A stretch of 60,481 bases of DNA, filler included. It is 6 parts of 6 records of this genome, joined end to end, with 100 filler letters (N's around TTAATTAATTAA, not from the genome) between each part and the next. Parts side by side here need not be neighbours in the genome. Positions count along the whole stretch, not along the records: positions 39,841 to 53,768 come from DRR723986_7091; 5 more parts are not named here. The stretch is one strand, 5' to 3'. The notes under the pieces were generated by a model. The model made no database searches and was not told where the DNA came from. It worked only from the letters and a program-made list of their open reading frames with translations. Shown piece by piece: positions 1-60,481 of the stretch (positions within the stretch are counted from its first letter, which is position 1; each line of letters starts with the position of its first letter). Both the position numbers and the translations under genes were made by a program.

Positions 1-1
1 C

Positions 2-1312
2 ACCGATCAGGGCCGCAGCGCCAATTTCGCCGGGCTTGCGGCGATGTCGGCGATCACTGGCCTTTCCATTCCCGAAACCGGAACAACCACGTACCGGCCA
101 CCGTTTACCCCGGTGCCATTGAAGACCATCGCCGGGCCTAGGCGCGGAGAATTGTTCAATCCCGTCAAGCGTCTGGCGCTTGAACCGCTCCACCGCGACC
201 ACGACGCGCGGTTCCGGGAATATGGCGGCTGGCTGCGACCCTCGGTCTACGGGGACGGCGATGAAACCACGCTGGCGCAGGCCGAGGCGAAGGCCGCGCG
301 GGACGCTGTGGGGCTCTACGATGCCTCGCCCCTTGGCAAGATCGAGGTGATCGGGCCGGGCGCCGCGGAACTGCTGGATTTCTGCGGCTATGTTCGCATG
401 TCGACCCTGAAGCCGGGGCGCGCGCGATATGGCTTTATGCTGTCGGAGACCGGGATCGTGCATGATGACGGGGTGGTGTTCCGGCTGGCTGAAGACCGGT
501 TCATCGTCTCGGCGTCATCCAGCCATGTGTCCAGCGTCCGCATGATACTGGAGGAAGCGCGACAGGACCGGTTCGATCCGTCGCAAAGCTTCATCCATGA
601 TGTGACCGCCAACTGGGTGACGATCACGCTGACCGGTCCACAGGCGGGCGATCTGGCCCATGCGGCGGGGGTGCCAGACCGGCTGTTGGCGCTGCCGCAT
701 ATGGGTGTTGTCGAGACCATGTGGAACGGCCATCCGGCCCGCGTGGCACGGGTCAGCTTCACCGGCGATCTGAGCTATGAAATCTCGGTGCCCGCCCGCC
801 ATGGCCCGGATCTGCACGACAGGTTGGAGGCCGTGCGAAGGATCCACAAAGGCCGCTGGATCGGGCTGGAAGCGGTGATGATCCTGCGGGCCGAAAAGGG
901 CTTTATCCTTGTGGGCAAGGATACCGATGGCGTGACCCTGCCCCATGATCTGGGCTGGGGCGGGCCGCGTGAAAAGCGCAAGGATGAATATTTCGGGCGT
1001 CGCGCGCTGTTCACGCCAGAGGCGCGGCGCACGGACCGGCGGCAATTGGTGGGGCTGATCACCGATGGGCCTGATCCGCTGCCCGTCGGCGCGCATCTGG
1101 TGATGGCAGGCGGCCCACGCCGGTCGCTTGGCTTCGTGACGTCCAGTCATGTCAGTCCGACCCTGAACCGCCCCATTGCGCTGGCCCTGCTGGAAGCGGG
1201 GCAGAACCGGATGGGAGAGCAGTTGATTGCCTTCCATCTTGGCGCGGAACAGCCCGTCCGCGTGGCCCCCGCCTGCGCCTTGGACCCGGAAGGAGGGCGG
1301 CTGAATGGATGA
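2..1312 (+). CDS. soxA: Sarcosine oxidase alpha-subunit family protein (GcvT-like C-terminal part), 5'-truncated
   Basis: Frame is open from base 2 (TDQGRSANFAGLAAM...). Contains TTYRPPFTPV, LYDASPLGKIEV, DDGV, RVSFTGDLSYEI and LRAEKG motifs of the SoxA/GcvT family, and is followed by a gamma-like subunit. Confidence 0.85.
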   Translation, partial: TDQGRSANFAGLAAMSAITGLSIPETGTTTYRPPFTPVPLKTIAGPRRGELFNPVKRLALEPLHRDHDARFREYGGWLRPSVYGDGDETTLAQAEAKAARDAVGLYDASPLGKIEVIGPGAAELLDFCGYVRMSTLKPGRARYGFMLSETGIVHDDGVVFRLAEDRFIVSASSSHVSSVRMILEEARQDRFDPSQSFIHDVTANWVTITLTGPQAGDLAHAAGVPDRLLALPHMGVVETMWNGHPARVARVSFTGDLSYEISVPARHGPDLHDRLEAVRRIHKGRWIGLEAVMILRAEKGFILVGKDTDGVTLPHDLGWGGPREKRKDEYFGRRALFTPEARRTDRRQLVGLITDGPDPLPVGAHLVMAGGPRRSLGFVTSSHVSPTLNRPIALALLEAGQNRMGEQLIAFHLGAEQPVRVAPACALDPEGGRLNG

Positions 1313-1814
1313 ACGCATCTGGACCAACGCCAGCCCTGAACCGGGGCAAGTAGCAGCCTATCCTGACCTGACGCTCGCCTGTGCGGCCCCCGGTGGGGCG
1401 CTGATGATCTCGGGCGATCTGGCGGCGGCCATTGCGGCGCTTGCGCCCGGCGCGCCAGGTGTCGGGTGTGGGGGAACAGCCCCGGACGGCCCGCACGCGA
1501 TCCGCATGGCGCGCGACAGGATGCTGCTGATCTCGGACGCGCCCTTGGACGTGTCGCCGGGTTGGCACGATGGCTTTGCGATCAGCCTGGCCGATGATCT
1601 TTACACCGCCATCACGCTGACAGGGGCGCGCCGCGACGATATCGCCGCTGCCTGCACCGCAACCCCGCTGGATGGCAGGTCGCCGTCTGCCACCACGCTC
1701 TTTGGTGGGGTCGGTGCGCATGTCACGCGTCAGGGGGATGTGTTGATCATTCGGGTGCAGCGCCCGGATGCGGCGGCGCTGTGGTCATTGTTGACCAGGC
1801 TGGTCCGGGCCTGA
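1305..1814 (+). CDS. Sarcosine oxidase gamma-subunit-like protein
   Basis: Overlaps the soxA-like stop. Size (169 aa) and position match a gamma subunit, but the sequence is divergent. Confidence 0.65.
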   Translation: MDERIWTNASPEPGQVAAYPDLTLACAAPGGALMISGDLAAAIAALAPGAPGVGCGGTAPDGPHAIRMARDRMLLISDAPLDVSPGWHDGFAISLADDLYTAITLTGARRDDIAAACTATPLDGRSPSATTLFGGVGAHVTRQGDVLIIRVQRPDAAALWSLLTRLVRA

Positions 1815-1923
1815 CTCGGACCCGAAAACCGACAGGAAAAACCGTAGCAGGTCGCTTGGGGGCTGGTGACAGGCCCTCTGGCTGTCCTATCTGACGTGCA
1901 GGACACACATGGGGACAGCGAAC

Positions 1924-3927
1924 ATGGCCTATCTGCTTGGCGTGGATACGGGCGGCACCTACACGGATGCCGCGATTATCGACGAAGCGGCGCAGAGCGT
2001 CGTGGGAACCGCCAAGTCGCTGACCACGCGCCATGATCTGGCTTTGGGCATTGGCGGCGCGGTGGATGCGGCGCTGGAGGGGGCCGGGATCAGGGCCGAG
2101 CAGATTGCGCTTGTGTCGCTGTCGACCACGCTGGCCACCAATGCGTTGGTCGAAGGGCAGGGCGGGCGGGTGGCGCTTGTCTCGATCGGGTTCACCGGGA
2201 AGGATCTTGACCGAGGCGGGCTGACCGAGGCGCTTGGCCGTGACCCGATGGTGTCAGTTGCGGGCGGCCACGGCCATGACGGACGAGAGGCCGCCCCGCT
2301 GGACGAGGCCGCATTGCTGGCGGCGATAAACGCGCTGAAGGGCGAGGTCGAGGCCTTCGCCGTGGTGTCGCGCTTTGCCACCCGCAACCCGGCCCATGAA
2401 AAACGCGCGCGCGACCTGATCGGGCAGGAAACCGGGCGTCCGGTGACCTGTTCTTATCAGTTGTCCGCCAAGCTGAACGGCCCCAAACGGGCGCTGACGG
2501 CGCTGCTGAACGCGCGGCTTGTGGGCTCTATCGCGCGGCTGGTGGCGGCGTGCGAACGGCATCTGGCGAAGCTGGGAATATCCGTGCCGCTGATGGTGGT
2601 GCGTGGTGACGGGGCGCTGATTTCGGCGGATATGGTGCGCGAGCGTCCGATTGAAACCATCCTGTCCGGTCCCGCCGCCAGCATCGTTGGCGCGCGTTGG
2701 CTGACCGGGGAACGCGATGCGCTGGTCTCTGATATCGGCGGCACCACCACCGATGTGGCGCTGCTGCGCGATGGCCTGCCCGAGATCGACCCAGAAGGCG
2801 CGCTGGTCGGCGGCTATCGCACCATGGTCGAGGCCGTGGCGATGCGCACCACCGGCTTGGGAGGCGACAGCGAAGTTCATGTGCTGTCCGAAGGGTTGCA
2901 AGGCGGTGTGCGGCTTGGCCCCCGGCGGTTGATGCCCCTGTCGCTGCTGGCGCATGACCACCCCGATATGGTGCTCGAAGAACTGGAGCGCGCGCTGTCA
3001 TCCGAAGTGGCGCTGGATTATGCGGGCCGCTTTGTGGTGCCGATGACCGGCGATGCCTCGGGCCTGCCATCAAGGGACGCTGCCGTGCTGGACCGGATCA
3101 TTGGACCGATGCCAGTTCAGGGGCTGCTGAAATCGCGGCTGGAAGGCGCGGCGCTGGATCGTCTGGTGGCGCGCGGTCTGGTGATGCTGTCGGGCGTCAC
3201 ACCGTCGGATGCCAGCCATGTTCTGGGCCGTCTGGACGCCTGGAACACGGATGCCGCGCGGCTTGGGCTGCAACTGATGGCGCGCAAACGCGGCGGCAGC
3301 GGCAACCGGCTGGCGGACGGGGCAGAGCATCTCGCCCGGATGATCGTGGATCAGCTGACCGAACAGACCGTCGATTGCCTGTTGGAGGCGGCCTTTGCCG
3401 AGGATCAGGGCTTTGCCGACCATAGCCCTGCCACGCTGGCCCGCCACAGCCTGACCCGGTCCGGCCTGACCCCGCATCGCGGGATCGTGGAACTGACCAC
3501 GCGCCTTGGCGTGCCGGTGATCGGGCTTGGGGCCTCTGCCCCCAACTATTACCGCGCTGTAGGCGATCGGTTGGGGTGCCGGATGGTGCTGCCGGAACAT
3601 GCGGGCGTGGCAAATGCCATCGGCGCGGTTGTGGGGCAGATCCGGCAGGTGGTGTCGGGTGTCGTGACCAGCGCGGGCGAGGGCCGATTTACCGTCCATC
3701 TGGTCGAGGGGCCGACCCAGTTCGCCAGCCGCGACGCCGCGCTCGATGCCCTTCAGGCCGCCCTGTCAGATCAGGCGCGCGACCGCGCACAGCGCGCGGG
3801 GGCCGAGCATCTGACCTTGACCCATACCCGCGACATTCGCGAGGTCGAGATCGAGGGCCGTTCGATGTTCGTGGAGGCCGAGGTGACCGTCACGGCCACC
3901 GGCCGCCCCCGTATTGCCCATGGCTGA
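1924..3927 (+). CDS. Hydantoinase/oxoprolinase family protein
   Basis: LGVDTGGTYTDA, STTLATNALVEG, ETILSGPAAS, SDIGGTTTDVA and GVANAIGA motifs. ATG 1924 preferred as start. Confidence 0.9.
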   Translation: MAYLLGVDTGGTYTDAAIIDEAAQSVVGTAKSLTTRHDLALGIGGAVDAALEGAGIRAEQIALVSLSTTLATNALVEGQGGRVALVSIGFTGKDLDRGGLTEALGRDPMVSVAGGHGHDGREAAPLDEAALLAAINALKGEVEAFAVVSRFATRNPAHEKRARDLIGQETGRPVTCSYQLSAKLNGPKRALTALLNARLVGSIARLVAACERHLAKLGISVPLMVVRGDGALISADMVRERPIETILSGPAASIVGARWLTGERDALVSDIGGTTTDVALLRDGLPEIDPEGALVGGYRTMVEAVAMRTTGLGGDSEVHVLSEGLQGGVRLGPRRLMPLSLLAHDHPDMVLEELERALSSEVALDYAGRFVVPMTGDASGLPSRDAAVLDRIIGPMPVQGLLKSRLEGAALDRLVARGLVMLSGVTPSDASHVLGRLDAWNTDAARLGLQLMARKRGGSGNRLADGAEHLARMIVDQLTEQTVDCLLEAAFAEDQGFADHSPATLARHSLTRSGLTPHRGIVELTTRLGVPVIGLGASAPNYYRAVGDRLGCRMVLPEHAGVANAIGAVVGQIRQVVSGVVTSAGEGRFTVHLVEGPTQFASRDAALDALQAALSDQARDRAQRAGAEHLTLTHTRDIREVEIEGRSMFVEAEVTVTATGRPRIAHG

Positions 3928-3929
3928 GG

Positions 3930-4271
3930 TCAGTCGCAGGCGGCGGTGACGATGATTTCCACCTTCAGCACATCGCGCGCCAGCTTGGCCTCGCCGCAGG
4001 CGCGGGCGGGCGCGTGGCCTTCTGGCACCCAGGCATCCCAGACGGCGTTCATCTCGGCGAAATCGTCCATATCCGACAGCCAGACGATGGCCTGAAGGAT
4101 GCGGTCTCGTGACGATCCGGCCTTGTCCAGCAGCGCCTGAACACGGGCGAGGCAATCCTTTGTCTGGTCCGTCACGCTGTCGCCCGCGCCCACCTGACCG
4201 CACAGATAGGCCACGCCGTTATGCTTGACGATCTTGCTCATGCGTTGGCTGGTGTCGATCCGTTCGATCAT
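3930..4271 (-). CDS. RidA/YjgF (Rid2-type) imine deaminase family protein
   Basis: [27 protein letters not shown]...[19 protein letters not shown]...[16 protein letters not shown] lies upstream of ATG 4271. Confidence 0.92.
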
Positions 4272-4272
4272 A

Positions 4273-5664
4273 TCAGTCTCCTTGAGGTGGTGTGGTGTCC
4301 ATGCTCGCCAGTTCCGCAAGTGTCACGGGTTTGAGCGGCGGGCGAATGCGCAAATAGCCGGTGACGTCGGGGCTTTGGCCCGTTGCCTTGGCCAGCAGCG
4401 CGGTGACGGTCAGTCCGCAATAGCGCCCCTGACAAGGGCCCATGCCGGCGCGGGTATAGCTTTTGGCCTGATTGGGGCCAAGGCAGCCAAGCGCGGTGGT
4501 CTGGCGGATCTGGCCTGCTGTGATCTCTTCGCAGCGGCAAATGACGGTGTTGTCCGCAGGCTCCAGCGCCTCGGGGCAGGGCGGATAGGCGGCATCCAGA
4601 AACGGGCGAATGGCCCGTTCGCGTGACCGGGCCCGCAAGAGCGGCGCTGCCTGTGCGTCGCGGTCCGCAATCGTCAGATGCCCAGCCTCTTCCGCCAGTT
4701 TCAGGGCTGCAAGACGGCCGGCGATCTCGGCCACCATGGCCCCGCCAATTCCGGCCCCGTCGCCCGCGATGAACACACCCGTTCGCTCGGTCGCGCCCCA
4801 CGCATCCAGAACCGGGGTGAACGCGTGCTGAGCCACGCTCCAGCGATGCGCGATGCCAAGCGACCGGGCGGCCTGCGTGTTGGGCACCACCCCGTGATGC
4901 AGTAAAACCGTGTCGCAGGCGATGCGATGCGTTTTGCCGCCAGAGCGGAAGTGCAGGGCCTCGGCTTTGTCGGTGCCTTCCACAGCCAGCCCGTCAGCGC
5001 CGGTGAAGCGCCGCACCCCGGCCCGGCGCAGTTCCGCCAACAGCCCAAGCCCCTTGGCCAATCCACGCCAGCCGCGGAGCGCGCCGGGCAGGTGGCGCAT
5101 GGCCCGCAAGAGGTCGGTACGCGTTTGCGTTTCGACCAAAGCCAGCGGCGGCACCCCGGCGCGGACCATCTGGGCGGCCACCAGATAAAGCAGCGGCCCG
5201 CTGCCTGCCAGAACCGCCCGCCCGGCCAGAACGCCGGAACCCTTCAGCAGGATCTGCGCGGCCCCCGCCGTCATCACACCGGGCAGGGTCCAGCCGGGAA
5301 CCGGCATCGGGCGTTCCAGCGCCCCGGTCGCCAGAAGAACCCGGGGCGCAACAATCCGGGCGGCGCGTCCGTTTTCTGTGTAGGACAGCTGAAATCCATC
5401 CTCGATGGCCCAGACAACGGCGCCGGGAATATGGTGAACACTGCTGTTGGCCAGGGCCGAGGTCAGTGTAGTCCCATGACGATAGTCCGCCCCCAGCACC
5501 CGCGCCCGATCGGCGCTGGCCCGGCCTACGTCTCGATAGATCTGGCCACCCGGGCGGGGCTGTTCGTCAAGCAATGCCACGCTCAGGCCCGCATTGGCGG
5601 CGGTTACGGCGGCAGCCAGACCGGCAGGGCCCGCCCCGATGATGGCCAGATCGAACTCAGCCAT
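4273..5664 (-). CDS. FAD/NAD(P)-dependent oxidoreductase with C-terminal BFD-like 2Fe-2S domain (HcnB/OoxA-like)
   Basis: GAGPAG Rossmann motif, [21 protein letters not shown] and [13 protein letters not shown]. Confidence 0.9.
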
Positions 5665-5956
5665 TTGTCGCGCCCTTGGGACGTGCCATGGCCATCCCTT
5701 CCGTTACGGTCATCATGCAGGCTTGGCGGGTCACTCCGTCGATCTCTATCAGGCAGTCGAAACAGGCCCCCATCATGCAAAAGGGCGCGCGGGCTGTGCC
5801 GGAAAATGGCGTGTGGCGCAGATGTCCGATCCCGGCCGCCAGCAGGCTTGCGGCCAGGTTTTCACCCTCTGGCAGCAGCAATTCCTCTCCGTCGAGTTGG
5901 ACGGACACAAGCCGCCCGGAGGCAGACAGACGGGTGAAGGCTGAATCAGGGGGCAT
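5657..5956 (-). CDS. (2Fe-2S)-binding protein (HcnA-like)
   Basis: PFCMMGACFDCLIEIDG...QAC motif. ATG 5956 chosen; overlaps the downstream oxidoreductase start. Confidence 0.88.
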   Translation of the reverse strand: MPPDSAFTRLSASGRLVSVQLDGEELLLPEGENLAASLLAAGIGHLRHTPFSGTARAPFCMMGACFDCLIEIDGVTRQACMMTVTEGMAMARPKGATNG

Positions 5957-6048
5957 GGATGGCGTCCCGAGGGGAAAATTCCGGGCACTGGGGCCCGCAA
6001 GGTCACCTCTACCGCATGGCAATGCGCCGCGTCCACAGATCGCGCGGA

Positions 6049-6723
6049 TCAGTGACCGTAATACGCCGTGTAGATGCCGACGGCCCCAACCAGCACAAGG
6101 CTCAGCGCCCAGACAATATCGAGGTTGAACCATGTCCGGGACAGGAATTTCAGGCCAAGCCAGACATAGATGATGATCGCCAGAATGCCGCCCGCGAAGG
6201 TCATGGCGAGCGTGTGGACCAAGGCCACCACAAAGGCGGTCAGCACGTTCTGCCCCATCAGTGCCTGCGCCGCCTCGTGCCCCTCGGATGGGCCGGCGTC
6301 AATGCCGCAGATCCCCAGATAGATCGGCACCAGCATCAGACCGGCCCCATGGGCGAGTGCCGCCAGGAAAGACCACAGCGCCAGGCGCGCGGGGTGCACG
6401 CGGGCGAGGAACCGCGGATGTTTGCGGTTGATCAGCAGGTAGACGCCCATGATCACCACCAGCACGCCCGCGCCAATGCGCAGCTGCATTTCCCAAGTGA
6501 CCAGCGCCGTCATCAGCGAGAACGGCAGCAGGATCGCGGTCATCGACAAGAAATGACCTGCCGCCAGCGCCACAAGGGCCTTGCCCATGGCGCGGCGATT
6601 GCCCTCCATCAAGGCGGCGGACACGGCCAGCGGCCAGCCCATGCCGGGGTTCACCCCATGATAGAGGCCAGACAGAATGACGGCCCCCCAGAGGGCCGTC
6701 AAAGTGGTTACATCGGTGCCCAT
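6049..6723 (-). CDS. His-containing multi-pass membrane protein associated with SBP56 genes
   Basis: About 6 hydrophobic segments with YHGVNPGMGWP, AAGH, AHGAGLM and VHT motifs. Its ATG directly abuts the SBP56 stop (TGA-ATG). Confidence 0.8.
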   Translation of the reverse strand: MGTDVTTLTALWGAVILSGLYHGVNPGMGWPLAVSAALMEGNRRAMGKALVALAAGHFLSMTAILLPFSLMTALVTWEMQLRIGAGVLVVIMGVYLLINRKHPRFLARVHPARLALWSFLAALAHGAGLMLVPIYLGICGIDAGPSEGHEAAQALMGQNVLTAFVVALVHTLAMTFAGGILAIIIYVWLGLKFLSRTWFNLDIVWALSLVLVGAVGIYTAYYGH

Positions 6724-6930
6724 TCAGACGTTCGGATAGCAGAAGCTGTCTGTTGAACAGTCGCCGCCTTCCAGACGGATCTGGTGAGACCGCAAGCCTT
6801 CAGGGAACTGGACATAGAAATCCGGGTCAAGCGTGAGCCCGCCATTCTCTCCAACGCGCGCCATGACCATCTGGCCGCCATCCTGTCCGGGATAGAACTG
6901 ATCGTCCCAGGTGGAATAGAGCGAGTTGGT
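6724..6930 (-). CDS. Selenium-binding protein SBP56 / methanethiol-oxidase family, C-terminal fragment (cut by contig end)
   Basis: Manual translation: TNSLYSTWDDQFYPGQDGGQMVMARVGENGGLTLDPDFYVQFPEGLRSHQIRLEGGDCSTDSFCYPNV*, the characteristic SBP56 C-terminus. Not in the ORF track. Confidence 0.88.
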   Translation of the reverse strand, partial: TNSLYSTWDDQFYPGQDGGQMVMARVGENGGLTLDPDFYVQFPEGLRSHQIRLEGGDCSTDSFCYPNV

Positions 6931-6931
6931 C

Positions 6932-7031
6932 NNNNNNNNNNNNNNNNNNNNNNNNNNNNNNNNNNNNNNNNNNNNTTAATTAATTAANNNNNNNNNNNNN
7001 NNNNNNNNNNNNNNNNNNNNNNNNNNNNNNN
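6932..7031. other. Artificial contig spacer
   Basis: N44-TTAATTAATTAA-N44 (stops in all six frames); gene content changes across it. Confidence 0.98.
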
Positions 7032-7073
7032 TGTCATGCTGCGTTTGCTGTCATGCTGCGTGGCGGAGACAGA

Positions 7074-7514
7074 CTACCAAGGACTCTTTAAGCTGCGATC
7101 CAGGCGTTTTGCTTTCGCAAACTCTTTCTTGGCCTCGGACTGCTTGCCATCCTTGTGAAATATCATCGCTCGAGTGTAGTGCAGTTGGGCGTCAATTGGA
7201 GCACCCTGCTCTGCTTCGGCAAGGTCCGCTTTGGCGGACGCGATGTCCCCAGCATCAGCGTAACACTGCGCTCGAATCAGAACCGCTTCGGTGTACTGAT
7301 CGACGTCGAGCGCCGGCGACTGCACTGCAGAGTCGATCAGCGGCAACGCGGCAGCGTAATCGCCCTGATCAACCAGTGAACTCGCTTGATCAAAGGCTTG
7401 CTGCGCGTCGGCAATTCCGCTAGCCGGTATTCCTTGTGAACTGCAACCGGCAAGTAGGAGATGCGCCGCCAAGCAACTGCTGAGGAGTAAGATCTTACTG
7501 AGGTAGTTGAGCAA
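7074..7514 (-). CDS. TPR-repeat lipoprotein
   Basis: Lipobox LLAGC followed by TPR-like helices. TTG 7514 has GGAGG 5 nt upstream and overlaps the end of the DUF1559 gene. Confidence 0.75.
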
Positions 7515-8664
7515 CTTCGCCTCCGTCTCGGGTGCCAAGCGCACGCCAGGTAATCAAGTCGATGTTTTGGCTAATGAACTGGACCGATCCGTCGCCCATC
7601 GCCGCGTTGACTCCACCAGTGTGCATGCTTCGTGGTGCAATGATCGCATGTTCGCCTGGAGCGTCGGGAATTGCACTCCATTGCCCGCAGTCATAGCCTC
7701 GCCAGTTTGGGGGAGCAACGTGGTTGTACATCGTGCTCGAGTAGAATCCAAACGGCCACCCATTCGAGAAATCACTGCCATCGAGCCAACGTCCCGCTGA
7801 ATTGAAATGAAAACGTGAGGGCGTCGGGTTGTTGGCGAAGTCCAGGCAGTTTTGGAATATTACGTCTGGGTGGATCAACTCTCGCGTCCGCCCAGGCATC
7901 GTGATGATGTCGAACCGTTCATCCGGAGGATTGTTGCGTAGATCACCTCCGCCGCCTTTATTGCGTTCGGAGAAAAACACCGTGTTGCTAAGTCCATCGG
8001 GGAATGAACCCGCTTTAAGGCCACCGCCTATCGAGAACGCGCCGTTGCCACGGACTGTAAGACTGCCAACGGATGCATTCATGTCGTGGTTGTTCTGAGA
8101 GTCTCTCGCTCCCGCGAAGTGTGTCGATCCACCAAAGTTATAGCGGTAGTTGTTTTCGCTGATGATCCGACCTGTATTGGGATCGCTTGGACAGATAAAC
8201 AAATTTGCTGCGTTAGAATACGCGGCAAAGTTCTGATTGAAAGGCTCTCCATTGCGCGTCATCCGAACCGCAGAGGGTGCGCCGAAATCAATCAAGTTGT
8301 AAATGTTGGTTTGTTCCATGAATGGAAGAATGAATACATGGACGCTTCGGAAGCCGGTCCAGTCTGAAGATCCAGCGTTTTGGTTCACGCTGTTGTAGTT
8401 GGTGTAGCTTTGGCGAGCACTCCCGCCTCGTACCCAGTCTGGTGAGAGTCGGCCAGGTGGGAAACGCTTATGGGCCGATTCATAATTGTATGCGGCCAGG
8501 CCCATCTGTTTCAGATTGTTCGAGCACTGCATCCGGCGAGCTGCCTCGCGGGCGGCTTGGACTGCGGGCAAGAGTAGCCCGACCAAAATGCCGATAATGG
8601 CGATAACGACAAGTAACTCGACCAACGTGAACGCGCGGCGGTTACTCCGGTGCGTGTGAAACAT
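7495..8664 (-). CDS. DUF1559 (SBP_bac_10) prepilin-type N-terminal cleavage/methylation protein, Planctomycete type
   Basis: [53 protein letters not shown] and C-terminal H-x9-DG ([14 protein letters not shown]). Confidence 0.95.
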
Positions 8665-9165
8665 GCCGAAGGATCCTCAATTCAAATTAGCAAAGATCAA
8701 AATGACGGAGTCGAAGTCGCCGTGGAAAGCGACCCATTCTCTGGCACCTCCTGGAGGGGCAAGCAGCCTTCAGAATAACGGTCTACTTCGCATCCGCAAT
8801 GCTTGTTCGAGCAGCTTTTGGAGAACAAGCTTCCAGCACGTTAGCTGGCCGGCAAGCAGCTCGAAATTCACCTGTCGACCAGGGGATTGCCTAGTCTGAA
8901 TTGGGGACCACGTTCGGGGAGCTGCTCCCCCGGTGACTCACTCTGTAGGTAAGTTGTCGTACCACTCGCTTCATCCAAACTTCATCAAGTGGGGTACCGC
9001 CTCTGCATGAAATGTGCGGACAATTTGCGGAGCAGATAGCTCTTCCGGTGCAAAGAAAATCTCGTCGATCGGCTCCCCCGAAAGGGCTGTTGAGCGGGGA
9101 TTCGGCTTCAGCGGCCGTTAAAATCCGAAAACCGTCGAAAAACCGACTTTCGCTAGCTCAGAAAT

Positions 9166-9195
9166 TTGACACGGCAGGGGCGCACTCGATAAAGT
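9166..9195 (+). promoter_or_regulatory. Putative sigma70 promoter of pilM operon
   Basis: TTGACA (9166-9171), 18 nt spacer, TAAAGT (9190-9195), about 190 nt upstream of pilM. Confidence 0.45.
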
Positions 9196-9387
9196 GAGGT
9201 AGGTAGCGTTCTTTCCAGTCTGGGAGAATTCTGCCCTGCGCTGTGGCTCGAACCACAGACACCCTCGTCTTACAAATTGAATTACTTGTCTCAATGGTAA
9301 TCCGCGACCCGGCTGCTTCGGCCCGGCGTTTGTCGCGTTAACCTCTTGAGCTATTGGCGGCACAACGTCTTATAGGTGCAATTGACC

Positions 9388-11781
9388 ATGGCGAAACCAG
9401 TATCAGTCTGGGGATTAGAAATTGGCCAGAGCGCTCTCAAGGGACTTCGCTGTCGTGTCGACGGTGACCAAGTCGTCGCAGAGGCGTTCGACTATATCGA
9501 ATACCCCAAAATTCTTAGTCAGCCGGACTCAGATCCTGAAACTTTTGTTCGTGAGGCACTTGAGACGTTCCGCAACCGGAACGATCTGAAGCAATGCAAG
9601 GTCGCTTTGAGCGTCCCGGGACAAAGCGGTCTGGCCAAATTCTTCAAGCCACCGCCGGTTGAGCTGAAGAAGATTCGCGACATTGTAAAGTACGAAGCGC
9701 GGCAACAGATCCCCTTCGAATTGGAAGACGTCATCTGGGATTACCAGTTGATGGCTGGCGGCGATATCTCTGACGGATTTGCGCTGGAGAGCGAAGTCGG
9801 TTTATTCGCGATGAAACGCGACGCCGTGGAACGCGCTTTAACGCCATTAACAACTGCTGACATCGAAATCGATCTACTGCAGTTGGCTCCGCTCAGTATC
9901 TATAACAGCGTCACCTACGATAAGAATCTCGCCGAAGACGAATCGGCATTTAACCCTGAGCATCCTCCGAAATCGACCATTGTCTTAGCGATGGGTACGG
10001 ACGCGACGGATCTGATTGTTACCAACGGATACCGAGTTTGGCAGCGTAGCATGCCGCTCGGCGGTAACCACTTCACGCGTCAATTGACGAAAGATCTAAA
10101 ACTTACCTATGCCAAAGCGGAGCACCTGAAGCGCAACGCTATGGAAGCGGATGACCCGAAGTTGGTTTTCCAAGCCATGCGGCCAGTGTTCAATGACCTT
10201 GTCACTGAGATTCAACGGTCGATGGGCTTCTTCAGCAGCCTGAACAAGAATGCTGAAATTGAATCTCTTCTTCTGATGGGTAATTCCGTCAAACTCCCTG
10301 GTCTGACTCAATACTTGAGTAAGAACTTGGCCATGGACGTAGAAGTCGTTGACGGCTTCGCACGCCTATCTGGTGCAAGCGATGTTCTTGGCGCTCCAGC
10401 GTTCAAGGATCATGTTGCGTCCTTTGTGCCGGTTTACGGCCTCTGCCTGCAAGGGCTTGGTTTAGGGCCTTTGCAAACCAACCTTGTGCCACAGGAAGTC
10501 GTGAAAGAGCGACTCATCCGTAGCAAGAAACCTTGGGCCGTCGCTGCTGCTGGTTTATTGATGACCGGATTCGCTGCTAGCTTGATTCCGCAAGGCAACA
10601 ATTACGCTTACGTGCACCCAAGCAAATGGAACTCCGCTGCCAGTGCCGCTGAGCAGACGAAGAGCAGAAGCGATTCGGAGATTAGCGAGGACGAGAAGCA
10701 GAAGAACCAGATTGAAATCCTTAAGACGATCGGCAACGAAGTCAGTGGTGGTGGGGAACGTCGAGTCGTTTGGATGGAAGTAGTTGCCGCCCTGCTGGAG
10801 AGTGTTGGTCGTCAAGATAACTTTGATGCCGCGTCACTTCCCGATCCACTTGAGGTGCCGTATAGCGAGCGGACCGACATCCATATCACAAAAATGGATT
10901 GTAAGCGTGTTGAAGATTTAACAAGTTATTTGAACAAGACCAACCGTTCTTACGAAGACGACAAGAAGGTACGCCTGGATTTACTTGGTCTACTCGAGCT
11001 TCCAGAGGTTGATGAAAACGGTGAGCCAGTTGCGGCTGAAGAAGTAGAGCCAGATCCGCTGGCGATTCTGACCCCGGCCGAAGGCGAGGAAGTTGAAGAG
11101 CCGGATAACTCCGGGGTTGTGATTCAGATCGACGCTTTTCATTACCACAATGGGGAACAGTACGCGGCCACCAACGACGAACGCGAAGAGTTTGTGATCA
11201 AGACTTGGCTTCACGAGCTTGAAACAGGAAGCGTTAAGCTTCCGGACCCCTCGACCGGAGAAATGGTCGAATTCACCTACCAAGAACTTGGTCTCCTACG
11301 GCCTTTGATTCGACCGGGAACATACGATCCCGATCACAAGATTGCCAATCCAGAATGGGTTAAGAAATACGGCAAGCCAGCGAGTGCTGGCGGCATGGGC
11401 GGACCCGGCATGGGTGGGCCTGGCATGGGAATGGGGCCCGGTATGGGCGGCCCTGGCATGGGCGAAGGCGATGGTGGCTACGGCGAAGGCGACGGTGGCT
11501 ATGGAGGTGGCTACGGCGGAGGCGGATATGGCGGCGGTGGCTACGGCGGTGCTGGTAGTACGGGTGCTGGCAATCCAGAAGACGACGAAGACCTTCCAAA
11601 GTCCTTCGATGCTCCCAAGTTTGAATTCAAGCTTCAAATAGTGTGGCGTCCAAAGCTGTTTTCGAAACGTATCGAAGCCAAGAAACGAGCTGCAGAAGCT
11701 GCCGCTGCAGAAGCTGCACTCGAGCCAGACTTGGCGTCTGACGAAACCTTAGAAGACGACACGACCGAGAATGGCTCTTAA
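9388..11781 (+). CDS. pilM: Type IV pilus assembly protein PilM, extended (TM segment, PilN-like periplasmic part and Gly-rich tract)
   Basis: WGLEIGQSALK, YEARQQIPF, GGNHFT and TEIQRS actin-like PilM motifs, then TNLVP and a TM helix like the PilN N-terminus. Confidence 0.85.
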   Translation: MAKPVSVWGLEIGQSALKGLRCRVDGDQVVAEAFDYIEYPKILSQPDSDPETFVREALETFRNRNDLKQCKVALSVPGQSGLAKFFKPPPVELKKIRDIVKYEARQQIPFELEDVIWDYQLMAGGDISDGFALESEVGLFAMKRDAVERALTPLTTADIEIDLLQLAPLSIYNSVTYDKNLAEDESAFNPEHPPKSTIVLAMGTDATDLIVTNGYRVWQRSMPLGGNHFTRQLTKDLKLTYAKAEHLKRNAMEADDPKLVFQAMRPVFNDLVTEIQRSMGFFSSLNKNAEIESLLLMGNSVKLPGLTQYLSKNLAMDVEVVDGFARLSGASDVLGAPAFKDHVASFVPVYGLCLQGLGLGPLQTNLVPQEVVKERLIRSKKPWAVAAAGLLMTGFAASLIPQGNNYAYVHPSKWNSAASAAEQTKSRSDSEISEDEKQKNQIEILKTIGNEVSGGGERRVVWMEVVAALLESVGRQDNFDAASLPDPLEVPYSERTDIHITKMDCKRVEDLTSYLNKTNRSYEDDKKVRLDLLGLLELPEVDENGEPVAAEEVEPDPLAILTPAEGEEVEEPDNSGVVIQIDAFHYHNGEQYAATNDEREEFVIKTWLHELETGSVKLPDPSTGEMVEFTYQELGLLRPLIRPGTYDPDHKIANPEWVKKYGKPASAGGMGGPGMGGPGMGMGPGMGGPGMGEGDGGYGEGDGGYGGGYGGGGYGGGGYGGAGSTGAGNPEDDEDLPKSFDAPKFEFKLQIVWRPKLFSKRIEAKKRAAEAAAAEAALEPDLASDETLEDDTTENGS

Positions 11782-11919
11782 CGTCCTGCTGTGGCGGCTC
11801 TCAGCGACAACTTAACGTTCTGTGTCGAGGTGAATTCCGTGGATCTTTCTCGACGCCAGCACCTGCAAATACACGATTAAATTTTCACCTGCCGTCCTGG
11901 CGGCAAAGGTTGCAAGCTC

Positions 11920-13779
11920 ATGGATCAGCTAAAGCAAATTATCGGACAGATGGTCAAGCATCAGTTTTGGATCATCACTGGTCTCGCGGTCGTTTTAGGC
12001 TGTGCTGGCTTCTTTGTCGCGAGGCAATCGTTGGCCAGTCTCTTTAAGAAGGAATCGACAAGGCTGGATGGTCTTTTCGGTGATCTTGATAAAGTGCAGT
12101 CAGCCGTTGCGACTCATCCGAACAGTCACTCGCAAGAGAAGATGAAGGTTGTTATCGACGGGCTGTATGATGACGTCGAATCTGCTTGGAGACTGCAGTA
12201 CGAGCAGCAAGAGCGATTTATGAAGTGGCCTGTGAAGGAAATCAAGAGTCCGCGATTGGTCAACAAGATCAAAGATATCATGCCGATCGAGACCGAGTTG
12301 GAGCACCCGGCCGAGCCAGCCGGCATTACTCCTGCCGACAAACGCAATTATGCGCGATACTTCACTGGACAGATGGAGCGTCTTGCAAAGATTATCGGCG
12401 TGACATGGGTTGGCGAGGCATCTGCGGCTGGCGGAGGAGGCATGGCCGGTTATGGTGGCAGTGGCTACGGCGGCGCTGGGGGTGAGGGTGAAGGTTACGG
12501 CGGCGGAATGGATGGTGGTTATGGCGGCGGAATGGATGGAGGATATGGTGGCAGCATGGGCGGCGCCGCACCGGCTGTGACGCGTGGGCCACGCGACACG
12601 GTAATTTGGCCCGAAGCAAGTCAGAGTGAATTGCTCAGTCAACTAAAAGAGTTCTCCGGCGAGTCGCCTTCGGTTTATCAAATCTACTACACTCAGGAGA
12701 ACATGTGGATTCTTGAGGGATTGCTGAACATCATTAAGTCGACTAATGGCGATGCTACCGAGAATTTTCAATGCGTGATCAAAGAGATTGAATTCATCAA
12801 TATCGGCCGCTCGGCAAGCGCAGATGCTGGCCAGGTTGATGGCCTGGCAGGAACCCCCGGTTCCGGCGGGGATATGTACGGGGGCGGCTATGGTGGCGAC
12901 ATGTATGGCGGCGGCGACATGTACGGCGGCGGTGACGGGCTCGGCGGAGAAGGTGAAGACTATGGAGGCGAAGGCGAAGACGCTGGCTACGGCGGAGGCT
13001 ATGGTGGAGGTGGGCCAGGGGGCACTGGTGGCGCTGCATCGGGGGGCAGTCGTGATCCGGCAAACGGACGCTACGTAGATTCGAACTACAAGCCGGTTTC
13101 TGGGGATGATCTTCGTTCGAAAATGAAGAGCGGGGACCCGGCAGATGCATTCTTTGCTGTTGCGAAGCGCATCCCAGTGCGTATGCGATTCAAGATTGAC
13201 CAGCGGAAAATCCAGACCTTCCAAGCCAACTGTGGAAATGCAGATTTGATGTTTGAGATTCGACAGATCCGAGTTGGTGATACCGCCGCGGCTGGCTCAG
13301 CCGCAGGAGGTTTGGGGGGCTACGGTGGCGGCGGTGGTGCTCCAGCGGGGCTGGGCGCCGGAATGGGCGGTAGCGGAGGCATGGAAGATCCCGGTATGGG
13401 CGAAGGGGATGCTGCAGGCTACGGAGGCGGTTACGGTGGCGGCGGAGCGGCAGCAGTGAGCCTAGCTGACAGTTTTGACACGACCTTGGAAGTCTATGGA
13501 ATCGTTTATCTATTCAATCCTCCAAACATGGCAGGACTGGGCCTCGAAAAAGTTGAAGAGGATACAGAACTTGTAGATACAGTGGAGGATACTGGAGCGG
13601 CAGATGCGGTTCCGACTCCTGCAGGCGACACGAGTGCTACTTCTGAAGTTGGACAGGAGAATGATCCAGCAGAAACAGATCCGGTGAACCCAGCTGCAGA
13701 TGAAGAAGACATTCCAGATGCAAACGGTGGTGAAGCCGCTTTAGGCAACGAAGTCGAGGTTCCTGGCAGCGTCCCTTAG
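11920..13779 (+). CDS. Membrane-anchored Gly-rich protein of pilM operon (PilO-like position)
   Basis: N-terminal TM helix, three GGYG/GGM tracts, acidic C-terminal tail; second gene of the operon. Confidence 0.7.
   Translation: MDQLKQIIGQMVKHQFWIITGLAVVLGCAGFFVARQSLASLFKKESTRLDGLFGDLDKVQSAVATHPNSHSQEKMKVVIDGLYDDVESAWRLQYEQQERFMKWPVKEIKSPRLVNKIKDIMPIETELEHPAEPAGITPADKRNYARYFTGQMERLAKIIGVTWVGEASAAGGGGMAGYGGSGYGGAGGEGEGYGGGMDGGYGGGMDGGYGGSMGGAAPAVTRGPRDTVIWPEASQSELLSQLKEFSGESPSVYQIYYTQENMWILEGLLNIIKSTNGDATENFQCVIKEIEFINIGRSASADAGQVDGLAGTPGSGGDMYGGGYGGDMYGGGDMYGGGDGLGGEGEDYGGEGEDAGYGGGYGGGGPGGTGGAASGGSRDPANGRYVDSNYKPVSGDDLRSKMKSGDPADAFFAVAKRIPVRMRFKIDQRKIQTFQANCGNADLMFEIRQIRVGDTAAAGSAAGGLGGYGGGGGAPAGLGAGMGGSGGMEDPGMGEGDAAGYGGGYGGGGAAAVSLADSFDTTLEVYGIVYLFNPPNMAGLGLEKVEEDTELVDTVEDTGAADAVPTPAGDTSATSEVGQENDPAETDPVNPAADEEDIPDANGGEAALGNEVEVPGSVP
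12490..12560 (+). repeat. Degenerate 24-bp coding tandem repeat (GYGGGMDG)
   Basis: ggttacggcggcggaatggatggt / ggttatggcggcggaatggatgga / ggatatggtggcagcatg. Confidence 0.7.
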
Positions 13780-13901
13780 CGTTCTTTTACGCTCAGGACT
13801 CATCACATTGCGGGCCTACCCAGGCCAACTAAACCAATCTGTGTTTGGGGAACTGACTCAAACACCAATGCACGGATGACCGTTCCACAGGGGAGCAAAG
13901 A

Positions 13902-14732
13902 ATGTTTGGAAAAAAGAAAAAAGAAGCGCCTACGGAAACTCCTGACAATGGGGGCGGAAAGCCTGCCAAAAACGCAGGTAAATCTAAGAAGGTTAAGTCA
14001 GCTAAGAGCGGGCCAGGATTCTTCGCAGCTCATGTTGAGAAGATCATCTTTGCCCTTGTAGTTGCTGGTGCTGGCTACGTGATTTGGGATGGCATTAACC
14101 AGAAGCCATATCCCACTTCCAAGAGCCCCGAAGTGATGAGCGAAAAGTCCACGCGGCTCGCGAGCGAAGTTGCGAAAGATCACTGGCCTGAGATCGCTGA
14201 CGAGCCTGAGCGAAACGTGGTCCATGAATTTGCTGCGAAAACTAGAGAGTCGCGGAAGCCAACAGATCCAAAGGCTTATGCGGAAGACAAGTTCGTAATG
14301 TCACTCTTGCCAACCGGTCCAGCAGAAAAACGTCAGGATCCAAAGGTGCTACCGCCTGAGAAGATTCATGTCGTCGGAGTTGCCGGAGCTCTTGCAGTTG
14401 AAGTTCCCAAAGACAGTATCGACCCTTTCGATAGCTGGGAAGATGCTGAAAAAATTGAAGGCCGTCGTCGTAGCAGACGCGGTCGAGGCGGCGCAGAGGG
14501 TGCCGGCGGAGGCGGATACGGTGGAGGCTACGGCGATGCTGGTGATGGCATGGGAATGGGCATGGGAATGGGGCCTGGTGGAGCCGGCGGCGAATCAGAG
14601 GCACCCGCAAGAACGCTTAGCTCCAAGTATGACCTAGGCGCCCCTGTTTTTGCAAACGGAAGCCAACCGGCTGGTGGAATGTATGGTGGTGGAGATGAGG
14701 GCATGGGGCCCGGGATGGGTATGGGGCCCGGG
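13902..14732 (+). CDS. Membrane-anchored Gly/Met-rich protein of pilM operon, 3'-truncated
   Basis: Lys-rich N-terminus, TM (HVEKIIFALVVAGAGYVIW), GGYG and GMGMG tracts; runs into the spacer. Confidence 0.7.
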
Positions 14733-14832
14733 NNNNNNNNNNNNNNNNNNNNNNNNNNNNNNNNNNNNNNNNNNNNTTAATTAATTAANNNNNNNNNNNN
14801 NNNNNNNNNNNNNNNNNNNNNNNNNNNNNNNN
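14733..14832. other. Artificial contig spacer
   Basis: N44-TTAATTAATTAA-N44. Confidence 0.98.
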
Positions 14833-14833
14833 C

Positions 14834-16795
14834 AATGCCGCCTATTTCCTGCAAGAACAGGAAATGACGCGGTACGATGCGGTGAATTTCATCGCGCATG
14901 GCGTTGCCAAAGATCCCGCTTTTGGGGAAAACCGCCCAGTAACCGGGGCGACCGAAGGCGAAGAAGAGCCACAGCCGACTGTTGAGCCGGATAAAAACGA
15001 AAGCGCGCTTGCCAAATATTGTGTGGATTTGAACGCCAAGTCCCGCGAAGGCGATATCGACCCCCTGATCGGGCGTGATCAAGAAGTCGAGCGTTGCATT
15101 CAAGTTCTGTGCCGCCGGCGCAAAAACAACCCTTTGCTGGTTGGCGATCCCGGTGTTGGTAAAACAGCAATCGCAGAAGGTCTGGCCCGCAAAATCGTTA
15201 ACGGCAAGACCCCAGAGATCTTAGCCAATGCCACGATCTATTCGCTTGATATGGGCGCGCTGTTGGCTGGCACCCGCTACCGTGGGGATTTCGAAGAGCG
15301 GCTTAAGGCTGTTGTCACTGAGCTGGAAGATCATCCAGATGCGGTTCTGTTCATTGATGAAATCCACACAGTTATCGGCGCTGGTGCCACATCTGGCGGT
15401 GCTATGGACGCATCAAACCTGCTGAAACCTGCGCTGCAGGGTGGCAAGTTGCGCACCATGGGATCGACAACATACAAAGAGTTCCGTCAGCACTTTGAGA
15501 AAGACCGGGCGCTGAGCCGTCGTTTCCAGAAAATCGACGTCAGTGAGCCGTCGGTAGAAGACAGCATCAAGATTTTGCGCGGTCTGAAGCCGTATTTCGA
15601 AGAGCACCACGATATCAAGTATACCGCTGATGCGATCAAATCGGCAGTAGAATTGGCGGCACGTTATATCAATGACCGAAAGCTGCCGGACAAGGCAATT
15701 GATGTCATTGACGAAGCAGGTGCAGCCCAACATCTGGTTTCGGAAAGCAAACGCCGCAAAACCATTGGGGTGAAAGAGATCGAAGCTGTCGTGGCCAAGA
15801 TCGCGCGCATTCCGCCCAAGAATGTCACCAAAGATGATGCCGAAGTTCTGAAAGATCTCGAAAACTCTCTGAAGCGTGTAGTGTTTGGTCAAAATGATGC
15901 AATCGACGCTTTGTCGAGCGCGATCAAACTGGCGCGTGCTGGACTGCGTGAACCAGAAAAGCCCATCGGGAACTATCTGTTCGCAGGTCCAACCGGGGTT
16001 GGTAAAACCGAGGTTGCCAAACAGCTGGCGGATACGCTGGGCGTTGAACTGCTGCGGTTTGACATGTCCGAGTACATGGAAAAACACGCTGTCAGCCGTT
16101 TGATCGGTGCCCCGCCCGGCTATGTCGGGTTTGATCAGGGCGGTTTGTTGACGGATGGCGTTGATCAACATCCCCACTGTGTGTTGCTGTTGGATGAGAT
16201 GGAAAAAGCCCATCCTGATGTCTACAATATCTTATTGCAGGTGATGGATAACGGGCAGCTGACGGATCACAATGGGCGGACCGTGAATTTCCGCAATGTG
16301 GTGTTGATCATGACATCCAACGCGGGTGCCTCGGAGCAGGCCAAATCTGCGATTGGATTTGGTCGGGATCGGCGCGAAGGCGAAGATACCGCTGCAATTG
16401 AACGCACATTCTCGCCTGAGTTCCGCAACCGTCTGGATGCTGTGATTTCATTTGCACCACTGCCAAAAGAAGTCATCCTGCAAGTTGTTGAAAAGTTTGT
16501 TCTTCAACTCGAAGCACAGCTGATGGACCGTCACGTTTCGATCGAACTGACACGCCCAGCAGCAGAATGGTTGGCCGACAAAGGGTATGACGACCGTATG
16601 GGGGCCCGTCCTTTGGGGCGCGTCATTCAGGAATACATCAAAAAGCCATTGGCCGAGGAACTCTTGTTCGGCAAATTGGCCAAAGGTGGTGTTGTCAAAG
16701 TCAGCCTGAAGGACGGAAAGTTGGACCTGAAAATCGACGGTCCAGATCAGCAGCGCATCTCGGGCGACAAACCGCCCCTGCTCACAGCTGAATAA
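14834..16795 (+). CDS. clpA: ATP-dependent Clp protease ATP-binding subunit ClpA, 5'-truncated
   Basis: [23 protein letters not shown]. Two AAA+ modules ([16 protein letters not shown]), [19 protein letters not shown], and no ClpB middle domain. Confidence 0.96.
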
Positions 16796-17754
16796 TGCGA
16801 GCGGCCTTAACGGCTCTCTTTGCACTCGTCGCAGGATCTGCGGCGAGTGCGCCTGTTTTGAGCCTCCCGATTGACTGCGAACTTGGTGTGAATTGCCATA
16901 TCCAGCAATACCCGGACAGAGACCCCGGTCCCGAATTTCGAGACTTTCGATGTGGCCAATTGGCCTATGACGGGCACAAGGGAACAGATTTCTCCCTCCC
17001 GACGCTAGAAGCGATGCAAGAGGGCGTGAATGTCCTTGCTGCAGCACCCGGAGTTGTGCGTGGTTCGCGCGATAGCATGCCCGACAAGTATTACACAAAA
17101 GAACATGCCGAGGACGTCAGTGGGCGCGAATGTGGCAATGGCGTTGTCGTGCGTCATGCGGATGGATGGGAAACGCAGTATTGCCACATGAAACTGGGCT
17201 CGATCCGTGTCCAGAAAGGCAACCGCGTCAAGCAGGGCACCGTCTTGGGCGAAGTTGGGTTAAGCGGTAAGACTCAATTCCCCCACCTGCATTTGTCTGT
17301 GCGGCAGAATGGTCAGGTGGTTGACCCATTTGACACCAGTGATACCGCGCAATGCGGCCAAGCAGGGGACAGTCTGTGGCTCTCAGACCTGCCATATGTG
17401 CCCGGCGCGCTGATAGATGTTGGGTTCAGCCCTTCCCTCCCCAAATACACGGAAATTCAGGCGGGGACGGCCAAAAGGCCAACCTTATCGGCAGAGTCAG
17501 GGGCGCTTGTTCTGTATGGCTTTGCCTATGGCGGGCTAAAGGGTGATATTTTGCGGCTCTCGATTTCTGGGCCCAAGGGGTTTTCACTGTCCCATGATGC
17601 TGAACTGGAAAAGAACCGCGCCCGTTTTTTTAGAGCTTATGGCAAGCGCCTTAAGCAAGCCGCCTGGCCCAAAGGCACCTATCGGGGCACCGTTCAAATG
17701 ATACGGGATGGCTTGACGCTCAGTGAACGATCCACAGATTTGGCTATTGAATAG
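16795..17754 (+). CDS. M23 family metallopeptidase
   Basis: Signal peptide; HKGTD, YCHM and PHLH zinc motifs. Confidence 0.92.
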   Translation: MRAALTALFALVAGSAASAPVLSLPIDCELGVNCHIQQYPDRDPGPEFRDFRCGQLAYDGHKGTDFSLPTLEAMQEGVNVLAAAPGVVRGSRDSMPDKYYTKEHAEDVSGRECGNGVVVRHADGWETQYCHMKLGSIRVQKGNRVKQGTVLGEVGLSGKTQFPHLHLSVRQNGQVVDPFDTSDTAQCGQAGDSLWLSDLPYVPGALIDVGFSPSLPKYTEIQAGTAKRPTLSAESGALVLYGFAYGGLKGDILRLSISGPKGFSLSHDAELEKNRARFFRAYGKRLKQAAWPKGTYRGTVQMIRDGLTLSERSTDLAIE

Positions 17755-17762
17755 CGCGGCTG

Positions 17763-20105
17763 CTATTTCTCAGTCAGCTTCAATTCAATTCGGCGGTTCT
17801 GGGCACGGGCTTGGGCGGTATCGGCGGTGTTGATCGGCTGGAATTCTCCAAAGCCGTTTGCGGACAACCGGCTCGGGGAGATGCCCAAATCAGACACCAT
17901 ATAGCGCACCACCGATAGCGCGCGCGCCTGGCTCAGCTCCCAATTGTCAGCAAACTGCCCGGTGCCGGACAGCGGAACATTATCTGTATGCCCGTCCACG
18001 CGGATCACCCAGTTGATTTCAGGGGGAATGTCCCGCGCAATTGTTCGCAAAATAAGTGCAATCTTTCCCATCTCGACTTCGCCAAGAACAGAGAGTTCAG
18101 CACCGCCCGGAGGGAAGAGTACTTCGGAGGAGAATACAAACCGGTCCCCTTCGATACGGACCCCTTCTTGTGTTCCAAGAACATCCCGTAGGCGTCCGAA
18201 AAATTCTGACCGATAGCGTTCCAGATCTTTTGTTTGCGCAGCCAGCGCCTTGGCTTCTGCTTCCAAAGCGAGCGCCTCAGCCTCTAACCGCTTGCGCTCT
18301 GCCTCTTCCAACAACCGCCTCCGGCGCTCTTCTGATGCGGCCCGTGCAAGGGCTGCGTTCAGGTTTTGACCAAGGTTTTGCAGTTGAACCTGCGCCGCCG
18401 TATCGCGGGCTTTGAAATCATCCAACAGGGCTTGCAGCCCCCCCAACTGCGTCCGCAAGGCTGCAACTTGCTGGTTCAGCAAGGCTCTTTGTTTCTGGGC
18501 CTCAGTGGAAACTGCTTTTTCATCGGCCAGTTCCGCGCGTGCCTGCGCCAGCAAGGCTGCCCTCTCTTCAGCCAATGATCGCTGCGTTTCGACGGATGCG
18601 CCCGCCTCTTTTTGGCCAGCGATTGCCGCCAGCAGCCGACGCTGCAACACGTCCCGATCCGAGGAGGCGGCCTGTGCCTGCTCTAACGATTTTAAGGCGG
18701 CAAGCAATTGCGCCTCGACCGAGGCCTGATCCTGCGAGGATGTTTCGATGGTAGAGCGCAGGCTTTCCAATTCGCGCGTGACACGCCCCAACTGTACACG
18801 CACCTGATCCGTTTCGGACTGGGCTTGCGCCAACTGCTCTTGCCATCCCTGTCGCGCCTCAAGCGCGCGTGTTTCATCCTCGGCAATCTGCGCCTCGAGC
18901 GTACGCCGAACTGCCGCCTGGTCGCTTTGCAGCTTGGCCAATCGGTCTTGGTATTGGGATTCGGTCTGAACGTTTGACGACTGTAGCCCTGCGATTTCTG
19001 CCTCGAACTCTGCGCGAGCCTGCGCGGCTTGTGTCCGTGCTGTGGTCAACCGTTCAAGCAAATCCGCTTGTGTCGTTGCACTGTCTGCGCGTACCCGCTC
19101 CAATTCAGCCTCTAATGCATTCACCCGGCTGGCGCTGTCCGATTGCGTGACCTCCATCTGCGCCAGAACCCGCGTCAGACGCTCGGCCAGCTCATCCCGA
19201 TCACGCGCTTGCGCTTTGGCGGCTTCGATCTGATCCAACGCTTGGGCCAATGCCGTATCAAGCGCTGCCTTGGCCTGCTCGGCGGCGGCCAGCAAAATCA
19301 ATGTCTCTTCGGCGTCCTTGCGCTGCGCCTCGAGCGACAGGGTCATCGCGGTCAATTCAGCATCTGCATCTGCTAATTTGTCTCGCAAAGCCTGCGCCGC
19401 CGCAGCCTCGACCAGCCGAGCAGCCTCTTCTTCGTTCAGTTGCGTTTGCAACGACTGCGTCAATTCAGATTGCTCATTGCCCTGCTGTTCAAGGTCCGCC
19501 ACCATCGCCTCGAGCGCTTCGCGACGGGCAGCCGCAAGACGCGCTGCTTCGACCTGCGCATCTATTTCTGAACGCGATTGTGCTAAGGCAAGGTTCAGGG
19601 CTTCCTGCTCGGACAATAAGTCATCTTTTTGCGCCCGTAGATCTGCGCGTTGTTGCTCTAACGCACTAATATCCCCCAACGCCCGTTCTTGGTCAGCAAG
19701 CAAGGTCGCTACTTGTGCTTCGAACGCTGTGATCCGTGTGTTTGCAGCTTGGATTTCAGTGCGTTGCGCATCCCGTTCCGCTGTCAGATCCGAAATGATG
19801 GATCGTGCTTGATCCAAATCCCCCTGCGCCTGATTGAGGGTCGAATTCAACGCCCCCAAACGCGCCTGCAACTGGTTGGCTTCCCGCTCTTCCAGCCCTA
19901 GCGCAATCGCCAATGCCTCAACCTCGCCGGCCAAAACATCTAGTTCAACCTCTTGCCCAGAGATCGTTTCACGCAGAACGAACTGCACGACCATAAAAAT
20001 GGTCAAAACAAATGTCAGGACCATCAACAGCCCTGTCATCGCGTCAACAAAACCAGGCCAGACAGAGCCCTGAAATCGCTGACCAGTGCGGCGGGACAGG
20101 GCCAT
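17763..20105 (-). CDS. MotB/OmpA-family peptidoglycan-binding protein with long coiled coil
   Basis: WPGFVDAMT TM with conserved Asp, roughly 550 aa coiled coil, and C-terminal GHTD...NWELSQARA...NRRIE OmpA-like domain. Confidence 0.92.
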   Translation of the reverse strand: MALSRRTGQRFQGSVWPGFVDAMTGLLMVLTFVLTIFMVVQFVLRETISGQEVELDVLAGEVEALAIALGLEEREANQLQARLGALNSTLNQAQGDLDQARSIISDLTAERDAQRTEIQAANTRITAFEAQVATLLADQERALGDISALEQQRADLRAQKDDLLSEQEALNLALAQSRSEIDAQVEAARLAAARREALEAMVADLEQQGNEQSELTQSLQTQLNEEEAARLVEAAAAQALRDKLADADAELTAMTLSLEAQRKDAEETLILLAAAEQAKAALDTALAQALDQIEAAKAQARDRDELAERLTRVLAQMEVTQSDSASRVNALEAELERVRADSATTQADLLERLTTARTQAAQARAEFEAEIAGLQSSNVQTESQYQDRLAKLQSDQAAVRRTLEAQIAEDETRALEARQGWQEQLAQAQSETDQVRVQLGRVTRELESLRSTIETSSQDQASVEAQLLAALKSLEQAQAASSDRDVLQRRLLAAIAGQKEAGASVETQRSLAEERAALLAQARAELADEKAVSTEAQKQRALLNQQVAALRTQLGGLQALLDDFKARDTAAQVQLQNLGQNLNAALARAASEERRRRLLEEAERKRLEAEALALEAEAKALAAQTKDLERYRSEFFGRLRDVLGTQEGVRIEGDRFVFSSEVLFPPGGAELSVLGEVEMGKIALILRTIARDIPPEINWVIRVDGHTDNVPLSGTGQFADNWELSQARALSVVRYMVSDLGISPSRLSANGFGEFQPINTADTAQARAQNRRIELKLTEK

Positions 20106-20108
20106 CGC

Positions 20109-21293
20109 TTACTCCCCGTCCGTGCCCCGGACGCGTGTTTGCCCCCGTGGCTGCGACAATGCATTGGCCAGCAGATCAATGTCTTTGCGCAATTCGACCA
20201 TGGTTTCCTGACGCCCGGCGGACATCTCTTCCAAGATGCGTAACATCTGCACATCAATCGAACGTAACCGCATCCGGCTTTCGGCATCGATGCCTTCGTT
20301 CTCGCCTTGGGTCCGGATAACCTCCACCAAGGTTTCTTGCACCGCAGCCACGCGGTCGAGAGCAACGGCCGTGTCCTGACTTTCGGCAGCACGGTGGTTC
20401 ATGTCTGAAATGGACTCGACCAACTGTGAGAGCTTTGCATTGACTGCCATGTTTTCTTCACTTGAGGCAGCGAACATGCCCTGTAAGGAATCCATCTGTT
20501 CGCCCATACGGTCCATCACGTGCGTGAGCATTGCACTGTCTGATCCGCTGCTGTCTTCGCCCGATGCGAACCCAAGTCGTGTGATCGTAGACAGCCACTC
20601 TTCCAATTCGCGGTAGAACCGGTTTTGGCCATGACCTGCAAACAATTCAAGCAACCCGACGATCAGAGATCCGGCCAAGCCGAGCAGTGAGGAACCAAAA
20701 GCGACCCCCATCCCGCCCAGTTGCGCCTCAAGACCCGTCATCAGACGGCCAAAGACCGCAAGCCCCTCTTCGCCCTCTTGCGGGGCGAGGCTGCGAATGG
20801 TGTCAACAACGGCAGGGATCGTGGTGGCCAGACCAAAGAATGTGCCCAAAAGGCCGAGATAAATCAATACATTGGTGATATACCGGGTGATTTCACGTTC
20901 TTCTTCGATCCGCTCGGCAACCGAGTCCAAGATCGAGCGCGTTGAGGTTGAGCTGATGTGCATCCGGGCTGCACGGCTGCGCAACAGCGATGCCAAAGGG
21001 GTCAACAGCTGCGGCGGCGCGATGCCTTCACGCTCGTTTCCACCTGCAAACTCTTCGATCCAGCGCACAGAACCGATCAGCTGGATCACCTGCCAGAAAC
21101 AGGCGAACACGCCGATCACAAAAACCAGCAGGATAAAGCCGTTTAAATAGGGATTGGCCTGAAACACCGGCAAAACGCGCGGCAACGCGACGAAAATTCC
21201 GAAGCCGGATAAGGCAATAACCATCAGCATCATTGTGATCTGACGGATGGGTTGCGAGAACTGAGGTCTCACTTCACTGTCTGGTTGCGCCAT
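20109..21293 (-). CDS. MotA/TolQ/ExbB-family membrane protein
   Basis: LGLLGTFFGL and AFGSSLLGL helices; directly upstream of the MotB-like gene. Confidence 0.9.
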   Translation of the reverse strand: MAQPDSEVRPQFSQPIRQITMMLMVIALSGFGIFVALPRVLPVFQANPYLNGFILLVFVIGVFACFWQVIQLIGSVRWIEEFAGGNEREGIAPPQLLTPLASLLRSRAARMHISSTSTRSILDSVAERIEEEREITRYITNVLIYLGLLGTFFGLATTIPAVVDTIRSLAPQEGEEGLAVFGRLMTGLEAQLGGMGVAFGSSLLGLAGSLIVGLLELFAGHGQNRFYRELEEWLSTITRLGFASGEDSSGSDSAMLTHVMDRMGEQMDSLQGMFAASSEENMAVNAKLSQLVESISDMNHRAAESQDTAVALDRVAAVQETLVEVIRTQGENEGIDAESRMRLRSIDVQMLRILEEMSAGRQETMVELRKDIDLLANALSQPRGQTRVRGTDGE

Positions 21294-21364
21294 GCGCTTG
21301 TTTCCTGGCACGTTTGTCTGCTCAGCTACAAACTTACCGGGAAATCACGCATAACGCCAAGGCT

Positions 21365-21895
21365 TTATGCAACCAACGCCCGCACACGATCAGAAAGCCA
21401 GTTCAGATCGTGATCATGCAAGCCGATATCAGCCAGATGCTCAGCTGTGTTATAAAGGTATTCGGTATTGGGACCGCGCCCGCCGACGGCATGGGCAATG
21501 ATCTGCGCCTGTTCTTCCAAAGGCATCCCACCACAATACTGCACATGATCCGCATCGATCACATAGGTCACGGCGTTCACAACCTCGCCATTGTCGCACT
21601 GCACATCCAGCATCTTTTCAAGATAGGCTGACGACACCAATTCACGCTCGCGCAGCTCTGCTAGGGTGCGTTCTTCGTGGCCTGCTTCAACAGCAAAGGC
21701 CACGCCCTTGCAAAACGAGGCTTGGATCGCGTCCAGTGCCAACACCAGCCCGGGGTTTTCCTCGGTACCGCGATGGTGGATTGAGCTCATGCAAAAAGAC
21801 CGCGCGTATCCATTCAGCGTCGCCAACTCGCTGCGGGCAACCGGAAAGCCCGGATTCCACAATAGCGACCCATATCCAAATACCCACATTGTCAT
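21365..21895 (-). CDS. chaC: Glutathione-specific gamma-glutamylcyclotransferase (ChaC family)
   Basis: WVFGYGSLLW, HRGTEENPGLVLAL, LRERE and GPNTEYL motifs. Start at ATG 21895. Confidence 0.92.
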   Translation of the reverse strand: MTMWVFGYGSLLWNPGFPVARSELATLNGYARSFCMSSIHHRGTEENPGLVLALDAIQASFCKGVAFAVEAGHEERTLAELRERELVSSAYLEKMLDVQCDNGEVVNAVTYVIDADHVQYCGGMPLEEQAQIIAHAVGGRGPNTEYLYNTAEHLADIGLHDHDLNWLSDRVRALVA

Positions 21896-21963
21896 CGCAC
21901 TGGTCCTTGCTTGTTTCGCCCTATAAACATCAAAATCAGAGCAGGAAAAAGGGGCTTTGGCCA

Positions 21964-22965
21964 ATGTTGCGCTTGATCCGTGTTGTGATTGTCTTGACCT
22001 TGGTCTGGTGTGCCTATTGGTATGCGGCTGGTTATGGCTTGCGTTCAGGCGTTGTTGGCTGGTTTGAGAGCCAACGGCTGCGAGGATGGCAAGCCGATTA
22101 TGCCACAATATCAACCTCGGGCTTTCCGCTTAGCCATAAAACCCTTCTCATCAATCCGGCGCTGGCAGATCCGAGCAATGGCACCGCTTGGCAAGCCGAT
22201 TGGTTGGAACTGGATAGCCCCGCAATTTGGCCCGGTCGGCAAACTGTTCGCTTTTCAGAGACACCACAGCGATTGTCCTATCTGGATCGTCACCTGACCC
22301 TGCAGGCCGAAGAGATGGAGGCCCTGCTACACCTTGAACCCGGTGTTGCTTTGACGCTGAACCAGATGTCCCTAACGGCAAATCGTTGGACCATGTCAGA
22401 TGGGTCTGGTCCCGTGCTAGGCGCCCAAGATCTGACCCTTGCGATGGTGCAAACTGATCAACCCGATACATACACCTACGACATCGAAGCCGGGCATTTC
22501 ACCTTGGGCGACGACCTGCGGCGACTGCTTGGGTCCTCAACCGCCCTGCCCCAGAGCTTTGAGACGCTGAAGCTGAACACAACCATTCAGTTTGACAAAC
22601 CTTGGGATCGATCCGCTCTGGAAGAGCGGCGTCCGCAGCCCACACAGGTCGATCTGGCGCTGGCGGAAATGCATTGGGGGGCGTTGCGTCTGTTCGCCAC
22701 CGGGCAACTATCGATTGACGAGTTGGGTGTCCCAACGGGCGAGATTGCTCTCAAGGCCGAAAACTGGCGGGAAATGCTGACAATGGCCCACAATGCCGGT
22801 GCGATCCCGACACAAGCCGTGAACCCGGCAGAACGCGTGTTGTCCATGTTGGCAGGCCTTGGCGGCAATCCACAGGCCTTGGATGTTCAGTTGAACTTCA
22901 GAGATGGCTATGTGGCGCTAGGGCCGATCCCTCTTGGGCCAGCTCCACGCCTGATTTTGCGCTAG
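21964..22965 (+). CDS. DUF2125 domain protein
   Basis: N-terminal TM/signal, SGFP motif, C-terminal LGPIPLGPAP; typically divergent from chaC in Rhodobacterales. Confidence 0.82.
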   Translation: MLRLIRVVIVLTLVWCAYWYAAGYGLRSGVVGWFESQRLRGWQADYATISTSGFPLSHKTLLINPALADPSNGTAWQADWLELDSPAIWPGRQTVRFSETPQRLSYLDRHLTLQAEEMEALLHLEPGVALTLNQMSLTANRWTMSDGSGPVLGAQDLTLAMVQTDQPDTYTYDIEAGHFTLGDDLRRLLGSSTALPQSFETLKLNTTIQFDKPWDRSALEERRPQPTQVDLALAEMHWGALRLFATGQLSIDELGVPTGEIALKAENWREMLTMAHNAGAIPTQAVNPAERVLSMLAGLGGNPQALDVQLNFRDGYVALGPIPLGPAPRLILR

Positions 22966-23876
22966 CGGCAATACGGCCCGCCCCGGTGGCGCGCTGTGTC
23001 CAGATGGAAGTGATCCTGATGATAGCGGTCCGCCTTGGGCCCAAGCACCGTTCCAAACGGGCCGCAGGCTGCTTTCAACGATCTTTGCAGCAGGCGACGG
23101 GAACTGCCCCGCTTCCAACCTTGGAGAACTGTAATCACCTCTCCGTCTTTCATCGTAAACGATGAAATGTCGATGGCCTTGCCCTTGCCATGTTCAGAGA
23201 TTTTGGCACCCCTCCGGTTGTTCCGTGTTCGGCAGGCATAATGTGCTGCGACACGCATCTCAACAACGGGACCACGGTTCCGAAAGGTTGGTTTGACCCC
23301 GCGTTCAACCCATTGGTTTAGCGCTTGTGCCGTCTCACAGGTCATGACTGCACCTCGGCTTAGCCGTACACCTGAGATAGAGGTCACCCGCACTGCATCC
23401 TTGACGCCACAGCCGTTCAACTTGCCCGGAACCCGCCCGATCTTTTCGCCCTTGATATCCGCGTTTCCACAGACAGACCCCTTACGGCTTTTTCGCTTCT
23501 TCCCAAAAAACACCTGTTGTTCAATGGCCTTTGGCCGCACGTTTGGGCGTATGGACGTCGTCGGGCCAACCGCTTGTACCGCAGCAACTTGGGCCACGAC
23601 TTCTATCTCAGTCTCAATAATCTCGGGTGTTGGAGAGGGGCGTGGAGCCGGTCGCGTCCGCACACTTTGAACCCGTGTCGCCACTTCGGAAACCGCCACC
23701 AGAACAGCCGCTTCTTGCAGAGCGGGCGATTGGGGGGCTTCCGGTTCGTCCACAATTGGGGGCGCCTGAACAAAAGTGCGCCCCACAGGACGCAGTGACC
23801 GTTCCGGGGCGCTCGCAGAGGCAACCAGTGTTGTTGTTAACAACAAAACGGTCCCAACGAGGCCCCGCCGGATCAC
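22962..23876 (-). CDS. Extensin-like family protein
   Basis: YACR...ISEHGKGKAIDI...ACGPFGTVLGP...HQDHFHLD. Confidence 0.9.
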   Translation of the reverse strand: MIRRGLVGTVLLLTTTLVASASAPERSLRPVGRTFVQAPPIVDEPEAPQSPALQEAAVLVAVSEVATRVQSVRTRPAPRPSPTPEIIETEIEVVAQVAAVQAVGPTTSIRPNVRPKAIEQQVFFGKKRKSRKGSVCGNADIKGEKIGRVPGKLNGCGVKDAVRVTSISGVRLSRGAVMTCETAQALNQWVERGVKPTFRNRGPVVEMRVAAHYACRTRNNRRGAKISEHGKGKAIDISSFTMKDGEVITVLQGWKRGSSRRLLQRSLKAACGPFGTVLGPKADRYHQDHFHLDTARHRGGPYCR

Positions 23877-24796
23877 GATTTGGCCTTTCCACGCCCAAAG
23901 TCCGGCGCGTCCGTATCTTGCCCGGCTTCGATAATGCCGCGACGAATGGCGCGAGTGCGGGTGAAATAGTCAAACAGGTGATCCCCGTCCCCGGTTCGAA
24001 TGGCCCGTTGCAACGCAAACAGCTCTTCTGTGAACCGCCCAAGGATTTCCAACGTTGCATCCTTGTTGCTTAGGAAGACGTCCCGCCACATGGTTGGATC
24101 CGAGGCAGCGATCCGGGTGAAATCCCGGAAACCTGCAGCCGAGTATTTGATCACTTCGCTGTCCGTGACGCGACGCAGATCATCCGCGACGCCCACCATC
24201 GTATAGGCGATCAGGTGCGGCGCATGGGATGTGACAGCCAGAACCAAATCATGGTGGTCTGCATCCATTTCTTCGACGTTCGCGCCGATGCCTTCCCACA
24301 GGGCGCGCAGCTTTTCGACCGCGGCGCGATCAGAACCTTCGACAGGAACCAAAAGGCACCAGCGGTTGTCGTACAATTCGGCAAAACCGGATTCTGGTCC
24401 TGAATGCTCGGTGCCAGCCAGCGGGTGCGCCGGAATGAAATGCACACCCTCAGGGACAAAAGGTGTCACCGCATCAATGACATGCCGCTTGACCGATCCA
24501 ACATCGCTGATCGTTGCGCCCGGTTTCAGCACCGGGGCGATTTCTTGGGCCACTACGCCCATTGCACCGACAGGGACACATAAGACAACCAGATCGGCCC
24601 CTTCGGCAGCTTCGGCCGCGCTGTCGCAAATACGATCACACAACCCGATCTCACGGGCGGTATCGCGGGTCGCTTGGGATCGGGCATAGCCGGTCACTTC
24701 TTTGGCCAGCCCAGCGCGTTTTATCGCCCAGAACATCGATGATGCAATCAGTCCCAGACCAATCAGGGCGACACGGTCATAAATCGGTTGGCTCAT
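23873..24796 (-). CDS. tyrC: Prephenate/arogenate (cyclohexadienyl) dehydrogenase
   Basis: [24 protein letters not shown]...SHAPH and [16 protein letters not shown]; coupled to hisC. Confidence 0.93.
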
Positions 24797-25878
24797 TTGA
24801 CGCCCCCTTTGAATGCGGCAACAGCCTCCACGATGCGCCGACAGGCGCTTTCGTCCCCAACAGTTATACGCAGTGCGTTTGGCAAGTTATACCCGGCCAC
24901 CTTACGCACAATCAGCCCCTGAGATTGCAGATAAGCGTCGCAGCCTTCGGCCTCGGCCTGATCAGAGAAACGGGCCAGGATGAAGTTTGCGCAAGACGTA
25001 TCCGATGGCACACCTAAAGCGGCTAGCGATTCAGCCAACCACCCGCGCCATTTTGTGTTTTCTCCCAGACAGAAGTCGACATAGTCAGTATCCCGGATCG
25101 CCGCCTCTGCAGCGACCAAAGCGGACGCTGAGACATTGAATGGGCCGCGCAAACGATTGAGAACGTCGATGATATCCTGTGGTCCATACCCCCACCCGAC
25201 ACGAATGCCCCCCAATCCGTAGAGTTTGGAGAACGTGCGGGTCATCACCACATTGCTGCGCGCATTGATGCTCTCGACACCTGCGTCGAATCCACTGACA
25301 TATTCGGCATAGGCCCCGTCGAGAACCAGAATAACGTGCGGCGGCAACCCATCCGCAAGACGGGCAACTTCGGCGGCGCCGATCATGGTGCCCGTGGGAT
25401 TGTTCGGATTGGCAATGAATACCAATTTGGTTCGATCCGTACATCCGGCCAACAAAGCGTCCACATCTGTGACTCGCTCGCGTTCGCGCACCTCAACCGG
25501 AGTGGCACCAGCGGCCAAGGCGCTAATGCGATACATTGAAAACCCATGCTCTGTATAAAGAACTTCGTCCCCCGGACCAGCGTAAGCCTGACACAGAAAC
25601 GCAATGATTTCATCGCTGCCAGCGCCGCAAATCACCTGCTCGGGATTCAGCCCATGCTGTTCCCCAATCGCGGTCCGCAATCCGGCATGATCGCTGGATG
25701 GATACCGATGCAACATCGCTGCACTGTCCTGCACGGCGGCGATGGCCTTTGGGCTAGGCCCATAGGGGTTTTCATTTGAGCTGAGCTTGATGACATTGCT
25801 CACGCCCTCTACATGCGCCGTGCCGCTCTGATACAGTGCGATGTCCAAAATGCCGGGCTGAGGGGTGATTTTCGTCAT
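24793..25878 (-). CDS. hisC: Histidinol-phosphate aminotransferase
   Basis: [25 protein letters not shown] and [16 protein letters not shown]. Confidence 0.95.
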
Positions 25879-25941
25879 ATTAGGGCTCCTTGATGGAACC
25901 CTAATAACGCTCTGCTTTCTCCGAGAAAAGCGGCAATGGCG

Positions 25942-27372
25942 TCACGCCGCCACAGATTGCCCCCGAAACCGCGCGGTTGCAGGGTCCGCATCGTAATATT
26001 GCGCGAATTCCTCGGTCCGCTGGCTCAGCTCGTTAACGCTGTCGATGATAAACTGCGCCGAGGCCGGGTCCATCATGTAGCTAAAGTTTAGTCGCACCCA
26101 ACCGGGCTTCAAAAGCTCTTTACCCGCAGCAAGATCCGCATGAAGAGCTTGCGACGCCTCTTTATCAATCCCTAGCAAACGGTGTGCATAGGGCCCGGCA
26201 CATGCACAGCCACCACGGGCTTGAATGCCGTAGATATCGCTCAGCATGCGTGTAAACAGCTGCTGGTGAACGGGATTTCCGGACGCGTCCTTTACCAGAA
26301 ACGAAAAGATCGGCAACCGGTGCGGGTTCTCTGTTCCAAGCAATGTGAGATGCGGGTTATTGCCCCACCCCTCCAGAGCCATCTGATTGAATTCGGTCTC
26401 GCGGCGCGAGATTTCATCGACCCCCACCACATCTTTGACAATGAACGCCAAGGCAGCGCGGATATCCCCGATCACATTTGGTGTTCCGGCTTCTTCGCGC
26501 GCTGTCAGATCCTCGGAATAGTCGTGACCCCACGGTGAGACAAAGGAGACAGTCCCCCCGCCCGGCCAGCTTGGGCAGGTTTGATGAACCGCATTTCTGT
26601 TCACAACCAATACTCCAGAGGCACCTGGCCCGCCGGGAAACTTGTGCGGCGACACAACAATGGCATCTTTACGCACGTCCGATCCCGCGCCCATATCCAT
26701 TTCCAGATACGGACCACCCCCGGCATAATCCCAAACAGAAAGCGCCCCATGCGCCTTGAGCATTCGGGTCACCGGGTCAGGGTCCGTGATAATGCCTGTA
26801 ACATTGGACGCGGCGGAAAAGCTGCCGATTATCAAATCGGATTCTGCATGCGCCACCAATGCCGCTTTTAGTGCGAACAGATCCGGGCCGCCTTCGGGCG
26901 CTTCGGGAATCTCAATGACTTCTGCTTTGCTTTCGCGCCACGGTAGGATGTTGGAATGATGTTCATACGGGCCAATCATGACAATCGGTTGGTCAGCCTG
27001 CTCCACCCCCAACAGGCTAACCAACCGATTAAGCCCGGCCGTGGCGCCCGACCCGGTGAAGATCACCGCATCGTCTTCCGTGGCACCGACAAGCCGGGAA
27101 ATCTCGGCGCGCGCCTCATGCCGCAACCGAGTCATGTAGGAACCGCAAAAGGAGGCTTCTGTGTGGCTGTTGGCATAGAACGGCAACACGTGGGTCGCGA
27201 CATAGGTTTCCACCTGTGTCATAGCGCGTCCCGAAGCAACGTAATCCGCATAGACAAGCGGAACGTCCCCGAACAATCCAGGAATGCTGATTCCCTCTCC
27301 AATCATCCCATCCCGCAAGGACTTAGATTGAGTGGTGGCTGATAAGCCTTCGCGAAAATGGGTAAGGGTCAT
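25942..27372 (-). CDS. Class V PLP-dependent enzyme (cysteine desulfurase/SufS-like)
   Basis: YADYVASG, EHHSNILPW, SPHKFPGG (PLP Lys), EAGTP and ARGGCACAGPY. ATG 27372 preferred. Confidence 0.88.
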   Translation of the reverse strand: MTLTHFREGLSATTQSKSLRDGMIGEGISIPGLFGDVPLVYADYVASGRAMTQVETYVATHVLPFYANSHTEASFCGSYMTRLRHEARAEISRLVGATEDDAVIFTGSGATAGLNRLVSLLGVEQADQPIVMIGPYEHHSNILPWRESKAEVIEIPEAPEGGPDLFALKAALVAHAESDLIIGSFSAASNVTGIITDPDPVTRMLKAHGALSVWDYAGGGPYLEMDMGAGSDVRKDAIVVSPHKFPGGPGASGVLVVNRNAVHQTCPSWPGGGTVSFVSPWGHDYSEDLTAREEAGTPNVIGDIRAALAFIVKDVVGVDEISRRETEFNQMALEGWGNNPHLTLLGTENPHRLPIFSFLVKDASGNPVHQQLFTRMLSDIYGIQARGGCACAGPYAHRLLGIDKEASQALHADLAAGKELLKPGWVRLNFSYMMDPASAQFIIDSVNELSQRTEEFAQYYDADPATARFRGQSVAA

Positions 27373-27472
27373 GTTCAAGCTCCTGTTACCCGACCAAGAT
27401 GACCCCAAAGAAGGCAATAAACTTACCCGATTTTTGTGTATTTTCTCAGCTTTCTGTGTCATATGATTGAAT

Positions 27473-27934
27473 ATGAGCCATAGTATAGATCAAATTGACA
27501 TCCTGCTGTTGCGCGAACTGCAAAAGAACGCAACCCTATCCCAAAGAGAGCTGGCTGATCGCGTTGGCCTGTCCCAAAACGCTTGCTGGCGTCGACTAAA
27601 GTCCCTGACCGAAGCGGACATCCTGCAAGGGTCAAGCGCCCGGGTTGCCCGCGAGCGGCTTGGCCTCAATCTGGTTGTCTTTGTGATGCTACGAACCCGC
27701 CACCATTCGGCGGAGTGGTTGCAGGCCTTTCGCCGACACGTCTTAACCATCCCCGAAGTGGTGGATTTTCACAGAATAGGCGGCGATTATGACTACCAAC
27801 TCAAAGTCGTGACGCAAGATATGACCAGCTATGATCAGGTCTATCAGCGGCTGATCGACAAGGTCGAGTTGGACAGCGTCACATCCTATTTCGCGATGGA
27901 AGCCATTGCGGAAAACCGCCCTTTACCGCTTTGA
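27473..27934 (+). CDS. Lrp/AsnC family transcriptional regulator (DecR-like)
   Basis: HTH LADRVGLSQNACWRR and GDYDYQLKVV; divergent from the PLP enzyme. Confidence 0.92.
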   Translation: MSHSIDQIDILLLRELQKNATLSQRELADRVGLSQNACWRRLKSLTEADILQGSSARVARERLGLNLVVFVMLRTRHHSAEWLQAFRRHVLTIPEVVDFHRIGGDYDYQLKVVTQDMTSYDQVYQRLIDKVELDSVTSYFAMEAIAENRPLPL

Positions 27935-27964
27935 CGCAGAATAACGCGCACCCGATTTCGAAAT

Positions 27965-28357
27965 CTACCCCTCGGTACGGCCTTCGGTCTCCCGATTTTT
28001 TTCGTATCGTGTCGCCACTGGAAATGATGGCAACCACCCTTCGCGACGTAGTGTCCACAACTCATAGGTCGGTGTAAATTGGGTCGTCACATCCAACGCC
28101 CCTAGGTTCAATTCGATTTCATCTCCGGACACCGCAAAGACCGAGGATCCGCAGCGCGGGCAAAAATGGCGCCCCTCATAGCTGTGGGTTTCCCCTTCGA
28201 CCAATACCGCAACTTTTGGGAATACCGCCGAGGCGTGGAACAGTGCGCCGTGGTGTTTTCGGCAATCCAGACAATGGCAAACCCCTACACGGTAGGGCTG
28301 ACCTGTGGCGGTCAAACGAACCGCCTCGCATAGACATCCGCCGGTGATCTGCGCCAT
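27965..28357 (-). CDS. GFA (CENP-V) family zinc protein
   Basis: GGCLC...CHCLDCRK...FCPRCGS. Confidence 0.92.
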   Translation of the reverse strand: MAQITGGCLCEAVRLTATGQPYRVGVCHCLDCRKHHGALFHASAVFPKVAVLVEGETHSYEGRHFCPRCGSSVFAVSGDEIELNLGALDVTTQFTPTYELWTLRREGWLPSFPVATRYEKNRETEGRTEG

Positions 28358-28401
28358 CTGCTTCCCCCTCAATACTCGCCTCTCAATATTACCTTAGACT
28401 A

Positions 28402-28436
28402 GAAAGGAAAAAGGCCGCGCAGAATGCACGGCCTTT
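28402..28436 (-). terminator. Rho-independent terminator after rpsD
   Basis: Minus strand AAAGGCCGTGCA-TTC-TGCGCGGCCTTT followed by TTCCTTTC. Confidence 0.8.
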
Positions 28437-28461
28437 CGAAACCTTTGAGGAATGGCGAAGA

Positions 28462-28479
28462 TTAGTTCTTCGCGTAGAA
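28462..28479 (-). CDS. rpsD: 3' tip of 30S ribosomal protein S4
   Basis: Reads FYAKN*, matching the Rhodobacteraceae S4 C-terminus as I recall it; terminator follows. Only 5 codons are visible. Confidence 0.6.
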   Translation of the reverse strand, partial: FYAKN

Positions 28480-28579
28480 NNNNNNNNNNNNNNNNNNNNN
28501 NNNNNNNNNNNNNNNNNNNNNNNTTAATTAATTAANNNNNNNNNNNNNNNNNNNNNNNNNNNNNNNNNNNNNNNNNNNN
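28480..28579. other. Artificial contig spacer
   Basis: N44-TTAATTAATTAA-N44. Confidence 0.98.
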
Positions 28580-28587
28580 GTGCATTT

Positions 28588-28618
28588 CCGGCTCACAGCC
28601 CTTAGTGCTGTGAGCCGG
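28588..28618. repeat. Perfect 12-bp inverted repeat (hairpin)
   Basis: CCGGCTCACAGC-ccttagt-GCTGTGAGCCGG. Confidence 0.8.
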
Positions 28619-28774
28619 TAGTCTACACCTCTTCAGATCTCCTGACTCAATTGTTTTGGCATTGCGGCCCAACAACTAACAAAAAGAAAAAGCTAGCCCA
28701 AGCGCCAGCGGGAGGCGCGGCGATCAAAACTCACACCACCCTCCGACCATAACAATCCAATACTGCAAAAGCTG

Positions 28775-28816
28775 TTGAGATCCACGCAAAACACATTGAG
28801 ATCCACGCAAAACACA
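28775..28816. repeat. Perfect 21-bp tandem duplication
   Basis: TTGAGATCCACGCAAAACACA x2. Confidence 0.9.
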
Positions 28817-28848
28817 GGCTTTTAAGCTCAGAAACAAAGACCTTAAAC

Positions 28849-28891
28849 AAAAAACTGTGCGCCCCAGGTCAAGAGCCTGAAGACGCACAGT
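28849..28891 (-). terminator. Rho-independent terminator of the large secreted-protein gene
   Basis: Minus strand ACTGTGCGTCTTCAGG-loop-CCTGGGGCGCACAGT followed by a T run. Confidence 0.7.
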
Positions 28892-28997
28892 CTATTTTGA
28901 ATACTATTTAGAATGTCAGCTGTCAGATGTTAACAGAAGCTACATGCGATTGTGTTAAACTGACGTCCACATCAGCGGCCATTACTCAGCCTGATAA

Positions 28998-31900
28998 TTA
29001 CTCGCGAACAAACGGAGCTGCGATGCGGCCGCCACGGTACTCTATAACCAAATAATACACGCCCGGTGCAAAACCCTGAACGCTTAACTGATGGCTGAAT
29101 GTGCGCTGCTCAATGTTTAATTGCTGCGTTAACATTCGCTGTCCTACAGCCGAATACACGACCAAGGTCGCAATGCGGGCCTGTGGCATGCTTATGTGCA
29201 CGCTCAAACGATCGTTAACCGGATTGGGGTAAAGCTGGACGCGGCTACCGTCGGGACTGCGCTCGGAAACGCTGGTTGTAATAACTTCAACGGCGTCTGA
29301 AGTATCGCTACAGCCAAGTTCGTTGCGTACTACCACGCGGTAGCTGCCTTCCTCGGGAGCGATCAACTCGCGCGCATTCTGCCCCTCAAGTCTGATGCCG
29401 TTTAACAACCACTCATAACTTAAATTTTCAACCGAAGCTCTTAAATCGGCGCCAACGCGTTCGATTTCTGGTTTTTCGATAAGCTCCACCGTCACCATCA
29501 CGGATTCGGTAGCGGAGCAACCATCGGAATCGACAACTGTCACCTGATATTCCGTGCTTGAAAATGGTCGCGCATTCGGGCGCGGGGAACTTGGATCGTC
29601 GAGACCATCAGTCGGGCTCCACGAATACGTCACCGCATTTTCAGCCTGAGCCGAAAGTCTGGTAGACTCGCCGCGACAAATTTGAACATCTTCGCTGGTT
29701 TGAACTTCAAGCTGTGTGCCTTCGCTATTCAGAGCTACGCGCAGGTTGCCGGTGCAGGCGTCGCTGACGTAAGCGACGGTGAATTCACCCGAGGATGGAT
29801 TGGCAATGCCATTGTTAAGACTAATTGTAAATGCAGTGGCTTCGCCGGCTGCAAGTGTGACCGGGAATGTCGCTCCGGAAAATGTGAAGTCGCCACTGAT
29901 TTCCGCCGATTGCAGTGTAACAACGCCATCGCTGCTGTTGGTAACCGCGACACTGCGGTCTGGATTTGGCAGGTCATCACAAAGATCCTGGCGTGTGTAA
30001 ACAATCGCCCCCGGCTCAACTCGCGCGACAACACCCTGATTTTCGCCGCGCAAAACCACCGGAAAATCGATGGGACAGGGAAGTGCATCAAATGTCAGGT
30101 TGCCCTGATGTCCGCCCGAACTTTGCGGCGAATATCGCAGAGTGATGTCAAGTACTTCACCGGCGTCAAGAGTAACCGGAAAGCGCGGACTTACTATGCT
30201 GAAATTGTTGTCATCAATATTGAAACTGCGCAGAGTGACTGGAAACGTACCCAGATTACTCATGCTCAGCAACTGCTCTGATGAAGTTTCGCAGGCAGAG
30301 AGCACACCAAAGTAGAGATCCTGCGCAAAGTCAAGATTGGGTGACTGACGCACCTCGACTGTTACCTGCGCCTGCCCCGTGCATCCACGTGCATCTGTAC
30401 CGGTTACTGTGTACACCGTTGTGACGTCTGGATTGGCACTTGGGTCGGGACAGTCTGTACAGGAAAGGCCGGTGGCCGGTTCCCAGCGATACGTGACTGC
30501 ACCGGTAGCCAACAAACTCGCCGAGCGGCCGGCACAAATTACTTTTTCGTCGCTCACATCAATTACTGGTGGGTCGAGCAGGTTAACCGCTACGCGCGTT
30601 GTGGCTTCACAGCCATTTTCGCCCGTGACAGTCAGAGTATAAGTGCGCGATTCGCTTGGTGTAACTGTTGGAGTCGGCGAATTTGGATCATCCAGATCCG
30701 TAGCCGGGCTCCAGCTGTACGTGACGCCGCCGCTGGCGCTAAGCTGTTCAGAGGCGCCGACGCAGACTTCAACAATTGCTTCGGTATCAATAATTGGTTT
30801 GGGTTTTACCGTTACAAGCAGTTCCGATGTAATGCTGCAACCTTGTTCGTTCGTGACAATTACCTGATATGTGCTTGTCACTGCCGGATCAAATTCTGGG
30901 TCGGTACAATCCGTGCAGGATATCCCGGCGGACGGTGACCATTGGTAGCTGAATTCGTCGGGGAATTCGCGTTGTTCGCTTTCGCCGGCGCAAATTTCTA
31001 TCGGAGCACCTGCATCAAATTCGGGGCTCGGATTAACCGTAATCAGTACCGAGTCGCGCTGTTCAAAACCACTGCGATCACTAACCGTGATGTAGTACCA
31101 GGTTGTCTCGTCTGGATTGGCCGTCGGTGAAAGCAAGTTCGCATCGTTGAGCCCGGTAGAAGGGGACCAGGATTGACTATAATCTGGAAAACCCTCGCTC
31201 AGTTCAGTAGTGAGTACGACACTTTCACCGGCGCAGATTTCAGCGTTGTCCGGCATCGCAATTTCAACCGGATTGGTTGTGCCTTCGGTGCGATAGACAC
31301 TTCCGGCGAGCGTTCCGGCAAACAGAACGTCAAAATTGGACATTTCAAGCGACTGCACTGTTTGAATCAGCAGCCCGGTATTTAGCGCTTCCCAGTCCTG
31401 ATTGGGACCTCTGCTGCGGAAGACCCCGCGGCTAAAGGTACCGGCAAAAAGATCATCACGCTGATTAACCGCTAGTGTCAGGACTTCACGATCTGCCAGG
31501 CCACTGTTAACACTTTCCCAGCCCTGGCCCTGGTTCAGTGAGTAAAAGACGCCATTGCGCGTGCCGGCAAACCAGGTGCCGACCGTGTTGCTTGCCAGCG
31601 AAGTAACATCGCGGTTAAACAATCCCGTATTGGCTTCAGCCCAGTTATTGCCATTGTTAATCGAGCGGAAAATTCCTGTGAAAAACTGACTGGCAAAAAT
31701 GTTGCCGTCCAGATCAATTTCTATAGTTGTCATGAGGCGATCGTCCAGGCCGTTTTGTTCCCAGCTGTCACCGCCGTCGTCAGACTTAAACATACCGTCG
31801 GAAGTCGCCGCCCAGATTGTTCCATCCGGTGCGCGGTCCAGCGCATACACCGTCACATTATTTAGTGCATTGCGCGTCCAGTTTTGGCCTTTGTCGGTCG

Positions 31901-33092
31901 TTTCCCACATGCCACCGTCAAGTCCGGCAAACACCTTGCCGTCGCTGGGCAGATAAACTGACCAGATGGTGGTCTGCGGCAAGCCGTTTGACGCTACGGT
32001 CCAGGTGTCACCGTCGTCTTCGCTCAGATAGACAGCAGACTGTGAGCCGGCATACACCGTGCCATCATCATCACGCGTCATCGACCAAATTCCAATTGCA
32101 AACAGACCGTTGTTGGCGGCGCGCCATTCAATTCCCTGGTTTTCACTGCGTGCAATTCCGGCGTCGCGGCGTGCGCCAAGCAGCCACTCGTCGCCAACAG
32201 CAATGCTGTGTAAATCCTTGTCCGTCAGGCCTGTTGACCGCTCAGTCCAGGAGTCTCCAGCATTGGAGCTGTAAAACACACCGCGCGAAGTCGCAATCAC
32301 AAGAGATGTGGCATCAACGGATTCAATATCGCGAATGAAAGTATTGTTGGGAATGCCGGTGTTAATTTCTTCCCAGCTATCGCCCTGGTCACTGGAGCGG
32401 AAAATGCCGCGATTTGTTCCGGCAAAGAGAATGTCATTCTCGTCAACTTCAAAGGAGACAATCCAGGTAGTCCCGATTCCCTGGCCAACCCGCTCCCAGC
32501 TTGTTCCATTGTTTTTGGTGCGCTGGATTCCACTGATAACCGTGGCCGCAAAAACACTGCCGTCGGCTGTTTGCGCAAAATCGTTAACAACGGCGTCCGT
32601 AAGTCCCGTGTTAACTGCCGACCAGTTTAGTCCGTTGTCTTCGCTGCGGTAGGGGCCGGAGCCCTGTGTACCGGCCCAGACAACTTCGTTGCCCTGATGA
32701 AACAATCCCGAAAGAAAGAGATTGTCAAGACCAGTATTGCGAACGACCCAGGACTCGGCCAAATCGTCGGTAACGTGAATCCCGCCACCTTCAGTCGCAA
32801 GGAAAAACAGTCCATTTTCGGCATCGTGAACCAGCTTGCGACAGTCGCGATTGGCCAGGTTGCCATTTTGCGCCGTCCAGCTGTTGCCGCCGTCATCAGA
32901 TGAATAAATGCCGCCGCCAAATTCAACGGCAGCCCAGGCCGTGCCCTGGTCATCGTAAATAATATCGGTAATATTCCCGCCCAAGGGGCCGTTGCTACGT
33001 GCCCACTCAATGTCCTGCGCTACCAAGATAGAAGTGGCCACGAGAGGCGAGACTAAAGCGAATACTACATAAAGAGCGTAACGCAGCGTCAT
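28998..33092 (-). CDS. Large T9SS-secreted protein: BNR/Asp-box beta-propellers, Ig-like repeats, ASH-like domains, type A C-terminal sorting domain
   Basis: Signal peptide; many SxDxGxxW...N.GL repeats; repeated ICxG...YSWSP..GL...P...TT.Y.VTVT...GC units; C-terminal LYPNPVND...GVYYLVI. Confidence 0.88.
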   Translation of the reverse strand: MTLRYALYVVFALVSPLVATSILVAQDIEWARSNGPLGGNITDIIYDDQGTAWAAVEFGGGIYSSDDGGNSWTAQNGNLANRDCRKLVHDAENGLFFLATEGGGIHVTDDLAESWVVRNTGLDNLFLSGLFHQGNEVVWAGTQGSGPYRSEDNGLNWSAVNTGLTDAVVNDFAQTADGSVFAATVISGIQRTKNNGTSWERVGQGIGTTWIVSFEVDENDILFAGTNRGIFRSSDQGDSWEEINTGIPNNTFIRDIESVDATSLVIATSRGVFYSSNAGDSWTERSTGLTDKDLHSIAVGDEWLLGARRDAGIARSENQGIEWRAANNGLFAIGIWSMTRDDDGTVYAGSQSAVYLSEDDGDTWTVASNGLPQTTIWSVYLPSDGKVFAGLDGGMWETTDKGQNWTRNALNNVTVYALDRAPDGTIWAATSDGMFKSDDGGDSWEQNGLDDRLMTTIEIDLDGNIFASQFFTGIFRSINNGNNWAEANTGLFNRDVTSLASNTVGTWFAGTRNGVFYSLNQGQGWESVNSGLADREVLTLAVNQRDDLFAGTFSRGVFRSRGPNQDWEALNTGLLIQTVQSLEMSNFDVLFAGTLAGSVYRTEGTTNPVEIAMPDNAEICAGESVVLTTELSEGFPDYSQSWSPSTGLNDANLLSPTANPDETTWYYITVSDRSGFEQRDSVLITVNPSPEFDAGAPIEICAGESEQREFPDEFSYQWSPSAGISCTDCTDPEFDPAVTSTYQVIVTNEQGCSITSELLVTVKPKPIIDTEAIVEVCVGASEQLSASGGVTYSWSPATDLDDPNSPTPTVTPSESRTYTLTVTGENGCEATTRVAVNLLDPPVIDVSDEKVICAGRSASLLATGAVTYRWEPATGLSCTDCPDPSANPDVTTVYTVTGTDARGCTGQAQVTVEVRQSPNLDFAQDLYFGVLSACETSSEQLLSMSNLGTFPVTLRSFNIDDNNFSIVSPRFPVTLDAGEVLDITLRYSPQSSGGHQGNLTFDALPCPIDFPVVLRGENQGVVARVEPGAIVYTRQDLCDDLPNPDRSVAVTNSSDGVVTLQSAEISGDFTFSGATFPVTLAAGEATAFTISLNNGIANPSSGEFTVAYVSDACTGNLRVALNSEGTQLEVQTSEDVQICRGESTRLSAQAENAVTYSWSPTDGLDDPSSPRPNARPFSSTEYQVTVVDSDGCSATESVMVTVELIEKPEIERVGADLRASVENLSYEWLLNGIRLEGQNARELIAPEEGSYRVVVRNELGCSDTSDAVEVITTSVSERSPDGSRVQLYPNPVNDRLSVHISMPQARIATLVVYSAVGQRMLTQQLNIEQRTFSHQLSVQGFAPGVYYLVIEYRGGRIAAPFVRE

Positions 33093-33263
33093 ATTATGTG
33101 ATTCCAAAGTGAGTTACAATTGCGACGATTTTACAACACTCAACAGTCAATGAAGTAACAATCGTTGGTTTCTAAAGTATCGAACGTGTAAATTGAATAA
33201 GCCTAACCGCAACACACCTGTTACAGTTAACCAGAAGTATTTCGACTTAAAAGGAACAGACAC

Positions 33264-33776
33264 ATGCAATCAGCAAACGTCCAAGATCAGGCTCCATCTG
33301 CACGAATTGTAGACCGTCCCTCATTAAAACTGGTCGGACCCAAAATTCGTGTCGGCGCGTTTTCACCCAAAATTGGCCAGCTTTGGGGCGAATTCGTACC
33401 CACGATGAAAGCTATACCAGGACTCGCTTCGAGCAAAGATAGTTACGGAGTTTGTATCGCTCCCGAAGCCGGTAACGCCGATGTTGAGGAGTTTGACTAC
33501 ATGGCTTCCGTGCCCGTTGATCAGTTTACCGACGAACATGCGGACCTCGCCAAAGTTGTCGTTCCCGGCGGCAAATATGCGATTTTTACGCATCGTGGCG
33601 GTCTTGACAAATTGCCGGAGTCAGTAGCCGCGTTCAGCAAAGCACTCGACGCTTCCGACATAAAAGTCGATCATTCGCTCATGCTGGAACTCTACGACGA
33701 GCGTTTTAATCCCATGAGTTCCGATTCCGAACTCGATCTGCTGCTGCCGCTCAAAAAGAAAGCCAAAGAGGCCTGA
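33264..33776 (+). CDS. GyrI-like small-molecule-binding domain protein
   Basis: IGQLW..F, YGVC, FDYMASV, VPGGKYAIFTHRG and ELYDERF motifs. Confidence 0.88.
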   Translation: MQSANVQDQAPSARIVDRPSLKLVGPKIRVGAFSPKIGQLWGEFVPTMKAIPGLASSKDSYGVCIAPEAGNADVEEFDYMASVPVDQFTDEHADLAKVVVPGGKYAIFTHRGGLDKLPESVAAFSKALDASDIKVDHSLMLELYDERFNPMSSDSELDLLLPLKKKAKEA

Positions 33777-33781
33777 CAATT

Positions 33782-34300
33782 ATGCACTACGATATCGTCG
33801 AACTGCCTGCCTTGCCCCTGGTGGGGCACAAAATCTTAACCAGGGCGTTTTCACGAGACATCTTTGACCTTTGGACCAGATACGGTCCGCTGCTGAGCAG
33901 ACTTCCGCAGGCCAGTCCACTGGATCACAAGTTTGGCGTCTGTACAAATCCATCTGAGTCCGCAGCATCCGGACCGCCGACTGCTGCCGAGTTGGAGAAC
34001 TTTACGCCGCCGAAAATTGGCTATATGGCCAGCGTTTTGGTGCAGGCGTCTGCTGATGGATTGGACAATCTGCCTGACGACCTCGAATTTTTGACCCTGC
34101 CCGCGCGAAAGTACCTACATTTTGAACATCACGGACCGATTGCCGAATATGGCAAAACTCTCCAGGCGATTGGCACAACTATTACAGAACACAAGCTGGA
34201 GATAGATCACAGCTTTGATCTGGAGCGCTATGACGTCCGTTTTGACCCGACCGGTGCGGACTCCGTCGTAGACCTGTATTATCCCCTGCCGGAGGCTTGA
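33782..34300 (+). CDS. GyrI-like domain protein (tandem paralog)
   Basis: IFDLW, FGVC, YMASV, LPARKYLHFEHHG and ERYDVRFDP. Confidence 0.85.
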   Translation: MHYDIVELPALPLVGHKILTRAFSRDIFDLWTRYGPLLSRLPQASPLDHKFGVCTNPSESAASGPPTAAELENFTPPKIGYMASVLVQASADGLDNLPDDLEFLTLPARKYLHFEHHGPIAEYGKTLQAIGTTITEHKLEIDHSFDLERYDVRFDPTGADSVVDLYYPLPEA

Positions 34301-35427
34301 TTTTTTTGTTTGTCACTGCTGCTGAAAACTCAAGAATTACAGACAAGCACACAGTGCGCAGTCCTTCCAGACTGCAAACCGCGGTGCTGCTGGCTGGAAT
34401 GCTGTTGTTTCTCTGCATGCTCGGTGTTGCACTGCCCGGACAGGATACGCTTGTTTATGTTTTGATAAGTGGCATTCTGATATTTATGTTCGCGCAGCGT
34501 CTGGTTAGAGGCTGGCTCCAGCGACTGTATGCGGCAATTCCGCTTTCCAGAGCCGAAGCGCCGGAACTGCATGCAATCATCGATCACCTACATCACCGTG
34601 CGGCGATTCTAATGCGGCCGGAAGTGCTCTACCTGCCAAGTGAAATTACAGCTGCTTTTGTAATTGGAACACAGCGCGAACCTGCAATCGTAGTTTCCGA
34701 TGGTCTGTTACGTACACTTAACACTCGCGAGTTAAGCGCTGTACTGGCACATGAAGTGGCGCACATTAAACAGACAGATATTGCACTGTTTGGCCTGGCG
34801 GATGTTCTTATGCGCCTTGCCAACATTAGCGCGCTGATTGGCCAGTTGGGCCTGCTGATCAACTTGCCGCTCTTTCTCCTCGGCCTGACGCCGTTCTTGC
34901 TGTGGCCGCTCCTACTAATGATAGCCGCTCCAAACCTGACGGCGCTACTGCAGATGCTCTTGCCAAATGATCGCGAGCTCAGCGCCGACCAATTGGCTGT
35001 TCAAATTAGTGATGATCCCCACGCATTTGAGTCGGCACTCCTAAAGATGCAAGTCACGCCGCGCCGCTTCTGGCGAATCATTCTAATGCCGGGAGATAAA
35101 ATCGCGCAGCCATCAATCCTGCGTGCCCATCCGCCCCTGGCCAAACGCATCCAAGTTCTCGCAGCCGGCTTAGGTGGGCAATCAACAAACATCAAATCAA
35201 CAGACACAAACACTTCAGCCACAAGCGACACAATCTTCGGCCCAACAGACGCAATCACATCAGCCACAAGTAACACAGTCTCCAGCCCCACAGACCAGAC
35301 TGGCGGCGAGCCTCAAGAACCAGATCATGAGAGTATTAAAGACTTGTCACAAAACTTGCGGATGACCGATAAACTTGTGGCTGTGGACTCAGCGCCTTTC
35401 TGGCGCGTCAACGGATTGTGGTATTAG
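34297..35427 (+). CDS. htpX: M48 family zinc metalloprotease (HtpX-like)
   Basis: TM helices, AVLAHEVAHI (HExxH), RELSAD and HPPLAKRI. Start uncertain (TTG 34297 or GTG 34354). Confidence 0.85.
   Translation: MIFLFVTAAENSRITDKHTVRSPSRLQTAVLLAGMLLFLCMLGVALPGQDTLVYVLISGILIFMFAQRLVRGWLQRLYAAIPLSRAEAPELHAIIDHLHHRAAILMRPEVLYLPSEITAAFVIGTQREPAIVVSDGLLRTLNTRELSAVLAHEVAHIKQTDIALFGLADVLMRLANISALIGQLGLLINLPLFLLGLTPFLLWPLLLMIAAPNLTALLQMLLPNDRELSADQLAVQISDDPHAFESALLKMQVTPRRFWRIILMPGDKIAQPSILRAHPPLAKRIQVLAAGLGGQSTNIKSTDTNTSATSDTIFGPTDAITSATSNTVSSPTDQTGGEPQEPDHESIKDLSQNLRMTDKLVAVDSAPFWRVNGLWY
35200..35295 (+). repeat. Degenerate 45-bp coding repeat in HtpX tail
   Basis: ACAGAC recurs at 35200, 35245 and 35290, giving TDTNTSATSDTIFGP / TDAITSATSNTVSSP. 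Confidence 0.7.
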
Positions 35428-35440
35428 AAACTAGTGGCAA

Positions 35441-35908
35441 TCAATTCTGATCTTTCTTAAACGAGGTAATCCGATCGACTTCGCGGTTTGTATTTGTAAT
35501 CTCACGCGTTGTTAACACCAGAGTCGAGTCCGTCAGTTCAGTGATGGCCGAAAAGTCGCGGATGTCTTCATTCAAATCAAATATCGCCAGTGACGTAGGG
35601 CTCGCCTCATCAATGCGCCAGCTCCCGCTCAGGATATGCTCGTGATCCGCTACCGCCGTGCCCGGCGGCACATTGCGCACAACAAAAAAGCGATTGTTCT
35701 CCGCATAGAAATAAAACGTGCGATCATCCACCGGCAGCAAAATTTCATCAAACAGAACTTGCTCAATCTGCCAGTAACCCGTCAGCGCCGCGCGGTTTTC
35801 ACGTGCCTGCCTCACATTCGCCGACTCTTCATCATCCGAACAGGCAGTCATCCCAATTGCAGACAGCAATAAAAGCAGGTATGTGCGCAGTTGTAGATAG
35901 TTTTTCAT
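35441..35908 (-). CDS. Lipocalin-like lipoprotein
   Basis: Lipobox MTAC-SDD, LTGYW motif and ITELTDSTLVL. Confidence 0.75.
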   Translation of the reverse strand: MKNYLQLRTYLLLLLSAIGMTACSDDEESANVRQARENRAALTGYWQIEQVLFDEILLPVDDRTFYFYAENNRFFVVRNVPPGTAVADHEHILSGSWRIDEASPTSLAIFDLNEDIRDFSAITELTDSTLVLTTREITNTNREVDRITSFKKDQN

Positions 35909-35981
35909 AAGCGTTTTGTGTTAAATCAAGCTTTGGCAAGTTTTATAGCTTAGCGGCAAACTACGCCAATTCCAGAGAAAA

Positions 35982-37463
35982 TCAGGCTGAATCGCGCTGC
36001 TCAAAGCGTTCCTGCGCCGTCTTAAACGCAGCAATCGCACGTTTTTTAGCTGCAGCATGTTCCACCAGCGGCGCGGGATATTTGCCTTTGCCGGTCGCAG
36101 CAAACAGATCTTCAGCCGGCGGCGTGTGTAATTGTTTAAGGGGCCGGTCGCGCAGTTCCGGCACAAAATGCCGAATATATTCACCTTCGGCGTCAAACTT
36201 TTGCCCCTGCCGCCAGGGATTAAAGACGCGAAAATAGGGGGCGGCGTCCGTGCCTGTTGAGGCGGCCCACTGCCAGCCACCAACGTTGGAGGCCAATTCA
36301 TAGTCCATTAAATGTTGCGCAAACAACTCCTCGCCGCGCCGCCAGTCAATGAACAAATCTTTAGTTAGATAACTGGCCACAATCATACGCGCGCGATTAT
36401 GCATCCAGCCCGTTGTTAACAACTCCCGAATGGCGGCGTCTACAATCGGCACGCCGGTTTTCCCTTCGGCAAAACGACTAAAATGCTCTTCGTTCTTGTT
36501 CCACTCCAGGGTTGTGCGGTACTTCACATTAAACTCCTGTGTGGCGCTCTCCGGAAAATAATGCAGAATCATCGTGTAGAATTCACGCCAGATCAGCTCA
36601 CTTACCCAAACGCCGTCGTACCCAACAGACTGCGCGGCACGATACAGCTCACGAATCGATACACAGCCGAATCGCAGGTAGGGAGAGAGCCTGCTCGTCC
36701 CCGGTTTGGCCATGAAGTTGCGCTCTTCACTGTATCCGCCAATCTTCGACTGCACAAAGTCGTGCAGTAGCTCTGGACCGCGCGTCACATCCCACATCTC
36801 CAGGTCGGCAATTTCGTAGCCAATCTGCTGCAGGATATGCTCGGCGCCTTTGTCAAGCTCCAGCAATGGCAGGTTGGCATTGAGCAGGACAGCGCGGATT
36901 GCCTCAACATCAGCATGCCTGCCGCTGTCGTTGACCTCTGCTTCGCGGAAATCGCTTGCGCGCAAACTGGAGCGCCAAAGCTTGGAGTAGGGCGTAAAGA
37001 CGCGGTAGGGTGTGCCGTCGGCTTTTAGGACTTGTTCGGCGGGCATCAACAAATGATCCATCGGCTGCAGCATATCAATTCCCAAGTCCTGCAGCGTTGC
37101 TTTAACCTTTGCATCACGCGCTTGTGTGGCCGGCTCATAGTCGCGGCCCGCAATCACGCGCTCAAGTTCAAGCTTGGCGGCAACGCGTGGAATCAGCTCC
37201 TCAGCTTTGCCATGCAGCAACAGTAAACCGCCGCCGCGCGCGCGCAACTCTTGTTCCAAATGCAGCAGACGCTCAACCAAAAATGTTAAGCGTCTGTCGC
37301 GCGGATTATTAAAACGCTGCAGAATTTCAGTGTCAAACACAAAAGCCAGGCAGACGCTGCCCGCGTGCTCCAGAGCCTGAGCCAAACAGCGATGGTCATG
37401 CAGTCGTAAATCGCGCCGCAGCCAGACAAGGCTGCGGCATTGTGAGTCTTGAGGTTTGCGCAT
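35982..37463 (-). CDS. phrB: Deoxyribodipyrimidine photolyase (class I/III CPD photolyase)
   Basis: WLRRDLRLHD, TSRLSPYLRFG, ELIWREF, GWMHNRARMIVAS, SNVGGWQW and APYFRVFNP. Confidence 0.95.
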   Translation of the reverse strand: MRKPQDSQCRSLVWLRRDLRLHDHRCLAQALEHAGSVCLAFVFDTEILQRFNNPRDRRLTFLVERLLHLEQELRARGGGLLLLHGKAEELIPRVAAKLELERVIAGRDYEPATQARDAKVKATLQDLGIDMLQPMDHLLMPAEQVLKADGTPYRVFTPYSKLWRSSLRASDFREAEVNDSGRHADVEAIRAVLLNANLPLLELDKGAEHILQQIGYEIADLEMWDVTRGPELLHDFVQSKIGGYSEERNFMAKPGTSRLSPYLRFGCVSIRELYRAAQSVGYDGVWVSELIWREFYTMILHYFPESATQEFNVKYRTTLEWNKNEEHFSRFAEGKTGVPIVDAAIRELLTTGWMHNRARMIVASYLTKDLFIDWRRGEELFAQHLMDYELASNVGGWQWAASTGTDAAPYFRVFNPWRQGQKFDAEGEYIRHFVPELRDRPLKQLHTPPAEDLFAATGKGKYPAPLVEHAAAKKRAIAAFKTAQERFEQRDSA

Positions 37464-37506
37464 GCGCTCCGCTTTGCTGATAAGCTGTTAAATAACCGCC
37501 GATTGT

Positions 37507-39351
37507 TTAATTATTGCGCGCCGCTTCCAGCCCACGAATCCACTCACTCAGGCGCGTATTCATCTCGTCAAAACTCATCCCCGCAGCGCTCGAAGCAATG
37601 ACTTCGTCGCCATGTACAAGCGTGATATTTGCTCCCAGGTCTACCTCACCTTCAAAAGCCGGAATCGAAGCTTCGCGCTCAAAGTCGCTCTCGGCCTTCC
37701 GCAGAACTTCTGCGAGCGGTGTGTTAACCAGATCAACTGTTGCATTCGCCGAAAACGCTGTGCCCGTCAGTTGTTTAACCAGGTCGGGGAAGGGGATGCT
37801 GTTGCCCGGACGCCAATAAGAACCCGTCATCTCCGGGCCAATTTTGGGGTTGTCCATAATATAACCATCGCGCTTACGGAAAAAATCACGCGTCTGGAAT
37901 ACCGCCATGCGTGCCAGAACGTAGCCGTGATAGTAGGCGCTGGCCTCGCCGGAAAGCAGGTGCGGCACACTCATCACCGGGCGCGGCGAGTCATTCAGGC
38001 ACAACATCTTGCGTTCTACGCGGCGGCAGATTTCCAGGACTTTCTCGGCCGTTAACTCATCGTCCGGTACTTCGTAGATTTCCTTTTCTGAATACACAAC
38101 CATTAACATCCGCCGCAGGTTAAACGCCAGCAGTTCGTGTTCGCTACGCAGAATTTCTTTAATCAGGTCCAGGGGCATGCGCTCGCCGTCGCGAGTGCGT
38201 GCATAACGCGAGAGCCAGTCGGCATCGCCGGTTAATGCATCCATGAACATTGATTGTGTTTCGGCCAGCGCAATCGAAAATGGCGTAAACTCCTGACTAA
38301 AACAGGGCGCCGGCATTTCGATATTACTGAAGTGTGCCGCGTGTCCACCTTCATGCAGAAAAGTCTCTATCGCGCGTTTACCGCTGCCAACCTGTCCCGG
38401 AACGGCATTGGCCGTAAAGTTGATTTTTGCAGGCAGAAACTCACCGTCACGCACGTACGCCGGGCGCGGACCATGCATGAAGCCATTGTCGTGTTTGCCG
38501 CTGCGCTCCACCAGGTCCAGCGTCAGGTCGGCACCGCGATAGTCAATTCCAAAGGCTGCAAAAGTTCGTCCCCATACACCAAATGATTCGCTGAAGGGCA
38601 TGTAGGGATCAACATTGGAGGTCAAATCGCCGCGTGTTAAGTAATCAAAATTCCATGCTTCGCGCGCGTGCTCACCATGTTTTTTGGCTACGCGGTCTAC
38701 CGAGGCGGCACATGCATCGCGCGTCTTGGCTTCCAGCTCATCCAGAATTTCGAACAGAACTTTTTTCGAAAAACCTTCATTTACCGTGACTTTGTAATCG
38801 TAATAATCTTCATAACCGAGCATACGCCCAAGTTTGTTGCGCATCTTAACAACTTCCAGAAAACCGGTATCCAGCACGTGTGGTTCAATTGATCGCTGAC
38901 CTTCCCATGCGGCTTTGCGTGTTTTTTCGTCCGGCGAAGTCGCGATTCTCAGCCCGAGTCCTACCGAAGAAGCCTCAGTAAACTCACCACTGTTCGGATC
39001 GGTGAATCCCAGGCGCATCGAGCGCCGCGCCGTTTCCAATTTGTCTTCGGCAGCAATGATATCGTTTTGCAGTTGGCGCGCATCTGCATCTTTAATGGCA
39101 TTGGCATTAAAGTAGCGCAGCCAGCCTTCCAGTCCGGTTCGTTCGTTTTGGCTCAGGTCTGTACGCTCTAATTCTTTTTGAATTGTCGGGATCTGGCCGG
39201 GATCGCTTATGTAATTTTTCATCGCAATTTCGCGCTCAGCATATTCTCCGTCCACCGCAGCGGCCAGGCCCATTTTATTGCGCCAGAAAGCTTCTTCTTT
39301 GGCGCGGTGCACTTCCATATAGCGGTCGTTCAGTTCATTCAGCAAACTCAT
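37507..39351 (-). CDS. M3 family metallopeptidase (oligoendopeptidase)
   Basis: FLHEGGHAAHF (HExxH), AETQSM and YYHGYVLA. GGAG SD before ATG 39351. Confidence 0.88.
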   Translation of the reverse strand: MSLLNELNDRYMEVHRAKEEAFWRNKMGLAAAVDGEYAEREIAMKNYISDPGQIPTIQKELERTDLSQNERTGLEGWLRYFNANAIKDADARQLQNDIIAAEDKLETARRSMRLGFTDPNSGEFTEASSVGLGLRIATSPDEKTRKAAWEGQRSIEPHVLDTGFLEVVKMRNKLGRMLGYEDYYDYKVTVNEGFSKKVLFEILDELEAKTRDACAASVDRVAKKHGEHAREAWNFDYLTRGDLTSNVDPYMPFSESFGVWGRTFAAFGIDYRGADLTLDLVERSGKHDNGFMHGPRPAYVRDGEFLPAKINFTANAVPGQVGSGKRAIETFLHEGGHAAHFSNIEMPAPCFSQEFTPFSIALAETQSMFMDALTGDADWLSRYARTRDGERMPLDLIKEILRSEHELLAFNLRRMLMVVYSEKEIYEVPDDELTAEKVLEICRRVERKMLCLNDSPRPVMSVPHLLSGEASAYYHGYVLARMAVFQTRDFFRKRDGYIMDNPKIGPEMTGSYWRPGNSIPFPDLVKQLTGTAFSANATVDLVNTPLAEVLRKAESDFEREASIPAFEGEVDLGANITLVHGDEVIASSAAGMSFDEMNTRLSEWIRGLEAARNN

Positions 39352-39740
39352 CAATCGTTCTCCGGAAAGGAATTCAGTTCGTCCATTTTTTAGCATTATA
39401 TGCGGCAAATATACCAAAATCGTAGCGGGCCCCAGCCCTGTCAGCACTTCCGGGACGGCTCACATCCTCAGTTTTTGCCTCGCCAGTTACAGATTGCAGC
39501 GCCCCTCATTTCATTTCGGCGCTTGCTTTTTGAGTCCCTTGTTAATCACCGAATGCGGCTACCCAATGCCTGGCGGCATTTATCAACGACGAATCTGCCT
39601 GAATTCTGTGAGTCTCAAAAACACAAAAGACTGAACGGCCGCGAGCCGCTACCGAACGTACAGTATTTCGGGATTAGCGGTCGCGCAGTTTGGATGGCGC
39701 GCGGCTCAGGTCTCAGAGACTTCCGTCTCAAGCCCCGTAG

Positions 39741-39840
39741 NNNNNNNNNNNNNNNNNNNNNNNNNNNNNNNNNNNNNNNNNNNNTTAATTAATTAANNNN
39801 NNNNNNNNNNNNNNNNNNNNNNNNNNNNNNNNNNNNNNNN
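39741..39840. other. Artificial contig spacer
   Basis: N44-TTAATTAATTAA-N44. Confidence 0.98.
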
Positions 39841-40085
39841 TTGGTGCGAGAGGCAACCTCTTTCACCATCTGAGCGCCCATATTTTCGAACTTGTCTGTA
39901 AGTTCGATTTCTTTGGCAACAGAAACACCGTCTTTGGTGATGCGTGGTGCACCGAATGATTTGTCGAGAATTACGTTACGACCTTTAGGGCCGAGAGTTA
40001 CTTTTACAGCATTTGCGAGCACATCAACGCCAGCCATAATTTTGGCGCGTGCTTCATCGCGGAGTTTTACTTCTTTAGCAGCCAT
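39841..40085 (-). CDS. groL: Chaperonin GroEL, N-terminal fragment
   Basis: MAAKEVK...[13 protein letters not shown]...[12 protein letters not shown]. Confidence 0.98.
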
Positions 40086-40141
40086 CTTGGGCCTCCTGAT
40101 ACATCAGATATAAATTATTGATTGGAAACAAGGTTCGAGTA

Positions 40142-40429
40142 TTACTCGATGATCCCCATTACGTCTTTTTCCTGCATGATCAACAGGTCTTCACCGTCTA
40201 GTTTAACTTCGGTGCCGGACCATTTGCCGAACAAGATTTTGTCACCAACTTTAACGTCGAGCGCGGTTACAGTGCCGTCATCAGCTTTTGTACCGTTGCC
40301 AACTGCAAGAACTTCACCTTCTGAAGGTTTTTCCTGAGCAGTATCTGGCAGAATGATACCGCCAGCAGTTTTAGCTTCGCTTTCTAAACGCTTGACCAAT
40401 ACACGGTCGTGAAGCGGACGAAGAGCCAT
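40142..40429 (-). CDS. groS: Co-chaperonin GroES
   Basis: [14 protein letters not shown]...[21 protein letters not shown]. Confidence 0.98.
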
Positions 40430-40466
40430 GGTTTGTCTCCTAATTGATAAACCTGAATTAAAATTA

Positions 40467-40493
40467 TTAGCACTCACCCTAATGGAGTGCTAA
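40467..40493. promoter_or_regulatory. CIRCE element (HrcA operator)
   Basis: Perfect TTAGCACTC-N9-GAGTGCTAA upstream of groES. Confidence 0.97.
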
Positions 40494-40504
40494 CGCGTGA
40501 CTGT

Positions 40505-40533
40505 ATTTAGGCGAAGGGACACAATGGTTCAAG
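40505..40533 (-). promoter_or_regulatory. RpoH (sigma32)-type promoter of groESL
   Basis: Minus strand CTTGAA-N16-CCTAAAT, close to the alphaproteobacterial CTTG-N17/18-CCTATAT pattern, just upstream of CIRCE. Confidence 0.75.
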
Positions 40534-40595
40534 GGCTGAATCAAGAAAATTTATCAATTTTTCCGCTGTAACGACAAATATACCAAATTAAGGTA

Positions 40596-40621
40596 GCAAA
40601 CGGGTCAGCACGCCAACCCGT
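40596..40621 (-). terminator. Probable terminator downstream of the 40651-41205 gene
   Basis: Minus strand ACGGGTTGG-cgtg-CTGACCCGT followed by TTGCT (weak U tract). Confidence 0.5.
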
Positions 40622-40650
40622 CTACTCTTTCTAATATAAAAGCCACCTAA

Positions 40651-41205
40651 TTAAGCCGAGGCCATACGAGGATGGTGTTGGCGCAGGTGCTCGTGTGCAA
40701 TAAGCAATGAAAGGTGATCGCGGGCAGCATAGTTCATTGGCTTCGCCCAATCGCGGCCAATGGCCTGCCATAAAGCATTATTCGACCCAACACCAAGGGC
40801 GGTAACATAATCATCATCTACCAACATATATTGGTGTTTGTAGGGCAACAGAAAACCACCATGTTCAGCGCGGACCTTTAAAGCCTCATCGTATGAAGCA
40901 AACCATACGTTCCAAAATATATGACAGCGTTTAGGGTGCAAAAATGCAGAGAAACTGGCATCGGCCTTTTTCTCAAAACACTCAACCACCGCTCTCCATC
41001 CGGGAAAGCCGATCTCACGAGCAATAGTGCCCAGACAGTGCTTACGCTGAATATCTTCACCGAGTGCGACAGCAGGACTGTTCTTGTTCAGGCGTTGAAC
41101 CGCTGAACGCGAACCGGCTTTCGCTTGTTTATGCAACAAACGCGCTTCGTTTTTTAATGTGTCTAAAATTGGGGCAGTGAAACCACCCTCACCTACGAGT
41201 GACAT
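40651..41205 (-). CDS. Uncharacterised protein with N-terminal LKxxAxxL...IARExGFxxW helical motif
   Basis: Open 184-aa frame with GGAG SD 8 nt before ATG 41205. Motifs RKHCLGTIAREIGFPGW, NVWFASYDEA, FLLPYKHQY and IGRDWAKP. Confidence 0.8.
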   Translation of the reverse strand: MSLVGEGGFTAPILDTLKNEARLLHKQAKAGSRSAVQRLNKNSPAVALGEDIQRKHCLGTIAREIGFPGWRAVVECFEKKADASFSAFLHPKRCHIFWNVWFASYDEALKVRAEHGGFLLPYKHQYMLVDDDYVTALGVGSNNALWQAIGRDWAKPMNYAARDHLSLLIAHEHLRQHHPRMASA

Positions 41206-41340
41206 AACATCGTCTCCATCAATGGACATCACCGCTCTCTAGTGTCCTGAAGAACCATGCGCTGTGCGATAGGTCTTACTTATATGAAAATCAGGGTGCT
41301 ACGGCTTTTGGCGGGCGGGCGCACCTGAGCGCCTGACAGC
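41206..41340 (-). ncRNA. Candidate structured leader RNA (unassigned family)
   Basis: About 130 nt between a predicted promoter and the ATG, containing three stem-loops and an alternative pairing (see findings). Confidence 0.45.
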
Positions 41341-41342
41341 TT

Positions 41343-41370
41343 GATATACCGTTTAAGCCTGCTTCGTCAA
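41343..41370 (-). promoter_or_regulatory. Putative sigma70 promoter for the leader plus 40651-41205 gene
   Basis: Minus strand TTGACG-N16-TATATC (GGTATATC), resembling alphaproteobacterial housekeeping promoters. Confidence 0.55.
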
Positions 41371-41376
41371 TACACA

Positions 41377-43164
41377 TCATAGTTTGATAAACATACGTTC
41401 CTCGGCAGCAATCGCACCGCTTCGTCTTGCTTTTTCGTATAGTGATTTGGTGAAGTCGGCTTCTGCCGTTAACCCCAACTTTTCTTGAGTGCGCCACAAT
41501 CCATATAATGATGCCGAGCTGTTAGGGTGACGAATAAGACTTGCTTTAAAGGCATCTAATGCTTCGCTGTAGTTACCGTCCATATACAGCGCAGCACCAA
41601 GGCTTTGCTCCACCGCATAATACCAATGGGGTGGTTCAGTGTAAGGCAACTTGTTCTGCAGCTTAACATTCTGCCGCATCAAATTAGCGGCGGCTGAATA
41701 GTCTTGCTTTGACATCAAAATTTTTGCTGCAATGGTGTTGCTAGCCAGTTTCAAAACCATACCCGCAGGCCCACTACCGGGCTTGAAGGCCTCCAAATCC
41801 AGCAAGGCGTCAATTGCCTGCTTTTCAGCACTAGCGCGGCTATCGCCTGCCTCGGCAAAAACTTTACCGCGGGCATAATGCCACATTGCTTTCAAATACG
41901 GGGTGCTATCGCCGGGGTCGGGCAAGGCCTCAACATCATGCACGCTGGCAAACTGGCTATGGGCAAAATACGGCGCAGCCTTAATCGGCGCGATCCACTC
42001 TGCAACCTTCAAAACTTCCGCAGGAATAATCGAGTCCAGCTTTTGAGCATATTCAAGCGCAGTTTTGCCGTCTTCGGCCATTTGCGCAGACACCAGAATG
42101 AAGTGAATGTTATGCGGATAATAGCCATATCGATACAGCATCGAGCCCTTTGTTTCGCTGAGGTACAATTCATCTACCTCCGCAGCCTTGATATTAGTAT
42201 CAAGACTGTCCAAATACCGGCCTATTCGGTAATAGATGTGCCCCGGCATATGCACCAAATGGCCTGACCCGGGGGCCAACCCCGCCAATTTATCTGCATG
42301 CACAGCCGCTTCTTGCGCGCGGGTGCTGGCTTCATATAAATGTATAAACAAATGAATTGAGCCATAATGGTCGGGGTTGGTTTCCAGCACATTATTGATT
42401 GTATCAATCGCGACTTTAATGTGTGGGTGCGGCGAGGAATAATCCCGCTCCCAGTAATCCCACGGCGATGTATCCATAATCGCTTCGGCATAAAGCGTCG
42501 CAATATCTTGATCATCGGGGAAGGCGGCATGAACTGCAGCCATTGCATCTGCATAATTCTGGTCTTGCTGCGCCCTCGTAATGCTGGCATCTGCGCTATA
42601 GCGCTTCTCAGCCGCTTCAATCAGCGCCTGCTCCCGGGCATCTGCGCTGTCTTTCAGGGCGCTCGCTTTTTGGATAGCCGACAAAGCAAGGATTCCTGCT
42701 TCTTCACTCATTGGTGCATTAATATTAGGGCCAAGCGCAATGGCTTCCCCCCAGAAGCAAATGGCGCAGTTCGGGTCTAATTCCTGGGCTTTTTTAAAGG
42801 CGCGAATGGCTTCCCAGTGATTAAATGCATACAACAGCGCGAAACCCTGCCGAAAGTATGCGCCAGCCTGTTTGTTTTTGCTGGAAATCGGGAAATCCCG
42901 GTGGTCTAACCCGGTTAAGATCGGCACATCGGTTGAAGCTGTTTCTGATGCATTCACTGCACTGGACAACATCCGCGCAACATCAGGACGAAACAACAAA
43001 CCACGCTTTGAGCCCAGTGGTCCGCATAAATTCTGTGTAACTGTCGATGGATTAAAAGCATAACCTTCAACATCACTCTTTTGCTTCGGCGAAAAATCGG
43101 TCATGAAAATATTGCCACCAACCAATACGGCTGCGGCTATTGCTGGTGTAATAAGTGATTTCAT
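41377..43164 (-). CDS. Exported TPR-repeat protein with conserved His cluster
   Basis: N-terminal signal/TM; AFNHWEA..F, ALGPNIN, HYGSIHLFIH, HLVHMPGHIY, YYPHNIHF and YTEPP.W. Confidence 0.85.
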   Translation of the reverse strand: MKSLITPAIAAAVLVGGNIFMTDFSPKQKSDVEGYAFNPSTVTQNLCGPLGSKRGLLFRPDVARMLSSAVNASETASTDVPILTGLDHRDFPISSKNKQAGAYFRQGFALLYAFNHWEAIRAFKKAQELDPNCAICFWGEAIALGPNINAPMSEEAGILALSAIQKASALKDSADAREQALIEAAEKRYSADASITRAQQDQNYADAMAAVHAAFPDDQDIATLYAEAIMDTSPWDYWERDYSSPHPHIKVAIDTINNVLETNPDHYGSIHLFIHLYEASTRAQEAAVHADKLAGLAPGSGHLVHMPGHIYYRIGRYLDSLDTNIKAAEVDELYLSETKGSMLYRYGYYPHNIHFILVSAQMAEDGKTALEYAQKLDSIIPAEVLKVAEWIAPIKAAPYFAHSQFASVHDVEALPDPGDSTPYLKAMWHYARGKVFAEAGDSRASAEKQAIDALLDLEAFKPGSGPAGMVLKLASNTIAAKILMSKQDYSAAANLMRQNVKLQNKLPYTEPPHWYYAVEQSLGAALYMDGNYSEALDAFKASLIRHPNSSASLYGLWRTQEKLGLTAEADFTKSLYEKARRSGAIAAEERMFIKL

Positions 43165-43358
43165 TTTTGCCCCCCAAAGCGAAAATAGACAACTAAGGCT
43201 AGTTAAGCTGGCATAAACCATAGTTGAAATCTCAAAATTTGTCTATTCATGCCCGCGCAATTGTTCATGCTGGCGCCGTTGACCTAGCGCGCGTGGCAGT
43301 AATATGCAAACATATCAGTTGTGTGTATTATGCAATCAGCTGGGATTAGGGGAGTCTC

Positions 43359-44129
43359 ATGATGTTAAAGTTTATATACCGGCTGTATGGGTTAGCCTGT
43401 TACCTTCTGGGCTTGATCAGTTTGGTAGCCTTTGCGCTATTTGCTAATAATGGCTTTATCGACCTTGGGCTTGCCACCGGCGACCCGCTTTTAGGTGCTT
43501 TTTCAATTGATCTTCCCACGGCATCCCTGCCAGCCAACCCTTATTTAGTTAACCTCGGCCTCATATTCATATTCGCTGTGCAACATTCTGTTATGGCACG
43601 CGCCGGTTTTAAAAATTGGATTACGAAACTTTTGCCCAAGCCTCTGGAGCGCAGCACATACGTATTGGCTACTGCCATCGCACTTTTTTTACTCATTCTT
43701 TTTTGGCAGCCCATGATTGGTATAATCTGGCAAGTTGAAACACCGCTACTACGGACAGTCATAAACGGTTTATTCTGGAGTGGTTGGCTTATTTCATTAT
43801 TAGCAACCCAAATGATAGATGGCATGCATTTGTTTGGTATAAAGCAATCTTTCGGTGCTGATGAGCCTGTCAGCAGCATCAAAAACTTTGCAACACCCGC
43901 ATTTTACAAACTTGTCCGCCATCCCATCCAAACTGGCGTTATCATCGCCATGCTTGCAACCCCGGACATGACGGTTGGTCGGGCGGTTTTGGCCCTTGGG
44001 GTCATAGTGTACATAGCCGTTGGACTTTATTATGAAGAGCGCGATTTGATAGCCGAGTTTGGCGACATATACCGTGATTATAAAGACAAAGTCCCTGCCC
44101 TATTCCCCCGGTTTGGGCGCAAAAAATAA
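43359..44129 (+). CDS. mddA: Methanethiol S-methyltransferase-like membrane protein (MddA/ICMT family)
   Basis: FAVQHSVMAR..FK, ERSTYVL, FWQP, LFG, YKLVRHPI and EERDL...FG..Y..Y...VP motifs. Confidence 0.78.
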   Translation: MMLKFIYRLYGLACYLLGLISLVAFALFANNGFIDLGLATGDPLLGAFSIDLPTASLPANPYLVNLGLIFIFAVQHSVMARAGFKNWITKLLPKPLERSTYVLATAIALFLLILFWQPMIGIIWQVETPLLRTVINGLFWSGWLISLLATQMIDGMHLFGIKQSFGADEPVSSIKNFATPAFYKLVRHPIQTGVIIAMLATPDMTVGRAVLALGVIVYIAVGLYYEERDLIAEFGDIYRDYKDKVPALFPRFGRKK

Positions 44130-44180
44130 TACGCCTAAAAAGTTTAAGGAAACTTTTGTCTTAACGGGTGTCGCGATCAA

Positions 44181-44825
44181 TTACCGGCAGAGCAAGCGAT
44201 ATTCACCTGAAACTTTGGTGAACTTCAGAGCAACGGCAAGACCGAAAAATAACGGCGCTAACGATATCAGAAATGATGAAAAATCTGAGTAATTTGATCC
44301 TTCAACAGCCGTCAAATAGCTATCGCGCGCTCTAAAATACCCATTCAAGTGATCCGTAATAATCTTGCGGTCAGCATCGCCAATACCTGCCGTAATAGTG
44401 TCTAAGCCTAACAATAGATTTGAGGGAATGTCGGCAGGAAACACCTCATTGCTCACAACAAGTTCAATTTCGGACTCTTTCACTTTAACCCAAGCACATA
44501 AATCCGGCGCCTTTACAGAATTGCCATCCTCTTCACAGGCGTAAAGACTATAAACTTCAAACCAATTCTCCACCGCCTGTAGTTGTTTTTCAGCAATAGT
44601 TTCCGAACGCTCAACCGATTGCAATGATCGTAAAATACGAGCCTCTTCAAAAACGCCCACAACAGAAACCAGCGCCAGTAAAACCCATACATATTCCGCC
44701 AACTTCCATTGGCGTGACGTAAGAGGAAATTTAAAAACAAGAAAATAATGAAGGACAACCAGCGTGAAAAAAAACACAGAGCCTACAACATAGGGGTTCG
44801 TCGCTAATTGAAGCAGCTGTTCCAT
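44181..44825 (-). CDS. Hypothetical membrane protein (3 TM)
   Basis: Two N-terminal and one C-terminal hydrophobic helix; no family recognised. Confidence 0.65.
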   Translation of the reverse strand: MEQLLQLATNPYVVGSVFFFTLVVLHYFLVFKFPLTSRQWKLAEYVWVLLALVSVVGVFEEARILRSLQSVERSETIAEKQLQAVENWFEVYSLYACEEDGNSVKAPDLCAWVKVKESEIELVVSNEVFPADIPSNLLLGLDTITAGIGDADRKIITDHLNGYFRARDSYLTAVEGSNYSDFSSFLISLAPLFFGLAVALKFTKVSGEYRLLCR

Positions 44826-44920
44826 AAGTGTCCTGACCAAATAAACCGCAGCTTAATCAGTGCCGCTCGGAAAACAGTAATTTGATGATAAGTTAAAGTA
44901 AACATACCGCTTTGATATGT

Positions 44921-45346
44921 TTATTTTTGCGGCCTTATCTTCTTCAGGATACCACTATATGTTAGAATAGTTGTATCACCAGAGAATATTTTGCCACGAA
45001 CAAATAACAACGAACCCGTTGCTTTTGTTACTTCCCCGGTTGATTGGATCAAAGTGTCCTGCTCGCCCGCAGAAACAAATTCACTGCTAAAGCCAACGGT
45101 AACCGCCATACCTTCTAAATAATCTTTCGCGATAACAAACATCGCAAAGTCTGCAAAGCTCATGAGCAAGCCGCCGTGCAAATTGCCGCCACCATTCAGG
45201 TGCTTACTTTCTGAAACAAAGGCGCTAACATAACTGCCATCTTCCTGTTTCTTATAGTAAAATGGGCCGACCAGGTCTTCAAAGGCATCAACATTGCCCC
45301 ATGTTCGGTACCCTTGTTCTTCAAGGTCTTTATTTGTTAGCGGCAT
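44921..45346 (-). CDS. PaaI family thioesterase
   Basis: FEDLVGPFY and HLNGGGNLHGGLLMSFAD hot-dog motif. Confidence 0.9.
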   Translation of the reverse strand: MPLTNKDLEEQGYRTWGNVDAFEDLVGPFYYKKQEDGSYVSAFVSESKHLNGGGNLHGGLLMSFADFAMFVIAKDYLEGMAVTVGFSSEFVSAGEQDTLIQSTGEVTKATGSLLFVRGKIFSGDTTILTYSGILKKIRPQK

Positions 45347-45362
45347 ATTTTTTCCATACAGA

Positions 45363-46490
45363 TTACGGTAAAGACAGGATAGTCCCCTCAATACCCCGAA
45401 CACCTTTATCATCTGCAATATAGTACGCAACAAGTATCCGTCCATCTGGCAATAGACACGCGGATGGGTAACCCGTGTCAGCGCTTGAACTGTCATCTCG
45501 AATAATTATTTCCTCTGCGGCCATTAACCCTTCCATTGACGATGCAATACGTGCCCGCACGCCCATGGGTTTATGGCGATATCCATACACCAAAAACAAT
45601 CTGCCATCAGGCAACACCATTGGGTCATAGGGATGGCCAATAATCGGCATAGTTTTTGGCACCTGAAATAACAAATCAGTCTCTGATTGCGCCACGACTA
45701 ACTTGTCATCGTTATTTGCCGTTCGGTGGAACACAGATAATTTGCCCTCGGGCCAAGCCGCAATTGCAGGTTCTTGCAGGTCAATGCCTTTCATACCCAA
45801 CTGCTGCGGCAAGCGCTGCCAGCTTTCACCGCGGCAATCAGACCGAAAAAAGCTGGTTTGCTGGTTTACCATCTCGGCTTCACCGGCGGCATAGCCTGCC
45901 AGTAACAAGCTGCCATTTGGCAATTCAGCCATGCGCCCCCGAAGAGCAACTGCGCCTTTAGCGAATGGCCCACCCGCTATATTGCCGACGTCGTCAATGG
46001 GCAACTCACAATAGTCAGACCATGTATGCCCTTGGTTATCGCTGTAGCGAACATAACTGCCCCAAAATACATACCCTGCCCCAAGCCTCTCCGCGCGCAA
46101 TAGATTGTGCCCTTTGGCTTGCAATTTTTCGGCGACCGAATTCGAGACCGGATACCAAAGAAACCCGTGCTGCAATAGCCGTCCGCTTGAATGAACAAAA
46201 AGGTTAGCGTCCTGATCGGCGGCCTCGGCATGTGTTGGCATTGTCACCACCGTACCCACTGGTTCCATATTGCTATCAAAGCGCTTTAAAGCGATGTGAG
46301 ACCGGAAGTGCACATGATCAACAGCATCAAGGTTTTGCGTAGCAGCCGAACCCAAGAGCCAGCGGTGGTCTGGCGCGCGGCGAAAGGCTAATAAAACCTC
46401 ACTGCTCGGCATCGTAACTATACTTGGAAAGGCGGAAAAAAAGCGCTCTGACCGATATAAAACCAAATGACGATCCACGCGTAATGTCAT
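45363..46490 (-). CDS. Sialidase/BNR-repeat beta-propeller protein
   Basis: AFPSI, Asp boxes SDNQGHTW and SDCRGESW, DTGYPS...LPDG. Confidence 0.8.
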   Translation of the reverse strand: MTLRVDRHLVLYRSERFFSAFPSIVTMPSSEVLLAFRRAPDHRWLLGSAATQNLDAVDHVHFRSHIALKRFDSNMEPVGTVVTMPTHAEAADQDANLFVHSSGRLLQHGFLWYPVSNSVAEKLQAKGHNLLRAERLGAGYVFWGSYVRYSDNQGHTWSDYCELPIDDVGNIAGGPFAKGAVALRGRMAELPNGSLLLAGYAAGEAEMVNQQTSFFRSDCRGESWQRLPQQLGMKGIDLQEPAIAAWPEGKLSVFHRTANNDDKLVVAQSETDLLFQVPKTMPIIGHPYDPMVLPDGRLFLVYGYRHKPMGVRARIASSMEGLMAAEEIIIRDDSSSADTGYPSACLLPDGRILVAYYIADDKGVRGIEGTILSLP

Positions 46491-46666
46491 GGCATGTACC
46501 GTTTCGTCGCAAACATGTTGTTTTCCAGTTGCTTCATAGACACCCTGTTTACACAAATTATTTGCTGCTTTGTCTTGACGTAGCCTTATATCAGCCTCAC
46601 CTTTAACAAAGAGTAACAGTAGGCCAAATCATAATCGCCTTAAGTTCAAATTCGGAGTTTTTAGTC

Positions 46667-48502
46667 ATGAAGGGTATTTGGAAAATCATCAAGGCCATGG
46701 GCAATTTTGTCATTGGCCTAGGCGGCTTTACCATTGGTTTGCTTGTTATATTGGGTCTCAGCATCACACTGCTTGCCCGCAACCCACAACAAGTACCAAG
46801 CGTACCTGACGGGGCTGTTTTGGTATTATGGCCTGAAGGGCAAATTGTCGAAATCACCGAGTTGCCAGACCCATACGCCATACTTTTTGATGATTTCAAC
46901 CGTCGACCAGCACAAACCAGCATTCATGACATCACAACAGCTCTCAAAAGAGCGAAAACGGATGACCGTATCAGTGCACTGGCGATAGGCACAGACAGCA
47001 TGACCAGCGCAGCGCCAAGCCATATGCACACAATTGCCGCCGCAGTGCGTGATTTTAAATCAAGCGGTAAGAAAGTATATGCTGTTTCATCTGGCTATAG
47101 CCAATCTGACTACATGATTGCCGCAGAAGCTGACAAAATATACATGCATTCTCAGGGAAATGTCTTGCTAACTGGCTACGGCAGCTACCCAATGTACTAT
47201 CGCAGTTTACTGGAAAAAATTGGTGCCACCGTGAATGTGTTCCGCGTCGGCACATTCAAATCAGCGGTTGAGCCATACATCCGCGATGATATGTCAGAGG
47301 CCGCAAAAGAGGCGAACAGTGAGTTTTTAAATTCACTGTGGACACAATATCAAACAAGTGTAGCAGAGGCGCGGGGTTTTGAGACAGGCAAGATCGCAAG
47401 TGACATTAACAATATTTCCGAGCAGCTAAAAGCAGCAGGCGGCGACTTTGCTACTCTTGCGATGAACAATGGCTTAGTTGATGAACTGGCCCCCCGCGCC
47501 AAATGGCGTCAAGATTTAATGCAAGAGTATGGAGCGAGCAGCTATGGAAACTCGTTCAATCAAATTAACTTTCGGTCATACTTAGCCGCTACAAATACCA
47601 ACAATAGTAGCGGTGACCAGATAGCGGTTATTACCGCGCAAGGTGAGATTGTAATGGGCGAAGGGCCGGTTTCTGTTACAGCTGCCGAAACCATTGTTGA
47701 TTATATACGAAGTGCTCGAAACAACTATAATACAGCAGCTATTGTTCTGCGGGTTGACAGTCCTGGCGGGTCGTCATTTGCATCTGAATTGATAAGGCAG
47801 GAACTGGTTGCTGCGCAAGAACAAGGCTTGCCTGTCATTGCCTCATTCGGACCTGTCGCAGCTTCAGGTGGCTACTGGATCGCGGCAACAGCCGACGAAA
47901 TTTGGGCAGCGCCAAGTTCTATTACTGGTTCAATTGGTATCTTTGGCATTATTCCAACTTTTGAAAACACGCTGGACAAAATTGGCGTTAGCACAGACGG
48001 CGTTGGCACAACACCGCTTGCAGGCGCCTTTAATGTAACGCGTGATCTTACGGACCTGAGCAAGGATGTTATTCAACAAAGCATTGAATCTGGTTACAGC
48101 CAGTTTTTGTCTCTAGTTGCCAGCGGACGTAATATGACTGTGGAGGACGTGGACAAAATCGCCCAAGGACGTGTTTGGGTTGGAGAAAAAGCCAAAGAGC
48201 TTGGCCTTGTTGACCACTTAGGCGGGTTTGATGAGGCTGTTAAAGCTGCTGCACGCGCCGCAAACATCGAAGACAACTATTCGCTTGCCTTCTACCGTGA
48301 GCAACCCGATCAAATTGATCAATTTGTCGCCAACTTCCTTAATTCAACCATCGGCAGCAGTAGTATACAGCGTCCCAAATTACCCGCCTCTTCGCCTCTT
48401 ATTGATGCGGCCATGACTGTGTTGGACGACAGTAAGTTTCTGTCAAACCTCAACGATCCGCTTGGGCGCTATCTGATTTGTTTTGAATGTAAGGTGCGGT
48501 GA
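46667..48502 (+). CDS. sppA: Signal peptide peptidase SppA (protease IV), 67K type
   Basis: [29 protein letters not shown] and IAQGRVW. Confidence 0.95.
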
Positions 48503-48924
48503 AAGAAATGATCGAAACAACCATAGACAATATTACTGATGAAGAATGGCGCGAAAAGCTAACCCCCGAACAGTATGCTGTATGCCGTTGCGGCGGAACG
48601 GAGCCGGCATTCACAGGCAAATATTGGAACACTAAAACCAAAGGCACGTACAAATGTGCCGGTTGCGATGCAGACCTGTTCAATAGCGATACCAAATATG
48701 ATAGCGGGTCAGGCTGGCCAAGTTTTTGGGCGCCGATGCGCGCCGAAAACATCAAAGAGCATATTGACCGCAGCATGGGTATGGTGCGCACAGAAATAAC
48801 ATGCGCAAAATGCGATAGCCACCTGGGTCATGTTTTTCCTGATGGGCCTCAGCCAACAGGTCTTAGATATTGCTTAAATTCTGCATCGCTTAACCTATTA
48901 GCAACAGAGCCTGAAAGCCCGTAA
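48499..48924 (+). CDS. msrB: Peptide methionine (R)-S-oxide reductase
   Basis: [26 protein letters not shown] and RYCLNS. Confidence 0.96.
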
Positions 48925-49052
48925 GAGAGCTGCGAGCATTTCCAACAATATTATGTTGTGTTTTTTGCAACTCTGTGTCGCTATAAGCCAAGCTAGCATG
49001 TCATTAATGTAAACACTAAATTCTCGTTATCAGTTTTAACGGGAGCAACACA

Positions 49053-49658
49053 ATGACACAGGTAGAATTCCAGACACCATCAACAATTCTCAGCATTAGC
49101 AGCAGTGCACGCACAGCGCAGTCAAGCACAAGAACATTAGCTAAAGAACTTATCGAAGCACTTGGCCCAAGAGCAAAAGTTATCGAACGCGACGTGGCAA
49201 AAGGTGTTCCCTTTATTGATGAAGCATGGGTAAATGCCAACTTCACCCCTGAAGAAGACCGCACGGATGCTCAGCGCAAAACACTTAGCTATTCAGACAG
49301 CTTGATTAATGAACTACAGCAGGCAGACACAATTATCATCGGCCTTCCCATATATAACTTCGGCATACCTGCCAGCCTTAAAGCTTGGGTTGATATGATT
49401 GCTCGTGCCCGGCTCACGTTCAAATACACCCCTGATGGACCAGAAGGCCTTCTAAAGAGAAAGCGCGCATTCTTGGTGGTAGCATCTGGCGGCACGCCAA
49501 TTGACAGTGATATCGATTTTGCAACGAGCTATATGCGCCACGCGTTAAAGTTTGTGGGCATCACTGATGTCACCATCATTGATGCCGCAGAATCCAGCAA
49601 AGGACCTGATACAGCGCTAGCACGAGCAAGACAGCAGGTCTCACAAATCGCTGCGTAA
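49053..49658 (+). CDS. azoR: FMN-dependent NADH-azoreductase
   Basis: SSAR, PIYNFGIPASLKAWVD, TFKYT..GPEGL and ASGG. Confidence 0.92.
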   Translation: MTQVEFQTPSTILSISSSARTAQSSTRTLAKELIEALGPRAKVIERDVAKGVPFIDEAWVNANFTPEEDRTDAQRKTLSYSDSLINELQQADTIIIGLPIYNFGIPASLKAWVDMIARARLTFKYTPDGPEGLLKRKRAFLVVASGGTPIDSDIDFATSYMRHALKFVGITDVTIIDAAESSKGPDTALARARQQVSQIAA

Positions 49659-49663
49659 ACGGT

Positions 49664-51310
49664 TTAGTTGGTAGGAGGTTCAACGGATGCTGAAGAGCTT
49701 ACTTCTTCGCGGTCGTTGGCTTCCTCAAGAAAATCATACAGCTCACTTAGACTAGAATCGCTAATACCCAAAAACATGACAATCGACATGGTAGCCATCA
49801 TGAAACAAAAATAACTAACCCAAATAAATCCCGCCTTTAGGAAGGCTCGGATCCAACCTTGGTCCTGACCAACCTTAAGCGCGATAATGAGATACAATGA
49901 TGTTACCCACCAAAACACCGTAAACGCATTCTCCCCGCCAAGCGCGGGTACAATGAAGGCAAAAACAGTCAACATCACGAATAGGAAACTGTGAAAATGC
50001 AGCGCAAATACAAGTTGGTTCAAATAGTAGCGGCGCTTTCCCCAATGAGTCAGTCGTAAAATACCGGCAAAAACTGGCATCAAAATAACCAGTGCCCAAG
50101 GTAACCATTCATTGAAAAGTTTGTTAAACTCTCGCGGAGACCGCAGTGCCTCCATAAATCCTTCCGTGGCTTTTTTCGCTAAATCTGGTGTATTGGGGTC
50201 CTGCAGGACAAAATCAATATCTTCCTGTTTGATCCCTTCACGGGCAGCATTGTTGTTGGGGACGAACATTGCCACGTCGAAATTATACGGCAAGTCGCCA
50301 ATACTAATGCTTGGCTTATCACTGGCTAAACTCGCCGCAGTTGTTATCGTTTGTACGGCTCGTGAATCCATCGACAATGCAGCCTGCAAAGCCCCACGCG
50401 AACCTGGGTTTAGATCACCGTCCGGGTCGTCAAGAAGTTGGCGTATGCGTTCTTTGGCTACTTCAACATCAGGTGTGCCATTTTCTTCAGAAGCAACAAC
50501 CCCTTCTGCGATGGAAGCCAACAAAGCTTCTAGCTGTTCCGAATCTGTACCACTCGCCGCTTCAATCTGCTCAACAGCTTCCAATATCTTAAGAACTTGT
50601 GCTGCGGCGCGCTGGCTTTGCGCATCGGAAATCGTGCCAGTTTGCTGTTCAATCTGTTCCGCTAATTCACCAGCATCCGGTACGCCCTCTATTTTCAGCG
50701 CCAACGGAGGGGTATCTGGGTTTTCTGGAACAACAAGGTTTTCGCGTATTTTTTCACGCGCTTCTTCAACGGCCTTTTGGGCTTGCTCGCTTCCCCCCAA
50801 GTCGACACCGTCCAACTGCTCTTTAACTTGCGCCTGAATTTGGGCCTCGAGGGCTTCTCGTGCAGCAACCTGCTCAGCCTTGGGGGTAACATGAATATCG
50901 ATAATCAGAATGTTAGCGATGCTTAAGACAGAGAAAAATACGAACAGAAGCACGATATACAGGCGAAACGGCGGCAAGAAACGCGCACGTTTGCCCTCCA
51001 TAAAGGCACGAGACAAACCACCGGGCACCAAAACCAGCATAAGAATGGTTTTGATAATTTTGCTATCGGTATCAAATAGTGCGTCGAACAACTCGCGAAA
51101 GAATGTCCAGATTGGGCGGCGCAAGTCGTCATCGCGTTGCCCGCATATATGACAAAAAGGGCCCGTTAAAGGCGCTCTGCAATTATTGCATTTTACACCG
51201 TCACCGCGCGTATCTTCTTCAATGGATGCATATCTTTCAAGTTGCGCCCGTTCCTTACGAAGCCTGCGCCGTTTCAGTGCGATCGACCATTTTCGAAAAT
51301 ATTTTAGCAT
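49664..51310 (-). CDS. DUF3667 domain membrane protein
   Basis: CNNC...GPFCHICGQ zinc ribbon, PG.L...F.EGKR.R..PPFRLY, and C-terminal TMs with LVFALHFHSF. Confidence 0.88.
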   Translation of the reverse strand: MLKYFRKWSIALKRRRLRKERAQLERYASIEEDTRGDGVKCNNCRAPLTGPFCHICGQRDDDLRRPIWTFFRELFDALFDTDSKIIKTILMLVLVPGGLSRAFMEGKRARFLPPFRLYIVLLFVFFSVLSIANILIIDIHVTPKAEQVAAREALEAQIQAQVKEQLDGVDLGGSEQAQKAVEEAREKIRENLVVPENPDTPPLALKIEGVPDAGELAEQIEQQTGTISDAQSQRAAAQVLKILEAVEQIEAASGTDSEQLEALLASIAEGVVASEENGTPDVEVAKERIRQLLDDPDGDLNPGSRGALQAALSMDSRAVQTITTAASLASDKPSISIGDLPYNFDVAMFVPNNNAAREGIKQEDIDFVLQDPNTPDLAKKATEGFMEALRSPREFNKLFNEWLPWALVILMPVFAGILRLTHWGKRRYYLNQLVFALHFHSFLFVMLTVFAFIVPALGGENAFTVFWWVTSLYLIIALKVGQDQGWIRAFLKAGFIWVSYFCFMMATMSIVMFLGISDSSLSELYDFLEEANDREEVSSSASVEPPTN

Positions 51311-51370
51311 TTTAACCCTCTAACACCTTTATAGCAAAAGGCTTTTAGGGAAGCCAGAATTCGCTTCACT

Positions 51371-52024
51371 TTACCGGGCGGCAAGCACGTGGTCAGCAAC
51401 AAATGGGTTTGACTGTCGTTCAGCACCGAAGGTGGAAAGCGGGCCATGCCCCGGTACAAAGGTCACATCATCACCCAGTGGCCATAGTTTTTCTTGAATA
51501 GCATTCAGCAAGGTTTGCGTATCTCCACGAGGAAAGTCTGTTCGGCCAACAGACCCTTTGAACAAAACATCACCGACAAAAGCAACCCGGTGCGTTCGAT
51601 CAAACAAAATAACATGGCCCGGCGTGTGACCAGGTGTGTGATATACCTCAAGTGATACGTTGCCCACTTGAATGTTATCGCCGTCATTAAGCCATTTATC
51701 AGGTTCGCAGCACTTAAGTCCCCCCATACCATATTGGGCGGCTTGGTCCTCGATTTGATCAAGCCAGAATTTATCTTCCTTGTGCGGTCCGATAATAGGT
51801 AAACCCAGCGTTGCCTTGATGTCTGCGGCACCGCCTGCATGGTCGAGATGACCGTGAGTTAGCAAAAGCTTAGTCAATTTCACACCAAGCTTTTCCACCT
51901 GCGCCAGCAATTTCTCCGGATCACCGCCAGGATCAACCAAAGCTCCTTCCATCGTTTCATCGCACCAGATAATGCTGCAATTCTGAGCAAAACTGGTGAC
52001 CGGAACAATTTGTGCTTTCAACAT
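51371..52024 (-). CDS. MBL-fold metallo-hydrolase (YcbL/GloC-like)
   Basis: THGHLDH, PGHTPGH, GDVLF.GSVGRTDFP and PGHG. Confidence 0.92.
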   Translation of the reverse strand: MLKAQIVPVTSFAQNCSIIWCDETMEGALVDPGGDPEKLLAQVEKLGVKLTKLLLTHGHLDHAGGAADIKATLGLPIIGPHKEDKFWLDQIEDQAAQYGMGGLKCCEPDKWLNDGDNIQVGNVSLEVYHTPGHTPGHVILFDRTHRVAFVGDVLFKGSVGRTDFPRGDTQTLLNAIQEKLWPLGDDVTFVPGHGPLSTFGAERQSNPFVADHVLAAR

Positions 52025-52107
52025 ATTTTACTCCATACACATAGCAGGTGCGCGCTAAACTATAGTCCCAGCGAATATTTTTTCGCGATTATATCTGCCG
52101 AAAATAC

Positions 52108-53205
52108 TTATTTTTTCTGGGCCAACTGCGTCATTAAACTCGTAAGTTGCTTCAAAGTAGCATCTTGAGATGTCATCATCTCTTCAAGCTTATCAAGGCG
52201 TTCATCTATTTCATCGTCATCGTAATCCTCATCACCCACTGCCGCAGCAATAGGTTGATGAGTATCATCAAGCTGCTTTTTGCCCGAATGTTCAAGAGGA
52301 GAGGTTGCATCATGTGCCCCCCCCATAGAGGCATTTGATACACCAGAATGAGCTAGCGATGTTATACGCTCTCGATGTGACGCATTAAGCCGCGTTTCCT
52401 CTTCCATGCCGTCAGCAACACTTTCAAGGTCTTCAAGTCCCAATTCTTTTAGCTCTTCAAGGGCGCCATATAGAAGAAAACGCCCACACAAGGCATTCAA
52501 TTGTCTAGGAATGCCGCCGCTTTTATCATGCAGTGCGGCCAATGCTTCTTCTGTGAAAACAGGATTATTATCCCAGCCAACCATTTTAAGCCTATGCATC
52601 AGATAACCCGTCGTTTCATCTGCTTCCAATGGCTTTAGCTCACAGGTAACAGTTACACATTCGGCAAATGGCTTCAGGGCTGACCCTGAAAAGATTCTCT
52701 CATTAAGACTGAGCTGCCCAATAAGAAGGCAATGCATCAATTGCTTGGCATCGCCTTCCCCTATAATAATATCGCGTAACTCAATAAGCGCCTTATTGGA
52801 CAAGTTTTGTGCTTCATCAATAACCAAAACTGCTTGGGCACCATTGGTCTGCTTTTCTTGGGTAAATGCCCGCAAATTATTCAAAAGCTCTTCTAAAGAA
52901 CCAGCACGGGCATTCAGATCAAATGCGGTTAAAATGGTAACCAGCAGATCTTCGCCCTCAATGCGCGTGTTAGACATCATGCCGCAAACATAATTGCTAT
53001 CGCCCAGCATTACTTGAACATGCCGCGCAAGTGTTGTTTTTCCGGTGCCAATATCACCGGTGACTAACACAAAGCCGTCAGGGTCTTTTACGTCGCCAGA
53101 GAAATACTCGATAATCTGATCATGAGACCGAGACTGAAAATAATATTTGGGATCGGGCGTCAGCTGAAATGGACGACCGCTCAGTTTATAATAATCATCA
53201 TACAT
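52108..53205 (-). CDS. ExeA-family AAA ATPase (XrtA/PEP-CTERM-associated-like)
   Basis: PFQLTPDP, GDIGTGKTT, VIDEAQNL and SGGIPR. Confidence 0.88.
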   Translation of the reverse strand: MYDDYYKLSGRPFQLTPDPKYYFQSRSHDQIIEYFSGDVKDPDGFVLVTGDIGTGKTTLARHVQVMLGDSNYVCGMMSNTRIEGEDLLVTILTAFDLNARAGSLEELLNNLRAFTQEKQTNGAQAVLVIDEAQNLSNKALIELRDIIIGEGDAKQLMHCLLIGQLSLNERIFSGSALKPFAECVTVTCELKPLEADETTGYLMHRLKMVGWDNNPVFTEEALAALHDKSGGIPRQLNALCGRFLLYGALEELKELGLEDLESVADGMEEETRLNASHRERITSLAHSGVSNASMGGAHDATSPLEHSGKKQLDDTHQPIAAAVGDEDYDDDEIDERLDKLEEMMTSQDATLKQLTSLMTQLAQKK

Positions 53206-53617
53206 GCTGCATTATCCCGTGTTTGCCCCAAATCATGCCGTCAAAAGATGAATGGTTGTCCAAGCCTATTAGTTACCTGACTCCCGGAAAAAATAATATA
53301 CACATTGCTGCACGATGGCCAACCTTCAATATCATGCAAATACAGCAACATCATAAACTATGCATCGCTGCCATAGATCAAAGATACCAATTTAAGGAAT
53401 GGATATGCCGGCACCGCTGCCAGCCTAACACCGGAGGGGTTCTTACACCTAGGGTTAGCCCTAATAATTAGCGCTGCGCAGTGATTTATATCTGTATAAA
53501 TCTTCCACATTGTTATAGCAGTATGCAAGGTTATAGTTTTGTTATGCTTCTGCAGTATTAGTGGTAATTTGAAACCTTCAAATAGGCTTCACCGACAGCA
53601 CCAGGAAAGAATAGTTA

Positions 53618-53768
53618 ATGTTACGTCAGATAATAGCACCTGCATTGCTGGCAATTATACTCCTAGCATCTACCCTAGGCGTTACATTTGTCTTTATGGC
53701 GCACCGTATGGATACAGATAGCTTTGAAAGCGAACGGCGCTTGCTTGCTGCTGAATTAGACACAAAAC
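53618..53768 (+). CDS. N-terminal fragment of a membrane-anchored (sensor-like) protein
   Basis: AGGA SD, ATG and TM helix; truncated by the spacer. Confidence 0.5.
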
Positions 53769-53868
53769 NNNNNNNNNNNNNNNNNNNNNNNNNNNNNNNN
53801 NNNNNNNNNNNNTTAATTAATTAANNNNNNNNNNNNNNNNNNNNNNNNNNNNNNNNNNNNNNNNNNNN
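53769..53868. other. Artificial contig spacer
   Basis: N44-TTAATTAATTAA-N44. Confidence 0.98.
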
Positions 53869-55110
53869 AACCTGGGGGTTGAGCACGACGGCATACGTGA
53901 GGTGATACTGCGAGCGTGGGTCCTCCTGGCGCAACACAACACCGAGCGAGGGTGACTCGAGATCTTCTTCGTCTTGAATAATCCCAAAGACACTCCGGGG
54001 CCAACCGGTGGTCTGTTGAGGCATCACCAAACGAATGGGGCTAGAGGGAATAGGAACGAGCGCGCTGGATTCTGGGTCTGCTCGTTGCACAATGTAGGCG
54101 GTGCGGCGCGTGGACAACATCGGGTCTTGAACCCTCGGGCCCAACAAGTTGATCGAGAGTTCTTCATCGGCGAGGCGAATCTGCGCCGCCACACTGGACA
54201 TAATTCTCGAGAATTGAAGCTCCGTGACCGCGGGGTAGGGCTTAGTGGCCAGAACGGGCGCCTCGGTCACCTCGGAAGCAGCCGGGGGTGTCGTCACTGG
54301 GGAGCAGCCACCCAGGAGGAGTCCGCCCACCAGAGGAAGTGCCACGAAACCAGCAACGCGGCGTCCCCCGCGCGGCGGTGCAGGCTTGCGCTTGGGAGCG
54401 ACCCGCGTGCGCGAGCGTCGAGGACGCTTAGGCATTCTCGTTTTCTTCCGACGCGGTCCCTTGTTGTTGCGATAGTGCACTAGTGCTGTCAGCACGGCAA
54501 TGAACCCGGCAATCAAGGTGATCACACCGACGATGATGGCCGCCAACACCAGGGGCGCATCATTGCTCACCGGCCAGGTGATGGTGACATCGGTGGGGGC
54601 TGGCAACACACCATCAGACATGATCAACACCGTCATGTCTTCGGGCGCCGCAAGAGCCAACGACAGTGAGGACGTTCCGGAAAATTCTTGCAACCACATG
54701 TCCGAGCCACGGGGGTCAGGAGCAAAAAGTTCCCCAGAGCGCGGCAACGCTGTCCACGAATCGCTGGGTGCATCGAAAGAGAGGACCGTGTGACGCGTCG
54801 GAGACAACCAGGCCAGCACGTCTGGTGAGCGACCATAAGCGACGAACAATTCAGAAGGCTTCCGAATCTCAAAGCCCACTCCGGATTCAGCCGGCACACG
54901 CGCGCCAATGGTCCCCGAGATCGTGATGGTCGGACGCCCCGGGAAGGCGAGCAAATCGTTGCCGCGCAGAATCGTGGCCGGTGCTTTGTTATCCAGTGAG
55001 ATGGTGCGCACAATCGAGTCGGGTGCATCAAATACGGTGCGCTGTGCGATACCCCAGGTGAGGGAGACAATCGAGACGACCCACAGCACAATGGCCACGA
55101 TTAATCGCAC
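53869..55110 (-). CDS. Conserved actinobacterial membrane protein, 3'-truncated
   Basis: GAGGTG SD and GTG start; N-terminal TM, central TM, Arg/Lys-rich linker and internal LLLGGC segment. Confidence 0.75.
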
Positions 55111-55262
55111 GATTCACCTCGTTCCTGGCAAAAGATAGCGTCTGCGAGGCGAACCCTCGAGCGCTCTCCAGGGTAGCCGATGAGACAGTGCTTTCCCTTC
55201 CCACCTCGGGTTACACTATGGGAGGCTCAACCGCCTCAGACACCTAAGGGATTCACACCAGC

Positions 55263-56585
55263 ATGGCCAACGAAGACACTGAGTTCTCCACCGAACTGCG
55301 CGGCTACAAACGCAGTGAGGTAGACAGCGCCCTCAATGAACTCCGCGGCGAACTCATCAAGGCTGCGAAAGATCGCCAGTCCATGCTCGAAGAAGTAGCT
55401 GGTCTGAAAGAACAGATCAGCGCTCTGGGCGGAGCTCCCGGTGGGGCGCTTGCTCCCAGCTATGCGGGCCTGGGCGGACGGCTTGAGTCCATTCTGCGCA
55501 TCGCCGAAGAACAATCCACTCGGATTATTGGCCAGGCAGATATCGATGCCGAGCGTATTATCGCCAACGCCAAACTCGAAGCCGCCCAGATCACTGAATC
55601 AACAAGACTCGAGAGCATCGCCGCGGCGGAAGAACTCACGAATTCCAGCGCCACCACCCTCGAGGGTGCTCAAGCAAAGGCAGAGGCTCTCGTGGCAGAA
55701 GCCACCGAAGAAGCAGAGCGTCTGCGCGCCGAAGCGATCGAAGAAGCTTCCTCGATTAGAGGTGCCGTTGCCACAGAGGCAGCTAGGTTACGGGCCACGG
55801 CAAAACGTGAAAGTGACGCTCTTCGCGCCGAAACCACCCGTGAGATTTCCGAGCTCAAAGCGGTCGCGAAACAGGCTCTTCACGAAGCCAAGCGCGACAT
55901 GGAAAATGTGGCCAAGGAAATCGAAGCCGAGCGCGCCAGTCACGAACTCACGTTGAAAAAGATTCAGGAGGAAGCTGCCCTCGCGCAGACAAACCTCCAG
56001 CGTGAAGTCGCCCAAACCACCTCACGCTTAGCTTCAGACAACAAGAAGCAAGCAGAGGTTCTCGCCGATCAGGCGCAACAAGCGCGAGCCGATCTCGATG
56101 CTGAATTAGCAGCCCGACGAGCAGAGGCCGAAAGGGAACTTCTCGAAGCCCACCAGAACGCCGTAGAGCTAAATAACCGTTTCCTATCCGAAGCCGAGAG
56201 CCAGCTGCTGGAAACCAAATCTCGACTTGCTGAAGTCCGCAAAGATCACAAGCGAATTACCGCCGCCATCGACCTGGCCAATGAGACCGGTCGCACTGAG
56301 GCTGATAAGCAAGCTAAGAAGTTGGTGGCTGACGCCCAAAAACGCGCTGGAGAAATCATCCGCGAAGCAGAAGAGGATGCCACTGCTCGGGTAGCTCAGG
56401 CAGAGAGCCGTCTTATCGAGTTGCGGGCAGAGCGCAAGACCATTGCCGAATACGTCCAGTCCCTGCGTGCCATCGTGGGAGACGTGGTGACCACCGAATC
56501 ACAGGCAGCCAACAAGAAACCTAGGGCGACTCGTCGGGCCAAGCCGCCGGCAAAGGCCACGCGTCCGGATTCAGCCGCTTCGTAA
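55263..56585 (+). CDS. DivIVA-domain coiled-coil protein (FilP/Scy-like)
   Basis: F...LRGYKRSEVD DivIVA motif, YAGLGGRLESILRIAEEQ and a long Ala/Glu coiled coil. Confidence 0.85.
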   Translation: MANEDTEFSTELRGYKRSEVDSALNELRGELIKAAKDRQSMLEEVAGLKEQISALGGAPGGALAPSYAGLGGRLESILRIAEEQSTRIIGQADIDAERIIANAKLEAAQITESTRLESIAAAEELTNSSATTLEGAQAKAEALVAEATEEAERLRAEAIEEASSIRGAVATEAARLRATAKRESDALRAETTREISELKAVAKQALHEAKRDMENVAKEIEAERASHELTLKKIQEEAALAQTNLQREVAQTTSRLASDNKKQAEVLADQAQQARADLDAELAARRAEAERELLEAHQNAVELNNRFLSEAESQLLETKSRLAEVRKDHKRITAAIDLANETGRTEADKQAKKLVADAQKRAGEIIREAEEDATARVAQAESRLIELRAERKTIAEYVQSLRAIVGDVVTTESQAANKKPRATRRAKPPAKATRPDSAAS

Positions 56586-57246
56586 TTTCGCCCAGCACAA
56601 AGCTTGTCTGCTTTTCGCCCACCCAGAGGTGTTTAGCCCCGTGTGCTTCCACAAGCTCAATATTTGCTGCCACGCCAAAGCGAGTCCTCGCGGGCTCTGG
56701 GGGCAAGAAATCATCAAACTCGGGAATCAAGGCCACCACAGGAACGCTGACATCGGACCACGCGGCGACGTCGCTCTGCGTTGCTCGATGCAGCGGGGGC
56801 GAGAGCAACAGAACCCCTGAAATGCGATCGACCAGGGCACGAGCGTGTTTGAGAATCACTTCGGTGCCAAAGGACCAGCCGATGAGCCACGGGGCTGGCA
56901 GCCCTTGAGCCTGGACAAAATCTAGTGCGGCAACCAGGTCATGAGCTTCCTCAATCCCCTCGCCGAAAGTTCCCTCCGACGTTCCCCGGGGTGAGCTCAC
57001 CCCCCGAAAGTTGAACCGCAGCACAGCGATATCCGCAAGCGCTGGTAATCGCCACGCTGCTTTTCGAATCACATGGGAATCCATGAAGCCACCTGCTGTG
57101 GGCAAGGGGTGTAGAAACAGCGCGGTGGCCGCCGGTGGGTGGTGCTCTGGTACCGAGAGCTCCCCCACCAGAGTGAGGCCATCAGAGGTGCGAAAACTCA
57201 CCTCGGTACGGGTTGCGGGAAGAACGGTCGTAGAGGTAATCAGCAT
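56521..57246 (-). CDS. Alpha/beta hydrolase
   Basis: HPLPTAGG.MDS, RFNFRG, GWSFG nucleophile and HLW. Confidence 0.9.
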   Translation of the reverse strand: MLITSTTVLPATRTEVSFRTSDGLTLVGELSVPEHHPPAATALFLHPLPTAGGFMDSHVIRKAAWRLPALADIAVLRFNFRGVSSPRGTSEGTFGEGIEEAHDLVAALDFVQAQGLPAPWLIGWSFGTEVILKHARALVDRISGVLLLSPPLHRATQSDVAAWSDVSVPVVALIPEFDDFLPPEPARTRFGVAANIELVEAHGAKHLWVGEKQTSFVLGEITKRLNPDAWPLPAAWPDESP

Positions 57247-57554
57247 TAGTAGATCCTCCAGCAGTGTTTGTGCCAGTGGCGTCGCTCAGAGACATCGCGT
57301 TCTTCGCCCATAATTCCGTCATTTCGCCACGCCACAAGATGGGCAACACCCACGTCCACGCTGAGGTGACACCCGGGGCAGGTGTAGGTCTTTTGCGCAT
57401 TTTTTTCGCTAATCGGCTGGACTGTGTAGGTATAGCCCCGTTTGCTTTCGGTTCGACGAAACCCTGTGGTCAGGCGATCCATATCGAGAGCTTCGGGCTC
57501 CTCACGCCCTCTGCCTCGGGAACGATTATTTTTGGGTCGATTACTGCGAGGCAT
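57246..57554 (-). CDS. Small conserved actinobacterial Zn-finger-like protein (often annotated ATP/GTP-binding protein)
   Basis: MPRSNRP..., KTYTCPGC, HLVAW and RRHWHKHCW. Confidence 0.85.
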   Translation of the reverse strand: MPRSNRPKNNRSRGRGREEPEALDMDRLTTGFRRTESKRGYTYTVQPISEKNAQKTYTCPGCHLSVDVGVAHLVAWRNDGIMGEERDVSERRHWHKHCWRIY

Positions 57555-57556
57555 GC

Positions 57557-58135
57557 CTAGTACCAATTCTTCTGTTGCGAATGACCCCAGGCTGCGCAGG
57601 GGGAACCGTATCGGGCATCGATATATCCCAATCCCCACCTAATTTGAGTAGCCGGATTGGTAGCCCAGTCAGCACCGGCACTGGCCATTTTGTCGCCGGG
57701 TAACGCCTGAGGAATTCCGTAGGCTCCCGAGGACGGATTCAGCGCACCGTGATTCCACTGCGATTCTTTGTTCCACAGAGCTACCAAGCAGGAAAATTCA
57801 CTGGCATTCCAGCCCCTATCCAGAACCAAATCCTGGGCAATTGCCTGGGAGGTGCCGGGGTCGAAATTACCCGCAGCCGGAGCAGAGCCCCAACCGCCGC
57901 TGACACCGAACTCTTCGCGATTGAGGTTAGTTGCCGAGCTAGTGATCATGAGGTTTTGCTTGTTTGCAGCCACTTGCGCATATCCGGCGGGGTCGAGGGA
58001 TGGCGAAGTGCCCGCCAGAGGAAGTGCTACGAAAGCAGCGACAGCAAGAATCGCCACCACGGGGGTGACGCGTCTCGGCGAGGGTGCGGCGGTCACCGGG
58101 GGCCGACGCAGGCGCAGACGCTCAAGGTTGTTCAC
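57557..58135 (-). CDS. Lytic transglycosylase domain protein
   Basis: CLVALWNKESQW, SGAYGIPQALPG, NPATQIRWGLGYI..RYG.PC.AW. Confidence 0.9.
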   Translation of the reverse strand: MNNLERLRLRRPPVTAAPSPRRVTPVVAILAVAAFVALPLAGTSPSLDPAGYAQVAANKQNLMITSSATNLNREEFGVSGGWGSAPAAGNFDPGTSQAIAQDLVLDRGWNASEFSCLVALWNKESQWNHGALNPSSGAYGIPQALPGDKMASAGADWATNPATQIRWGLGYIDARYGSPCAAWGHSQQKNWY

Positions 58136-58176
58136 AACGAGAACAGTCTAAGTCAGGCACTCTGGGCACGTGCTGG

Positions 58177-58722
58177 CTATCGAACGGCCAACATCACCGA
58201 AATAGTGTCATCCAACAGGGCATCCACCTGGGCCTCGTCATATCCCCCCAGAGAGGTACGAAGCAAGGCGCGCCTCACGGCCGAGACCGAGAGTGATTGG
58301 TTTTGCTGGAAGTAGCTCGCTACTTGATCACACAGGGCATCCACGTCGCCGACGTGATACCCGGGGCGAAGAAGGGACGTCGTGCGAAATTTCAGCTTGG
58401 CCGGTCTCGCTACGCGATCCAGAATCTCTTGGGCGCGCTCGCGAACATCCTTGTAATAGTTCTCTTCCCCCACGGCCTCGGTTTCGCTTAATCGCTCTTT
58501 ATCCGCGAAAGCTTCTTCGAGTCGCCACAGGGCCTCATCAACATCTTTGGTAGCAAAACCTTCTTTGCTCACCAGGGGGAACACTTTGTGGCGAATATCA
58601 GCCGAGGTGAGACCATCCTCGGCGCCCTCGAACACCCGCTTGGCACGCTCGAGAAACTCCTGGACCACCTCTGGGTCATATCCAGGCATACCTTTATCGG
58701 CTAAGGGGAAGGGACTATCCAC
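58177..58722 (-). CDS. DivIVA-repeat domain protein
   Basis: Repeated GYDPEVV / GFATKDVD / GYHVGDVD / GYDEAQVD motifs. GTG 58722 preferred. Confidence 0.85.
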   Translation of the reverse strand: MDSPFPLADKGMPGYDPEVVQEFLERAKRVFEGAEDGLTSADIRHKVFPLVSKEGFATKDVDEALWRLEEAFADKERLSETEAVGEENYYKDVRERAQEILDRVARPAKLKFRTTSLLRPGYHVGDVDALCDQVASYFQQNQSLSVSAVRRALLRTSLGGYDEAQVDALLDDTISVMLAVR

Positions 58723-58766
58723 GTGACTATTGTGCCAGCGAAGAGGCAAAAACCGCGGTGGACTGG

Positions 58767-59732
58767 CTAGGTGGCGAATATTTGAAACATCACAAACAAC
58801 ATCGCCATCGAGGGCAACATGGAATCCAGTCGATCTAAGAAACCACCGTGACCGGGCAACCACGACGAAATATCTTTGATTTCAAGGTCTCGCTTAATCA
58901 GTGACTCCACGAGATCCCCCAGCGTGGCAGATCCCAAGAGTACGAGCCCGAGAAGTAGTCCCACCCAGACACCCACGTCGAGGAGGAAAAAGCCCAGGAG
59001 CCCGCCGGCAATCAGAGCAGCAGCACTCGAGCCAGCGAATCCTTCCCAGGTTTTTTTGGGCGAAATTTTTGGCGCAAGAGGGGTTTTCCCCAAGCTGACC
59101 CCGGTCGCGTAGGCGCCGGTGTCCACACTGGCCACAATCACGACACCCGCCAGGACCCACAAAACCCCACCGGGGCTGGCGGCAATGGCCACCGCAAAGC
59201 TTCCTAAGAAGGGGATATAGGCAAGGACCAACACGGCAACACCGCTATCGGTAAGCCACGTACCCCGCGATGATGGCTGAAACAGCGCTCGCCCCGCCCG
59301 AAGCGTCACCGCGACCACAATCGCTCCCACCAGCGACCACAGTTGGCCAGCCGGACCTAACACCCAGGAGAGGGGAACCATCACAGCAGAGAGGATGACC
59401 AGCGGCCACCGAGAGCCCAGACGTCCCTTCGCTGCGAGTGCTCCCGCCAGCTCTAAGACAGCGAAAACAACGAGAACAGTGATGAAGAGGACGAAGAGTT
59501 CCTCCAGCCACAACAAACTGCCCAGGAATACAGCCCCCAGACCTAGGCCAATAGCAATGGCTTGCCACAACGGCCGCCCAGCCCGCTGGTCAATGCGGGC
59601 ATTAACATCGCGGACCTGGTCCTCAAAATCATGAACCACCGATTCCAGGTGATCCAGTTGTTCGGTAACGGGAGAAGGTAAAAAGCTTTTCTTGCTCTTT
59701 TTGCGCCCGGAAGTGCCTGCTGGAGTGCTCAT
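58767..59732 (-). CDS. cdsA: Phosphatidate cytidylyltransferase
   Basis: DTGAY, ISPKKTWEG and GDLVESLIKR...KD...LPGHGGFLDRLDS. Confidence 0.95.
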   Translation of the reverse strand: MSTPAGTSGRKKSKKSFLPSPVTEQLDHLESVVHDFEDQVRDVNARIDQRAGRPLWQAIAIGLGLGAVFLGSLLWLEELFVLFITVLVVFAVLELAGALAAKGRLGSRWPLVILSAVMVPLSWVLGPAGQLWSLVGAIVVAVTLRAGRALFQPSSRGTWLTDSGVAVLVLAYIPFLGSFAVAIAASPGGVLWVLAGVVIVASVDTGAYATGVSLGKTPLAPKISPKKTWEGFAGSSAAALIAGGLLGFFLLDVGVWVGLLLGLVLLGSATLGDLVESLIKRDLEIKDISSWLPGHGGFLDRLDSMLPSMAMLFVMFQIFAT

Positions 59733-60286
59733 TAGATCTCCAGCAGTTCTGCTTCTTTCCGCTTCAGGGCTTCGTCGATTCCCTCAATATGGGTCTTCGT
59801 GATGTTCTCAAGTTCTTTTTCCGCGCGCGATACTTCGTCTTCGCCGACTTCCGAGGTCAAAGCATCCAGTTCGTCTTTTGCCTTCCGGCGCACGCTGCGA
59901 ACCGATACTCGACCATCCTCAGCTTTTTGTCGCACGATCTTGACGTATTCCTTGCGGCGCTCTTCGGTCAATTCCGGCATGGTGACGCGAATTACTTCCC
60001 CATCATTGGTGGGGCTGGCATCGAGGGCAGGAAAGTTTGTAATCGCTTTTTCGATTTCTTTCAACGCACTCTTGTCATAGGGGGTTACCACCAGGGTGCG
60101 CGCCTCAATGTTCTGCATCCCCGCTAGTTGCGCCAGTGGAGTGGGTTGACCGTAATAGTCGACCATGATTTTTTGGAACAGGGCAGGGTTAGCTCGCCCG
60201 GTGCGCACCGTCTGAAAATCATCGTGCACCACATCGACGGCCTTAGCCATCTTTTCTTTACACTCCGCCAATACGTCAGCAATCAT
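59732..60286 (-). CDS. frr: Ribosome recycling factor
   Basis: [18 protein letters not shown] and KEAELLEI. Confidence 0.97.
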
Positions 60287-60326
60287 GGTGTTCTCCCATC
60301 CTTGCTTAGTCTACTTCGCCGCGTGT

Positions 60327-60479
60327 TTAGGAAAGAACCGTTCCGATGCGATCGCCCACGATGGCCTTGGTCACATTTCCTGCTGGCTCCATACCAAACA
60401 CCATCATTGGCATCTTGTTATCCATACACAGGCTAAAGGCGGTGGAATCAACCACTTTCAATCCAGCGACTAACGCGTC
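60327..60479 (-). CDS. pyrH: UMP kinase, C-terminal fragment
   Basis: Manual translation DALVAGLKVVDSTAFSLCMDNKMPMMVFGMEPAGNVTKAIVGDRIGTVLS*; pyrH-frr-cdsA synteny. Confidence 0.93.
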   Translation of the reverse strand, partial: DALVAGLKVVDSTAFSLCMDNKMPMMVFGMEPAGNVTKAIVGDRIGTVLS

Positions 60480-60481
60480 TT

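Follow-up and report, generated by a model that had tools for sequence, protein, structure and literature searches.

The window, i.e., the entire stretch of 60,481 nucleotides that was analyzed, contains on its minus strand a gene for an uncharacterized protein of 184 amino acids, P0001, preceded by a structured leader (Table 1). Upstream of the leader, a -35-like and a -10-like hexamer separated by a spacer of 16 nucleotides make up a putative promoter. TTGAC was kept in at least 85% of 16 aligned upstream regions, and the relatives have a TA-rich block at the same position as the -10-like hexamer of the window. The TTGACG/TATATC site was absent from the list given by a promoter scanner. Judged from the hexamers, transcription would start approximately 6-10 nucleotides past the -10-like hexamer, just before helix P1 of the leader. 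Among RNA-seq data, two metatranscriptome contig runs each contained 0.05 of the words sampled from the sequence, a kind of data that does not reveal transcription starts. The terminator-like hairpin 3' of the ORF comes from a consensus scan only, and the scanner found 2 terminator-like sites where 1.9 were expected from shuffles. The gene adjoins groES in the window and at 9 of the 15 loci of relatives, and groES was read in the sequence to have its own CIRCE operator and promoter. An upstream ORF was considered and rejected, as its AUG, located in GCAUGGUUCUUC, is not kept in distant members.

An earlier sequence-only reading of this DNA had listed, on the minus strand, TTGACG-N16-TATATC at 41370-41343, GGCGC/GCGCC at 41333-41318, a helix of UCAGGUGC with GCACCCUGA at 41328-41291, GACC/GGUU at 41275-41253, GGACA-loop-UGUCC at 41247-41224, the 184-aa ORF to 40651 and a terminator-like hairpin at 40626-40595. 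These, and all other leader, SD and ORF elements named, were present when the sequence was re-read.

Table 1. Positions in the window of the leader elements, the gene and its flanking signals.
Feature	Position	Strand	Basis or remark
-35-like hexamer TTGACG	41365..41370	-	Read from sequence; putative promoter element
-10-like hexamer TATATC	41343..41348	-	Read from sequence
Whole leader, about 135 nt	41337-41203	-	
P1, 5' strand CAGGCGC	41329..41335	-	Covariation
Pseudoknot, 5' strand CAGGU, inside P1 loop	41323..41327	-	Covariation
P1, 3' strand GCGCCCG	41316..41322	-	Covariation
Loop L3	41297..41315	-	Invariant columns in alignments
CCGC in L3, kissing helix 5' strand	41314-41311	-	Invariant
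AAAAG in L3	41309-41305	-	Invariant columns
Pseudoknot, 3' strand CCCUG	41292..41296	-	Covariation
Variable linker with stem P3	41254..41291	-	By eye
P3, GACC with GGUU	41275-41272 with 41256-41253	-	By eye
Anti-SD UCUUCA, P4 5' strand	41248..41253	-	Covariation
P5 hairpin GGACA/UGUCC	41224..41247	-	Covariation
GCGG in P5 loop, kissing helix 3' strand	41235-41232	-	Invariant
SD region UGGAGA, P4 3' strand	41213..41218	-	7 nt before ATG at 41205
GGAG SD	41217-41214	-	
184-aa ORF (P0001), uncharacterized family	40651..41205	-	ORF reading
N-terminal helical domain, residues ~12-78 (QRKHCLGTIAREIGFPGW)	40972..41172	-	Profile matches
Terminator-like hairpin, weak U tail, 3' of ORF	40595..40626	-	Consensus scan only

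The 184-Residue Protein and Its N-Terminal Domain

Homologues of P0001 were found in 430 cluster representatives at E ≤ 0.001. The protein matched no Pfam family at E ≤ 10, and neither NCBIfam nor PDB profiles gave a match. Its AF2 model had a pLDDT of 91.3, and no PDB fold matching the whole protein was found by Foldseek or VIA. The ESM Atlas returned "hypothetical protein" clusters only, apart from a 0.84 lead to Glyoxalase_8. The C-terminal domain of P0001 is of alpha/beta type. The N-terminal domain (N-domain) comprises about 70 amino acids and is basic, with a median pI of 9.7. By itself it matched the N-termini of larger proteins, i.e., ankyrin-repeat proteins (5/5 of those scanned), DUF1835 proteins (3) and Glyoxalase_8 proteins (two strong matches and a weak one), which bears out the likeness to Glyoxalase_8 and ankyrin N-termini that the sequence-only reading had suggested.

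The N-domain was modeled with a pLDDT of 92.9. Its best VIA hit, to a DUF1244 protein, had a Z-score of 4.1 (rmsd 3.5 Å, 51 residues aligned); Foldseek gave no match at E ≤ 0.001 and the matches to PDB profiles had E ≥ 0.13. An RNA-binding fold of helix-extended-loop-helix or SAP-like type is a possible candidate. Glyoxalase_8 (PF20066) resembles the P0001 family in that approximately its first 56 profile positions correspond to the N-domain; residues 11-55 of homologue L188 matched profile positions 7-56, and weak matches were found in 3 of 68 family members, with a best E of 0.0011. However, P0001 itself is below the curated cut-off of 23.7 bits, and its C-terminal alpha/beta domain has no relation to PF20066 and no fold match.

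Structure and Covariation of the Leader

All homologues of the 184-aa ORF that were examined, down to 31% protein identity, are preceded by the conserved leader. A MAFFT alignment of 24 leaders (A2) misaligned the divergent rows and was replaced by a seed of 17 rows (A3) and the model-based alignments A4 and A6. Alignment A6 excludes leader L013, which carries an extra hairpin of about 34 nucleotides between P1 and L3 and was misplaced by the covariance model R1. Model R1 is strand-specific and gave exactly one match in each of 24/24 sources, always at the leader and on the sense strand only; the matches included seven loci outside the seed (E from 5.8e-13 to 3.6e-4).

Taken together, 87-88% of the cells of the helices were paired in two alignments, compared to 39-50% when the partners were slid, and 15/21 and 17/21 pairs, respectively, showed changes on both sides. 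None of 500 shuffles reached the observed pairing value. For P1, 85-89% of cells were paired and four of seven pairs changed on both sides; this helix was also predicted by RNAalifold on the MAFFT-only alignment. The pseudoknot helix lies outside model R1, yet all five of its pairs changed on both sides, with 91.3% and 95.9% of cells paired in the two alignments. Approximately 92% of the P5 cells were paired and three of four pairs changed on both sides. P4 was paired in 77-80% of cells compared to about 45% when slid, and showed compensatory changes (e.g., UCCCC/GGGGA at the P4 position of leader L016); these percentages are too low for some rows and fitted for others, as the alignment was fitted to P4 and the P4 columns are off by one in A4 and A6 for the subgroup of the window. 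RNAalifold on the unfitted MAFFT alignment paired the CCGCC of L3 with the P5 loop, and a fifth pair of the kissing helix is present in 35 of 51 sequences compared to a shuffle mean of 25.0 (SD 2.3), with 0/5000 shuffles reaching 35. Two blocks are unpaired and invariant, CCGCC-RAAAG and a CA before the 3' strand of the pseudoknot. The linker with P3 was found by eye to differ in length and sequence among relatives.

The covariation supports four elements: the H-type pseudoknot, the P5 hairpin, the anti-SD:SD helix P4 and the kissing helix between L3 and P5. Covarying structure is thus present upstream of homologues, and the suggestion that an unannotated, conserved and structured cis-leader belongs to the gene was upheld by the R1 matches, the covariation and the shuffles. 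One proposal did not hold. The two 5' helices had been thought to compete, but the extension pair (alignment columns 21-52) occurs in 14/54 sequences and the P1 pair (columns 8-21) in 50/54; both helices covary, and they are compatible as an H-type pseudoknot.

The copy in the window is imperfectly paired. It has an A-C mismatch in P1, four good pairs in the pseudoknot and four pairs in the kissing helix, while P4 is short and contains G-U pairs and a 3' bulge. Folded as a single sequence, the leader had an MFE of -37 kcal/mol compared to -39.3 ± 3.3 kcal/mol for shuffles (z = +0.70), i.e., no excess stability. An SD-mimic pairing of the anti-SD with the loop GAGAG, seen in the MFE structure of the leader, was discarded since it is not kept in other members.

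Linkage Between Leader and Gene

Among 101 relatives, all 15 genomes positive for the protein carry the leader at the gene. A pattern scan of metagenomes that used the RNA only gave 36 true copies; the 3' strand of the pseudoknot, which is outside the search pattern, was found in 36 of the 80 pattern loci. Thirty-three of the true copies had a readable downstream ORF, which belonged to the P0001 family in 31 cases and was a SnoaL gene in one. Because a leader with a full score (85 bits) stands before a SnoaL gene, which lacks the N-domain, the leader can work without the N-domain in cis; the same genome also encodes a family member.

Two weak partial matches to R1 were considered doubtful: one in genome G050 (33 bits), where no 3' strand of the pseudoknot is visible, and one in G080 (21.6 bits), which lies inside an apparent ORF. 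A genome scan with the pattern YCCGCGGRAAGN{45,72}GCGGR matched 98/401 genomes and was uninformative, the backwards control being at least as frequent. Only 12 leaders, all known already, were found again by this pattern.

Leaders of the same architecture were found before ankyrin, DUF1835 and Glyoxalase_8 genes that encode the N-domain; their kissing helices have changed in a compensatory way. For 16 leaders of the ankyrin/DUF1835 type the kissing helix was paired in 93.8% of cells, compared to 29-46% when slid, and three of five pairs were compensatory. Variants identified by eye were CCCGC/GCGGG, UCCGC/GCGGA, CCUGC/GCAGG and UUCGC/GCGAA as well as CUCGC/GCGAG, CUCAC/GUGAG and CCCAC/GUGGG. 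The core sequence varies by subfamily, RAAAG versus GGGAAGGG. A kissing descriptor was satisfied within a leader window of 140 nucleotides at 15 of 22 loci of these gene types, compared to 30 matches in approximately 138 kb elsewhere. A second covariance model, R2, gave 11 matches in 150 genomes, nine of them outside the seed. Each of the 11 runs up to the start codon of an ORF with an N-terminus that matched the HMM of the N-domain (E from 1e-27 to 3e-6). The suggestion of similar leaders before such genes, made in the sequence-only reading, proved correct, on the strength of the descriptor, the R2 matches and the compensatory kissing pairs. No clear leader was seen for the homologues L168, L169, L184, L188, L190 and L191.

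Comparison With Known RNAs

A search of window positions 40300-41700 with Rfam 15 (4227 models) at E ≤ 10 gave only malK-II, which lies on the other strand and not within the leader. This match is at chance level, with 17.7 bits where the gathering score is 52.9. The leader was thus rightly taken to belong to no known Rfam family. No description of the motif was found by literature search or by term in the main texts of PMC11109978, PMC8632094, PMC5737381 and bioRxiv 10.64898/2026.10.21.760802; the supplementary motif lists could contain it. In the wider leader superfamily, 20 loci gave no Rfam match at E ≤ 0.1.

The rpsO mRNA of E. coli has an autoregulatory leader with a pseudoknot that is bound by the gene's own product, S15. 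The leader studied here is similar in that it has a pseudoknot and would overlap the ribosome-binding site or control it from the 5' end of the mRNA, and in occurring essentially only before the gene family of the protein that would bind it. It differs in that P0001 is non-ribosomal and without a known RNA-binding fold, and in that the RNA follows one N-terminal domain through at least four domain architectures. The ZTP (pfl) riboswitch consists of two subdomains with a variable linker, docked by a long-range pseudoknot, and has its expression platform on the 3' subdomain. The leader shares the two subdomains, variable linker and long-range docking and would have its platform tied to the 3' subdomain, whereas its helices and sequence are unrelated and it goes with a protein domain instead of a metabolic pathway. 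SAM-II, SAM-V and preQ1-II are riboswitches in which an H-type pseudoknot with an A-rich third loop occludes the SD, and SAM-II is common in Alphaproteobacteria. The leader, with its H-type pseudoknot and A-rich third loop, may act on translation through access to the SD, but its SD is located outside the pseudoknot, in a separate helix joined by the loop-loop contact.

A Model for the Leader and Its Alternatives

The best reading of these observations is that the leader represents a hitherto undescribed family of structured leaders at the 5' end of mRNAs, which gate translation. A transcript from the housekeeping-type promoter would begin at, or a few bases before, the H-type pseudoknot. As shown by covariation, the A-rich third loop of the pseudoknot (CCGCC-RAAAG) pairs with the GCGG apical loop of P5, and P5 in turn sits on P4, the short helix of the anti-SD UCUUCA with the SD. 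The folded double pseudoknot would therefore close off the ribosome-binding site, and the leader would in this way gate translation initiation of the downstream gene. The weak points are the single-sequence fold of the leader and the imperfectly paired copy in the window.

The chance that the effector is the protein's own N-domain, i.e., that control is autogenous, appears close to even. It is the most likely effector because it is the only feature common to all gene families with such leaders, and this small, basic and helical domain would either stabilize or open the fold, possibly on its own mRNA. The RNA occurs specifically with genes encoding the N-domain (31/33 metagenome copies, 11/11 R2 matches and 15/15 relatives positive for the protein), the SnoaL gene being the exception, and the high pI of the domain is consistent with autogenous control. 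Against it, the N-domain has no recognizable RNA-binding fold or family, a leader of full score precedes a SnoaL gene without the domain, some homologues are without a clear leader, and the leader and the domain, being adjacent, could be passed on jointly as a single 5' module with no interaction between them.

It is possible, but less likely, that the leader is an orphan riboswitch, with the double pseudoknot as the aptamer for a small molecule or an ion. Ligand binding would then stabilize the docking of L3 onto P5 and the SD-sequestering helix, giving an OFF switch, and a link to the ligand would be common to the SnoaL protein and the proteins with the N-domain. The conserved aptamer-like fold in the 5' UTR, with its covarying helices, is compact, begins at the putative transcription start, retains the two invariant unpaired blocks and has the SD built into the structure; its two-subdomain arrangement with a variable linker and long-range docking resembles that of known riboswitches, and a full copy is found before an unrelated, enzyme-like SnoaL gene. 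However, the controlled genes share a domain of about 70 amino acids only and no pathway, the neighboring genes are unrelated between loci, and the gene contexts offer no ligand candidate. For the anti-SD:SD helix, no alternative ON structure was identified. Within one class of riboswitches the core normally does not vary, whereas the cores here differ by subfamily and the kissing helix covaries.

Other roles are rather improbable, whether the leader responds to an sRNA or to some other protein acting in trans, or serves constitutively in the stability, folding or translation rate of the mRNA and was inherited with the N-terminal coding module. The leader and the N-domain are contiguous and could co-segregate in domain shuffling without interacting, and no RNA-binding signature was found in the N-domain. 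Yet compensatory changes keep the SD-sequestering helix in distant subfamilies, which argues for regulated access rather than passive linkage, and a SnoaL gene lacking the N-domain has acquired a copy of the leader.

An RNA thermometer, in which a weak anti-SD:SD helix melts on heat shock, would fit the position of the gene directly upstream of groES-groEL and the short P4 with its G-U pairs and 3' bulge, but it is very improbable. The majority of distant members, and all ankyrin, DUF1835 and Glyoxalase_8 members looked at, are not beside groES, and groES in the window has its own operator and promoter. No Rfam thermometer matched at E ≤ 10, and the conserved core, an invariant pseudoknot and kissing helix both far from the SD, is much more elaborate than known thermometers. 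That there is no functional RNA and only promoter or other DNA-level signals are conserved would agree with the single-sequence fold, but it can in practice be dismissed, as four helices carry compensatory changes, the strand-specific model matches the sense strand only and a DNA site would not keep pairing through G-U pairs.

Within the translation-gating model with the N-domain as effector, we tentatively suggest a further step, namely that the "ARExGFxxW" N-domain may be a new RNA-binding module that forms a portable autoregulatory cassette together with the leader. The N-domain may bind its own leader, possibly while emerging from the ribosome. Evolution would have joined the cassette to four or more different effector domains (ankyrin, DUF1835 and glyoxalase-like domains and the C-terminal domain of the P0001 family), and the leader would occasionally be copied alone onto other genes, such as SnoaL, bringing the same control.

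If confirmed, the leader would represent a widespread class of structured regulatory RNA, considering the number of cluster representatives of the protein and the related leaders in Pseudomonadota. Its architecture is unusual, in that a loop-loop helix docks the H-type pseudoknot onto the SD-masking hairpin, and its distribution follows a protein domain and not a pathway. It lends itself well to direct testing, be it as a new orphan riboswitch or as a new modular cassette for autoregulation by RNA and protein. It would also provide a first lead to the function of an N-terminal domain that is common in bacteria but unannotated, and of several uncharacterized protein families.

Organization of the locus

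All stems that the sequence-only reading had listed in the leader of P0001, a 184-aa ORF, were found where that reading had placed them. Taken alone, apart from its relatives, the leader is unremarkable. The single sequence had a minimum free energy of -37 kcal/mol compared to -39.3 ± 3.3 kcal/mol for dinucleotide shuffles (z = +0.70), i.e., no excess stability. The TTGACG/TATATC site was absent from the list of a promoter scan, and terminator-like sites were in a scan as frequent in shuffles as in the real sequence.

Features of the P0001 locus and helices of its leader
Feature	Position	Strand	Remarks
M3-family peptidase	37507-39447	-	downstream of groEL
groEL	~39790	-	part masked by an N run; X stretches in ORF lists of both strands
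groES	40142-40429	-	beyond the terminator-like hairpin; own inverted repeat upstream
Perfect inverted repeat TTAGCACTC-N9-GAGTGCTAA	40467-40493	-	38 nt 5' of groES start; CIRCE
CTTGAA...CCTAAAT	about 40535-40505		just before the inverted repeat; heat-shock-type promoter-like pair
Terminator-like hairpin	40626-40595	-	after P0001 ORF
P0001 ORF	ATG 41205 to 40651	-	184 aa
GGAG	7 nt before ATG at 41205	-	
Leader	41337-41203	-	~135 nt
P4	41253-41248 with 41218-41213	-	anti-SD UCUUCA with UGGAGA
P5	41247-41243 with 41228-41224	-	GGACA with UGUCC
Kissing helix	41314-41311 with 41235-41232	-	L3 CCGC(C) with P5-loop GCGG; both blocks invariant, complementary
Pseudoknot helix	41327-41323 with 41296-41292	-	P1 loop CAGGU with CCCUG
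P1	41335-41329 with 41322-41316	-	CAGGCGC with GCGCCCG
TATATC	41348-41343	-	-10-like position, before the leader
TTGACG	41370-41365	-	followed by 16 nt, then TATATC
TPR-repeat gene	41377-43221	-	Pfam TPR; ends at 41377, 5' of the promoter-like elements; 614 aa, signal-peptide-like N-terminus; upstream position kept in closest relatives
256-aa membrane protein	43359-44129	+	no Pfam match

P0001 had no Pfam or NCBIfam match even at E ≤ 10. A word-indexed search gave 23 close relatives (36-76% identity), and an exhaustive phmmer search gave 430 cluster representatives at E ≤ 0.001, with 191 at E ≤ 1e-10. The AF2 model, made from a 68-row alignment, was confident (pLDDT 91.3, pTM 0.85) and has a helical bundle at the N-terminus (residues ~12-78) and, after it, a small alpha/beta domain. 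It resembled no known fold in a Foldseek search (no match at E ≤ 0.001), an exhaustive VIA search (best Z 4.0) or a PDB profile search (E ≥ 0.63).

The leader is conserved together with the gene

Relatives were sampled via loci in two MAGs, one assigned to Alphaproteobacteria and one to Sphingomonadales. The protein family was present in 15 of 101 relatives of genome G001; of 401 genomes sampled from the class, nine had it. groES lies directly downstream of the family gene in the window and at nine of the 15 relatives' loci, and the TPR gene lies upstream in six of them; at more distant family loci the neighbouring genes are unrelated. The upstream regions were alignable across the full leader even at 31-41% protein identity.

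A covariance model, R1, built on 17 leaders and holding helices P1, P4, and P5 only, gave exactly one match per source in 24 of 24 sources, each at the leader. Counted among the 24 are the whole 60-kb window and seven non-seed loci (E values: L016, 5.8e-13; L013, 1.1e-10; L018, 4.3e-8; L025, 3.6e-7; L024, 3.6e-4; and L017 and L020). In the family member L013 (673-856, minus strand) an extra hairpin of ~34 nt, CUUGGC...GCCAAG, separates the 3' strand of P1 from the CCGCC block; R1 mistook this insert for P1. In L167 (1288-1500, plus strand), a distant homologue, the linker is much longer, since the aptamer lies ~200 nt 5' of the likely true start (MKQATDELK...); the stop-to-stop frame there passes through the leader.

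The leader folds into a double pseudoknot

Across 24 leaders aligned to the model, 87.4% of cells were paired, compared to 39-48% when the partners were slid, and 15 of 21 pairs had changes on both sides. With 54 leaders the values were 88.0%, 43-50%, and 17 of 21. None of 500 shuffles reached the observed values in either set. P5 covaried strongly (GGAU/AUCC, GGGC/GCCC, AGAC/GUCU, and more). The pseudoknot helix, which is absent from R1, had compensatory changes in all five pairs and 91-96% of cells paired, with CAAGG/CCUUG, CAGGA/UCCUG, UGGG/CCCA, and GCGGG/CCCGC among the variants of relatives. For P4, to which the alignment was fitted and is off by one in some rows, 77-80% of cells were paired; L016 has UCCCC/GGGGA at this position.

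The two 5' helices had been proposed to compete. This idea was based on an extension of the second helix into P1, which is not supported: the extension pair (columns 21-52) forms in 14 of 54 leaders, whereas the P1 pair (columns 8-21) forms in 50 of 54. P1 and the second helix are mutually compatible and form a classical H-type pseudoknot with a first loop of 1-2 nt and an A-rich third loop (L3) of ~19 nt.

Four lines of evidence support a second, long-range pseudoknot, in which L3 is predicted to pair with the loop of P5. Besides P1, exactly this pairing was predicted by RNAalifold on the unfitted 17-row MAFFT seed alignment. A flanking fifth pair could form in 35 of 51 family sequences (C-G 17, U-A 13, A-U 2, G-U/U-G 3), a number reached by none of 5000 shuffles (mean 25.0, SD 2.3). 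Outside the family, central covariation was seen by eye (CCCAC/GUGGG in L166, CUCGC/GCGAG in L171), also in the leaders of other gene families described below, an alignment of which is the fourth line of evidence. Altogether, the comparisons show that a double-pseudoknot fold is conserved, with P4 tying the SD into it.

The RNA leads to the gene

Searching 151 relatives of G001 with R1 gave matches in 17 genomes. Fifteen were the protein-positive genomes, each matched at the family gene. The matches in G050 (33 bits) and G080 (21.6 bits) were weak, partial, and doubtful: L041:1501-1557 and L042:1501-1557 (oriented), respectively, resemble the 5' half of the leader only. They lack both a visible pseudoknot 3' strand and a family gene, and may be decayed copies or chance.

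G002 had an extra full-length leader copy (85 bits; L043:1501-1625, minus strand, i.e., G002:C52:7629-7753) located 5' of a gene for a 156-aa SnoaL-like protein (PF07366, E 3.2e-29) devoid of the N-terminal domain of P0001. This gene, of the polyketide-cyclase-fold type, stands in place of a family member, and its neighbours are a TonB-dependent receptor gene, a UDG-family gene, and a NYN-domain gene; an identical locus is found in a metagenome (L091).

Metagenomes were scanned with an RNA-only pattern consisting of the pseudoknot 5' strand, the P1 3' strand, and L3. At least 120 stretches matched, and 80 were examined; some loci duplicate each other (e.g., L052/L061, L059/L066). The pseudoknot 3' strand, not required by the pattern, was present in 36; the remaining 44 seem to have matched by chance, in coding DNA rich in GC. 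A downstream ORF was readable for 33 of the 36, and the family HMM matched 31 of these (E ≤ 3.5e-5). The remaining two were a 21-residue fragment and the same SnoaL locus as in G002.

The leader accompanies the N-terminal domain in other gene families

Searched against 401 genomes sampled from the phylum, the family profile matched 29. Besides full-length homologues, the N-termini of larger ORFs were matched by profile positions ~1-75 alone. Pfam assigned ankyrin repeats to five of five scanned proteins of ~515-546 aa, DUF1835 to three, and Glyoxalase_8 to two (E ~1e-50), plus one weak match covering profile positions 7-56 only; the other 11 loci were grouped by length and sequence likeness alone, outside the Pfam scan. 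The likeness of the P0001 N-terminus to Glyoxalase_8 and ankyrin proteins, proposed in the sequence-only reading, was thereby confirmed, and the similar leaders proposed there for such genes were also seen: they have the same build. It consists of a hairpin at the 5' end, with a loop that pairs further downstream, then the L3 block (YCCGC-GGRAAG), a hairpin close to the SD with a loop complementary to L3, and an anti-SD:SD helix, e.g., CCUUUGUGCA/UGCACGGAGG. Genome G232 carries two N-domain genes, each with its own leader type (L180, L193).

In a MAFFT alignment of 16 such leaders, with three rows misaligned in the loop, 93.8% of kissing-helix cells were paired compared to 29-46% when slid, and three of five pairs were compensatory. 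Variants seen by eye were CCCGC/GCGGG, UCCGC/GCGGA, CCUGC/GCAGG, UUCGC/GCGAA, CUCGC/GCGAG, and CUCAC/GUGAG. A simple descriptor asked for a 5-mer of any sequence ahead of GG(G)[AC]A[AG]G whose exact reverse complement recurs 35-135 nt later. Of 22 loci, 15 satisfied it within the 140-nt leader window, compared to 30 matches in the remaining ~138 kb, and its position relative to the start codon is constant (L3 -92 to -127, loop -30 to -54). R2, a covariance model built from 16 such leaders, gave 11 matches, nine of them non-seed, in 10 of 150 relatives of G704. Every one of the 11 runs up to the start codon of an ORF that matches the N-domain HMM N-terminally (E 1e-27 to 3e-6). The leader was not recognisable in homologues L168, L169, L184, L188, L190, and L191.

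Modelled alone, the N-domain has a confident fold of four to five helices (pLDDT 92.9). It is basic (median pI 9.7), and no fold or profile match was found. Its signature, L-K-x-A-K...A-R-E-x-G-F-x-S-W, is unannotated in L172-L193, and Pfam has no model for the N-domain alone.

Possible modes of regulation

The folded double pseudoknot would block translation initiation, and an effector would shift the balance between folded and open state. Autogenous control, with the N-domain as candidate effector, is tentatively favoured, because the N-domain is the only feature common to the controlled genes and because searching from either the RNA or the domain leads to the other. A small-molecule riboswitch is a serious rival, if a less probable one: it would agree with the compactness of the fold, with unpaired bases that are invariant, and with the leader copy before the SnoaL gene, whereas the controlled genes show no pathway logic and the cores differ by subfamily. 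It is rather unlikely that another trans factor acts on the leader, or that the leader is a 5' module passively co-inherited. An RNA thermometer is improbable, as the groES linkage is confined to one lineage, and that there is no functional RNA at all is hardly credible.

Rfam 15, searched with positions 40300-41700 of the window at E ≤ 10, gave nothing but a malK-II match at the level of chance on the opposite strand, and there were no matches in 20 loci of the wider leader set at E ≤ 0.1. No description of the motif was found in the literature searched, where supplements with full motif lists could bear on this claim. In layout the leader resembles the ZTP, SAM-II, and preQ1-II riboswitches and the S15 leader. 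We rate it as a structured, probably SD-gating mRNA leader, unusual in its predicted kissing-loop-docked pseudoknot and in a distribution that tracks a protein domain.
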